DNA of 62,000 nucleotides, counting the filler. It is 22 parts of 22 records of this genome, joined end to end, with 100 filler letters (N's around TTAATTAATTAA, not from the genome) between each part and the next. Parts side by side here need not be neighbours in the genome. Positions count along the whole stretch, not along the records: positions 56,559 to 58,818 come from SRR16133337_79708; positions 58,919 to 62,000 come from SRR16133337_79743; 20 more parts are not named here. The stretch is one strand, 5' to 3'. The notes beneath the pieces are model-generated. The model was not told the DNA's origin. It searched no databases and worked only from the letters and a program-made list of their open reading frames with translations. A program made the position numbers and the translations under genes. Below, piece by piece: positions 1 through 62,000 of the stretch (position 1 is the stretch's first letter; each line of letters begins with the position of its first letter).

Positions 1-40
1 TCAACAATTCAACAATTCAACGATTCAACACTTCCACATT
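1..40. repeat. Degenerate 8-bp tandem repeat (TCAACAAT-like x5) downstream of ackA
   Basis: tcaacaat tcaacaat tcaacgat tcaacact tccacatt; an inverted related copy lies at 10843-10870. Confidence 0.85.
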
Positions 41-53
41 TTTCACTTTCGAT

Positions 54-1250
54 TCACTCTTTGAGATTGCCTAACAATTCAAACGATTGTTTTGCAATTT
101 CAATTTCTTCGTTTGTGGGGACTACCAATATTTTTACTGCCGATTTTTCTTTTTGAATTTCTCGAATCTCTTTAGAGCGAATTAAATTTTTAGCAAGGTC
201 TAAATCAATTCCCAATGCCTCTAAATTAGCACAAGACATCTGACGAATTAGGCTTGAGTTTTCTCCAATACCTGCAGTAAATACAAGGGCATCTACACCA
301 TTTAAAACGGCAATATAGGAACCGATGTATTTTTTAATTCGGTAACTGGCAAGTTTTAAAGCATTGCTACATTTTTCGTCTCCTTTGTTAGCCGCATCTT
401 CAATTTCTCTCAAGTCAGAAAAACCAGTTAATCCTTTCATACCAGATTCTTTTTGTAAAATCTGGTTGATTTCATGGGTAGATTTGTTAAATTTATCTTT
501 CAAATATAAAACTACAGAGGGGTCAATATCTCCAGAACGTGTGCCCATAATCAAACCGTTCATAGGACCAAAACCTAAGGAGTTTTCAATACTTTTTCCA
601 TTTTTGATGGCAGAAATACTACAACCATTTCCTAAGTGAATGATAAGCATACGTTTGCATTTATCACCTAAATAAGCAATTGTTTTTTCAGAAACATATT
701 TATGACTTGTTCCATGAAAACCATAGGCTCTAATGTTATGATCGTCTAAATATTTATTTGGAATGGCATATTGATAAGCTTCTTTAGGCATTGTTTGATG
801 AAATGCTGTATCAAAAATAGCAATCTGTTTTGCAGAAGTAAAAATAGTTTCTGCAATTTCAATTCCAACCAAGTTTGCAGGATTGTGCAAAGGTGCCAAA
901 TCAAATAAATCTCTGATACTCTCTTTTACTTCTTTTGTAACTAATACCGTTTTTTTGAACTTGTTACCTCCATGAACGACTCTATGTCCAACAGCATCAA
1001 TTTCATCGATACTTTTAAGCTCCCCTTTTATAGGGTGCATTAGTGTTGCTTCTATTTTATGTAAGCCTTGCTCGTGATTTTTTATAGCGAGTGTTTCAAG
1101 GTATTTTACCCCTTCTTTTTCATGCGTGAAAAGGGCATCTTCCATTCCAATACGCTCCACAATTCCCCTACATTTTACAATTTGTGAAGGCATTTCAATC
1201 AATTGGTATTTTATAGAAGAGGATCCTGCGTTTAAAACGAATATATTCAT
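54..1250 (-). CDS. ackA: Acetate kinase
   Basis: N-terminal VLNAGSSSIKY, GHRVVHGG, APLHNP, FDTAFH, YGFHGTSH, HLGNG, FTAGIGEN, PTNEE motifs; 1 nt downstream of pta. Confidence 0.97.
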   Translation of the reverse strand: MNIFVLNAGSSSIKYQLIEMPSQIVKCRGIVERIGMEDALFTHEKEGVKYLETLAIKNHEQGLHKIEATLMHPIKGELKSIDEIDAVGHRVVHGGNKFKKTVLVTKEVKESIRDLFDLAPLHNPANLVGIEIAETIFTSAKQIAIFDTAFHQTMPKEAYQYAIPNKYLDDHNIRAYGFHGTSHKYVSEKTIAYLGDKCKRMLIIHLGNGCSISAIKNGKSIENSLGFGPMNGLIMGTRSGDIDPSVVLYLKDKFNKSTHEINQILQKESGMKGLTGFSDLREIEDAANKGDEKCSNALKLASYRIKKYIGSYIAVLNGVDALVFTAGIGENSSLIRQMSCANLEALGIDLDLAKNLIRSKEIREIQKEKSAVKILVVPTNEEIEIAKQSFELLGNLKE

Positions 1251-1251
1251 G

Positions 1252-3345
1252 TTAATTCTGATGTGCTTGTATCGCGGTTAGTAAAATAGTATTGAAGATA
1301 TCTTCTACAGTACAGCCTCTACTTAAATCGTTTACAGGTTTATTTAAGCCTTGTAACATAGGTCCTATTGCCAAAGCACCCGTTTCTCTTTGAATGGCTT
1401 TATAGGTATTGTTACCCGTATTCAAATCTGGGAAAATTAATACAGAAGCCTGACCCGCAACTTTTGAATCTGGCAATTTGGATCTACCTATATTTTGATC
1501 TACTGCGGCATCATATTGAATAGGGCCTTCAATTTTTAATTGAGGATATTTTTTAAGGACAATTTCTGTGGCTTTTCTCACTTTTTCTACTTCTTCACCT
1601 TTTCCAGAACTGCCAGAAGAGTAAGATAACATGGCAATCTTAGCTTCAATTCCAAATGCCTCAGCAGAAAGGGCAGAAGAAATAGCAATTTCTGCGAGCT
1701 GTTCCGCAGTTGGATTTGGGTTTACAGCACAATCACCCATAACGGATACTCTATCGGATAAGCACATAAAAAATACCGAAGAAACAATAGAAACACCCGA
1801 TTTTGTTTTAATCAATTGTAAAGCAGGTTTGATGGTCTGTTGTGTTGTATGAGTTGCTCCAGAAACCATTCCGTCAGCCAATCCATTTAAAACCATTAAA
1901 GTTCCGTAATAGGAGGCATCTTTTACGAAGTCTTTGGCCATGGTTTCCGTCATACTTTTGTGTTTACGAGCGGTTACTAAAGTTTTTATAAAAGATTCTT
2001 TATGAATCGAGTCTTCTGGATTTAAGATGTTAATTTTATCCAAATCTATTTGCAATCCAAATTGATCACATTTTAATTGGATTACGTTCTTATCTCCTAA
2101 AAGCGTCAAATCAACAAGATCTAACAATTGTAAACGAGAAGCCGCCCGGAGAATTCTTTCCTCTGTTCCTTCAGGTAAGACAATATGTTTTCTATGTTGT
2201 TTTACTTTCTGTAAAAGAGTGTTTTGAAACATTCTAGGTGTCATTCTATCAGAACTATAGGATGTCAAAGTATTGGTAATGGCTTCCGCATTTACATAAG
2301 AATCAAAAGTGTCTAAAGAAAGGATTATTTTTTTACGGTTCGTTGCGTAAATTTTAGATTTTACAGCACCAATCATATTAGTAGCTTTAAAAGTTCCACC
2401 CTTTACAGAAATAATAGGCACCGTAGATTGTACACCTTCCATGAGACTCAATATGGATGCTTCGGGCAAAAGACTCCCTGTCAATATAATTCCAGCAATT
2501 TTAGGATAGTTCTTAGAGGCATTTGCCTGCAAAGCTCCTAAAATGATATCTGCCCTATCGCCTGGAGTTACGACCAAAGCGTTTTTCTTAATTCTTGTCA
2601 AATAGTTTCTAAGTTGCATTGCACCTGTGCTATAACTACCAATGGTATTGTCTAAAAATTGTTCTCCAAAGAGGACTTTTCCCTTCAAAGTTTCTGTAAT
2701 TTCTTTAACCGTTGGGTTTGCTAGATATTCAATTTTAGGGATTACATCAATTTGAACATTCTTAGGAATTCCTTTTTCCAATTCCTTTTTGATAATAGAA
2801 CTATTATTTAGAACCACCTTGTTAGCAATCAATCCAATGACATCAACTTCTTTTTCTTTAAAAGATTTAAAGGCGAGTTGCATATGATGTACAAAATCAG
2901 CCGTGTTTTTATCTTTTCCAGAACTTACTAACAAGACAGGGATTCCCAGATTTTTAGCAATCTCTAAATTTATATCCAATTCGAGAATAGCTCCTTCTTC
3001 AGAAAAATCAGTCCCTTCTACAAGTACATAATCAAATCTAGCTTCTATTTTTTTGTATTTCTCGATAATATTATGAATAACTTCATCTATTTTACCTTCA
3101 CTCAAAAGGGATACAACTTCCCTTTGTTTATAGGCATAACATTCAGAATGTTTTAAATCTAGATGAAAGAAATTGAGAGCGGTATCCGTATGGATATCGT
3201 AATTGTTTTTACCCGTTTCATGGATGATCGGTCTAAAATACCCCACTTTTGTAGATTTGGTTAACATCATTCTTAGAAGTCCTAAGGATACTAACGATTT
3301 GCCACTATGAGATTCTATAGTAGCGATATAAATAGCTTTGCTCAT
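1252..3345 (-). CDS. pta: Phosphate acetyltransferase, long form (AAA-like N-terminus + DRTGG + PTA domain)
   Basis: SGKSLVSLG, TPGDRADI, IVLPEG, DCAVNPNP, EGPIQYDAA, FPDLNTGNNTYK, PVNDLSRG. Confidence 0.97.
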   Translation of the reverse strand: MSKAIYIATIESHSGKSLVSLGLLRMMLTKSTKVGYFRPIIHETGKNNYDIHTDTALNFFHLDLKHSECYAYKQREVVSLLSEGKIDEVIHNIIEKYKKIEARFDYVLVEGTDFSEEGAILELDINLEIAKNLGIPVLLVSSGKDKNTADFVHHMQLAFKSFKEKEVDVIGLIANKVVLNNSSIIKKELEKGIPKNVQIDVIPKIEYLANPTVKEITETLKGKVLFGEQFLDNTIGSYSTGAMQLRNYLTRIKKNALVVTPGDRADIILGALQANASKNYPKIAGIILTGSLLPEASILSLMEGVQSTVPIISVKGGTFKATNMIGAVKSKIYATNRKKIILSLDTFDSYVNAEAITNTLTSYSSDRMTPRMFQNTLLQKVKQHRKHIVLPEGTEERILRAASRLQLLDLVDLTLLGDKNVIQLKCDQFGLQIDLDKINILNPEDSIHKESFIKTLVTARKHKSMTETMAKDFVKDASYYGTLMVLNGLADGMVSGATHTTQQTIKPALQLIKTKSGVSIVSSVFFMCLSDRVSVMGDCAVNPNPTAEQLAEIAISSALSAEAFGIEAKIAMLSYSSGSSGKGEEVEKVRKATEIVLKKYPQLKIEGPIQYDAAVDQNIGRSKLPDSKVAGQASVLIFPDLNTGNNTYKAIQRETGALAIGPMLQGLNKPVNDLSRGCTVEDIFNTILLTAIQAHQN

Positions 3346-3364
3346 TAATTGTATAATTGTACAA

Positions 3365-3372
3365 CAAAATTA
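3365..3372 (-). promoter_or_regulatory. Bacteroidetes sigma70 -7 box (TAATTTTG) for pta-ackA
   Basis: Matches the TAnnTTTG consensus ~20 nt upstream of the pta start. Confidence 0.55.
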
Positions 3373-3379
3373 CGATATA

Positions 3380-3409
3380 TATACTCCACCCAGTTAGAAA
3401 CCCGAATTT
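3380..3409. repeat. Left arm of palindromic TATACTCC element, cut by contig end
   Basis: tatactccacccagttagaaacccgaattt; matches copies at 3510, 5932, 7963, 56378. Confidence 0.85.
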
Positions 3410-3509
3410 NNNNNNNNNNNNNNNNNNNNNNNNNNNNNNNNNNNNNNNNNNNNTTAATTAATTAANNNNNNNNNNNNNNNNNNNNNNNNNNNNNNNNNNN
3501 NNNNNNNNN

Positions 3510-3562
3510 CTGCCCAGTTAGAAACCCCAAAATTTTGGGATTTCTAAGCGGGGCGGAGTATA
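3510..3562. repeat. Near-complete palindromic TATACTCC...GGAGTATA element (ERIC/MITE-like)
   Basis: ctgcccagttagaaacccc-aaaatttt-gggatttctaagcggggcggagtata folds as an imperfect hairpin. Confidence 0.85.
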
Positions 3563-3598
3563 ATTCAAAAATCACTTTAATAATTCATAAATAATCCC

Positions 3599-3606
3599 TA
3601 ATTTTG
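3599..3606 (+). promoter_or_regulatory. Bacteroidetes -7 box (TAATTTTG) before bamD
   Basis: TAnnTTTG match immediately upstream of the ORF. Confidence 0.45.
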
Positions 3607-3610
3607 CAAA

Positions 3611-4411
3611 ATGCTTAAAGTGAAAAAATTTGCGGTTCTATTTTTGGCGATTGCTTTAACGTCTTGTAGTTCCTACAATAAAGTGCTTAGTAAAGGAACT
3701 GCTGCTGAGAAATACAAAATGGCTACAGAATTGTATGAAGCCAAAATATTTAAGAAAGCCCTTCGTTTATTTGAACAAGTTATGCCTTTCTATAAAGGAA
3801 AACCTCAAATGGAGCGTATCCAATATATGATCTCACAATCGTATTTTAATACCAAAGATTATTTCAGTGCGGCTTATTATTTTGAACGTTTTGTAGCCAA
3901 TTATCCTAAAAGTTCTAAAAAAGAAGCCGCAGAATTTACGGCAGCAAAAAGTCATTTTTTAGCTTCTCCAAAATACAGTTTAGATCAAACAGAAACAAAA
4001 GAGGCATTGGCATCTTTTCAAAAATATATCAATGCATACCCAGATTCTAAACGATTGGCAGATGCCAATAAAATGGTAAAGCAATTAGAACATAAACTAG
4101 AAACCAAAGCATTTGAAATTGCAAAGCAGTATTATAAAATTGGACGTTACAACGCGGCAATTATTTCCTTTGATAACTTGACTTCAGCGTTTTTAGGAAC
4201 AAGTTACCGGGAAGTTGCCTTTTACTATAAATTAAAAGCAACCTATGAATTGGGGATGCGAAGTACTTCTCAAAAAAAAACAATCCGTTTAGAAACAGCT
4301 GTGAAAGCTTACGAAAAATTGAAGAAAAATTACCCTACTTCTAAATATTTAGAAGCCGCAGATAAGTTGTTGAAAGAGATCAGGCAAGAACAAAAAATAG
4401 GAAATAGTTAA
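3611..4411 (+). CDS. bamD: Outer membrane protein assembly lipoprotein BamD
   Basis: Lipobox LTSC, TPR-like helices, YPxS motifs, LDQTET; bamD-rpoZ-coaBC synteny typical of Bacteroidetes. Confidence 0.9.
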   Translation: MLKVKKFAVLFLAIALTSCSSYNKVLSKGTAAEKYKMATELYEAKIFKKALRLFEQVMPFYKGKPQMERIQYMISQSYFNTKDYFSAAYYFERFVANYPKSSKKEAAEFTAAKSHFLASPKYSLDQTETKEALASFQKYINAYPDSKRLADANKMVKQLEHKLETKAFEIAKQYYKIGRYNAAIISFDNLTSAFLGTSYREVAFYYKLKATYELGMRSTSQKKTIRLETAVKAYEKLKKNYPTSKYLEAADKLLKEIRQEQKIGNS

Positions 4412-4426
4412 TAAAATTAGTCAAAG

Positions 4427-4753
4427 ATGGATTATAAAAACACAAATGCACCAGATACTACTGTAACGTATGACAAAACCAAAGTAGAAGCCCCTACAGG
4501 AAATATCTATGAAGCAATCTCTATCATCGCTAAAAGAGCAAATCAAATCAATGGAGATTTGAAAAAGGAATTGATAGAAAAATTAGATGAATTTGCAACC
4601 TATAATGATAGCTTAGACGAAGTTTTTGAAAATAAAGAACAAATAGAAGTCTCTAAATTCTATGAAAAATTACCAAAAGCACATGCCATGGCTGTAGAAG
4701 AATGGTTACATGATAAAGTATATCATAGAGATTCAGAACAAAAAGATTTATAA
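4427..4753 (+). CDS. rpoZ: RNA polymerase omega subunit (Bacteroidetes type)
   Basis: TGNIYEAISIIAKRANQI and EQIEVSKFYEKLPK; located between bamD and coaBC. Confidence 0.85.
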   Translation: MDYKNTNAPDTTVTYDKTKVEAPTGNIYEAISIIAKRANQINGDLKKELIEKLDEFATYNDSLDEVFENKEQIEVSKFYEKLPKAHAMAVEEWLHDKVYHRDSEQKDL

Positions 4754-4755
4754 GA

Positions 4756-5831
4756 ATGAGTGTTTTAAAAGGCAAAAAAATTCTTTTAGGGATCACCGCA
4801 GGAATTGCCGCCTATAAAACAGCTCATTTGGTACGATTGTTTATAAAAGCGGGAGCAGAGGTTCAAGTTATCATGACTCCCGCTTCTAAAGATTTTATAA
4901 CTCCGCTTACACTTTCAACGCTTTCCAAAAATCCCGTATATGCTACTTTTTTTGAAAAAGAAAACGAACTTTGGAACAATCATGTTGATTTAGGGCTTTG
5001 GGCAGATTTAATGCTCATTGCCCCAGCTACAGCAAATACCTTGTCGAAAATGACAAATGGCACAGTTGACAATTTATTGTTAGCAACCTATTTATCCGCC
5101 AAATGTCCCGTTTATTTTGCCCCAGCCATGGATTTAGACATGTACAAACAGGCTTCTACAAATAAAAATATTTCAACCCTACAAAGTTTTGGAAATTTAT
5201 TGATTCCTGTAACTCGTGGAGAATTGGCTAGTGGTTTAGTTGGAGAGGGACGTATGGCAGAGCCAGAAGAAATTCTTGATTTTATAGAAAAAGAAATCAC
5301 AAGTCAACTTCCTTTAAAAGGTAAAAAAGTTTTGATTACAGCAGGTCCCACTTATGAAGCGATAGACCCCGTACGCTTTATTGGAAATCATTCCTCAGGT
5401 AAGATGGGTTTTGAATTGGCAAAAACAGCGGCAAACTTAGGAGCTGAAGTTTTCTTGATTACGGGACCTTCACACCAATCCATTAAACATTCCTTTGTAA
5501 AGAAAATGGAGGTGCTTAGTGCCGCAGAAATGTATACGGCTGTTCATCAATATTATAATACCGTAGACATTGCTATTGCGGCGGCGGCTGTGGCAGATTA
5601 TACACCTGTAGTTGCCGAGACAAAAAAAATCAAGAAAAAGGAGGGATTTTTAGAAATCGCTCTAAAGCCAACAAAAGATATTTTAGCTTCGATGGGAGCT
5701 TTAAAAAAACAACAATTTTTGGTCGGATTTGCATTGGAAACCAATAATAAATTGGAAAATGCCAAGGAAAAATTAAAGGCTAAGAATTTAGACATGATTG
5801 TATTAAATTCTTTACAAAATAAAGGGGCTGG
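4756..5831 (+). CDS. coaBC: Phosphopantothenoylcysteine decarboxylase/ligase, 3' truncated by contig end
   Basis: GIAAYK, APATANT, PAMD, GRMAEP, TAGPTYEAIDPVRFIGNHSSGKMG, AAVADY, VGFALET. Confidence 0.95.
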
Positions 5832-5931
5832 NNNNNNNNNNNNNNNNNNNNNNNNNNNNNNNNNNNNNNNNNNNNTTAATTAATTAANNNNNNNNNNNNN
5901 NNNNNNNNNNNNNNNNNNNNNNNNNNNNNNN

Positions 5932-5957
5932 TCGGGTTTCTAACCAGGCGGAGTATA
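5932..5957. repeat. Right arm of palindromic TATACTCC element, overlapping the last codons of the DUF349 gene
   Basis: tcgggtttctaaccaggcggagtata; read on the minus strand it gives TAT ACT CCG CCT GGT TAG (YTPPG*). Confidence 0.85.
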
Positions 5958-7925
5958 ACTCAAACTTTTTAAATACGTCAATTTTTGTTTCCATATTGCC
6001 AAATCTTTTCCTTGTTTTTTAATTGAATTTCGAACATTCTTTACCAAAGGATTATCTTCAGTGGCATTTGTTATAAAGCTTATATTGTTTTCTAATTGTT
6101 GAATTTCTTTAGATAGTTCCTCAATTTTTTTTCTTACAAACTGAAGTTCCCCATCAATTTTATGAGTATTATTAGAAGATGCCTTCGCATCTATAGACAT
6201 TTTATACTTTAGCATTAAAAGATCTTCTCCTTTTATAGAAAGCTGATCAAACAACTGCTCGATAACTTTGTTAAAGTCACCTTCAATACTTTTATCTTTT
6301 CTAGGAACTCTTCCAATATTTTTCCAAGTATTTACATAGGCTTTTACCTCTTCTAAAGTAATTTCAGTATTTCCTAAAACGCCATTTATCTGAGAAAGAA
6401 ATTCTTTTTTAGTAGCCAAAGCCTCTATTTCATCTTTTGACCCATGATCTTGTATTTGATGAACCCTATCAAAATAATGATTACAGACCTCTTTGAATTC
6501 TTTCCAAATTTTATCAGATTTTTTTTTAGGTACATGTCCTATTTTTTTCCAATCTGCTTGTATTTTTTTCATTTTCCCTGTAACAACGGTGAAATCTTCA
6601 CTATCTTTTAAAGATACCGCTAAAGCAACCAAAGCTAATTTTTGTTTTAAATTTTGTTGTTGTATAGAACTTAAATCTTTGTAGAATACGTTTTTTTTGT
6701 GGTTAAATTCTTTTGTAGCTACTTTTAACTTATTCCAAATCTGTTGACTTTTATGATGGGACACTTTACCGATCTTAAAAAATGCTTCTCGTTTTTCTTC
6801 AAATTCTTTGACGCTCTTTTGCCAATCAGAATGTGTTTTATTTTTAGAAGTATCATACGCTTCTAAAACCGCAATTACCTCTAATTTTAATTGTAGGTTT
6901 TCTTTATATTTAGATTTTTGTTCTTCAAAAAACACCTCTCTTTTGTCGTGTATTTTTTTAGTTGCCGCACTAAATTTTTGCCAAATCTCTTTTCTATATT
7001 CCTTAGAAACAGGTCCAATATCTTCCTTCCATAATTTATGCAATTCTTGTAATTCTTTGAATGCTTTAGAAACGTCTTCTAGTTCACTTAAAACAAGGAC
7101 ACGCTCTACAATCTTTATTTTTTCTTGTAAATTGTGCTTAAAATCTAACTCTCTTAGATCGTTATTCAAATGTAATAAATCATAAAAACGTTCTACATGA
7201 TGGTGGTAGTTTCTCCAAGTGTTGTTATACTTTGTTCTGGGAACGGGACCAATAGATTTCCATTTGTCTTGGAGCTCTTTAAACTCTTTGTACATCGTAG
7301 TAGAATTTGCCTTTTCAATAATCGCTTTTAGTTCTTCTATTACCGCTATACGTTTGTTTAAATTCTCTTTTAGTTGTGAATCCAATTCTGAATAATACTG
7401 GTTTCTTTTTGACTTATACTCTGCCAGTAATTTGTTAAAACGGACTTTTAAAGGGTTTGAAAAATAAAAATCAATAGAGGCTCCTCCTTCAGCTAAAAAA
7501 ATTGCTTTTTTTTCGGCTAATACCCCCTCCCATTTTGTATCAAAAACTTTTTTGAGAGATTCTACGTTGGACTTGATTGCTTGGATTTTCTGATATTTGA
7601 TTAGAACTTCTAGTTCTTTTACAAGACGCTCCATATCCATTGCCTCAAAATCTAGGATCGGAATTATTTCTTTCTCCTCTTCTGCTTCTGTAGCCACTTG
7701 TTCTTCAATGGCTTCTATCACTTTAGCTGTTGCGGTCCCTTCTGCCTCAATTTCTATCGCTTCTTTTGAAGAAGTTTCTGCTTCAATTATAGCTCCCTTT
7801 TTTGAAGGTTTTTTCGCTTCAATTTCAGAAATTTTCTCAGAAGGCTCTGCAACTTTTTTTTCTACGGATTTAGGAATTTTAGTTTCCTTTAAATCTTGAG
7901 AATCTTCATATATAGCGTTTAACAT
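5940..7925 (-). CDS. DUF349-repeat coiled-coil protein
   Basis: Repeated W-K-x-I-G-x-V-P...W motifs (WKSIGPVP, WKEDIGPV, WKKIGHVP, WKNIGRVP); acidic N-terminus. Confidence 0.85.
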   Translation of the reverse strand: MLNAIYEDSQDLKETKIPKSVEKKVAEPSEKISEIEAKKPSKKGAIIEAETSSKEAIEIEAEGTATAKVIEAIEEQVATEAEEEKEIIPILDFEAMDMERLVKELEVLIKYQKIQAIKSNVESLKKVFDTKWEGVLAEKKAIFLAEGGASIDFYFSNPLKVRFNKLLAEYKSKRNQYYSELDSQLKENLNKRIAVIEELKAIIEKANSTTMYKEFKELQDKWKSIGPVPRTKYNNTWRNYHHHVERFYDLLHLNNDLRELDFKHNLQEKIKIVERVLVLSELEDVSKAFKELQELHKLWKEDIGPVSKEYRKEIWQKFSAATKKIHDKREVFFEEQKSKYKENLQLKLEVIAVLEAYDTSKNKTHSDWQKSVKEFEEKREAFFKIGKVSHHKSQQIWNKLKVATKEFNHKKNVFYKDLSSIQQQNLKQKLALVALAVSLKDSEDFTVVTGKMKKIQADWKKIGHVPKKKSDKIWKEFKEVCNHYFDRVHQIQDHGSKDEIEALATKKEFLSQINGVLGNTEITLEEVKAYVNTWKNIGRVPRKDKSIEGDFNKVIEQLFDQLSIKGEDLLMLKYKMSIDAKASSNNTHKIDGELQFVRKKIEELSKEIQQLENNISFITNATEDNPLVKNVRNSIKKQGKDLAIWKQKLTYLKSLSYTPPG

Positions 7926-7937
7926 CTTATTGTGTTT

Positions 7938-7992
7938 AAGGTTTCTAAGTAAACAGAGTAGTTATACTCCGCTCGGTTAGAAACCCGAATTT
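7938..7992. repeat. Degenerate right arm followed by intact left arm of the TATACTCC element
   Basis: aaggtttctaagtaaacagagtag then tatactccgctcggttagaaacccgaattt (7963-7992) at the contig end. Confidence 0.8.
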
Positions 7993-8213
7993 NNNNNNNN
8001 NNNNNNNNNNNNNNNNNNNNNNNNNNNNNNNNNNNNTTAATTAATTAANNNNNNNNNNNNNNNNNNNNNNNNNNNNNNNNNNNNNNNNNNNNATGACAAA
8101 AAAACGGTTTCACCGCATCACCACAATCACAAAACACTATTTAGAATCTATATAAATAACAAGCAAAACCTATATAAAACGTTCTATTTGCAATATAGAA
8201 ATTTCAAAATTTT

Positions 8214-8221
8214 TAAATTTG
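8214..8221 (+). promoter_or_regulatory. Bacteroidetes -7 box (TAAATTTG) for the nqr operon
   Basis: TAnnTTTG match ~36 nt before nqrA, with a TTTG at 8187-8190. Confidence 0.5.
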
Positions 8222-8257
8222 CAACGTTTTAAAACAGATTTTATTTAAATTCTATAT

Positions 8258-9613
8258 ATGTCAGAAGACATTCGAATAAAAAAAGGCTTAACCATTAAGC
8301 TTAAAGGTAAAGCAGAAGAGACTATTTCTGCGACTCTTCGTTCAGGAATTTTTGCAATACAACCAAAAGATTTTCATGGTATAACCCCTAAGATGGCTGT
8401 AAAAGTAGGTGCTGAAGTTACAGTGGGGGATGTTTTGTTTTATTCAAAATCAAATGAAAAAATTAAATTTACTTCACCAACGAATGGTATTGTGACAGAG
8501 GTTAAAAGAGGTGCAAAAAGAAAAATTTTAGCGATTGTTATTGAAACGAAAGCTGAAGATAAATTTAAAAATTTTGGAATAGAAGACCTTAAAAATATTT
8601 CTAAAAAGCAAATACTTTCTAAGATTTTAGAAAGTGGATGTTGGGCTTTTATCAATCAACGTCCCTACGACGTGATTGCAAATCCTGATAAAGAAGCGAA
8701 AGCAATTTTCATCTCTTCTTTCGACACAACTCCTTTGGCACCAAATTATGCTTACGCTTTGAAAGAGCAACAAGAAGCCTTTACAACAGGTATAGAGGTG
8801 CTTTCAAAACTAACCAATGGTAAAATTTATTTATCTGTTCACGAAACGATCTCTTTCTTCAATAAAATAAAAAAGGTAACGCTTCTAAAAGTAACGGGTA
8901 AACATCCTGCTGGTAATGTTGGTGTACAAATCTCTAAAGTAGCTCCCATCAATCAAGGAGAAAAAGTTTGGACAGTAAACGCTCAAGATGTTGCCATTAT
9001 CGGAAACCTTTTCTTAACAGGAGAATACAGACCCCACAGAGTCTTGGCTTTAGCAGGTTCTGAGGTAATTGCTCCTCAATATTACAAGGTAACTATTGGT
9101 CAAAGTTTAGAAAATTTCTTGGAAGGAAAAATAAAGACTGACAATACAAGAGTCATTTCTGGGAATGTATTCACAGGAACTAAGGTTTCTGAAAAAGGAG
9201 CTTTCTTAGGTTTTTATGACAATGTGATTTCTGTAATTCCAGAAGGAAATATATATAGACCATTAGGTTGGATTCCTTTTTTAGGAAGTAGAAAAATTCA
9301 CAGTGCTTCTAAAACATCCTTTTCATGGTTCACACCAAATAAAGAATATGTTTTAAATACCAATTTAAATGGTGAAGAACGTGCTTTTGTTGTAACTGGA
9401 GAAATGGAAAAAGTAATGCCTATCGATATTTTTCCAATGCAACTGTTAAAAGCTATTCTGGCGAAAAATATTGAAAAGATGGAAAATTTAGGAATCTATG
9501 AAGTAGCTCCTGAAGATTTCGCTTTGATTGATTATACAAGTTCTTCTAAAATTGAAGCACAACAAATCATCAGAGAAGGTTTAGACTTAATGATAAACGA
9601 AGTAGGATCGTGA
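8258..9613 (+). CDS. nqrA: Na+-translocating NADH:quinone reductase subunit A
   Basis: IRIKKGLTIKLKG, HPAGNVG, RVISGNVFTG, GEERAFV, LGIYEVAPEDFAL. Confidence 0.95.
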   Translation: MSEDIRIKKGLTIKLKGKAEETISATLRSGIFAIQPKDFHGITPKMAVKVGAEVTVGDVLFYSKSNEKIKFTSPTNGIVTEVKRGAKRKILAIVIETKAEDKFKNFGIEDLKNISKKQILSKILESGCWAFINQRPYDVIANPDKEAKAIFISSFDTTPLAPNYAYALKEQQEAFTTGIEVLSKLTNGKIYLSVHETISFFNKIKKVTLLKVTGKHPAGNVGVQISKVAPINQGEKVWTVNAQDVAIIGNLFLTGEYRPHRVLALAGSEVIAPQYYKVTIGQSLENFLEGKIKTDNTRVISGNVFTGTKVSEKGAFLGFYDNVISVIPEGNIYRPLGWIPFLGSRKIHSASKTSFSWFTPNKEYVLNTNLNGEERAFVVTGEMEKVMPIDIFPMQLLKAILAKNIEKMENLGIYEVAPEDFALIDYTSSSKIEAQQIIREGLDLMINEVGS

Positions 9614-10758
9614 AATTTATTAGAAATACATTTGACAAATACAAACCTCTCTTTGAAAAAGGAGGTAAGTTAGAAAAATTAGCACCCGGTTTTAATGCAT
9701 TTGACACCTTGTTATTTGTGCCAAATCATACCACAAAACAGGGAGCACACATTAGAGATGGAGTAGATTTAAAGCGTATCATGATTACGGTTGTACTTGC
9801 ATTAATACCCACTTTAATCTTTGGAATATGGAACATCGGTTACCAACATTTTTCTCAATTAGGAGAAACCAAAACTTTTATAGATCTCTTCATCTATGGG
9901 TCTCTAAAATTCTTACCCATGGTAATCGTTTCCTACGGTGTAGGTTTGGGAATTGAATTTGCTTTCGGAATTTTTAGAGGACATGAAATCAACGAAGGTT
10001 ATTTAGTTTCAGGAATGTTAATTCCTTTAATTATGCCCATCGATATCCCTTTATGGATGTTAGGAACCTCTGTAGCCTTTGCCGTATTAATAGGGAAAGA
10101 AGCTTTTGGAGGAACAGGAATGAATATTTTAAATCCAGCTTTAGTAGCACGTGCTTTTGCTTTCTTCTCCTATGCACCAAGCATGTCTGGAGATAAAGTA
10201 TGGGTTGCCGATGCCTCCACAGTTGACGGAATTTCTGGAGAAACAATTTTAGGTGCTTTAGCCGCAGAAAATAGCACTTCGTATAGTGTATTGGATATGT
10301 TCTTAGGATACCTTCCTGGTTCAGTTGGAGAAACATCGGTACTGATGATTTTGATAGGAGCCGCTTTCTTATTGTTTACAGGAGTTGCCAGTTGGAGAAT
10401 CATGTTATCCTCTGTTATAGGAGCTTCTGTAATGGGCTTGATTTTCAACGCACTTGGAATCAATGCTTTGATGAACTTCCCTTGGTGGCAACATTTATTG
10501 GTGGGTGGTTTTGCTTTTGGAATCGTGTTTATGGCTACAGACCCAGTATCTGCAGCACAAACAGACAAAGGAAAATGGATCTACGGATTTTTAATCGGTT
10601 TCTTAGCAATTATGATTCGTGTTTTCAACGGAGCCTATCCAGAAGGGGTGATGATGGCTATTTTATTAATGAACGTTTTTGCCCCAACGATTGATCATTA
10701 CGTCATAGAAGGAAATATAAAACGACGCAAAAAACGGTGCGATACTCCACCTAAATAG
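9610..10758 (+). CDS. nqrB: Na+-translocating NADH:quinone reductase subunit B
   Basis: HIRDGVDLKR, KEAFGGTGMNILNPAL, GSVGETS, FMATDPVS, YPEGVMMAILLMNVFAP; GTGA overlap with nqrA. Confidence 0.95.
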   Translation: MKFIRNTFDKYKPLFEKGGKLEKLAPGFNAFDTLLFVPNHTTKQGAHIRDGVDLKRIMITVVLALIPTLIFGIWNIGYQHFSQLGETKTFIDLFIYGSLKFLPMVIVSYGVGLGIEFAFGIFRGHEINEGYLVSGMLIPLIMPIDIPLWMLGTSVAFAVLIGKEAFGGTGMNILNPALVARAFAFFSYAPSMSGDKVWVADASTVDGISGETILGALAAENSTSYSVLDMFLGYLPGSVGETSVLMILIGAAFLLFTGVASWRIMLSSVIGASVMGLIFNALGINALMNFPWWQHLLVGGFAFGIVFMATDPVSAAQTDKGKWIYGFLIGFLAIMIRVFNGAYPEGVMMAILLMNVFAPTIDHYVIEGNIKRRKKRCDTPPK

Positions 10759-10842
10759 ATTTTTGGAGAAATTTTTGTGGATAGCAAGACGCTATTTTTA
10801 AGCATCACAACGCTATGGTTTTCAATAGAAATAGAGCTACAA

Positions 10843-10870
10843 AATGTGGAATCGTTGAATTGTTGAATTG
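10843..10870. repeat. 8-bp tandem repeat (ATTGTTGA-like), inverse of the repeat at 1-40, running into the contig end
   Basis: aatgtgga atcgttga attgttga attg. Confidence 0.8.
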
Positions 10871-11826
10871 NNNNNNNNNNNNNNNNNNNNNNNNNNNNNN
10901 NNNNNNNNNNNNNNTTAATTAATTAANNNNNNNNNNNNNNNNNNNNNNNNNNNNNNNNNNNNNNNNNNNNTAGCCGTTATGACTGTTTCAAAATAGCCGT
11001 AGGTCACCAATTTACTGGCTCAGAAATAATTCTGCTCCCATTAGTGTTTGCAAGGGTGTGTTCTAGATTTGATAAAAATTCTTCGTGAAAACGAAAACCA
11101 ACTCCGGGGTTATGTTTTCACATTCACTCAAAAACGAACTACTTTTATTCATTCAAATTTCGCTTTTCGGAAAAAAGAGAAGGATTCGCAGAGCAGTCAA
11201 CCCGATAGTTTTAAGGCTTTCGACAATGTCTAAGTTTTCTTTGGTTTAGTACGCATATATTACGTACAAGTTTTTTTTTTAAGCCGTCACATTTTTTAAT
11301 TAAAAAATGAAGTGAAATCAAACATTTCAATTTTGAGTGTTTTTGTAGCAAAAAAATATCACATATTATCTAACTTTATACTGGCTAACATAAATGAATT
11401 TGAACAGGCCAAGGTGCTTAGGAGAGAATATTTTAGTCAAGTAGGTTTGTTCGTGTGAATAGCAGCGCGAAGCGTCTCTTTTAATCACATAATATACATA
11501 CAGTACCTACTTGGTACAATACTTCGTGTCTACGCACATTGGTCGACAACTATTGCAATTGGAATTAATACACATGTGAAATCTCAGTGTGGTTACTTTG
11601 TTGGGGGAATGGTTGTAAAAGGATTTTTTAAAAGCGTGCTTTTGATTTGGGCTCGTTTTCGAACAAAACCTTTTTTTCACAAAGATTTGTTTGGATGTAG
11701 ATTGGAACATGAAAAGCAAAATGCGAAAATCGAGGACGCCACGATTTGTCGCTTTCAAGTGTCAAAAATATTACATTGGTTTTACACTTCTACATTTCTC
11801 ATCACACAAACGTTGTGATTCTCCAA

Positions 11827-13061
11827 ATGTTCAAGTGGTTTTTAGTTTTAGAGTGTAGCTATAGTGTCATATAGTGTTTGTGTGTCTGTTTAGAGTATTA
11901 TTCGTGGGGAAATTCAGACGGCTATACAGCTTGGGTTGCTCAATATGACGCCCAATTTTCTTTTGCGTGTTCTGGATCAGATGAGATCATAACAGGAGTT
12001 TACAGTAAACATGATAATTCAAAAGAAGACAGAAGGTTCAAATACGATTGTACACGTGAGTTTTATGATTGCCTTAGATCTAACAAATGTTGGCGTCAAA
12101 ATCGCGTAATCAAATTTCTATCAAGAAGAAAAATAGACAAAACAAAATGAGAAAACAATGTACAAGGGATGTTGTGTTAGTTCGCATTTGTTTGAAAATA
12201 TTTTTCGAAATCTCGTTAAATGTCAAAAACGACGTTTTCTTTCAAGAATTCAAGTATTTGGCATTTTTTTCGTAAGTTTTAACGGAACAGTGATTTTTAT
12301 GAAAAATCTGAAAAATGACACACGGAGATGTACACACATAAATTCAGTGAAAACAACGTGTAAATTATTTTGTGGTGTAATATCCCTTACAATTGTATTT
12401 TGCATGTTCACTTATATCAAGTTAAATTAGCAAATATTTGACGAACATATCCAATTAGAACAACAAAATTTGTCCACATTTTCATAGTTTTTCGGAAAAT
12501 CCAGTGTTAAAGTTTAAAAACGCGAAAAAAATACGAAACGTTTGACATAGTTCAAATACACAAATTACCTGAATTCCCAGAAACTTTTCACATAGTAATG
12601 AAAAATAATAATTTCTTTTGAAGAATGTTGTTGCCTTGTTCGATATAAATTTTTGATTACATATCATATTTGTTACTTTAGAAATGAGTACACCTACGGG
12701 GTATGTGGAGGCTCAAAATTGCGCATATTCATCAAGCTATATAAATGATTGGGACGATCCATTTGATACGAGCTGTGGAAGTAACAAGTTTATAAGAGGT
12801 TTTCATTCCAAACATGATAATTCCAAGGAAGATAGACGTTGGAAATTGTATTGCTGTAACATGATTTGGTCAGTTACAGGCGCTGCATTGACATATTCAA
12901 CAATTACGACAAGCAGTTGGGTCAATGATTGGGACGCAATTTTTGATTATCACGTACCAACGGACAAGTGGATTGTTGGAATGGTTGGGAAACATGATAA
13001 TTCCAAGGAAGATAGGCGATATAAATTCAAATATGTATCTGTATCAACTTCTGGTAATTAA
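11827..13061 (+). CDS. Spliced eukaryotic dermatopontin / haemagglutinin-amoebocyte aggregation factor-like protein; 5' end uncertain; intron 12056-12681
   Basis: Three repeats of (S/G)KHDNSKEDRR(F/W/Y)K with N-D-W-D motifs; GTGAG donor at 12056 and TTTAG acceptor at 12681 join in frame (C|AA ATG). Confidence 0.75.
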
Positions 13062-16000
13062 CGTTTCATTGGTTAGAGGGCAGGATTTGTTTGCTCAATT
13101 TGTACTGTGATAAGAATTTCAGCTTATCAAATTTTGGACCGTTTTGTATCTTGGATTTTTAGATGTTTACCTGTAATTTAAATTTGTGTTGAAGTGATAT
13201 ATTTTTTCTTCGAATCAAATCAAAATTCGTATTTTACATATTTGATANNNNNNNNNNNNNNNNNNNNNNNNNNNNNNNNNNNNNNNNNNNNTTAATTAAT
13301 TAANNNNNNNNNNNNNNNNNNNNNNNNNNNNNNNNNNNNNNNNNNNNGGAACAAAATACAAAAATCGAAAACAATTCTTTTAACTATACATTCTTATACA
13401 TCGCTGCAAATAAGAAAGCACGAGCAAACGGAGCATTTTGAGGATTTTTCCTGCGGCGACCCTAGCAATCAAAATTGCAAAACTTGAACGAAAAGCTCCG
13501 GGGTCGTCCGAAGGGTGAGCGCGGCCGTTATGGAATGAAGCAATTTTTTGTTTCTTTCCAGTCACACACAGCCAAGGTAACTCCAACGCCTCAGTGAGGT
13601 GAGTTCAGTGGGTCACTCCACAAAACATTTTGTGCGAACATTTTGCAATTGCCCCCAGAAAAAGGATAGAAAAAGCTATTTTTGCTCTTTTGGGACCGAC
13701 TTTTCCAGCATCTTCCTGAAAGAGAAAAAGAAGGCATTCTGAGCGACGAAAAAATCATTTATTGATCGAGTACTTTACTAAACTAAAGTTGTGCTCCTCA
13801 TTTTTTGCGAAATTTCGTATCTTCTTTATTTGTGAAATCCACAATAATTTAAGAATTAACCCCAACTCTATCAATTATCTTGGGTGAAATGTTTGGTACG
13901 GCACAATTTCGAAGTGGGGCGAGTTTGAAAAATGTGGTGGTGGCGGGAAAAAAAGCGCGCCCTTCTCTGTCACAAACCTTTTGTTGTCATTTGCTGTGGA
14001 GGGACGATAGAGATGGAGAAACAAGCTTTCCAAACTTTGGTGAATTCGCACTTTTTTAATTTTTGTGTTCTGTCAGGATTATTTTCGCAACTGCCATGGT
14101 CAACTCCGAAAAAAAAAGCAAAAACAGCTTCCAAACGAAAGGAAATTGAAGCAGAAACAGATAATACGCCACCGCGCGGATGTGATGGCAATAAACTGAC
14201 TGGGTGCACCAGAAAAATGAATAGTAAGGCACCATGGATATGCTCGGATTGTGCAGAAGGGGAAATAACTCATGACAGGTTTGTGTCTGGATTTTCCCCA
14301 CTGCCACTCAACTCACACCAACATGTGACATTGAAAATTCTATTTCTGTAGCAGCAATTTCACAAATACCCACAAAACTTTTGTCAATGATTTTTACATT
14401 ACATTCTGGCGCTTTGTCACATCTTATAAATCGGTCATGAAGTGATGATGGAGATGGGAAAAAGTGTTCAAACTTGTATGCTGGTCTCGCTCTCTCTCCT
14501 CTCTAACTATTTTCCATGAAAGAACACCAACATCGTCGTTCAAATAGAGCTCTTGGTACCGCCTTATTCACTAACTGAAAAACTAATCTGTAATGTGTTG
14601 CTGTGGTTTTAGAATTGGTTTGATTTCGTTGGACCATAATTCGTTGACAACTGCACTAAAAAACGAAGCAAAATTTTTAACCGCGCCAGTACCTGCACTA
14701 AAATTAAAATATGGGAAGATAAACGCTGTCTTGATTCCATATGCAGAATACCAACGCGATGGTATAATATATCGATACATTGCATTCAACTCCAAATCTG
14801 ACAGAGATACTGTTCTCCAAAATATTATGACAATACTCCCAGCACACCACACAACACCAACGATCAAATATAAAATGACAAGGCGGAAATTATTGACTAA
14901 TTGTATGTAGCACCTATCAAGCTAATATTGTCAATTTAATTTCGATTCCGGCAAGTATTTTGCCAAACATCGGGTCGGCCCTGTGAGCACAGGTAGTTTT
15001 GTTTTGGCGCAGGGAACTTCTGAAAAACGTTGGTTTTAAACTCTTTTCCTTTTGGAAAACATGGTAAAATACGATAAATTTCAAGAGAATACTTTTTTTG
15101 TTGAAATGGTTTCATGAACACCTCTGGAATGTTACTTGCCTGGTTCTACCATGGCGAATCAGGATTGGAAAATAACATTTAGTTCTTTGGTAAAACCGAG
15201 TTTTTTGTACTAACAAAATTGAATCTTTTTAATTCTTTCTTCTGGACTTACACGTCACAAAAAAAATAAGATGTGAATTGATGAAAAACAAACCTGTGTG
15301 GTGCGTATTTGGCAAAATGAGATATAATTTTGAGATCATCTCCGCAAAATAACCCGATACCACAGCTTTGAAACCATGTGAAATCGTTACAAGAAAATAG
15401 GGAAAGGCTTACCAGAAATCAGATGAAAGGGTAAAATGAAGGAAATTATGGGAATTAAAATTAAACGCATCCTCACAGCAAATGCCCAATAAAATGTTGC
15501 TATTGAAATAATGGTGTCAGTTAAGGCTGTTGAAACTATTTCGATAACTCATCAAAACACAGCATTTTGAGAAAAGTGGTACGTAAAAAATAGTTTCATC
15601 ACAATGAATTGAGGTTAGGAGCCCAAATCTGTGCTCTATTTTCAAATATACGTTTTTTTGGTGACGTGATCAAAGATTATTTTTTGTTTCCAATAGTACT
15701 GGCTGGGTGAAATTGTTTTCCGTACTTGAACTTTGCTGCTTACTGCGTTTATTATTTAGACAATCCGCTCACAGAAAGCATTCAAAAAGAAATAGTCACA
15801 CTCTCACCTTCTCAACTTGTAAGTACCAATTTCACACATTTTCTTTCTTTCCACATAAATTACATAATGTGATGACGGATGTATTTTTCAAAAATGTTTG
15901 CTTATCTCATTTACAACACAAATACCTAGATGTGGAACCCAAAACAAAAACAGGGACACCATCTGACAGGAGATATTTTTGTTTTTCAACTAGCTCTTTA

Positions 16001-16996
16001 CCAGTAAAAATTTTCAATTCTGATAAGGATTACGAAATCTCCAGAATTGTGCTAATCAATGACAAATTGGATATTTTCTGTGTTTTATTTTTAAATGAAA
16101 CGACAATCATATCATAGGCACCAAATATTACTGGTCTGTTCTCTTGCAGGAATTCGGTATATGTACCTTTTGGGGGAAATAACTAGTCCAAAATTTAGAA
16201 ACAGGAAGTATTAAGTGTAAAATTTGAACTGGCACATCTTATTCCAGCTGGTTGAAAGGAAAAAAGATTTGTAGACAGAACCACAGCAGTTTAATACAAG
16301 CACTTGATATTACAGTGGCCCATAGTAGAATATCCGTGCGAACATAGCCAAATTTTAGTGGCTTAATGGGTAAATTGAGAAAACCAGAAGGCTATAAACT
16401 CGTGGAATTACAAAAAAACGATAGGATAGTATACATAGTTTCTCATCCGGCCCCTACAGGTGTGGGAGGATGGGGGGACTCGGGTCCAACGGACCCCGAA
16501 AATTTTCTAGAGAGGAGGTTGTGGCTTGAAAATCATCGAAATTCTTTTATTTTTCATGAATTTCACTGCTTTACTAGGTATTTAACGTAGGGTACGTTTA
16601 ATCATTCATTTTGCGAAACTCAATAGGGCTACTTTAAATAAAGAGAAGCACTTTAAGTGAGAAATACGTTATAACACGGAACTACGTTTCAACCTTCCTG
16701 GTGGGAAATTCAACAAGAATACTTTAAATAGCATTTTACGTTAAATACCAAGGGTAAAGTATATTTGTTCATGAAAACCTAATAATTTTCACTTCATGTT
16801 TATAAAGTGGACTGGAAAAAATGTGATAATGTAAGTTTTCACGAAAAACAATTCAGTCTAGTCCATCCTCTACACTGGGGTGGGTGTGTGGGGGGCATGG
16901 GAAATGAAATGAGCTGTGCCCTGTGAGGAAATTATTATTCCAGTGAGAGAGGGGTGGTGGGACTGTGGGCCCCTAGGATTTTGCGTTTGGGGGAAC

Positions 16997-17271
16997 TGAT
17001 GAGCAGGCAAAAAAAGGGTATGTCGGATTTCCTTCCATTATACATTTTGGCAACCACAGGAACTTTGTTGATCCAATTTCTCGTTGAAAAAATTCGGGCT
17101 TCATGAAAAAGTGCTCGCATTTCGTTTAACTTCGTAAGTTTTATAAATTGCAATTTTGTTTTCGTGAAGCCCGAATTTTTTCGACGAGAAATTTGACAAA
17201 CAAAGTTCCTGCGGTTGCCAAAATGTATAACCGAAGGATATTCGACATACAATTTTTTTGCCTGCTCGTCA
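16997..17271. mobile_element. Hairpin MITE with ~110-bp terminal inverted repeats
   Basis: tgatgagcaggcaaaaaaa...cgggcttcatgaaaa vs ttttcgtgaagcccg...tttttttgcctgctcgtca. Confidence 0.8.
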
Positions 17272-17313
17272 ACTATACTATACTGTACCCACGTTTTGGC
17301 TGATTTGTTTTAG

Positions 17314-20247
17314 GTGCAAGTAAATAGAGAAAAACTGTTAAAGTTACAGATTAAAAACAGCAAAGATTTCGGCATCTTGAACGAATATCAACAAAAGAAT
17401 GGCGACTTGAATTACCCCATCGATTTGAAAATTTTCGACAAAATTGAAAGCGATTACTATATGTTCAAGATTCAAAATGATACCACATCTCAACTTGTAA
17501 AAAATCATGTTATGACATGGTTGAAAAAAGTTGGAACTGAACAACAAATAAAGGATATTCAACTTGTGTTCTCGGAAAACCAGGTAATTCACAACTCTCA
17601 TTTCACCTCCCGTTTACCGTTTACGTGGTCAAATTTGACTTGAAATTTGACTCCCGCGCCTAATAGGATATGTCATTCTCAAATTGAATTCCACACATTT
17701 TCGTTGAAATTGTTGTACCGTTCATTTATTCCTAGGAAATAACGCCTTAAAGAACTCCTCCCTGTCATTTGCCTACTTTAAATCAGGTGAGTAGTTTTGA
17801 AGTGAAAAATACCCACGCATACCGTCTTTTTGCCCGAAGGATTTTTGAAGCAGCTTTTTTTTAAAAAAAAATACTCCAATGATAGTTTTTTCACAAAAAG
17901 CGGATGTAAGCCTGGGAGCTCAGGTTGGCAGGTCCAACCTCAACCGATATTCCGCGTAGTACCGTACTTGACGAGTGATCAAAACAAAAAGCCTATCTCG
18001 GACAAATTTCACGGAAGTGAGAAATCACGAGCAAATGAATTTTTTTTTTGACAAACCATTTTTTTCTTGTCAATTGAATGTAAGCTCTCCATTTTCATGA
18101 ATGAAATCGAAAAAACGGACCTTTTTTGTGAATTGTCTGAATAATTTTGAAACTACGGATTTTGAGGGCTTTTTTCTGAAAGATTCTTTTTCAGGAGAAA
18201 TGAAAAATGTGAAAAAAATCATAAAAATGTGTCGAGTGCTGAAAACAACCCACCATGTTTATTTTAGCGAAGTTAAATTGGACAAGACTGAAATATGTGG
18301 TTTGTGACAAAGCAAAATATTTTCGGACTTTTGAAAATTGTGGTCAAAATTTCATCGGAAAACGCAACATCGCGCGCGAAACGATTATCAATAAAATTGT
18401 TTCGTTGTCTTTTTTTATTTCACTTTTTGGTGTTTCTTGAGGTCATTTCTGTGAACTTGGAGTGTCCAAGTTGGTGAAGTTTACCTCTGAAAAATGAAAG
18501 AAAGAATAAACACACTGGTTCACGCACAATTATTTTTTTTTATTCACAACGACCTCAGTTTCGATTTTGAACACACAAAAAATTCCACGAAAATGAGTCA
18601 AAATGGTCACGGTGCATTTCTTGTGTCATTGCATCAGTTTTGTGAAGAAAAAAAAATTGCTCCAAGATAGGCTTTTTTTTTTGATAAATCCAGGAAAAAC
18701 TGCGATAGGCTTTTTTTTTGATCTCTCGTCACTTGTAATTCTTATGTCTTTGTTAATGTCTTTTTTTTTTAGAGCTCAGCATTTTATTCCTATTTAAAGA
18801 AATGTGAGAAGCGCAAGCACCTTCCTGAATTCCAAAAGAATTTGACGACAGAAATAAAGGATTCAAAAGAAGATACTGAGCTAAGGAACTCAACTTTGGC
18901 AACTCTTGAAACGCTTTACACCGAGGTAATAAAGTACAATTTTAGGTAATTGCGTCTTTTTACATTGGAGAAATAAAGGAGCTTGGAATATTCCAAATGC
19001 TTTTAAAAAACAGAAAGTTTCTCCTTGGGGTATGGCTATTACAACGGTATTCTATTTTCGTACAAGGCGTGGTTTTCACTTGTGACAAGCGAATGGGTCT
19101 AAATATGGGTGAATACACCCACTCAGAGCCACGAGGCAGGGTGGAGGGGATGTGGGGTGGTGGTGGAGAGGGGTGTGGGTGCAATGAATCTGCTAGAGTT
19201 TTGTGTTGCGGTTCTTTTTTTTCGAGCTAAGTTATGTAGACACAAAACTACATTAAGCTCTAAACAAATTTAATAAAAAAACTAAAATTTCGCATATTCG
19301 AAATTTTAGTAGTTTTAGTAATTTTAGTTTTTTAAGAAATTTTAGTGTTGTAAGAATTATAGAAATTTTAGTTTTTTCATGGTGCTGTAGGTATTTTTAT
19401 TTTGACGTATGTGTCTGAATATACATGTATGTATATGTAATTATAGCATTTTTAATATAATAACCCCCGCATTTCATGAACAAAATATGTGGGTGGGTGG
19501 CGGGAGGTGGTGTGGGGATGGTGGTGGGGATTGGTTGGAATATTCTCCACATGACACATAGAATTGGAAAGTTAAATGGTGGTCTCTTCGGTAATTGCGT
19601 AATGAAACAAATTGAAGGAATGTTAGCGCAGAAGGCCAAAGATTTGTTTGGTTGTGTGTTGTCGTTTTCATTTAAAATTTCCACTCAAATCTGTAATTTT
19701 TTTGAATTGCCAAAATTAAGAGAGTTCAATAAATTCTTAATAAATTTTCACGTTGTGTCTTCTAACCTAACCCTGAATCCAATAATATGTCTTATAAATT
19801 TTGAAACAAAAGTTTTCGAAAATTCTCAAAATTTAAAAATTGAAAAACGTGTTGCTAAATCACAAAAATGGTGGAATTTTTAAATTCAAACGACAATAAT
19901 TTACTGCAGTTCCCCCTGCTAATGATGAATGCACAGGTTTCAATTCAGGTTTCAATTCAAGCGCATTTTCTTTTGTACTATAGGTTAACCACAATCACAA
20001 TGTAAATATTGTTCGAGTTTGGCACGGCACCAGCGCAACTGTAGCGAAAAAAATATTGATAAATGGATTCGCTGCCTTGTCAGTACTTGACTCCGGGTAT
20101 TTTGGCAAAGGCATTTATTTTTCATCGTCGGCTGATTATGCGTTAAAGTATGCGTCGGGAAAAAGGGCGTTGATAATGTGCTATGTTATTTTATGCAATC
20201 CATTCCCTGTAATATATAAAGATGCGACAAAATACGAAGCTCCTCGG
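17314..20247 (+). CDS. Partial spliced PARP/ADP-ribosyltransferase-like gene (exons 17314-17583, 18773-18925, 19984-20247)
   Basis: Three phase-0 AG/GT-bounded open exons; the last encodes VWHGT...GYFGKGIYFS...YALKY, the H-Y motifs of a PARP catalytic domain. Confidence 0.7.
17969..18731. mobile_element. Intronic non-autonomous DNA element with ~28-bp TIRs
   Basis: tgacgagtgatcaaaacaaaaagcctatc vs gataggc(t)9gatctctcgtca. Confidence 0.55.
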
Positions 20248-22047
20248 GTATGTAAGGAATCAAAAACATTGTTTTTAAACAAAAAATGACGTTTTAAAAA
20301 CATTACTGGCTGTAGTTGTAAGAAAAAAATAACTGCGCCCCTAAAACTGAGGTTTTGGTCCTATTTTCAAATTGCTTGTTTTCGATCAATTTTTGGTTGA
20401 TTTTATCTCTCTCTCTTTTTGAAAACTAAGAATCTGAATTTTGTGAAATAAAAATTTTGGAAATTTTGTGTGCTAATTGCCTCTATGAAATCGTGGTGAA
20501 AAAAGACCCAAGAAACACACAATGTTGGGCTGGGCTGGGCAAAGCACAAAAAATATTTTTTTGTGCCAAACCACAATAATTGTTTATCCCACGATCAGGG
20601 TTTTCCAACGCGCATCGTATGTGAAAATTGAAACACGTGTTGACATGTAATATTTCTTCTCCAACGGATCAGTTAGTTCTTCGCGGGAAGGTCGCCACTT
20701 TTTCAAACACATCAACATTGTATGTTTTTGAGTCATTTTTCACCGCAATATTTTTACTTGGACACTACATACACAAAAGCACTTTTGTGTCGGAACGTGT
20801 TCAACTTTTTTTTCACCTACCACAAAAAATGAAGCTACCAAAAAGGGAAAAAAGATCTTTCTAGCGACTGTGACTTGGCAAGTATTTTTCCAAGTATTTT
20901 TGTTTCTTTTCGTCTCATCACTTGTTATTTTTTCCCCTCATATACTTAAGGTAGGAGATCTACTATCGTTTTTTCGACCTTTTTACTTCAAGAAAAATGC
21001 TCGTTCTCCATGAAAAATGGGAGTTAGAAGCTAAAAATTGGGGAGTGCAATTTTCAGATAATTTGCCAAATATGAAAAAAAATTTCGCAGGGGGACAGCG
21101 TAATTTCGCAACGATTTGCGAAAATTATTTTTTCATTATGGGATAAAAGTAAGAAATTTTTTCTCAAAATCCACCGAACGGATGTTTTCTAAATTCACAT
21201 ATTTAACATATTTTTACTAGTACTTTCCATCAATTAAGTATGAAAAAATTTTAACTCATACATCGCGAGAAAAAATAAATTATGTGAAAAACAATGGCTT
21301 TTTGACGTTTTTTTGTGAAAAATTCACTTTTCACANNNNNNNNNNNNNNNNNNNNNNNNNNNNNNNNNNNNNNNNNNNNTTAATTAATTAANNNNNNNNN
21401 NNNNNNNNNNNNNNNNNNNNNNNNNNNNNNNNNNNGTATTTGGAGTGGCCTTGTCATCAACTTGCTGTTTCAAAAAAGCCGTTAACTACTTTCGTGAATA
21501 AAGTATACCGTCTGCGCGCATCGCTGTTCAGAAGGGGCGCTACATTTGAACAAATCTCCTTTGAAGACGTGATTCCTTCCCAAAAATGGAAAAAAAATCG
21601 AGGATTTTGTTCAAAACCAAACTGCTTTTTTTTTACATCAAATTTTTCAAATTTTTCTTCAAAGAAGGAGATGTGAACCACAGCAAATGTCAAATGTGAA
21701 GAGTGGCAGCTTGGTGGATACTTTTAACGCAATTTTAATTCTCGTTCCTCAGACAGTGCATCACCTTAATTAATGCAATTGATCCCCCTTTTTTTGACAA
21801 CAAGCTTTTTGGTCAAAACTGACATGAATTCAAACCATAAGTGAAACAGTCGAGTAAAAAATTTGAAGTACGCACTACGCAAAACAAGCAACGTAACAAA
21901 CAAGCATTCTCTAGATATTTTGAACCGCACAAAATTTTTAGGGAAATCAATTTTCAAGTGATAATCTACACGCAAAATCAAAGATTTTTTTTGTAATCAA
22001 ACAACCAATTTGCACATCTTTTTCTCCGTAAAAAGTTGTATTAAGAA

Positions 22048-22876
22048 ATGGCGGAACCAGAGCCAACAGAAGAAGTTGAACCAATAAGCTCAAGTGCTCC
22101 CGAACCAGCTGTTGATGAGCCAGTTACAGACGCACCTGAAGGTGGTGCGGTAGGAGGCGATAATGAACCTGCTGTACCTGCGTCTGCTCCAGTTGTGAGT
22201 GGTGACGGAAATGAGTCTGGTGCACCGGGTGGCGATGGAGACAATGTCACAACAACTCCTGACACCCCCTCTGCTGCGGTTGTCAATGACTGCCGCTTGC
22301 ATGTTAGCAATCTTAAGTGGGCAATTAATGACCAGCAATTGCGTGTAAGTATTGTATTCACGATGAAAGGTTTGACAACACCCACTTTTCAAAATGGGTG
22401 GTGGGCGTTTTTGCGGAATGTGAAAAGAGCTGGTTTGAATTTTCGCACTTTTTTGGACTGTTTTCGTCCAAAAATATTTATATTTCGCAGTCCTGTCAGT
22501 GACAGATTCATAAGATGTGAAAACTTAAAATTTTGGCTGAAAATCAGGTCAATATTTTGGAACTATTTTTAGTTGTGGTTACTTTTTTCCCATTATCTTA
22601 TGGTCGTTGAGCACTCGTTTGTGCTGTACGCAATATCACAAAACAATAGTCATTCACTACACCAAAAAACAACACCCTATCTTTGTAGAAGACGGATTTG
22701 GATTCATCTTGTTGTGTCCAGTCCAAAAACACAACAAACGGAGATATTCTTTAATTTTCACATTTAAAAAATATCGCTCGCCACTACATTTCCTGTCTGC
22801 TTTTTTACAATTTAGGAGAAGTTTGAAGAATATGGAGCAGTCACAGAAGCACGTGTTGTGAGAGATCGGCGATTTC
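22048..22876 (+). CDS. Partial spliced RRM RNA-binding protein with acidic/Pro-rich N-terminus (exons 22048-22344, 22816-22876)
   Basis: RNP2-like RLHVSNL then QQLR|EKFEEYGAVTEARVVRDR; GTAAGT donors, TTTAG acceptor, frame preserved. Confidence 0.75.
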
Positions 22877-23686
22877 GTAAGTAAATCACACAACAGAGGG
22901 TGTGGCAAATTGTAAACTGCATCCTATGAAAGTGTTTTCTAAGGACTCACCCAGTAAAAACATAGCATTTTAAAATTCTTATTAAATAGTATGTGCTCAC
23001 TTCAATATCAGCTATAACCGACTTTAACCGGAGGTTGTGAATATTTATAAAGGGATCGGTCAGAAAAATGCGAAAGTCGTTATTTTTGCAACAAAAACAA
23101 AACAAAAAAAGTAATTAACAGCCTTTACTCTTGCAAGAACGTGGATTCTCTCTAAGTGATGTTCTTTTTTTCATATATCAGCAACTTTCTTTTCGTTACA
23201 GGTTCTGAACATTTTGTGATTGATAAAACTTCTGTATTAGAAATACTAAAACGTTTTTGTATGCGCGTGGATGTTTAGAAAGCCCGCGCTGCTGGGCATA
23301 ATTAATTTAGGGTGGTGGAGGGGAAAAGGAAGTTATAAATTCGATTTGCCACTACCAAAGAATTGGATCGGCCATCCGCAAAAATCTGTGTGAACGATCT
23401 TTTTTTTTTAAAAAAAGGTGGTTTTGGTTATTTTATGCGAAATCTGTTTTTGTGTTTTTTAATTGAGTGTCTAGTGAGTTTTTTGTGTTTGAGGACAGAC
23501 TTTCAGATGCGCAAAACATTGGTGGCTTGTGAATTCAAATATGTCGATGTCAAAATATTGTTTGATTTTTTCAAATGCCCAATGGTNNNNNNNNNNNNNN
23601 NNNNNNNNNNNNNNNNNNNNNNNNNNNNNNTTAATTAATTAANNNNNNNNNNNNNNNNNNNNNNNNNNNNNNNNNNNNNNNNNNNN

Positions 23687-26186
23687 TTTTTAAGGTTAAG
23701 AACCCCCTTACAAAAAATTTACACTATTAAGAGGAGTGGTTCCTACTATGGGTGCGGGTGTGGGGGTGGTTGGAGTTGGGGTGTTCTTACGCTAAATACT
23801 CCTGTATTTTGAGAAATTGAAAAGAACTCCATAATAGTTATTTTGCAGGCTTTTGGGTTTTATTAGATTTCTTTATTTTCTACCTGCACATCTAATACAT
23901 GTTTTACTTTTATAGGTCTCTTTGAGAATTGAAATTACATATGGGACATTTTTCTTTCACACAAAGGTTGCTATACCATTCAATACTGTAAATTTAAATT
24001 CCCATCACGAACGTAAAACACTTTTGAGCTGTGACAACGTCCAATAATTCAAATAAGATTTGGATTCAACATTTGGTAGCCATTAAATTTCAAAACTACA
24101 CTGTTTCCATGAATAATTACAACTAAAGCTGGAAAAATTCAGGTATTTTGGAAATTGGAAAGATCGTCAAAATAACCGCCACCCTTCGAATTTCGAAAAT
24201 TTAGACCCTTGACCTTTGTCATAGTCATTTTGCAGGTTGCGAGTTGTGCTAATGCGCAAAATTCATTATTTTTTTTCCTGCGCAAAGCCATTGGTTTTTG
24301 CTTTTGGTCTTTCACTGGAAATTGAAGTTGCAAATGGGACTTTTTTTTTGCAGTCACTTTATCCCACAAACGAAAGTTTCATAATTTCGCATGAGGAAAT
24401 ATAAATTTCAATTGAGATTTGATACAAAAGGAAGGTGTTTACTCTGTTTTGAACTCTTCCTGTATCAGAAATGTCTTGTTTTGGGATAAATATTCGAGTC
24501 TATTTTTCATAAATGTACACGTGATTTTGTTTTGAAGCTTTGCCAACACGATGAAAATGGAAACTATGGACGACTAGTATCTCAATTTTCAAGATAAAAA
24601 TCATTCCCGTTATTATTTCTAGCACACTATCGTACTCTTTCTACAAAGAAGCAATGTAATGAAGCAAGCTTGTTGGATTTTTGGTGGATTGAAGTTTCGT
24701 TTGTTCATCACCGTGAAGTATTACATGAAATCTGAAGTATTACAAGCCCAAGAAATATCGTTGACGCTGAAGGATTCCATAAAATATGAACGTACTCTCT
24801 CTCTCTCTCTCTCGCTTCTTTATCTTGACATGAATTAAGCCTGCCTAGAATGTAAGAGCTACACGAAAAGAAAGTATTGTCTTAATCCATCGATTTCAAA
24901 AAAATACACTCAACAATAGATTTTTTTCATGGACCTAAAACTATTTATGCCGGGAATTCTTTTCGTGACTGAAAAAGAACTATGTGATAGTTATTTACAG
25001 TAGCAGGTTGTGTTGACGGGAAGGTTCTAATTCGTTTATTTTCTACCTGCGCAAGTAATAGATGTCTTTGCTTTTATGCTTTCACCGAAAATTGAAATTG
25101 CATATGGGGCATTCAATATCTAGTTTTCCATCGCAAGGATAAATCATTTTGTGAGCTACAACCTCGAGTGATTGACACATTAATTGGATTCAACATTTAA
25201 GCCCTTGGCGTGAATTAAGACTTTGAAAATATCTATCAGTTCCATAAAATGCGCCCAACACCAAATCTTTAGAGAAATTTTTGATGCTGAGGATTCGTTT
25301 TGTGACTAAAAGTAAAACAGAATTTTGTAATAGAGTTATTTAGCAGGTCATGAATCAAGCAGCGAAGAATGATTATTTATTTTTTACCTGCACAGTTAAC
25401 GTATGATTTTGCTTTTATTGTTTCCATTGGATATTAAAATTGCATATGGGACATTTCTGTTTCTCAAGGAGACATCCACTTCATTTCGCACTTTTTTTTT
25501 GTTTTCCTTATTAACAAGGACACATCGACATCAATTGATTGAAAATTTAATTGAATTCAAGGCTTGGTAGTCATTAAAAGAACTCTTGCTCTATGAAAGT
25601 TTGGTTTTTGTTTCTCACAAATAGTTGTATTCGAAAACTTTTGTTCCTTGTGCAACGTTGACACATTATCGCATTTTTTATAAAAACGAGTTGTTCGACG
25701 TTTTGTTTTGGAAATCGTATATTTTCATTTGATGGGAGAAATGTAATTTGTATTGGGGTCAATGTCGTGAATGTGCTTTGCCTGGTCACTCATTCGAGAA
25801 TTCAAATGAAGAATAATAAAGACATTGGAAAATGTACCAATTGGTAAAAAAAGTGAATACACATTTTCAAATTTTTCACAAATAGTATTTTTTAGAAGAA
25901 AATTTAGTTTAATTAATTTTTGAAAACCTGAGGTAGGCTACATGAAGGTAATATGCGCATATAGTTGTGTCATAAACTATTTACAACTAAATTTGTGGGA
26001 AAATCTTTGGAGCTTTTGTGACTGGAGAAAGAACTTCATAATACAGGGAAATTTTGTGTAAGAACCCCCTCCTCTACCTCCACACTCCATCGCCCCTCAC
26101 ACCACCAGACACCTCGCACCCTCCGTAGTAAGAACCCCCCCACTTGATAGTGAATCATTTTTGTAAGGGGGTTCTTAACTTTTAAA
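23687..26186. mobile_element. Contig bounded by long diverged inverted repeats, with internal degenerate sub-repeats (foldback-like element)
   Basis: Left taaggttaagaacccccttacaaaaa matches the reverse complement of right tttttgtaagggggttcttaactttta; internal unit cctgc...aattgaaattgcatatggg at ~23880, ~24275, ~25045, ~25385. Confidence 0.6.
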
Positions 26187-27518
26187 NNNNNNNNNNNNNN
26201 NNNNNNNNNNNNNNNNNNNNNNNNNNNNNNTTAATTAATTAANNNNNNNNNNNNNNNNNNNNNNNNNNNNNNNNNNNNNNNNNNNNTTATTGCACGAAAA
26301 TGCATTTGTTTTTAATGCTCATGACACAAATATGTGAAATTGTTTTTTTAAAAAACTTTTGCTGAAATTGTTTTTGGAGATTGAGCTTTTGGTTTACAAA
26401 TGTAGCTGTTTCGGTGAAAAATACGAGATATACCCAACCCAATTACAAAAGCAAGTACAATCATTTGAAAAAATAATATTCACGAAAAATCTATTGTTAT
26501 AAAGAATTCAATCTACATGTCCGGAAATGCACAATGATAAACCAAATCCATGTACCACCAAGAAATCTTCAGCAGTATGCTAACAAAACACGTGAAAGTT
26601 GTATGGGAAAATTTATAAAGAATTGAAAAGTGAACAATTAAAGTTTCCGTCAGTGTTATTAGGGCTACTTCCAAGTTTTGCAGAAGCAAATCGGTATGAG
26701 TTCAAAAAATTGTGTAATATAGAAATTCAAAACGATATACGCGTATGTTCCAACAAAAAAAACATGGTTATTAGTATGTATGTTCATCCAAGTGTGGAAA
26801 ATTAAATTCATTAAATATTCATTTTTCATTTTCGTGCTTACAAATGGGACAACGTCAAATTCAACTTTCACCACGAACTGTATATACAAAAGTTCCCAAC
26901 GTCTGTCACAAATCTCCATTGCCACAGACCACTTTCAAAAAATAGAGGGACTCCACAACACAAGAAGCCTGAACAACTTTGAAATGCTGCTGCAAAAAGC
27001 ATTTACATACACATATAGTGTTTGGTATTCAAAATTCTGAAACGAACTAAATGAAAGTTTTATTTATGGTTGTATTTTATAGCATCCGTACGTGCGAAAA
27101 GGTGCACGATGATCGAAACGGCTCACACGAGATATTTTACAGCATGTTGTGTTTTTAGTTTCCAAGATTTTTATTGTTTATTGACGCACTCTTTTCATTT
27201 TTATTGCTATTTTTCTTTCGGTGTGAGTTTTTTCAGAGGTCGAAGTACACGAATGCAAAATATCCCATAACGTCAAATTCACAATGTTGTACCTTTGGAA
27301 TTTAGATTCGTCGATTTTGCATATGGAAAATGGCCTATGGTGACTTACAAAAAATCCATGGAAAATATGTTCATAAAACAAACTGCATAAACTTCACTGA
27401 AAATTTGACCATTTGTATTTTGTAAAGTATAGCTTCGAACATTTGTGTTCGCTTAAATTAAAAAAACACATACTTAAAACTGATGTTTTCAGCACTTGTT
27501 TTTCTTTACAAAACATAC

Positions 27519-27743
27519 CTATCTGTTTTAGTCCTGCAGTTTCCATGGAAACTTCATAATACCATTTTCCGCCAGTGGCCCCAAGATTTCCCATAATTGT
27601 CATAAAATTACATGTTTGTGAACAAGCGGTGTACCCCTCGTCTGTGTAGTCCACGTCACCAATTTTTGATGTGAATGTATTCTTTTCTGGACCGAGGCGA
27701 TATTTCTGACGTTTGTCATAATTTTGAGCTGCAACTCGTTTAC
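27519..27743 (-). CDS. Exon of a eukaryotic SPRY-domain protein
   Basis: GGKWYYEVSMETAGLKQIG motif; bounded by ttag| and |gtatgt. Confidence 0.7.
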
Positions 27744-28617
27744 CTAAGAACACGTTTTGGTTTTAAACGGTAAATAAAAAACATTCATCTTATTCTTGCC
27801 CAAATAAATATTAGAGCCAATATAAAACGACTCATTTGAAACGTGCTCCTTAAGAAACAAAAATATATCTCTTCCACTCTCATTATTTTGCGAAACTTTT
27901 CGACTTGTTCATGATAAACAATGTGATACATTGCAATATGTGCAAAAATCTGGATATTTAAATTTTTTGTGGGAAATATCAATAAAAACAAACTGTAGGA
28001 CAAAAATATTGAAAATTATGATCCACAAAAATGTGGAATTTATAAACTTTCAGAAATATATTTTTCTTACCAATTTCATCGAGCACAGAATCCTCCGACA
28101 TTGTGAGTTCAGGAACTGTACCAGAATTCAATAAAGAAACCCATTTTTGCTGATCAAACTCTAATGCACAACACACAACAATATTCAACATTGTGACCCG
28201 TCATAAATTCAAAAAAACACAAACAAACGCTTTCACTTTTCAAAGCTAATTGTTTCCATAAGCAAAAACTCAAAATTTCCAATCGAATTTGACAGAAGCA
28301 CCATTTGACTGACCCCGAGGAAATATTTAACACCTCGCACTTTGTACGGAACTTTCGACGAAAATTACTCATCATATAAAATTTCATGGTCTGAACTAAA
28401 GGTATTCTTTATATTCAGTTAATAAATGAGCAAAATAAATATCATTATTACAGTCGACTTATAAAACTGGACACAAAACATTTTTTTATAAAATATAATA
28501 AATAAGATACGCTTGCTNNNNNNNNNNNNNNNNNNNNNNNNNNNNNNNNNNNNNNNNNNNNTTAATTAATTAANNNNNNNNNNNNNNNNNNNNNNNNNNN
28601 NNNNNNNNNNNNNNNNN

Positions 28618-31600
28618 AAATATTTTTTATTATTTATAAAATAATATGTTCTTATATAATTTTCTAATCTTTCTTTTCCCAGATGTCCCAAACTGTAATG
28701 GACAAAGCAAACAAATGGCAAATACAATAGTTTAGGCAAAATTATTTTATTATCTTTATATTTTACTGTATTCGGTTGCATATCCATTATATTTTTCTCT
28801 TTTAATTGTAAATTTATAAAATTTTCTGTTGATAATAATTCCTTAAATTTATTTGACATATAATTTCCAGGATGTGGTGCTGCTAAAAATTCATTATCTT
28901 TAATAATCATTATTTTATCTTTTTGTCTAATTCCTATACAAAGTGGTGAAATATTTAATGTTTTACTTTGGTAATATGGTTTAAATACTTTACTAAACGT
29001 GCTTGTATTTATTTCTGTTAATCTTGACCATGGATCTGCTAATTGCATTGTTTCTGGACAGTATATAAAATATATTTCACTGTTTTTAAACCATCCCAAA
29101 ATTTTAGCTGCAATTCTATCCATTTTAGTATTTCTTTTAATTTGTTTTTCATTTCTTAATACTGATGTTACTACACTATTATCTACCAAACAAAACGTAA
29201 CTTTTCCTTGAATGTACCTCTCGAAATACATTAAATTTTCAAATAAACTTAGAATTTCTAAATAACATATTCCTAATTTTTGTAATACTCCAATTGCTAT
29301 ACTTTTAGAAAAATATCCTACTACTTGTACCACATTTTTGTTTTCTTCATATGTATTTTCCTTAATTATTTTAAGAAATTCTTTTTTAAACGTTATATTA
29401 TGAATAAGATCATTACTAAATCTAACTTGAGTTTCTTTTATATTGTTATTTCCTTTGATAATATTTAAAGCAGTAAATTCGTTATCATTTATATATATAC
29501 ATATTTCAGCTGCAAACGAAGGACTGCCAACTACAAGTTTGTCACAAGCAGTGACAATGATTATTCTACTCCTCAAGACATCACTGGCTCCTCTCAACAG
29601 GTAAAATATTTCTTCATTATTATTATACATGTATTCTTCATTGAAATATTCGTATTTTGTGTTAAATAAATTTTCTTTAAATATCTTAAAATTTTTATCT
29701 ATATTTTTATCTTTGTTAGTTTCAATATAATGTTTATATTCATAAAACAGTTGGCAATATACATAAATTTGGTTTAAAAAACTTTGATATCCTGCATAAT
29801 TTAACTTATAATTTAATATATTTGCACTTTCATATAAACATTGTATTAAATTGTTTGTTGTAATCATATATTCATATTTAATTTTTTTACTTTCTAAATA
29901 CTTAATTTCTTTATTCATTTTAAAACTAGGAATTTTAATTGTTTTTAAAAATTTTGTAAAATTTACGTTTAATAGAACTCCTCCTATAGCATAATTTGAT
30001 GAATCTGTAAATAAAACATTTACTGAATTAGATTCTAAATTTGCTACACTACATTTCGTTGTTTCTAAGATTTCTACTATATTTTTAAATGCTTTTTGTG
30101 CTTGTTCATCCCAATTAAATGGAAAAAATTTCTTATATAAAATATTCATATTATGTTGAATTGATAATGGCCATATATTTCTATAATAATTTAATTTTCC
30201 TAAAAAACTTTGTAATTCTTTTAAGTTTATTGGTTCTTTTAATTTTGAAATTACTTTTATTTTATCTACCGGAATAGTTAATTTACCTTTATTTAAATTG
30301 AATCCTAATATATCAATTGATTCTTCTTCAATATTTATTGCTACTTTAGCTTTTTCTGGTGCTAGTCTTACTCCAATAACTTTTAATCTTCTCATTACTT
30401 TTTTAACTTTATCTAAATGTTCTTCTAAAGTTTCATTTTTGTTACTAGCTATTATTACATCATCTATAAATAAAAGTATGTTTTCTATATGATCAATTTC
30501 TCCTGTTTTTTCACATAAATGTAAATATTTTTGAAAAGTAGCACACGCAAATGCTGGTGCTGAAACTAATCCTGTTATACATCTTTTAAATACATAACTA
30601 TAACCCCATGACGTTAAAATATTAAACACACCGCTATCTCTACTTTTTTTGGATACTTTTATTGCATAGTACATTTTCTTCATGTCGATAGTAGTAATGT
30701 ATTTAGCGTTTTGTACAAAATTCATTAAAACGTCGTAAAAATCTGGTAGAGTTGCCGTTAAACCGTTTTGAACACAAAAATTTACTTTTCTCATATCAAC
30801 TACTATTCTAGGGAGCGCTGTACTTGCATTAGGACCCCTACTTGGTACAGTAAAAATAGGACTTCCATAGCAATTGTTTGTTCCTGCTGGTTCAATAAGA
30901 TCATTTTCTAATAATAAATTTATAAATTTCTTTACTTCTACCTCATTTTTAGCACTTAATGGATAAGCTCTTGTATTTTTTGGTATAGGTTTTGATAAAG
31001 TTATATCTAATTCCGGTATAATACTATTTAATTCTCCACAATCAAATGAATGTTTTGAACTTATTCCTAATTCATGCATAAAAGTAGCTATTTCTAATTT
31101 TGCTTCCTTATTATTTGATACAATTTTATTATATATTTCTTCTATAGTTACATTTTCTATTTTTAAAAATTCTTCTATATTTAAACCGTTTAATTCTGAT
31201 TCATTTATTATGTCATAAAATTCTTCTTCTTCTATTACATTTTTATTATACTTTTCATTATTAATTGTTTTAATTATTTCAGGAGTTTGAACCGCGGATT
31301 TTGAGTCTTGTCCAGGCAATTCACTGCGAATTGACCAATCTTCAGACGACTGTACTAAATGGAAAGAAGCAAACTGTTGACTTAAAGGTATATTTAATTT
31401 ATTTTCTACTTCAATTAATATATTGTTTGAATCCTTTTTTATTAATGTGTATTTTAAATTACTTCTTTTATTATTTTTTATAGTATAATCTTTATTACAA
31501 ATATGTTTAATTTTAGTTAGGAATAGTTTCTTTTCTCTTCCTTTTAAATTTATTTCTTGATCTATAAATCCATGAGGATTTTTACATTTTGCATTATATT

Positions 31601-31647
31601 CTATACTCACTTTATTTTTCTTAACATTAAATTCAAATTTTAATCTC
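28618..31647 (-). mobile_element. Ty3/Gypsy-type LTR retroelement pol fragment (RT, RNase H, start of integrase Zn finger), open at both contig ends
   Basis: YGSPIFTV, PRIVVDMRKVN, IDMKKMYY, FIDD (30459-30470), LQSFLGKLNYYR, RNase H FTDSS/LEIL/VDN/LADPWSR, then HYSLGHLG; RT-RH-INT order. Confidence 0.85.
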
Positions 31648-32045
31648 NNNNNNNNNNNNNNNNNNNNNNNNNNNNNNNNNNNNNNNNNNNNTTAATTAAT
31701 TAANNNNNNNNNNNNNNNNNNNNNNNNNNNNNNNNNNNNNNNNNNNNAGATAGAAAAAGTGACTTTTGGTGTGTTTTTAAAAAGGTTTTTACATTTCAAA
31801 ATAAAAAATCTTAATGTACCCCACCACACTCCCACACCATCTCCTCCCACTTCCACACCCTTCGTCCTCCCACCTGCGAACTTTTTTACATTCTTATTTT
31901 TTGTTCCAATTCTCCAAACTACCACCCGCAAAGTTTTTGTGAACAAAGACATGCAACTTTGGAGCGAGAACGAGCTAACAAAAACCAAAAACACAGCTTC
32001 TGAAAATCCTTGACGAACCACAAACATGCCAGACAATACAACTAT

Positions 32046-34250
32046 ACCTGATTTTTTCGTCCACAGTGTAATCATAAAACATGTTGTGTAAATCGTCGTG
32101 TCTATTGGATGATAAATTTCGGAAGAAAAATGCATCTTCAGAGTTTGCCGCCTCTGCTGCCTGCGCTGACGTAACTCCCAAACCAAAATTAAACTTTTCT
32201 TTGTACAGTGTGAGTTTCACTGGCACTTCAAAAGCACTCCGAAATATCGAGGGTTTGTAGGCCTAAGATGAAAAGAAAAGTACAAAATCAATCCTTTGAT
32301 TAAAATAAATAAAACACCTAATCCTTGGGCAGCAAAGACTTTACAAAGGCACCGACTGATGAAGAGGAGCAAATAAATACACACAGTCATGAAGAAAGCA
32401 GAACGAAAACTTTCCAGTGCAATAATTCACAACATCTGTAACAAGAACAACACAAATTCCCATCACAAAATACATTGCCCAATCCCTCATGTATTTTCTT
32501 CATTCCTCGAGAAAAAATGACATCCAACATAAAACATGTTGAAAAATTTATATGTGTTACAGACTTCGAAACTTTCCAAAATCTATTTACACTGCCATTG
32601 TCAATATACAAATGGGCCACTACGCATAAAAATAAATATCACAATTTGTCTAAATTTATTGGAATCCATCAATTTTCAGCTTCGCTTTGTACCATTTTTA
32701 TTACACAAGGAACAAACTGTGTCTGGTGTGAAAAGTACTCCAGAAGTTATATCATTTTTTTGGTGCAAAATGAAAACACACCGAAAGTTTTCGCAAAAAT
32801 TGTTCGTAAAATCGGATACGTATTTTTACGTGACGTGAAATATCAAGGAAAAATTGCTTTAGTATATTTTTCTTCATATCACGTTACGTCGTTTTCCCCA
32901 TAATTGAAAAACACTTTCCGCAACTTATCTTTGAATAAACTACGAAGCAAATTTTAAAACTGTTACGTAACGTGATATGTGTGTGTGGAAAAAGTGGTTG
33001 CGGAATTATTATATTTACCTTTTCAGATCCAAAAAGGACGTAAGAGTTGTGTAACGCTTGCCCTTCTCGCTTTAATCCATCAATATCAATATCACTTGAT
33101 GTCCTCGAGTTATAAGCTAATGAAATATTGCGGATTCTGCAACCTCTAGAAAGCATCAACAAACGTTGGAACTAAAAAAACAAAACAAAACCGACGCTTA
33201 ACGCAAGGACTATACATGCCAATGAAAAATAATTGCTTCAGTCAACTACGGTTCATACTCGAGTTCTCGAACGCACAACATTCACGCATATTCCACACCT
33301 CAATACCACGAATCCAAGGAGCAGCTATCTGTTCTGTTGACTGGCACAACTACATTCAAGTTCCACAAAAATGACAACCACATCACTTAGCTTTCCACAA
33401 GACGATAACGTTTGGAGTCGACACAAGGAGTTCCAATTCATTTCCCAAAACAATCCAATCTTCTAAATTTATACAACCCACTCAACGCAATACCATAAAA
33501 AAAGTTACCTCCCCTGACACGCCTTGTCCCAATTGACTCCCGTCTAAGGCAGCAACGTCATCATGTCGTGCGAGTATCTAAATATACTTACCAAAAGGTG
33601 CTACATCCAGACACTGCTGATGTTCATTAAGTCCCGCAAAACCTGATACTTCGTGTTCCTGCTAGTTGCGCAGCGGCAGTTACTTGCGTGGAAGTGTATT
33701 TTATTTTTTGTCAAAAGAATGCCACCCTCTGACTCTCTCGGAGCTATCACATACAAGCACAACACAACACACACTGATCTTCCTTCATACAACTGAGCCA
33801 ACGCGACACTTCCATTCCCACACTCTATGAATACTGCATCTTTTCCAGGTTCCCGAAAAGCCAGATAAGACCGTTCGATTAATTCATGCGAAAACTGCGT
33901 CACTCAGGCCCTATCGAGTCTACTAACACCTCGAACCAGGCTTGTGAGTGTAATTTTGATTTCCATATCATTTGTTGGATGCGCACACGAAGTAAGTAAG
34001 TTTGTAACGAGGTTATATACAAACGACATTATAATATCATTAAAATGTGAAAAGATACCATACCTGATCGAGCGGTGATTCTAGATCAGTTTCGAGCGAT
34101 TTTAACAAAGTTGTAAAATTCCGCAGAAATGATGTTGACTTGTGACCATCACGGGCAATCAACTCTACTTTCAATGGATCATCACTTGTCAACAATTTAG
34201 TTGTTGTTGTTTTGAAATATGTTCGGTTCATATTTGTCCACGCTATAACA
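32046..34250 (-). CDS. Probable multi-exon eukaryotic gene of unknown function; boundaries approximate
   Basis: Several open segments ending in GT donors (e.g. ESPLDQ|gtatg, FGSEK|gtaaat); no recognisable domain. Confidence 0.35.
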
Positions 34251-34645
34251 CACACAAACACATACGTTTACGATTTACGTCAAAGAATTTTAAGTTTGCT
34301 CATTTTGATTGACACATTGGTTTAATGTCCATTTAATGCCAAAACTTTTCTGGGTTGTGGTTTCGACATTGTGGACGAAATATGGACATCGAAGAGCATT
34401 CTCATGTGTACTGGTTTTTAAATCCAAGAAACAAAACATATATGATGGCGATGATTTTAAATCCAAANNNNNNNNNNNNNNNNNNNNNNNNNNNNNNNNN
34501 NNNNNNNNNNNTTAATTAATTAANNNNNNNNNNNNNNNNNNNNNNNNNNNNNNNNNNNNNNNNNNNNTTTCTGAACTTTCACCGTTTAAACTTTCTTGAT
34601 CAGAACTACATACTTCTAGAGAAATTGTACTTTTTGAAAAAAAAA

Positions 34646-34867
34646 TCACATCTGAAAACACGACTTATGATATCTTGAGGGAACAATTCTCTTGAGAATG
34701 GAATATTTTCTTTGAAGATTTCCAGATGTCTTTGTTACTGTACCTGCAACTTGTTTTAGGGGCACTGCGGGGTTTTTCAGAGTGATGTATGGTTCTTGTG
34801 AAACTGCTTCCAGGACATCAGGTGCCTCTTCTAGGTACTCAGCGAAAAGAGTTTTCAAAGGTTCGTA
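34646..34867 (-). CDS. Probable terminal exon of an unknown eukaryotic gene
   Basis: ttttttag acceptor, then an open frame (YEPLKTLFAEYLEEAPDV...) to TGA. Confidence 0.35.
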   Translation of the reverse strand, partial: YEPLKTLFAEYLEEAPDVLEAVSQEPYITLKNPAVPLKQVAGTVTKTSGNLQRKYSILKRIVPSRYHKSCFQM

Positions 34868-37800
34868 CTAAAAAACAAACAACAATTAATAAAAAAGACA
34901 ACACCTACCAAAACGAAACATGAACAAACCAAGTTTTCGTGTGGTGTGTTTTAAAATAATGCCTTAAAATACACACATAGCCTTATTCATCAAATGATTG
35001 GTATTAATTTGATTTTTAGCATGAGTGGTATACGAAATAAACCTAACACCAATAATATTTCAAAAATATTATAACGAATGAACTCTCGAAAGTATTCTGA
35101 AAATGCGGTTCCCAGAACAAATGCAATTACACCTCAAATATGTTTTGTTTTCCATGTACATTTTCCACCTAGCAACAACGAAAATGAATTTTAAATAACA
35201 ATTTTCGCACTTTAATACATCGCGTACTCGTGATTCATGCAAAAGAAGTTATTTCAGAAAAATATAAAAAATAACTCCAATGACGCGTTACTTCGTTGTA
35301 ATTGATTTGCTAAGATCAGTTATTTGACAAAAATACCTTTTTAATGAAGTGCCAAAATTTTGTTCTTGTGTCGTCCTCCGGAGAATCATCACGAGCCGAT
35401 TGAACACAAATCATTACGCATAAAACATTCTCTGATTCGCACTAAGCAACACCAATAACATAAAACACACAAATTAGAACACATAGTGTACAATTGTGGT
35501 AGTGTCGTGTTGTATTATTTTTTAAGGTCAGAAAAAAAATCGTTAAACACATCACGAGAGCTAAATTGCAGGCAGATGTCGAAATGTCGCGAGATTTAGA
35601 TATTTTAACCTGCATTACTCACATTTGTGAGATTTGTAATGGCGAATTATGCTCTCTAGGTGTAAGAAATTATTTATCTTGCATAAGTAAATATCCCTAA
35701 AAAAGAGAAATTTCCCTGTTCCATGAAGCACATGCTATTTGTTTTCAACCGCCAATTTTTTGTACACTTAGATCTGTTATTGTGTGGGGTCAATAAGTTC
35801 CAACCCACAACAACACACGCGCCTAGAATCCAACCCTCCTGTAACCAAGCCCTCTCACTCCACCTTCCACACCACACCCACCCAACACAAAGTGCAGGAA
35901 TGATAAAGTACAAGTTGATGTTATTTGCTGATAGCTTGTGGTGTCTTCATCAAAATGAGGCCGTTTTCCTTTCATTTATTTTTGCAGCGGTCTCGTTTTT
36001 ATTATTTACGATTCCGCGCATTCGAACAATAAAGCACTTTATAATAGAATAAAACTACAGGATATTATCTTCATGTATCTCAACTCAAAATTGAGAACCC
36101 TCAAATACCATTCAACATTGCAGGAAGGTCAACGGAATCCAGAAATCATTTATTGCAATAAAACCTGCATTTCGTAGAATTTGCGCCAAATACAAACACT
36201 CGTTTTGAGGTGTGGGGATGTTGTTGACTTCTGCCTGTGGGATACACAACTTCATTTTTTACGACGCTTCAAAATAATATGTTTCTGTTACTGAAATTAT
36301 CGCACATTAACACGCAACTTTGATGTTTTTCATAACCACTAATGATACAAAAACACACGCTTGTCACAAACCCACACTACACACGTCGTGAGTCTGTACT
36401 ACGGATTGTTATTAGGGGTTTTACATGGTTTTGCCGGAATGATAGATAAAAAATGTATTGGATTCGTTTGTTGCACGCACGAATTGTATAGCACCCATTT
36501 AATTATATACTAAAGTGCAAAAAGTCCCTGGAATCGAGATATGTGAGAGTAAACACAACTGCGTTTTGTATTTCAATATGCGTGCGTTACCTCATGTTCT
36601 TCATTGAGTTGTCTTCGCGATGTGTATTGAGCATCAATATCATTATCAGCCAGTTCCTTTACCATACATTCAATATTTTCAATATTCGACTTATTGTACG
36701 AGTTTACAGGTGCTATAAGTACGTATCCCTCCGGAAAACAAATGTATTTCCCATTTGGTACTAAAATAAAGAACACAAATTTGAACTTTCAGCAAATTAT
36801 TGTACCTCGTTTGCTGCACACTGTGACCTGAGGATTTTGATGAAAAACAAAAATTGGAATTGTAATATGTACCANNNNNNNNNNNNNNNNNNNNNNNNNN
36901 NNNNNNNNNNNNNNNNNNTTAATTAATTAANNNNNNNNNNNNNNNNNNNNNNNNNNNNNNNNNNNNNNNNNNNNGAAATATGAAAAATATAAATGAAAGT
37001 TCCTCCTTAAGAAAACCAAGAAATTTACATTAAGATTTGATGAAAACTCTCAAACGCTTGTGAAAAGATCAAAAGCTTTCCTTGTTCACATTGAGAAACG
37101 AATATTTTTCATTTACAATTTTCCCTTTTTTGCAATGTTAACTTAGCTGCAAAACTTTTTTCATTCAGTAAAGTTTGGTGTCTTCGTAGTAATGTGTAGT
37201 TCTCAGTTAGCGATTTTGTTTTTACATTGCACTGAAAGACAGGATGTCTTTTTGTTTCATCCGTGATTTCCTTTAAATCGGTTAACAAGCATATGCAGTT
37301 GATTTGAGTATTCACAGAACAATAAAGACATCATCCTAACTTGGGCTCTGAAACGCAAACGAATAATTTCCTCTGGTCTTATGTCACAACTAGTGTGCTT
37401 CTGAGCAACCAGACAATCATTTCCCGAATTGACATCAAAGTTCCGCCAAGTACGAATGTCGCATATATTGAAATTTCGTGCGTTTTCAAAATTGCGTGTA
37501 CAACAGCTGTTGTATTAACTGTTTGGTTCAAGAACCCCAGAACCCATCACTAGTAACATTATTAGATGCCGTTCACTCCGATCCATGCTCAAGTTGGGGT
37601 ATGTCAATGAATAAGGCTTTTTGAAAAGAATCCCTCAACAAAACACGGTTTCCCCGTGTTTTAATGAATCTCTGGTGAACGGCTTTTACCCTCCTTCATT
37701 TTGAAGCCGCTTCATTTTGCATTATTCCTGAAACTTCGGCGCACAAGTGAAAGAAAAAACGAGTGGACCATTAGAGAGAACTCTCGCTCTGTCAGAAGAA

Positions 37801-39741
37801 CATGTGAAAGAGTTCTGATGGAAAAATGTTGTTTATGTGTAAAATTAATATCTTCCTACAGGCCCTCTAAGCACGCAAAAATGTTGGTTTTCTATTAACA
37901 AAAATGCTGTCTTTCAGGGTTAGGCCACAATAGATGGTGTTTTCAGTTTCACTCAACTCGAATCTCGCAAAAAGTTTTTATCGCATATTTTTGAAAAGGC
38001 TCGATTATCTGAAGAAAACTTGCTTTTTGGTTGTCCTCGTGTGTGGCAAGAAACAAAAGGTGGTTGGGTGGTGGTATGTGGAGGGGGTGGCGAGATAGAT
38101 GTTGTGGGTTTTTTCTACTCGGCTGAAAATTTAAAAAATTCATTTTGCAAATTTCCATTCTATTTGGTGGCGTGGCGCACGCATTTCACGCTTAAAATCA
38201 ACATTTTCTGCTTCTTGACCGGCGAAATGAGCGCGATGTAAAAGGTCAGCCACCGACAAAATGTTGTTGAATCGCGCATCCAAGGCACCAGGTGCACAAG
38301 CAACGAATTGTTTTGATAACTGCATTTAGCAGACACAAGCAACTTTCCCATTATATCAGTTTTTCAATACGCAATTCCGTAATTTCATGACAGCGGAGCA
38401 ATTTCATATCATTTGTTCGCCGTAACAATTGAAATTCCACGAAGCAAAAACATGTTTAAACATTGATAAGCGCCTCGAACGAACGCACTTTTTCGCAGAA
38501 AAAATTAACACAAATCCCTGAATCCATAACATTAAAGTTTTCGCGTTTTTGTTTTCTCACGTTTAGACATTTACACTGATTTCCGTACCAAAGAGTTTTT
38601 TTTTTATAAAATGAAATTTAAAATGGTTACACGTTTTTCCTCCACTTTTGTCGATGTGTCGCTATTTTACACTTGGATTTATTCAAGAGTACACGAGCAG
38701 GGAGGATACTGTTGTGAAACAGAAAAATGTATATTTCAAATAATATCTGATGAGAGTTTCTCTGCATGTTGTTTTAGAATGATGATTTGGTGGAAACATA
38801 TGATCATTCAGGACACACATCATCAATTGATGTACCAAGCCGTGCGAACACTGATCACCAAAAACTCGAAATCGCCCCAGCTTCATCCAAACCAACAGAA
38901 GACACTCGTGATGTTGAAATGAAAGAAGCTCCAGAGCAACAAAAAGATGAGAAACAACGTACACCAAAGTCGGAGGTCCGTAGTCAGATCATAAGCGCGA
39001 CATTTGGTTTTTATGTTGTTGTAGCCCATCAAGCCGTGTACACACTCACCCCTCCACCACACAACTCCTGCACTCCTCACCTCGAGTCGTGGGGCTTCCA
39101 ACACTTGAGGCTCGTGTTATGGGTTCCCCCAAAATCCCTGACTCGATGAACCCTCCTTACATACAAACACACCCGCATACAAACACACACTACAAAAACA
39201 CTCGCCTCACCACCCTAAAATTTTGGTTCTCATAAGTTGACATATTTTTACACGTTAAATGTTTTAAGGTAGGACTCTATCTAAGGAATTTNNNNNNNNN
39301 NNNNNNNNNNNNNNNNNNNNNNNNNNNNNNNNNNNTTAATTAATTAANNNNNNNNNNNNNNNNNNNNNNNNNNNNNNNNNNNNNNNNNNNNTTATTGTCA
39401 AAATGTTTTAAAATGATAACATAATTGTTCTCCATTGAATACAATATTTGCTGCGGTATGCTTGAATGAACTCAAAATTGTTCTTGCAGAACATAGTTAA
39501 AAATCAGACACACCAAAAAAACTTTTCATATGGCATCTTTTATATCATAATTCCTTACATATCTTCGTTGATTGTTTTGATAACAAAACAATATCAACAT
39601 GTATAGTTCTGGCTGAGAGGGCTGTTCAATTTTGCACTGTATTTAGGAGATATCGTTTCTTACACAAATTACCCAAAATTAGTCTTAGATCTTACCCTTA
39701 AGAATTTAATCTTGACGGAATTATTTATTTTTATCGTTTAG

Positions 39742-41101
39742 AAGAATGTGTAATGTGTTCAACAATATCTTGTGACGAACTTGAGATAGATCCTCACGAG
39801 TCAGGGTCAAACAATAAAGTTTGTTCTTCCACACCATTAACTGCGGAAGATTCTTGTCCTGACAAGGGTACTCATGTCGAAGCACAGGAACATTGTGAGT
39901 CACGTGGCATGCGTTTGTGTTCATGTTTTGAATTACAAGACGACGAAACTGCTGGGACAGGTACTATAATTATGAAAAATTGTGGTTACTATTGATTACG
40001 TTTTCAATGACTATGTTAGTTGTTTGATTATGGGAGTTAAAAATTACGATCAATGAACATATTTTTGATGTTTTCGAACTTCCAAATTGTTTTTTTGTTG
40101 TTGCAGACTCGGTGTTTTTGTAAGTGAAAACGTGCCCCGAGAAAAATTTAGAAATTTGTATTTCCCTTTGCAGCAGCCTTTGTTACCCAACACCTCCTTT
40201 TTTGAATTTTTGGCCACAAAATGCAAATTACAATAGATGAAAATGTTAACATAATTAGCGGTTATGCATTGAAAGTTTTTTAAAAACATTCAAGTTGTAT
40301 TTGAAATTCAATCAAAATACATTGTAAACCGTACCATTGTGTTTTATTTGCGTAGTATTCTAAATACGAACTGCAACCGCGTTTGTTTTGAAAATGTATT
40401 TTGTGAAACATCTGGTAATGGCAACATGTAACTTGCAAAAGTATCATCTCAAATATTATTGCACATAATTTAGTATTTTTTTTTTTACATTTACTATTAC
40501 CGGCCATATAATATCAGTCCTTCACCAACTCTCCGTGTACACCATACACCACATCCACACGCACCCTAGGAATAGATTTTTGCTCGAAACCGAATAATGC
40601 TTAAACAATTAAAATTATTTTGAAATTTCGAAAAACTAAGTCTGGCACACTCACTGGTGGACATGATGTGTGTGCGTTTTTTTTGGTGTGTTTTTTGTGT
40701 TTGAAAATTCAGGAATTTGCAATCAATCGAAAAATATATCATTTGTTAAGGAAGTTTGGTGCGTGTGGGTGTGGTAAGTGTGTAAAAACTGATTACAACC
40801 CCAAATTCTGTTTTCCGAAGGGGTGGGAGTTTAGAAATGTACGGTGTGAAGGTTGGGGAGGCGGAAAGGGAGTGCGTTGGTTTGATACACTATGTACTGA
40901 AAATAATTTTTTTTAATTTTTATGGCAAAGGCTGCGGGTATGATAAAGAACTCATTTGGAGTTCAACTCGTTGTGACTATGGATTTTGTATCGCTTACGG
41001 AGAGCAATCAGATGCTTCGGGTGGAAGTTTTGATGAGTGCCAAGTTGATGGAGAGTTTTATTTTCGATGTTGCGCTGATACAGATGACTCAAATTGTTGT
41101 A
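39742..41101 (+). CDS. Partial spliced Cys-rich, C-type-lectin-like extracellular domain (exons 39742-39960, 40931-41101)
   Basis: EAQEHCESRGMRLCSCFEL...GT|GCGYD...IWSSTRC...RCCAD; phase-1 junction joins in frame. Confidence 0.6.
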
Positions 41102-41812
41102 GTAAGTACTTTCAACTTGTATAGGAAAAAGTTGATATTTAGGGAAATTTAGTAGCACTCGTTTTCTCCAAATTGATATTTGTGAATATTGAAAAATTTT
41201 GTTTGAAAATTAAAAATTTGCTTGTTTGCGTGTTACAGTTCTCAATTTTTTTCGCATTTTAAAACTCTGCGACTGAGTTTATGACCAAAGAATGTTTTTT
41301 TGCGAAAATGTCGGAAACAATATACAATTCTTTACTCTCCAATTGTTTAACTGTCAATATTTGTCGTCATTACCTGGGCCCCTCAGAATTGAACAAATAA
41401 AACGTAGTTATGAAATTGACACTACAATACAAAATTATTATATGAAAAATTTCGTTTCCGGTTTAGGAGTTTNNNNNNNNNNNNNNNNNNNNNNNNNNNN
41501 NNNNNNNNNNNNNNNNTTAATTAATTAANNNNNNNNNNNNNNNNNNNNNNNNNNNNNNNNNNNNNNNNNNNNATTTGGTTCAATAATGTCGGTTACCTAA
41601 CTGATTGGTGTAGTAATGTCTGTCCCCCAAAAAAGTTGAGTCCGTGCGGCCAATCGGCGATCGGTGATCGGCGATCGGCTAAAGGGTTTTTTTTTCCCCA
41701 AACTTTCCACAAAAAAAAGAATATGTATATAAAAATATGCAGCTTTTTATTGCCCAGGAGATCGGCCTGGTCTGCGGTTTGTGCGTTACAAATTTCAATT
41801 TTTCACCTATCT

Positions 41813-41894
41813 GCCCATCTAGTCCAGTTGGTAAGGCGTTCTGTCCGTAACCTCTAGCCCGTGGGTTCAACTCTCGCCGTTGCCGTCTTTTTTT
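41813..41894 (+). pseudogene. tRNA-like / tRNA-derived SINE head with oligo-T Pol III terminator
   Basis: A-box tagtccagttggtaagg and B-box ggttcaactc at tRNA spacing, then a T-run; acceptor and anticodon stems do not pair well. Confidence 0.5.
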
Positions 41895-41925
41895 AATATT
41901 TTCTGCGTGCCAAAATGTGTATTTT

Positions 41926-42651
41926 TCCTTACCACCCAATAAAAATCTACATCTTTTCAAAAATTTTGCGCAAGGGCGACTGCGTAGTTTCGCACTCACA
42001 CGCAAAAGTTTTGTTTTTCGAGAAAATGCAACCGTCTGAAGTAGATGTTTCAGAGAAAACCGTTAATTAATTGTTTGTGTGAAAATCACCCTCCGCCAAA
42101 GGTGCTCAGACTTACAAGCATCAACGCGCGAATTTCTTTTGGATTCAGTTTGTCAATCTGTGCCTGTAAAGGATCATCAGGTCTAAAATACACAATGAGT
42201 GATTACGTTGTGCACATGAAAAATTGTTTTTTGAGTGGTCGCAAAGTGCATTGACCTTTGTGAAATGTTTTTTGTAGCATATGCAAATTTTCGTATCACA
42301 TGTGCTCATGAAAATCCAAGGGAGCCAAAATTTCTAAAAGCACGTAAGAGAATCTTAATTTTGTGTGTGACTGTTTAGTCGGGTGTGAATTTGCCAAAAG
42401 TTGTGTAAAAAAGTTTCAGACATTGAAACCATATCGTCTGGTTATTGTCCAATTACACACTCTCTTTCAGGCAAAAGTTGTAACCCCCAAATAAAATCCA
42501 ACACAATCTCAAGTGAAAAGGTAATGGTAAACATACCTCCTGTGGTAAGAAATATCCATTGCCAAATATTCACTATTTAAAATTTCTTCGATCTAAATAC
42601 AAAAAAAATTTCGAATCAATAATATGTAGATTTTTTATTGTGTGGCAAGGA
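41926..42651. mobile_element. MITE-like element with ~27-bp TIRs
   Basis: tccttaccacccaataaaaatctacat vs atgtagattttttattgtgtggcaagga. Confidence 0.55.
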
Positions 42652-44647
42652 GATTGGCCTGGAAGTTTTTTGTATTTTATGGATTCCAAAATGCATTAAA
42701 AAATTTACAAAAATAAGACATCATTTGTAGGGTTTTATTGGGGTCTTGCAAAATTGGCATGCCATAAATTCACATTTTTCATCATATTTTAGAGCTTTTG
42801 CATCAAATTATTGCGGCATTGCGTCAAAATCGCACTTTATACATCAATTTTGTTGATTATCGCCATATTTTGTGATTTTGTGATTTTTTTAACAACAAAA
42901 TTGTTGAAAGTGTGATTTTTTAACCAGGCCAAACTAAGAGGGTTTTGCAGTACAGCAAAAAATAATTCACATTTCTAACATCTATTTTCGAATTTGTGCA
43001 ATTTTTGCACTTTGATACTGTGGATTTCACACGTGTGTTAGCATTCGATTTTAAAAAAATCAAGAATGATAGTTTCACAACAACAACCAAAAAGCATTCA
43101 CACAATGGAAACAAGCTTACATGGTCCCGCAGGCAATCTGGAATCATCACTTTAAGCTTGTCAGACAAGGCACTTTCCATCAAGCTGTCCGAACACGCAA
43201 CAGTTTTCGCTGAAAGAGAGATTGGGACCTCCCCATTGGACGTCAAAAATGTAAATTCGAAGTTATCTACACAACACCACGTAACAGTTTCAGACAGTCG
43301 ATTTCTGTGTTCCACACCTGCACCGACATACGAAAATTTTCGTTTGGGGTACAAAGTATGGCAAAATCCTTAGAGTTTTGTCCCAGTTGGAAATACGTCA
43401 TTACAACCTCAATGTATGATGTTGGTGCTAAAGAAGCTAAAAAAAAATTGCAAAATACCTTGCAAAATCATTGAAAAAGTGCGAAAACCGCATAACATAC
43501 ACACTGTTCGCAACATTCTCTAAAAATATTGCGAGACTTTGTCCATTTTTTGGCTTCATGGAGATTTTCACATTACATATTGCAACACCACTCCATGTCA
43601 TAACAGAAAGATGTAGTACGGGGTTACACATTTGCTATAACTGATAAAGTTAAACCAACAACATAATCTATAAATTAAGAAAGTAGAATGTCAAACTTTT
43701 CACATCAAAACTCACCTTTTGACTCTTTATCGAATACATCACGAAACGCCTTCAGATTTTCGAGTAGTATCGTCCTGTCAGTGCTTGTACCACTATCGTC
43801 GAATTCTGTAGAAATTTTGCGACGCCTTCCTGGCTACGCATGCACAAGACATATTTTATCACGTGTGTTCCGAAAGAAAAACAATTGTTTTGACTCAATT
43901 TCTTGATTGTACTTGTGACTTTCACAATTTTCTTGTGAAGCGGCAACTTTCCACATAAAAATCTCGTTGCGTCGTCGCATGGGACATAGAGATAAAAGAA
44001 ACTGTACATCAGAAACATTTCGTTAATTGGTGGTATTGCAATATTTGCTTGGTCATGAAATATTGTAACAATCTATTTTTAGAGTACCACGTTGAAATGT
44101 GCTTTTTGAAGTGAAATACAACACACCATTTGCCACATAAGGGCCGAAAACTCATCGTAACATGTGTTCAAGGATTTTCAAAATCTCCCATAATCATGAC
44201 AACTTGGGCATATTTCCTTGAAAGTTTCACAAAAATCACAAAAAAATGGAAAATCACCAAAAAGCAAAACATCACCAAAAAGCAAAACATCACCAAAAAT
44301 TGTATTTCGTTGTCACCAAAGTATTTTAGAAATTTCAACACAAAAAACGAAGGGGTTGGCTGGTTTTTATCAATAAATTTGTGGTTTGTTTGATAGATTT
44401 TTGCCTAAAGAAAGTTGATGGCAAGCCCACTCTAAATACGNNNNNNNNNNNNNNNNNNNNNNNNNNNNNNNNNNNNNNNNNNNNTTAATTAATTAANNNN
44501 NNNNNNNNNNNNNNNNNNNNNNNNNNNNNNNNNNNNNNNNTTATTCATTGATATACCGTGTATTTGTGATATACTAAAATCTGTTTATAACAAGACCCAA
44601 ACAAAAATGACAATTTTCCAAACCTCAATGCAAAGGAAATTACGTAC

Positions 44648-44895
44648 CGATTCAGAAGCATTTTCTTCAAATCTTTTTGGAATGGATCCTTTCGACCATT
44701 TGGAGCACCACCATCCACATTGTCGCCATTCACACCGCCGCCATTCACACCGTCGCCATTTACACCATCGCCATTTACAGAATCGTGGGGATCCATTAAA
44801 TTCACACCACCACCATTCACCACGCCATCGCTTGCAGTGTCACCATTTGGAGCACCGTCATCGTGTTTTTCACCATTTGTGTGAACCTCGGTCAC
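44648..44895 (-). CDS. Eukaryotic exon with VNGDG/VNGGG pentapeptide repeats; boundaries approximate
   Basis: 15-nt repeats encode VNGDGVNGDGVNGGGVNGDN; ends at a gtacgt donor. Confidence 0.45.
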
Positions 44896-46841
44896 TGTTA
44901 TTTTGATTTCATTTCCCCCCTAAACGAAAGAAAACAAGAAAACAAGAAAACAAAGGATAAGGACATGTCGCTACACGAAACTTGGACAATTCTAGACGTT
45001 ACTATATTTCTGAATACCATGAAAATGTGACATTTTGCTTGCTTGAGAATTCTAAAAATTTGCATGTTTGTGGCATATTGGCGTTTTTGCATTACTTCGC
45101 ATTTTCAAATACTACAGTAGATGTTTGACCAAAGAAAAATATTAGCGAAGAAGTCTGGAAATTTTTATACGATTTTGCTCTGTCAATTGGATATTGGTGG
45201 ATATATGTGCCATTTTTCAGTCAAATTCTCTCAGGGTGGAACAGGCAAACATAGTTACGAAGCTGTCACCCTAAAAGAACATTTTTGGGCTGTATAAAAT
45301 ATTTTTCAAGAATTATAATGGCTTTAAAAATCCCGATTAGGGTAGATTTTTTTGCTCGGGAAATTTGGCAATTTATTCAACGTCTATCACACTCCGCTTT
45401 TTTTACATTTTCAAATCATAACCTAATTTTGATCGACAAATGCTGCTGTAAAACAAACACACAATAAATCATTTGCTGGATGGGACCCTTAGCATTTAAA
45501 ACGGGTAGCATTTTGTTTTTTGAAAAAAAAGCACCAAATGAAAATATCTCACATTGAAAATATTAACCAATCAAATACCTCAATTGGCTTGGTGAATTTC
45601 CAATAGGTGTCATTTCTCGAGTTATGTTCATGAAAATTTGATTCCATGTGGGAAGTTTACGCCACAGCGAAATCGGGTGCTAACTTTGCTTGTTTTGGGT
45701 AACCTTGTTAGCCAATTCTCCTTAGTCGGGGTGAAAACTGTGGCCCCTCTAGATCTGCCTTTTCAAGAAAAAAGTAAGAGGATTTAAATTTTCACTTTTG
45801 GTACAAAACAAACATTAACTATTGAAATCCCAAAATTAAATTTAATTCTTTCGTTCACTACCAAAAAAAGTCACTCAAAGAGCACAATAAAATTGGTACA
45901 TCAAAAATTCCGTCCCATAACCGCGCAAAAAATTTTATTTCTAGCTTTACAAGCCGGAACAAGTCCTGCAATACAAATTAAATTTCAGAAAAAAAGAAAT
46001 GTGGTGGGCGAATTCCCTTTTTGCTCTGAACTTTCGCACGAACAAAAAGCAGCCACTTCTCCGAACACATCACATTCTTTAAGAAATTTCGCACTTTGAC
46101 AAACTCACCAGATTTTCAGTTTCGCTCATCAGCTTGTGTATTATTTATAGAAAAATATTCGACCAAAAAGCCTTAGAATAATGTGTGGAAGAAAAAAAAG
46201 AGGGTCGTTGTTGTACGAATACTAAACTACTACACAAGTGTGATCACTTTATTGCGACTCGGTTTTGTGTGACGTGGAAACAGTGAGAAAAAATGGACAA
46301 TGCACACGACCAAACGATTCGCATGTTTGAGGAGAAGTCAAGAACTGTATGCAGTGAGGGAACGTTGAAAGGTCCGAGGGAGTGTGGGGAAGCTATCGTC
46401 AGGGGAGGGTTGGCCTCAGTGTTTCAAATCTTCAACAAAGTCCGACACCGAAGAGTTACCACCACACAAACACAGAACGCTGAACTTCTTTACGTCTACT
46501 TCTGAGCAAAGTGTTTCTTTCATCGTAGAATTTCTGTCGTTGGCGGACTGGGAGAGGGAGAGAAACGATTTTTGCCGCCGTTGACCTTTTATACTGTTCA
46601 CTTGACCCTCAACCCTTGAAATTAAGTCCGCACATGCCGCTGCAAATTCATTTCCCAATAATCATTTTGAANNNNNNNNNNNNNNNNNNNNNNNNNNNNN
46701 NNNNNNNNNNNNNNNTTAATTAATTAANNNNNNNNNNNNNNNNNNNNNNNNNNNNNNNNNNNNNNNNNNNNTTGTCTTGCAGTCTATTCTTTACTGACTT
46801 TAGACCTTCGACTTTCCGCCTTTCGACTCCTCTAATTTTAA

Positions 46842-47612
46842 CTAAATAATTTTTTTAAGAACTCTCAATTTGTGCGTATGTTTTTGTGTTTCAATATTGT
46901 AAATTCCAGAATGATCTAAACGATCAATACGAACTTTTCCATGTGCGTGGATGATGTAATTGTCTTTCATAATAATTCCAACATGTGTAATGATTCCTTT
47001 CTCATCATCAAAAAAAGCCAAATCTCCGGGTTCACTTTCCTCAAGAAAACTCAAGACCTCTCCTTGAGTAGCTTGTTGTGAAGCATCTCTTAGTAATTTG
47101 TATCCATTTAATTTGTAAACCATCTGAGAAAAACCAGAGCAGTCAATCCCAAAAGGGGTTCTGCCTCCCCACAAATAAGGAGTGTTTAGGAATAAAAGAG
47201 CCGTCTTTAAAAGGGTGTTTTTTGGTTTTTTTTTGTCGATGATCTCTCCTTCGTAACGATAATTAGAATTTCCTATTGAAAAGGTGTTGTTGTGAAAATT
47301 AGGGAAGATTGCACCTAAAGTAATCGTAGACAAAACTTGATTTTGGTCACTAATAAAGTCCACCAAATTTCCTGCCAATACAACTTTTGATTTGTCAAGT
47401 GAAAAGTATTCCTCTTTAGAAATAAATAAGAATTGTTTATTGTCTACCCACCCTTTATATTTATCAAATGCCAAACAAATTTTACTCCATTCTTTACGAA
47501 TTTCCAGAACTTTAAAATGCTCTCCAAACAAAATTTGAGAAATCAGTTCTGCTTTGTTTGAAGGTTTAGCTCTTAAAGGAACAATGCTTAAATTACAAAT
47601 TCCATAATCCAT
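46842..47612 (-). CDS. SH3b + NlpC/P60 (C40) cell-wall peptidase
   Basis: PYLWGG, GIDCSG, RDASQQ, PGDLAFF, HVGI, IIHA. Confidence 0.92.
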   Translation of the reverse strand: MDYGICNLSIVPLRAKPSNKAELISQILFGEHFKVLEIRKEWSKICLAFDKYKGWVDNKQFLFISKEEYFSLDKSKVVLAGNLVDFISDQNQVLSTITLGAIFPNFHNNTFSIGNSNYRYEGEIIDKKKPKNTLLKTALLFLNTPYLWGGRTPFGIDCSGFSQMVYKLNGYKLLRDASQQATQGEVLSFLEESEPGDLAFFDDEKGIITHVGIIMKDNYIIHAHGKVRIDRLDHSGIYNIETQKHTHKLRVLKKII

Positions 47613-47615
47613 GAA

Positions 47616-48797
47616 TCAATGTATTTTTTCTAAGATTGTGGCACTTGCACCCCCACCTCCATTACAGATTCCAGCAGCTCCAATTTTTGCTTTGTTTTGT
47701 TTTAAAACGTGGAGTAATGTTACCAGTATTCGTGTTCCTGAACAACCTAAAGGATGTCCTAAAGAAACGGCCCCTCCATTTACATTTGTCTTTTTTAAAT
47801 CTATTTGTAAAAGTTTGCAATTTGCAATTCCCACCACAGAAAAAGCTTCATTTAATTCAAAATAATCAACCTCAGAAATAGGGATGTTTGCTTTTTTCAA
47901 AGCTTTTGGTAATGCTTTTGCAGGAGTTGTAGTAAACCGTTCTGGTTCTTGTGAAGCATCTGCATAGCCTATAATTTTCGCTAAGGGAGTTTGTTTTAGT
48001 TCTTTTGCTTTGTCTAATGACATCAATACCAAGGCTGCTGCCCCATCATTTAAAGTGGAAGAATTTGCCGCAGTTACAGTTCCATCTTTAGAAAAAGCAG
48101 GACGTAAATGGGAAACTTTCTCGAAATCAATTTTGGTATATTCTTCATCTTCAGAAATAAGCCTTGGTTCTCCTTTTTTCTGTGGGACAGGAACGGGTAC
48201 AATTTCATCAGAAAATTTCCCTAATTTCCAAGCTTTTTGAGAACGCAAATAAGATTCTTTAGCAAAATCATCCTGTTCTTTTCTAGAAATATGATGTTCA
48301 GAAGCACATAAATCAGCACAAACTCCCATGTGATTTTGATTGTAAACATTTGTAAGACCATCTTTTAAAAGACCATCGGTTAGGTTTAAATTTCCAAATT
48401 TAGTTGCCTTTCTACCTTCAAAATAATAAGGTGTTAACGACATATTTTCCATGCCTCCAGCAATGACAATATCTGCATCGCCACATTGAATGATTTGTGT
48501 TGCTTGTATTACGGTTTTCATGCCCGAAGCACATACTTTGTTTACAGTGGTACAAGGAACACTGTCTGGGATTCCTGCTAAAATTGCCGCCTGTTTTGCG
48601 GGTGCTTGACCTAAATTGGCTTGCAGTACGTTTCCCATCAAAACTTCATCTACAAGTGTTGGATCTAGTTTTATTTTGTTGAGTGCTCCTTTGATAGCAA
48701 TCGCTCCTAACTGCGTGGCGGGGATACTTGCTAGATTTCCTAAAAAACTTCCTATAGGGGTTCTTACAGCAGAGACAATGACAACTTCTTTGTTCAT
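47616..48797 (-). CDS. atoB: Acetyl-CoA C-acetyltransferase (thiolase)
   Basis: RTPIGSF, NKVCASGM, ELNEAF, GGAVSLGHPLG, ICNGGGG. Confidence 0.92.
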   Translation of the reverse strand: MNKEVVIVSAVRTPIGSFLGNLASIPATQLGAIAIKGALNKIKLDPTLVDEVLMGNVLQANLGQAPAKQAAILAGIPDSVPCTTVNKVCASGMKTVIQATQIIQCGDADIVIAGGMENMSLTPYYFEGRKATKFGNLNLTDGLLKDGLTNVYNQNHMGVCADLCASEHHISRKEQDDFAKESYLRSQKAWKLGKFSDEIVPVPVPQKKGEPRLISEDEEYTKIDFEKVSHLRPAFSKDGTVTAANSSTLNDGAAALVLMSLDKAKELKQTPLAKIIGYADASQEPERFTTTPAKALPKALKKANIPISEVDYFELNEAFSVVGIANCKLLQIDLKKTNVNGGAVSLGHPLGCSGTRILVTLLHVLKQNKAKIGAAGICNGGGGASATILEKIH

Positions 48798-51700
48798 AAA
48801 AGAGTTTTTTAAATTTAATATGAATGTCCTAAAAACAAAGANNNNNNNNNNNNNNNNNNNNNNNNNNNNNNNNNNNNNNNNNNNNTTAATTAATTAANNN
48901 NNNNNNNNNNNNNNNNNNNNNNNNNNNNNNNNNNNNNNNNNTCTTTTGCCCAAAATCTGACCTTTTCGGTGTAGTGGACAAATTAGTTTGTCATGGCAAA
49001 GGCAAAGGAGAATATGTTGGAGTGGTGGGTATTGTAGATTACTAGTCCAAGAATGTTTCATCTCGCATTTTTTGAGCGCGAATTTTCAACAACCACAAAA
49101 AAGTTCGAAGTATGAAAAAAAATCACCAAACCTGACGGACAAGGAGCAATGCCAACATTTTCACTCCTTTGTGCGAGGTGCAACAAGCCGGTTTTGTAAT
49201 AAAAATGTTGGAAAGACATTTAATTATGGGATTTCTTGTAGGTGGAGGCGTATGTTTTCTCATTAGTTTATTTGTTCGATACTTTGCATTCTAAAGACAA
49301 TCAGTTGTTTTGGAGCGTTCAAAAGTTGTACTAATGGAAATTTCGAAAATCTCTTTTTTTAATTAGATGATTTGCGAGTATGATTGTATATCTTTTGCAA
49401 GTATCGCACTTTTACATCTTTTTGCGGAAATTCGCAACAAAATTCGCATTGCAAGAACTTTGTAATCCACCAATTTTTTTTCTGATTTTAGCGCATACAC
49501 TGAGACTTGTGAATTGTACACGCGAACATACGTGTGAAGTGGGTGGTTACAAATTTATGTGATAAGGGTGGTGAATATTTATGTAAACAAACGTGTAACC
49601 TTTTGGACTGTCGACACAAGAATTCTTTGTACTTGCTTGTAGATATGTCTGTTAAACCTGCTCAATTATCTGGACGAACGTTTCTGTGTCAGAACAAAGA
49701 TGAACTTATATTCGCCGGAGCGTTTACTAACTCTTTTAGAATGCGACACGTCACTGGACCCGTGAAAAGTAGTTGTTTGTATGTTGCGGGAACTCCCCAA
49801 GTATGTAATGAATCGTTTTTGGTGGTGGTAAAGAGTTTGATATGGTCTGAAAATTACGTCACAAATTGCAAACACGTACCACATAATAGCACAATTCTAC
49901 TTTTTGGTGTGAAGGAATGGAGTGTTGGAGGAGTAGATGTGCGGTAGTGAGGAGAATACTCTAAAAAACATTTACATGGTGTAGTACCATTCAAACTTGT
50001 GACATATCCAAAATATTAGTAATATTTTTATTTTGTATGCTGTGTATTAGCTAAAGAGGCAAGAAATACCTCAATTTCTATACAAACACACCAAACTTCC
50101 ACTCGACATCGGTAATATCATTCAGCTGTTTGTCCCTGTAAGTACAATGTGTGAATATGGGCAAAATTTATTTTGGGAGTTCTTCCACTCAACGTGCACA
50201 TTCAGCATTTATTTGTTTATATATATATATATATATATTTTCCCTTTCCTATTTCTATCCTCGTGCTTGAAAATTAAGAATGTGCGTGTTTTTCAAGAGT
50301 CACGGAAACCTGTTCTCCATGCCAAAACAAAAGTAGTGTCGAATGAGTCTTTCATTGATGAAAATGATATGTTTTTATTAACTATTAGTGCAACAACAAA
50401 ATGCTACAAGATGACATTCACCCTTAATATCAAACAGACCCAAATCACAAAACACAAGCATTCAATTGTTCTTCAACAAAAGATTTTTTTTAGCAGAACC
50501 CATCTCTTGTAAAACTTTAATTGGAAATTTGTTGAAAATGGGATCCAATGTGAGCTTTTCAAAGACCAAATTATTGTCTATTTTTAGTTACCAATATTTT
50601 CACCATTACAACCCGCAAAATTATTGAACCTCAATGTGAAAAATGGATACGAAGGCGAGAAGGAACTATGTATGTCGATGTCATGATTCCTCATTAAATT
50701 TTGAGTGGTTTCTTGGAACTCAAATACACATATTTTTCGCAAAGTTTAACCACGTAAATTTATTTTTCAAAATTCAATCCTAGAAAATACAAGCATCTTT
50801 CCCTACAAATTTCCTCAAACAAAAAGATGATTTAAGGTGGAAGTTGAGTAACGGCTATTTGAAAAGGCAACTGTAATTGAAAGTACAATCAAAATAGCTT
50901 AAAAGGATAGGTTTTTGTGCGCTCTTTTTCACACGAAAATGAAAAAAAGTCACGAAACTCTTAAATATAGTCGTGCGCGCTCCCATAAATCTTACCCACC
51001 TGGTGGAGATGTGCAATCGTTTCATTTTTATGGTTGTCAGNNNNNNNNNNNNNNNNNNNNNNNNNNNNNNNNNNNNNNNNNNNNTTAATTAATTAANNNN
51101 NNNNNNNNNNNNNNNNNNNNNNNNNNNNNNNNNNNNNNNNCAAAAAAAAAATAGTATAAGGAAGAGAACTTCATTACACAAGAAATAATAATAGGCAACC
51201 CGCCTTGCCTTTCGCTCTTAAGCGATTAAACCATAATTTCTAAATTAAAAAAGAAAGGAACTCCCCTCTAGGCGTTTCTTAAGTTTTCTGCTTGTATCTC
51301 GAAGGTGGGTTTGCTTTTCAGTCCCCATATAATCAAAATTTCGGCATAACAGACATTATACCTATACCTAACCTGCAAATTTCAAACTCTTCACAAAAAG
51401 CGTATCAAAAACAATAAAATCCATTGAAATACTCTACCTTAACGTACGGTGTTCGAAATAACAAAAACATCCTTTTACAAAAACTAGCAAACGCTAGTCG
51501 GCTGATAGTGAGAAACAAATAAAACATAATTTTTATAAAGAAAGCACGCAGATCGATACTTTTTTCGGATTGAGTTTTCAAGTAGATAAAGAAATTTGTG
51601 GAACTACGTTATTCCGAGGGTTGCAACACCAAATTTCTAACAACATGCGGTAAAATGGAACCACAGAGGCAAAGAAAAAACGAAAAACAAATAAACTTTT

Positions 51701-52731
51701 ACAAAAAATTGAAGCATTACATTTTTGTTTGTCCAACATGCTGCTGCCTCACCATAACTGCTTCTCCCTCACCAAAACCGAAATAAACATACCGGTGTTA
51801 TATTCTCAAACAAACGTGCCAAATATTCCTCAAATTTCAAAATAAACGGTGTCTTCGATCCAGGGATATCTTCTTTCCAGTTAGTTATATCACCATTCAC
51901 AAAAAAACATCCAAGACGCTCATGTAAGACGTTTAAGTATTCCAGCACGTCACACGGCCGAAAAGGGATATAGCCCTTCTTCCCCAGGAATGCTGGTAAA
52001 CAGTTGAGAGGAAAATCCTGAAAAAAATCGCATTAGAGATTCAATATTAGAGAAAAACAAAAAACTCCCAAAGTAGGACACTACACAAGGAAATTAGATT
52101 CTCGGTTAAAAACTAATTGACAAACAACACTCCATCAACACATTTACAAAAACCTTTAAAAATAATTGCTTGTTTCAATACTTTTTGCCGTTTCGAAACA
52201 TTTTGTAGTTTTTCGTACGTTTTCATTTTTTTCTAGCAAACTCATCGGCGAATTAATATCAACAAAAAATTATCAAGCTTTTATTTACTTCAGAAAAATG
52301 ACATACGGAAAAAATAAAAGTTACGTTTCCAATATTTTCAAACTGGTAAAGTTTTCTCTCGCAACGATTACAAAAAACGCATCCAACGACAACAAACATG
52401 AAAGGTTCACTCACTTGGCAGAATAAACAAAGAAACATGTCGTTCGAATTGACGCTCCAAAGATTTACCAGTGGAAAGGAGAAAATGTTACACAGGAACC
52501 ACCTGCAAATATACCGAAAACTTGACTCCTGTTTTGTATTTTCATATTTTATACTTTACATTTCTTTTTTTCAATAAAAAATTCCGAAAATTGCTCACAG
52601 CGCTTACGGATAATTAGCACGTGATTTTAAGTCATTTTTGGAGGAAAAAAATTCAAAAGGGGTAAAATGTCAATTTATTTCCTCGGTCATATCACAAACA
52701 TTTCTAAAACATGCTTCTACAAGAATACATA

Positions 52732-53146
52732 CTTTCAACCATCCTTCCCAAGCTTCAGGTCCAAGGTAGGCTTTCCATTGCTCCTTTAGAGGACCAAGCA
52801 ATCCGTGTTCACACTCCCATTCAACCCCCTTTAGATCAGTCCACGTTGGCAGCTTACGACCACGAAAACTAGCTGGCAACGGAGGATCAGGTTGCTTAGC
52901 TTCTCCGCCAGTTCCCTTCAGGGGAGGCACATGTCCACCTTTGCCTACACCACTTCCCGGCTGTTCAAGTTCATCCATTTCAACTTCATTCAGTTCATTG
53001 GAGTCATCTTTCAGTTGATCAGCTTCTTCTTTACCCGGAGGAGCAGAGGGAGAAGAGTGTTCAGCTTTATCAGAAACAGGAGGGTCGTCAGGGGAGTCAG
53101 GAAGATCTTTAGAAGCAGGAGGGTCACGAGGATCTTCAGAAGAAGG
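52732..53146 (-). CDS. Eukaryotic exon, Pro/acidic low-complexity protein (partial; a further open exon at ~51793-52017)
   Basis: Open frame from the contig end (PSSEDPRDPP...EGWLK) to a gtatgt donor. Confidence 0.4.
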
Positions 53147-53246
53147 NNNNNNNNNNNNNNNNNNNNNNNNNNNNNNNNNNNNNNNNNNNNTTAATTAATT
53201 AANNNNNNNNNNNNNNNNNNNNNNNNNNNNNNNNNNNNNNNNNNNN

Positions 53247-53340
53247 ATATTGGGGAAACATACCACAATATTGGGGGAACACACCACAATATTGGGTGAA
53301 CACACCACAATATTGGGTGAACACACAGGTTCACCCCTAC
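53247..53340. repeat. 21-bp in-frame tandem repeats ending in a GTAG-type REP hairpin (53315-53340)
   Basis: atattgggtgaacacaccaca-like x3, then gggtgaacacacaggttcacccctac, whose reverse complement is GTAG-GGGTGAAC-ctgtgt-GTTCACCC. Confidence 0.85.
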
Positions 53341-53546
53341 ATCGTGTGGTGCAATGGTTTAAAACAATGACGACCAACGAATATATTCGTCATGTTAAAT
53401 CAAACAATTGGAAACCATTTGATGGAAAATTATGGCAACGTAATTATTGGGAACATATTATTCGCAATGAAAAATCCTACCAAAATATTTCCAAATACAT
53501 TCTAAATAATCCTTTAAAATGGGATCTCGACAAATTAAATAAATGA
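53247..53546 (+). mobile_element. C-terminal part of a REP-associated tyrosine transposase (RAYT, Y1/HUH family)
   Basis: VVQWFKTMTT...KLWQRNYWEHIIRNE...YILNNP (catalytic Tyr region); 5' part cut by contig start. Confidence 0.8.
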
Positions 53547-55357
53547 ATAAAAATTGGCAACCATCAATAACGCATATTCAAAAAACCAACCTCTACAAAA
53601 TGATACAGAAATTGGGTTTGGATTCTTATGAAGCCTTTTGGAAATGGTCTGTTCAAAACAAATCCGATTTTTGGGAGGAAACTGTTGAAAGCTTAGGAAT
53701 TGTACAAGCTAAAAAATATACCTCTATTGTTGATGTTTCTGAAGGTGTTGAAAATGCAAAATGGTTGTATGGAGCACAAATGAATATCATAGATTCCTGT
53801 TTTCAGAATACAGATGATTCCATTGCCATCATTTTTCAAAAAGAAGAAGGAAATCTTCAAAAAATCATCCAAAAAGATTTAGAACTGTTGGTAAACAAAG
53901 CTGCCAATGGCTTGGTAGAACTTGGAATTAAAACAGGCACTACCATTGCCATTGATATGCCCATGACACTAGAAGCAGTTGTGATCTATTTGGCGGCCAT
54001 CAAAATAGGAATTGTAGTGGCAACCATAGCTGATAGTTTTACACCTGATGAAATTGCAGTCCGTTTACAAATCACAAAACCTAAATTGGTTTTTACCCAA
54101 GATGTTTTTCATAGGAATGGAAAAATACATCCTTTATATAAGAAAATTGTGAGTGCAGGAGCTTCAAAAATAGTGGTTGTTGAAACCATTAAAAATGAAA
54201 TTGAACTTAGAAAACAAGATCTGTTTTGGGATAATTTTTTAAGCGAGAACACAAGATGTACATCGGTAAAACAAAATCCCGAAGAAACCATTACCATTCT
54301 GTTTTCATCGGGAACTACAGGACAACCCAAAGCGATTCCATGGAATCATACCACACCCATAAAAGCAGCTTCAGATGGGTATTACCATCACAATATTCAA
54401 AAAAATGACATTGTCTGTTGGCCCACAAATTTAGGTTGGATGATGGGACCTTGGCTGGTATTTGCAACCTTGATCAACAAAGCGAGTATTGCCTTGTATT
54501 ATGGAGCACCATTTCAAACAGCATTTGGAAAGTTTGTAGAAGCGGCAAAAATAACCCTATTAGGAGTGGTACCAAGCCTTGTAAAACATTGGAAAAACAC
54601 CCAAAATATGGAAACTTCTAATTGGAATTCCATTCAATGTTTTAGTTCTACAGGAGAAGTTTCCAATCCAACAGAAATGAGCTATTTGATGCAACTGGCA
54701 AACAACAAACCTATTATTGAATATTGTGGAGGTACAGAAATAGGAGGAGGTTATATAACAAGTACGGTTATACAAACCAATATTCCAAGTCTGTTTTCTA
54801 CCCAAACTTTAGGAGGAGAATTTGTTTTGTTAGACGAAGAAGGAAAGGAAAGTACCCAAGGAGAAGTGTTTTTAATTCCACCTATTATGGGTTTGTCTAC
54901 AAAACTCTTAAATAAAAACCATTATGAAACCTATTACAAAGAAGTACCTTCTTATAAAAATCTGTTATTAAGGAGGCACGGAGATCAAATGATGACTTTA
55001 GAAAATGGCTATTTTAAAGCCAGAGGACGTGTGGATGATACCATGAATTTAGGAGGTGTAAAAGTAAGTGCCGTTCAGATAGAAAACGTGATTAACACAC
55101 TAGTATTCGTAAAAGAATCTGTAGCCATTGCTATTTCTCCAAAAGAAGGAGGTCCGAGTTTTTTAGTAATATTTTATGTGCCTTCTGAAAACATTCCTGA
55201 AAAAGAAGCGTTAAAAAAAGTGCAAAATGTTGTCAAAAAAAAATTAAATCCCCTTTTCAAAGTGGTAGATTTGTTAAAAATTGATACCTTGCCACGTACC
55301 GCTTCCAATAAGATAAAACGAAAAGAATTGAGAATAAATTATAATCCATCCAAATAA
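53543..55357 (+). CDS. AMP-forming acyl-CoA synthetase (acetate-CoA ligase-like)
   Basis: ILFSSGTTGQPK AMP-binding signature, WPTNLGWMMG, YCGGTE, GRVDDTMNLGG, LPRTASNK; ATGA overlap with RAYT. Confidence 0.9.
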   Translation: MNKNWQPSITHIQKTNLYKMIQKLGLDSYEAFWKWSVQNKSDFWEETVESLGIVQAKKYTSIVDVSEGVENAKWLYGAQMNIIDSCFQNTDDSIAIIFQKEEGNLQKIIQKDLELLVNKAANGLVELGIKTGTTIAIDMPMTLEAVVIYLAAIKIGIVVATIADSFTPDEIAVRLQITKPKLVFTQDVFHRNGKIHPLYKKIVSAGASKIVVVETIKNEIELRKQDLFWDNFLSENTRCTSVKQNPEETITILFSSGTTGQPKAIPWNHTTPIKAASDGYYHHNIQKNDIVCWPTNLGWMMGPWLVFATLINKASIALYYGAPFQTAFGKFVEAAKITLLGVVPSLVKHWKNTQNMETSNWNSIQCFSSTGEVSNPTEMSYLMQLANNKPIIEYCGGTEIGGGYITSTVIQTNIPSLFSTQTLGGEFVLLDEEGKESTQGEVFLIPPIMGLSTKLLNKNHYETYYKEVPSYKNLLLRRHGDQMMTLENGYFKARGRVDDTMNLGGVKVSAVQIENVINTLVFVKESVAIAISPKEGGPSFLVIFYVPSENIPEKEALKKVQNVVKKKLNPLFKVVDLLKIDTLPRTASNKIKRKELRINYNPSK

Positions 55358-55396
55358 ATTTTTAAAGAATTTAGCCCATTTTATTTTTGTTTTTAA

Positions 55397-55432
55397 CCCT
55401 TCAACAGAGCCTGCCCTGAGTTTGTCGAAGGG
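55397..55432. repeat. REP-like hairpin of the CCCTTCGACA...TGTCGAAGGG type
   Basis: cccttcaaca-gagcctgccctgagtt-tgtcgaaggg; single copy in the window. Confidence 0.5.
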
Positions 55433-55545
55433 CTAAGGTAAAGTTTAAAGCATTGCTAATCGTTTTAAATGAAAACGTAGTAGCCGTTTTAGTTGTGAGA
55501 AGTGAGAAAGCATTCGTCAATAGCCCATAATTAATAGTCGAAAAC

Positions 55546-55578
55546 AAAAAAAAGACTCTTTTTTAGAAGGTCTTTTTT
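55546..55578. terminator. Possible bidirectional intrinsic terminator
   Basis: A-run, gac...gtc stem, T-run; between the acyl-CoA ligase and xth. Confidence 0.4.
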
Positions 55579-55595
55579 AAGTAAAAAATCCTACA

Positions 55596-56360
55596 ATGAA
55601 AATAATATCCTACAATGTAAACGGCATTCGAGCAGCTTTAAAAAAAGGTTTTATAGAATGGTTGACAGTTGCAAATCCTGATGTAATTTGTTTGCAAGAA
55701 ACCAAAGCTCAAAAAGAACAATTGGAGGTAGCTTTATTTGAAGCAGCAGGTTACCACTATCACTATTGGTTTTCAGCACAAAAAAAAGGGTACAGCGGAG
55801 TGGCAATACTTTCAAAAATAAAACCCAACAATGTCGTCTATGGGACTGGAATAGAAACCATGGATTTTGAGGGAAGAAATTTACGATTGGACTTTGATAC
55901 TTTCTCCGTAATGAGCTTGTATTTACCCTCTGGAACCAATGCCGAACGTTTGAATTTTAAATTACAGTACATGGCAGAATTTCAAGATTATATAAATAAC
56001 TTAAAAATAAAGATACCTAATTTGCTTATAAGTGGAGATTATAATGTGTGTCATAAAAAAATTGATATTCACAATCCAGAGCAAAACAAAAATACATCTG
56101 GTTTTCTACCTGTTGAAAGAGAATGGATAGGACGGTTTATTGAAAATGGTTTTATAGATAGTTTTCGATTTTTCAACAAAGAAGCCCATCAATATAGTTG
56201 GTGGAGTTACAGAGCCAATGCTAGAAATAACAATAAAGGCTGGCGCATTGACTACCATTTAATTACAGAATGCTTACGGGAAAGGCTAAAAAGAGCCTAT
56301 ATATTACCAGAAGCAAAACATTCCGACCATTGTCCAATAGTGGTTGAACTGGAATCCTAA
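55596..56360 (+). CDS. xth: Exodeoxyribonuclease III
   Basis: SYNVNGIRA, CLQETK, GYSGVA, EGR, GDYN, YSWWSYR, GWRIDY, SDHCP. Confidence 0.95.
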   Translation: MKIISYNVNGIRAALKKGFIEWLTVANPDVICLQETKAQKEQLEVALFEAAGYHYHYWFSAQKKGYSGVAILSKIKPNNVVYGTGIETMDFEGRNLRLDFDTFSVMSLYLPSGTNAERLNFKLQYMAEFQDYINNLKIKIPNLLISGDYNVCHKKIDIHNPEQNKNTSGFLPVEREWIGRFIENGFIDSFRFFNKEAHQYSWWSYRANARNNNKGWRIDYHLITECLRERLKRAYILPEAKHSDHCPIVVELES

Positions 56361-56377
56361 AAGACAAATAAAATAAC

Positions 56378-56415
56378 TATACTCCGCCCGGTTAGAAACC
56401 CGAAAAATAGGGTTC
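56378..56415. repeat. TATACTCC element (left arm, loop and truncated right arm) 17 nt after xth
   Basis: tatactccgcccggttagaaacccgaaaaatagggttc. Confidence 0.8.
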
Positions 56416-57289
56416 AATAATATAAAAATGAGACCGTTGCAAGGATTTGCCTAATTTCNNNNNNNNNNNNNNNNNNNNNNNNNNNNNNNNNNNNNNNNNN
56501 NNTTAATTAATTAANNNNNNNNNNNNNNNNNNNNNNNNNNNNNNNNNNNNNNNNNNNNATCCGTTTTAAATGTCAAAGTTGAAATATTTATTGATCATTT
56601 TTACAAACTTCGTGCTTCAAACATTAACGACGAAAAGTTTTCGCTGAAAACTAACTTAAAATAAAGAGATAAAATGTAATTTACCATCCACCATTCAAAA
56701 AAAAGAAAAGGAAATGAAAAGGGGTAAAATTATCCCCACGCTGATGTTGGTCAAACCAAACATTGAAGGGAAGGAAAACATGTTTACTGTAGATTTACTC
56801 ATAGAAATCATATTAAAAGTATAACTTTCATTTTTTGAACCATCTATACACTGAACAAAACCCCGCCACACGGTTTTGATGATAAAAAATCACGTTTTAA
56901 GTGGTTCACTGATTCTCAAAAAGTGAATATTACAAAAATTGACAAAATTGACGTAAACAAAAACTGTTTTTCATTTTTGCCCAGTAATTTTCGTAAATCA
57001 TCAATTTCTAAAGAAACAGCATGTGAGACGCTATTATTTTCGGTCAGTGAGGCCCAACTTTTAGAGAAACAAAAGTGTTGTTGTCCAATTCAAATTAACA
57101 TATCTGAAAAACATGATGTAAAATATGATACAACCTGGCCGACGTTTTAGGCCATAAAGTGTAGTTAAATGATTTACGAAAAGATAATGGGTACACACAT
57201 TTTAAATTTTAAAAAAGAAACCTTTTCCTAAAAAAAGAAACACCATCCTTCCGGGAATAAATGATGACAGTTGAAAAAAAACTACGTAC

Positions 57290-58562
57290 AGATCCGAGGT
57301 TCCCAAATATATCGTCTTGTGCGGCACGATTTCGATATGAAAGAGAAGAAGAACTATTTGAAGATTGAGTGTTTGTGCCCGAACCAAAAGTGAATTTCAT
57401 TGAATCCACTAAAAAAGCACAAAACCAATGGAAACATGATTAAACACGATAATTCGTCTTCTTCGAAGTACGCACAACAAAATGATACACAGCACTTCGA
57501 ATTTACAGACTTTATAAACGTTCAAATTCGATAAAAACAGGTATAAAGAAAATTTTTGCGATTTAGCCATTGGCAGTAGGTGATTTAAGGTCACATATTT
57601 TCAAGATTGTACCTGCAGTTTCTAGAAATATGATTATAATTCAATCTAATTCAGTGCAACCCGCAATTGCTTCCTAAAAGGTGGAAATTCCTTCCACCCA
57701 AAACCCACCTCCCAATTTCACAATGTGATACAAGATTGGCACTACGTTTTTTAACTAACATAAAATATGTAAGTATGAAACGTGCTGGACGCGAGGCATA
57801 AAAATTCAGTATGAATCGCACATTCCCACTCCTTCCTCAAAGCACAACGAGTTTTTTTCCCACGCGTGGGATTGAGGTGCCTACACTGAAATAACTTGAA
57901 TTCGACATAACTTAATATCCAGTTGTACAGAAAAATAAAGTTTCAATTTTACAAACAAAAGACGTATATTGGCATTGTACACACAAAATGTTCGTTTTAG
58001 CGTACCTTTCTTTTGTGGAACACAACTTCTGCCACGGTAGTAATAACTTATTTGAGGAAGTGTCATACACCAACTGTCACCAGTTCTGTCTTGATTAAGT
58101 GAATTGCCTAAAAAATGTAAGAAACAATAAAATACACATATATTTATTCATCACAGAAATATTCTAATGCTTCGTTGTGTATTTTTCAATACTCGTGTAG
58201 AAATTCCCAAAGTTCGTACTCAATTTTGTGATTCTGCCACAAAAACCTCTAATTTAAATAATATATTTCCGATCATCAAGTGGGAACAAATACATCTAGC
58301 ACGTGTTCCGATCTTTTTTCAAAAATATGAAACAAAAAATCTGTAAAAAACTTCAATATTTGTGGCACACTTAATACAAATTCAAATTCAAGAGTTCTAT
58401 GGAAATTACCTTGATAATATACATATTCACGAGTTATCCATCCAATGGAGAATTGTGATGGTGAAGTATTAAGTGTTGCTTCCCAGTACCATTTCCCTCC
58501 TTTTCGTAGACATACATCACCGACAACCATTTCATGACGTCTATTACCGCCCCAATAATTGC
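57290..58562 (-). CDS. Partial spliced SPRY-domain protein (exons 58410-58562, 58006-58107, 57290-57408)
   Basis: GGKWYWEATL...FSIGWI; canonical AG/GT junctions keep the frame; downstream exon is Ser-rich with FTFG. Confidence 0.7.
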
Positions 58563-58939
58563 CTAATAAATCAAAGGCATATGTGCATTTTTTGTGGAGG
58601 TTGGGAGGGCGTGGATTAGGGAGTGGATTGGGGGAATTTTACATGTCTGAAGACTGATCAAGTTTTTCATATTTTTTCACATCTTTAAAAAGGCAAAAGA
58701 CAATTACGAACTAGCACCCCCAGAAACATTTCCGTATTATAATAGAAGAACATAGAAAAGTAGATGCCTAAACACACATGATCGCATAATAAAAATCTTG
58801 TTATCAATACTTAACTCCNNNNNNNNNNNNNNNNNNNNNNNNNNNNNNNNNNNNNNNNNNNNTTAATTAATTAANNNNNNNNNNNNNNNNNNNNNNNNNN
58901 NNNNNNNNNNNNNNNNNNAATAATACCTCGGGAGTGGGG

Positions 58940-58959
58940 TTTATACAATAGTTAGGCAC
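58940..58959 (+). other. Integron-like core site (tttatacaata-GTTAGGC-AC) at the cassette 5' boundary
   Basis: GTTRRRY match 27 nt before the ATG; complementary to GTGCCTAAC-aatgtataaa after the stop. Confidence 0.6.
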
Positions 58960-58977
58960 AAGGCGAAAATAAACCAT

Positions 58978-59886
58978 ATGAATAAAGAAGTTAAATACGA
59001 AAATAGACTTGTTGCCTTTATAGATATTTTAGGTTTTTCAGAAATTGTTAAGCAATCAAAAGATAATAATGATAAAATAAATTTGATTTATTCTGTCCTT
59101 AATTATTTGAAAGATTGGGAAACTTCAGAAAATTGGGATTTAAAGTTAATCGAAATAGAAGAAGATGCTCAAAAAAAAGGAGTTGATAATTTTGATATAA
59201 CTGGAAAGACTAATAGTACTTCATTTTCTGATAGTATTGTTGTTTCCGTAAAAGTTGAAAATAACGTGAATGAAATGACATCTACGTTAATTGCTAATCT
59301 AGCTTATATTGGTGCAATTTTAATCGAACAAGGAATTTTATTTAGAGGCGGTTTAACTATTGGTGATATAATTCATAACGAATTTGGAACGGTTTTCGGA
59401 CAAGGATTAATAGAGGCTTATTTACTTGAAAGTAAATCTGCAAAATATCCTAGAATAATATTATCCGATAAATTAATTAAACAGTTAAATTACCCTCTTG
59501 AGACTAAAGGGAATAGATATCCTTACCATCAATATATAAATAGGTTTGATGATGGCTGTGTTGGAATACATCAAATGAACTACTATCAAGTTGTTCAAAA
59601 CTCTACCGAAATAACTCAAGAAAAACTTACGGAGAGTCTCGATAAGATTAGAAAAGTTATAATTGCTGGACTGGACTTAAGTTTTGAAAAAACTCAAGTG
59701 TATGAAAAATATAAATGGTTAGCGAATCAATACGAAAAGTTAATCATATCAGATGACATAGATTTTAAGACGAAGGAAAAAACAAAATTAAAATTTGAAT
59801 TACACAACATAAAAGGAGCTTACTCGGAACATAATATCCATTTTTCATATATAGATAAATTACACCAAGGATGGAGAGAAAAATAA
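58978..59886 (+). CDS. Stand-alone class III nucleotidyl-cyclase-fold hypothetical protein (cassette gene)
   Basis: AFIDILGFS, FSDSIVV (two putative metal-binding Asp), FRGGLTIGD, VFGQGLIEAYLLE, YPRIILS. Confidence 0.65.
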   Translation: MNKEVKYENRLVAFIDILGFSEIVKQSKDNNDKINLIYSVLNYLKDWETSENWDLKLIEIEEDAQKKGVDNFDITGKTNSTSFSDSIVVSVKVENNVNEMTSTLIANLAYIGAILIEQGILFRGGLTIGDIIHNEFGTVFGQGLIEAYLLESKSAKYPRIILSDKLIKQLNYPLETKGNRYPYHQYINRFDDGCVGIHQMNYYQVVQNSTEITQEKLTESLDKIRKVIIAGLDLSFEKTQVYEKYKWLANQYEKLIISDDIDFKTKEKTKLKFELHNIKGAYSEHNIHFSYIDKLHQGWREK

Positions 59887-59891
59887 ACCCA

Positions 59892-60083
59892 GTGCCTAAC
59901 AATGTATAAAAAACATAGGGCTTTTGTGCTAACTCTAAAGTTCTGTGTTTATTTACAAAGTCCGCTAAATATAAAATTTGGTATTTAAGACAAAAATAAA
60001 AGCAAAATATTTATATTTAGCTAAGTAATAAACCGAAATGTAATGCTTATCCTCTGCCCTACGATCCTTATACTAACCGTAGG
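59892..60083 (+). repeat. Long attC-like imperfect hairpin
   Basis: RYYYAAC (gcctaac) then gtataa...tagggc pairing with gcccta...ttatac; inner perfect 12-bp stem gctaaatataaa (59964-59975) / tttatatttagc (60010-60021). Confidence 0.65.
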
Positions 60084-60134
60084 GTTGTCATAAAAAGAAA
60101 TTAAAGAATCGTATTTTATACTTTCGTAAAAGAC

Positions 60135-61229
60135 ATGAAACCAATAGAAATAGAAAATCAATTCTTAAAAAACCATGCCTTTATTGATTTATTTGCAGGT
60201 ATTGGTGGATTTCATTATGCTTTAAATTCATTTGGTGCCACCTGTGTTTTTGCTTCTGAAATTGACAATAAGGCGTCGGAGATATATCATAGGAATCATG
60301 GGTTAAAACCTAAAGGAGATCTTACACAAATAAACGAAAAAGAGATTCCATCACATGATATACTTTGTGGCGGATTTCCTTGTCAAGCATTTTCTATTGC
60401 GGGAAAACAAAAAGGATTTGAGGATACAAGAGGTACCTTGTTCTTTGAAATTGCTCGAATTGTAAAACATCATAAACCTAAAATTTTATTTCTAGAGAAT
60501 GTAAAAAATTTTGTGCAGCATGATAAGGGAAAAACCCTAAATACGGTTTTAAAAACTTTAGAACAACTCCATTATAAAGTTTTTTACAAAGTGCTGAATA
60601 CAAGTAATTTTGGATTGCCTCAAAACAGAGAAAGAGTGTATATTGTGGCATTTCATACAAAGGATTTCAAACAAATAAATTTCAAATTCCCAACTATAAA
60701 ATTATCCGCATCATTAGAAGATATTTTAGAATCAAATCCTATAAATGGTAAAATAGTTGAAAGAGAGGATATTGAATTTTATAAAAAATTTAAGGCTCAA
60801 AAAAACCTATTTGGAGAAGATGAAATACCTAATAAGCCCATTCAAATTGGTAAAGTAAATAAAGGGGGGCAAGGAGAAAGAATCTACCATCCAAAAGGGC
60901 ATGCAATTACGTTATCTGCTCATGGAGGAGGTATTGGCTCAAAGACAGGATTGTATAAGATTGGAAGGACTGTTAGAAAACTTTCTCCTAGAGAATGTGC
61001 CAGATTACAAGGGTTTCCAGAAAATTTTAGATTTCCGCAAAGTATTTCAGAAGCTCACAAACAATTGGGGAATAGCGTATCCATAAATACCTTACAATAT
61101 ATCATACACGAAATCATTAAAACGATAAAAAGTAATGAACAAATATCAAGAATTGGGTTCTCAAACAGCGAAAAACGGGTTCAAGAACGAAAAGGATATA
61201 GTCAAGAAATTCAACGATTGGCAAAATGA
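60135..61229 (+). CDS. C5-cytosine DNA methyltransferase, M.HhaI-like (predicted GCGC)
   Basis: FIDLFAGIGG, GFPCQAFS, ENV, QNRERVY; TRD KGGQGERIY...AITLSAHGGG closely resembles M.HhaI. Confidence 0.92.
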   Translation: MKPIEIENQFLKNHAFIDLFAGIGGFHYALNSFGATCVFASEIDNKASEIYHRNHGLKPKGDLTQINEKEIPSHDILCGGFPCQAFSIAGKQKGFEDTRGTLFFEIARIVKHHKPKILFLENVKNFVQHDKGKTLNTVLKTLEQLHYKVFYKVLNTSNFGLPQNRERVYIVAFHTKDFKQINFKFPTIKLSASLEDILESNPINGKIVEREDIEFYKKFKAQKNLFGEDEIPNKPIQIGKVNKGGQGERIYHPKGHAITLSAHGGGIGSKTGLYKIGRTVRKLSPRECARLQGFPENFRFPQSISEAHKQLGNSVSINTLQYIIHEIIKTIKSNEQISRIGFSNSEKRVQERKGYSQEIQRLAK

Positions 61230-61893
61230 TAAAGAAGCTCAAACTTGGTTATTAATCATGGAATATGCCCTTGAGAAAATTGAATCTGTAAAAGCAATGA
61301 TTCTTTCAGGTTATAAAGCAGACATACAGGTTCAAATAACGATAAAACTTAAAGAAGTTATTGATGCTGAAAAGATTCAAGTAAAATTAGTAAGTAGTCG
61401 TAAAGGGTTCAATCAGATTGACAAGAGATGGGTTGACAAATATGTTGAAATCTGGGAAATACCCAATCAAATAAAAAACCTATTGAAAGAATATACAGGA
61501 GAATTAGCACCAAGAATTGATAACCCAAAAGACCCAAGAAGAACTTTTGCTAACGAGTTCAGTACAAAAGACCAAAGTGTTTTATTAAATTGGCTTTCAA
61601 AGAACAAATCATTAATCGTTAGCGATATTTTAAAAGGAAGAGGCAAGCTCTCCGCTGAATGGATGTTAGTAGCTCAAAAAGAAGTAAGTTCTGCGAGATG
61701 GATTTTAAAACCAATGAATTATTGTCTAAATTTTTTTGGTAACGGAGAAATTGAAATCACAAAAAGGGGGAATTTAAAAATAGGTAAAATTACGATACAA
61801 AGAAAAGGCGGAGATGGAGGTAGAAAAACGGCTCAGATGTTACAGTTTAAAATAAATCCTGCTGAATTATTTGAAATAAAAAAAGACGAATGA
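61135..61893 (+). CDS. Type II restriction endonuclease, HinP1I family (predicted GCGC)
   Basis: ELGSQTAKNGFKNEKDI, GYKADI, IQVKLVS, GFNQIDK, TIQRKGGDGG, MLQFKINP match R.HinP1I motifs. Confidence 0.88.
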   Translation: MNKYQELGSQTAKNGFKNEKDIVKKFNDWQNDKEAQTWLLIMEYALEKIESVKAMILSGYKADIQVQITIKLKEVIDAEKIQVKLVSSRKGFNQIDKRWVDKYVEIWEIPNQIKNLLKEYTGELAPRIDNPKDPRRTFANEFSTKDQSVLLNWLSKNKSLIVSDILKGRGKLSAEWMLVAQKEVSSARWILKPMNYCLNFFGNGEIEITKRGNLKIGKITIQRKGGDGGRKTAQMLQFKINPAELFEIKKDE

Positions 61894-62000
61894 ATTCCAA
61901 AGACAAGAGTCTAAGGTTAAAATTATAAAAACAAGGTCTTAAGTGAAATGATTTTAGAAGAAAATTAAAATATTTTTAACATTAAGAACCTCAAAACTAA

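Follow-up and report, generated by a model that had tools for sequence, protein, structure and literature searches.

The window, as we call the whole 62-kb stretch of DNA that was analysed, consists of some 22 short contigs strung together by N44-TTAATTAATTAA-N44 linkers. One of these contigs starts at position 58919, directly after such a linker, and continues past 62000. It carries three ORFs: an ORF of 302 amino acids (58978..59886, + strand), a C5 DNA methylase (60135-61229, + strand; Pfam PF00145, 3e-96) and a HinP1I-like endonuclease (61135-61893, + strand; Pfam PF11463, 3e-84), the last two forming a HinP1I-like type II restriction-modification (R-M) pair. Besides these genes, the contig has one complete and one truncated attC site and no others. 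The complete site, of 192 nt, lies at 59894..60085 on the minus strand, just past the first ORF. The truncated one (58919..58950, + strand), which resembles the 3' ends of attC sites in related loci and contains an L'-like TTATAC at 58941-58946 (+ strand), is the 3' end of a preceding attC cut off by the contig start.

The sequencing run X7, which is the likely source of the window and not an independent one, contains this whole stretch on a 5225-nt contig; its upstream end falls at the same place as 58919, and it extends 2144 nt past the window. Another contig of this run, 1473 nt long and of similar depth, has a further partial copy of the window attC, which fits the earlier proposal that the contig breaks inside the upstream site because the element is repeated.

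The ORF is framed by two short complementary boxes. The R' core GTTAGGC(AC), GTTAGGCAC, occupies 58951..58959 on the + strand, 27 nt upstream of the ATG at 58978, and the cassette begins after G58951. The R'' box, GTGCCTAAC, at 59892..59900 on the + strand, is the exact complement of the cassette start and lies 5 nt past the stop codon (59884-59886). The framing of a single ORF by complementary 9-mers, reported in the sequence-only reading of this DNA, was exact in every coordinate. If such a unit circularises via a cut between G and TT, its cassette start and its attC start should be exact complements. The match extends beyond nine nucleotides, but the extension requires a 1-nt indel (12 nt at 92% in an inverted-repeat search). 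GCCTAAC (59894) and GTTAGGC (58951) match the consensus for core sites, whereas the downstream R', GTAGGGT, deviates at the third base.

The product of the 302-aa ORF, the cargo of the cassette, resembles class III nucleotidyl cyclases by predicted structure and Foldseek comparison. No Pfam family, PF00211 included, matched it at E-values up to 0.1, and no PADLOC family matched at E up to 1; NCBIfam gave no informative match, and a search of PDB sequences with a protein profile of the cargo gave none at all. Two PHROGs of unknown function matched (best 8e-30), and a protein atlas placed the cargo in unnamed clusters, with a cyclase lead of 0.85. With the AlphaFold model (pLDDT 93.4, pTM 0.91), Foldseek returned 92 PDB chains at E ≤0.001; the top ones were all cyclases, the best being CyaB at 2e-5. 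In 60 sequences, residues D16, S84, D85, R123, G124, G141, E151 and K244 were invariant.

The cargo shares with the class III adenylyl/guanylyl cyclases (PF00211) the predicted fold (Foldseek E 2e-5, TM 0.5-0.65 on the target), two invariant Asp residues and an RGG motif, but it differs from them in having no Pfam match and an additional helical portion at the C-terminus (about residues 165-302). The cargo is likely to be a cyclic-nucleotide synthase, with D16 and D85 as its putative pair of catalytic metal-binding aspartates. That the cargo acts in defence signalling is only a guess; what suggested it were the adjacent R-M pair and a preprint (10.1101/2024.07.02.601686) that deals with defence cassettes in chromosomal integrons. 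The likeness to the Pycsar defence cyclases is one of functional analogy only; the cargo has no PADLOC match and sits in a single-ORF cassette without an effector gene.

Related loci and box pairs

At E ≤0.001 we found 728 relatives of the ORF, with 65-95% identity among the 120 matches listed; the few of these 120 whose source was named came from Bacteroidota and Ignavibacteriota. Scanning a single genome for each species yielded 51 related loci. The synteny of the R-M pair with the cyclase cassette was seen in none of these or of 6 further loci. The pair itself (60135..61893) was considered as a cassette and not adopted, since neither a complementary box nor an attC accompanies it within the window.

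The exact 9-mers GTTAGGCAC and GTGCCTAAC each occur once in the 62-kb window. When one mismatch was allowed, 7 matches were found against 6.0 expected, indicating that the motif alone is not above chance, and the 1.2-kb region contains 106 inverted-repeat pairs. We compared the box pairs across loci, taking a 9-mer starting with GTT upstream of the gene and a 9-mer ending in AAC just past its stop codon. The set comprised the window and the 33 of the 51 loci in which the gene ends could be placed, with 18 loci of distant or truncated matches omitted. A perfect 9/9 pair was found within 13 of the 34, representing 11 different sequences. When boxes from different loci were paired, 18 of 1122 combinations reached 9/9, all of them between loci with an identical box. 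The two boxes of a pair covary between cassettes.

Nucleotide homology at these loci was confined to the cassette. Between the window and L001 it was limited to 58951-59911, and between the window and L070, L071 and L075 it ran from 58951-58952 to 59901-59911, with 85% identity for L001 and L075 and 84% for L070 and L071. These limits correspond to the start of the cassette at one end and, at the other, to a point 10-20 nt into the attC. The attC that follows the ORF varied, being about 132 nt in L001, L075 and L070, about 62 nt in L071 and 192 nt in the window. The same ORF is accompanied by different attCs in different genomes, which a simple picture of an ORF moving as a unit with its own attC does not explain.

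The same ORF was found in attC arrays of many Bacteroidota and Ignavibacteriota genomes, with different box sequences and different neighbours. The array at L028, for example, has 13 sites in 8.4 kb. Among 51 inter-attC intervals from 8 arrays, the longest ORF was co-oriented in 46, and the cyclase cassettes alone were common to different loci.

The segment 59896-60038 was also found in many contigs of two ice metagenome runs (X1 and X3; 202 and 303 records) and of a marine run (X6; 21 records), at summed depths of up to about 11,500; the coverage in these three runs falls mainly on the attC, not on the gene. Some of the contigs omit the inner part of the attC. The upstream flanks of the metagenome copies diverge at 59896-59898, that is, in the R'' box.

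The 192-nt site and its attC family

Two simple attC finders were of limited use: one based on a strict regular expression returned no sites, and a relaxed fold-based one returned 401 matches against 675 in a reversed-sequence control and was kept only for picking candidates. A covariance model of the short class, R1, was built from 24 sites of about 132 nt at 12 loci, aligned as bottom strands. These sites share an architecture of a 5-bp R box, a spacer of 5 nt against 1 nt, and a 19-bp stem. In the alignment, 91.6% of cells were paired, compared with 66.3% in shuffles (a value reached by 0 of 500) and 33-51% with slid partners. Compensatory changes were present in 18 of the 24 pairs, and a G.T pair, which favours the bottom strand, was conserved at two positions.

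At E ≤0.01, R1 detected 75 sites, 74 of which have the same orientation as the gene; they are spread over 18 of the 51 loci, and the loci of distant homologs have none. The array context in Bacteroidetes that had been surmised from the window is thus present in its relatives. On the site of the window itself, R1 gave no detection, even with filters off.

Sites of the window's length form a class of their own. Over the 51 loci and the regions downstream of recombinase genes, 16 of 161 R1 matches were 189-202 nt long. This long class resembles the common one of about 132 nt in its R box, asymmetric spacer and stem of about 19 bp, and it carries in addition an inner hairpin, AGCCAAA...TTTGGCGG, which is present in 11 to 13 long sites and shows compensatory changes. 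The corresponding hairpin of the window, AGCTAAA...TTTAGCGG at 59964..60021, has a perfect 12-bp stem (59964-59975 with 60010-60021) and a 34-nt loop, and represents a compensated change relative to AGCCAAA...TTTGGCGG. The first MAFFT alignments of the long sites were misregistered at the outer stem, and no model was made from them. For a second model, R2, we used 13 long sites from other genomes and excluded the window. R2 matched the window site end to end (59894-60085, minus strand; 96.1 bits, E 5.4e-19), the sole strong match in the 62 kb. The bottom strand is the strand that was modelled and that is taken to fold. R2 scored 52-130 bits on five long sites that had not been used for training and had no match in 9 control sources. 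Of the checks that had been proposed earlier, a search with an attC covariance model was thus made with one that is independent of the window, and an Rfam scan of the contig gave chance-level matches only.

The site was earlier described as an unusually long attC. Its length of 192 nt does lie outside the range of 55-141 nt quoted for attC sites (in the accessible text of PMC7370490), but within this lineage about one site in ten is 189-202 nt long. The description of an imperfect hairpin of about 190 nt also held in part. Its arms exist, the L'' box and stem on the 5' side (59904..59921) pairing with the stem and L' box on the 3' side (60056..60073, with TTATAC at 60068-60073) over 18 nt at 78% in the inverted-repeat search, and so does the perfect inner stem; the structure, however, is branched and not a single minimum-energy hairpin. 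Folded alone, both strands favoured three local hairpins, at -23.2 kcal/mol (z -3.4) for the top strand and -18.8 kcal/mol (z -1.8) for the bottom strand. With the outer stem closed, the bottom strand reached -15.7 kcal/mol, 3.1 worse than -18.8, and the ensemble probability of this stem was about 3%. The forced outer stem had 17 of 18 standard pairs, 3 of them G.T. The sequence-only reading had proposed folding the bottom strand to look for extrahelical bases; no bulged G or T was assigned, and an asymmetry of the spacers (5 nt against 1 nt) and conserved bottom-strand G.T pairs were observed instead.

The downstream end of the site is indeed degenerate. Its R' box (60079..60085, + strand) reads GTAGGGT, with GTA where the relatives have a conserved GTT (GTTRRRY). 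In the Infernal alignment the R-box pairs of the window were non-standard, R' being aligned as TAC against the consensus AAC (top strand GTA against GTT). X7 shows no variant of this GTA at a depth of 65, and the window site aligns at both ends with L008:2196-2391.

The array-adjacent recombinase

No integrase or recombinase, whether IntI or Xer-like, was found within the 62-kb window, in agreement with the earlier remark that none was visible there. IntI was likewise missing from the 6-kb flanks on either side of the 51 loci. A tyrosine recombinase at the end of an array had been named as something to look for, and in the relatives a Xer-like one was found in that position. This protein, the best match to the IntI model below its cut-off, has 346-381 aa and the Pfam domains Phage_int_SAM_4 and Phage_integrase. 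Its scores for the NCBIfam models XerA (NF040815), XerD and IntI (TIGR02249) were close, at 208-225, 189-206 and 196-220 bits, respectively, and for TIGR02249 they stayed below the cut-off of 265. In an alignment the insertion present in the IntI of genome G002 is missing from it, and its N-terminus is extended by about 100 aa.

At 15 of 18 recombinase loci, a co-oriented array lies directly downstream of the gene. Two of the other contigs end too soon to tell, and the remaining locus (L069), a paralog beside polA, has no array. At L067 and L068 the distance from the recombinase stop codon to the start of the first cassette is about 90-110 nt, and this cassette again has complementary boxes, of 9-10 nt. 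In Bizionia algoritergicola APA-1, the cyclase cassette itself is the first after the recombinase, on a contig that overlaps the recombinase 3' end.

Of 81 Flavobacteriaceae genomes searched, 15 carry full-length orthologs (at least 53% identity), and in many cases a contig end follows the 3' end of the gene after a few hundred bases. We examined the DNA downstream of 12 recombinase genes in 11 genomes, omitting three genomes with the gene at a contig end. All 12 regions had co-oriented attC sites (86 matches in total), and at all 12 newly examined junctions a short palindrome was followed by GTTR, 40-70 nt past the recombinase stop codon. Genome G067 has two copies of the recombinase, each with its own array, of 22 and 17 sites in about 14 kb.

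Among 15 related genomes, TIGR02249 scored above its cut-off in one, G002 (370 bits). This IntI gene has an in-frame TAG, has no R1-type attC within about 18 kb and does not lie beside arrays. The 14 genomes without an IntI above the cut-off include Mb-scale contigs with arrays of 17 to 22 attC sites. In each of five genomes, the best IntI-like match was the array-adjacent recombinase.

Interpretation and comparison with known systems

We interpret 58952-60079 as one integron-type gene cassette, made up of the cyclase-like ORF and its own attC, at the far end of an array that the contig break has truncated upstream; we put the probability of this reading at about three in four. We take it to be a genuine cassette, probably of a variant integron lineage. 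The compensatory boxes across loci, the cassette-bounded homology, the arrays in relatives and the R2 match all uphold the integron-like cassette that the sequence-only reading had proposed. Its further proposal, that this is the terminal cassette, is plausible: searches with R1 and R2 found no further attC in 60086-62000, but the contig extends 2144 nt past the window.

In the mechanism that we propose, a tyrosine recombinase would excise the cassette by recombining the folded bottom strands of the flanking attC sites, and the cassette would be reinserted at the site, a hairpin plus GTT, just downstream of the recombinase gene. The enzyme would most likely be the array-adjacent Xer-like recombinase without the IntI insertion, rather than a classical IntI. 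With GTA as its right-hand crossover triplet, the copy in the window would probably be hard to excise; such poor excision would fit a fixed last cassette of an array.

A broader reading, to which we give even odds as a whole, is that Bacteroidota, chiefly Flavobacteriaceae, have an integron lineage of their own, in which a Xer-like recombinase (about 350-380 aa) without the IntI insertion, a part regarded as essential for integron integrases, serves arrays of canonical-looking attC sites. The recombinase gene would lie upstream of the array and be co-oriented with it, the protein having an N-terminal extension in place of the insertion. For integration there would be a site 40-110 nt past the stop codon, made up of a small palindromic hairpin with a GTT after it. 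There would be two attC classes, of about 132 nt and about 195 nt, the latter with a second hairpin. The cassette of the window would be widely travelled, with 65-95% protein identity across Bacteroidota and Ignavibacteriota.

The arrays might instead be ordinary CALINs, remnants of classical integrons that were moved by a canonical IntI located elsewhere or since lost, the Xer-like gene being a bystander or a favoured insertion spot. We consider this unlikely. It would account for the canonical R''/R' consensus and attC architecture and for the true IntI of G002, and Bacteroidota are listed among the phyla with integrons (PMC8618304 and PMC9668308, in the portions accessible to us). However, that IntI carries an in-frame TAG and has no such attC within about 18 kb; the other 14 of the 15 genomes have no IntI above the cut-off, some of them in spite of 17 to 22-site arrays on Mb-scale contigs; and the array-adjacent recombinase is the best IntI-like match in each of five genomes. 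The geometry of the junction, moreover, is constant at 12 of 12 loci.

Elements can also exploit the Xer system of their host, as the CTX phage does with XerCD, and the arrays could have been built by elements that take advantage of a Xer-type resolvase at a palindrome resembling dif, without any dedicated integron platform. The short palindrome plus GTT directly after a Xer-like gene would fit such an origin, as would the closeness of the XerA, XerD and IntI scores. We nevertheless hold it to be quite improbable: of the 81 Flavobacteriaceae genomes searched, no more than 15 had a full-length ortholog, which argues that the recombinase is not a housekeeping gene, and one genome has two copies with an array each. 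That the boxes and hairpins represent unremarkable palindromes between genes (terminator- or REP-like), or matches arising by chance in AT-rich DNA, next to a fixed chromosomal gene, would agree with the many inverted repeats of the region, with a 9-mer no more frequent than chance and with the good folding of the top strand into local hairpins, but this can practically be dismissed in view of the compensatory boxes across loci, the cassette-bounded homology, the R2 match at E 5e-19 and the variable neighbours.

Proteobacteria are the best-known hosts of integrons. For complete genomes of Bacteroidetes, IntegronFinder 2.0 reported next to none, only In0 elements and one complete integron, in Salinibacter (according to the accessible part of PMC9024848). 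We found no literature on Flavobacteriaceae or Bacteroidota arrays with such a recombinase, in a search whose coverage was incomplete and which is no proof that they are unpublished. Current tools would file such arrays as integrase-less CALINs, and the attC class of about 195 nt is above the size limits of some attC detection pipelines. If the Xer-like enzyme does the work, the IntI-specific domain would not be universally required for recombination of folded attC sites, and many 'CALINs' would in fact be complete platforms. There would then be a large untapped pool of cassettes, including a defence-like SIR2 protein and the cyclase cargo; the attC repeats of this pool are abundant in cold and marine metagenomes.

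With classical integrons, the cassette of the window and its relatives share the RYYYAAC...GTTRRRY boxes, a cassette start complementary to the start of its own attC, and mostly single, co-oriented ORFs in arrays. With classical attC sites, whose bottom strand folds better, they share the R box, spacer, L box, stem and variable centre. The window site differs from these in its length (192 nt against the 55-141 nt given in the available text of PMC7370490), in a conserved second hairpin within the variable part and in the GTA of its R' box; in addition, it has no IntI close by, and the enzyme that probably acts as integrase is without the IntI insertion. Like CALINs (defined by at least 2 attC sites in the accessible text of PMC9024848), the loci have attC sites without a detectable IntI nearby. 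The contig of the window differs in having one full and one truncated attC, and the arrays of relatives differ in that a recombinase, conserved beside them, scores below the cut-off of IntI models. Sedentary chromosomal integrons such as the Vibrio superintegron, with its VCR repeats, likewise have long arrays of attC repeats that are near-identical per host. They belong to another phylum, and in the arrays described here the recombinase gene is upstream of and co-oriented with the array, not divergent from it, and the attC sites fall into two length classes. In the inverted integrons of Treponema and Chlorobi, as here, the integrase gene and the cassettes are transcribed in the same direction; the integrases of those elements are true IntI proteins with the extra domain.

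Repeats of the attC family and a possible basis of strand choice

The attC family of window 59896-60038 was found as many repeats in ice and marine metagenome assemblies (ice runs X1 and X3, marine run X6), where the summed contig depth reached about 11,500. Some of the metagenome versions in these runs lacked the inner part. In a bottom-strand alignment of 24 attC sites of about 132 nt, a G.T wobble was kept at columns 8/131 in 23 sites and at columns 26/117 in 21. On the top strand, both of these pairs would turn into C-A mismatches, a difference that could serve in strand choice.

Surroundings of the cyclase cassette and other sites in the window

The last attC of the window is directly followed by a HinP1I-like R-M pair (60135-61893), the ORFs of which overlap by 95 nt as listed. 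Synteny of this pair with the cyclase cassette was seen in none of the related loci compared. A metagenome copy of the cassette (L071) carries a G to A change in the upstream core at L071:2976-3000, which reads ATTAGGCAC, and the attC 3' of its cyclase gene is only about 62 nt long.

A covariance model of the 189-202 nt attC class, built without the window, gave a weak match at window 8129-8187 (18.6 bits, E 0.02), 36 nt from the start of a contig of the same genome other than the cassette contig. This match ends in ...CTATATAAAAC|GTT and may represent either a short attC or a site like the array junctions. A fold-based scan also revealed a near-perfect palindrome of 173 nt at window 17048-17220, with about -59 kcal/mol as single-stranded DNA.

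Recombinases and the start of the arrays

A canonical integron integrase (370 bits) is encoded in a Melioribacteraceae MAG (locus L052, G002:C1:303410-304300), and its gene contains a single in-frame TAG. No attC of the 132-nt class was found within about 18 kb of it, and the array of this genome that holds the cyclase gene is on a different contig.

In a Pedobacter MAG, the recombinase gene is followed first by a cassette (L068:1076-4204) with the boxes GTTAGCAGC and GCTGCTAAC. Its cargo is defence-like: a 1042-aa product in which a SIR2_2 domain was detected (E 3e-16). In all 12 regions downstream of Xer-like recombinase genes (L105-L116), the junction, 40-70 nt beyond the stop codon of the recombinase gene, contains a palindrome of 8-12 bp. 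It lies a few bases 5' of the GTT at which the first cassette begins, and a small hairpin may itself form the integration site.
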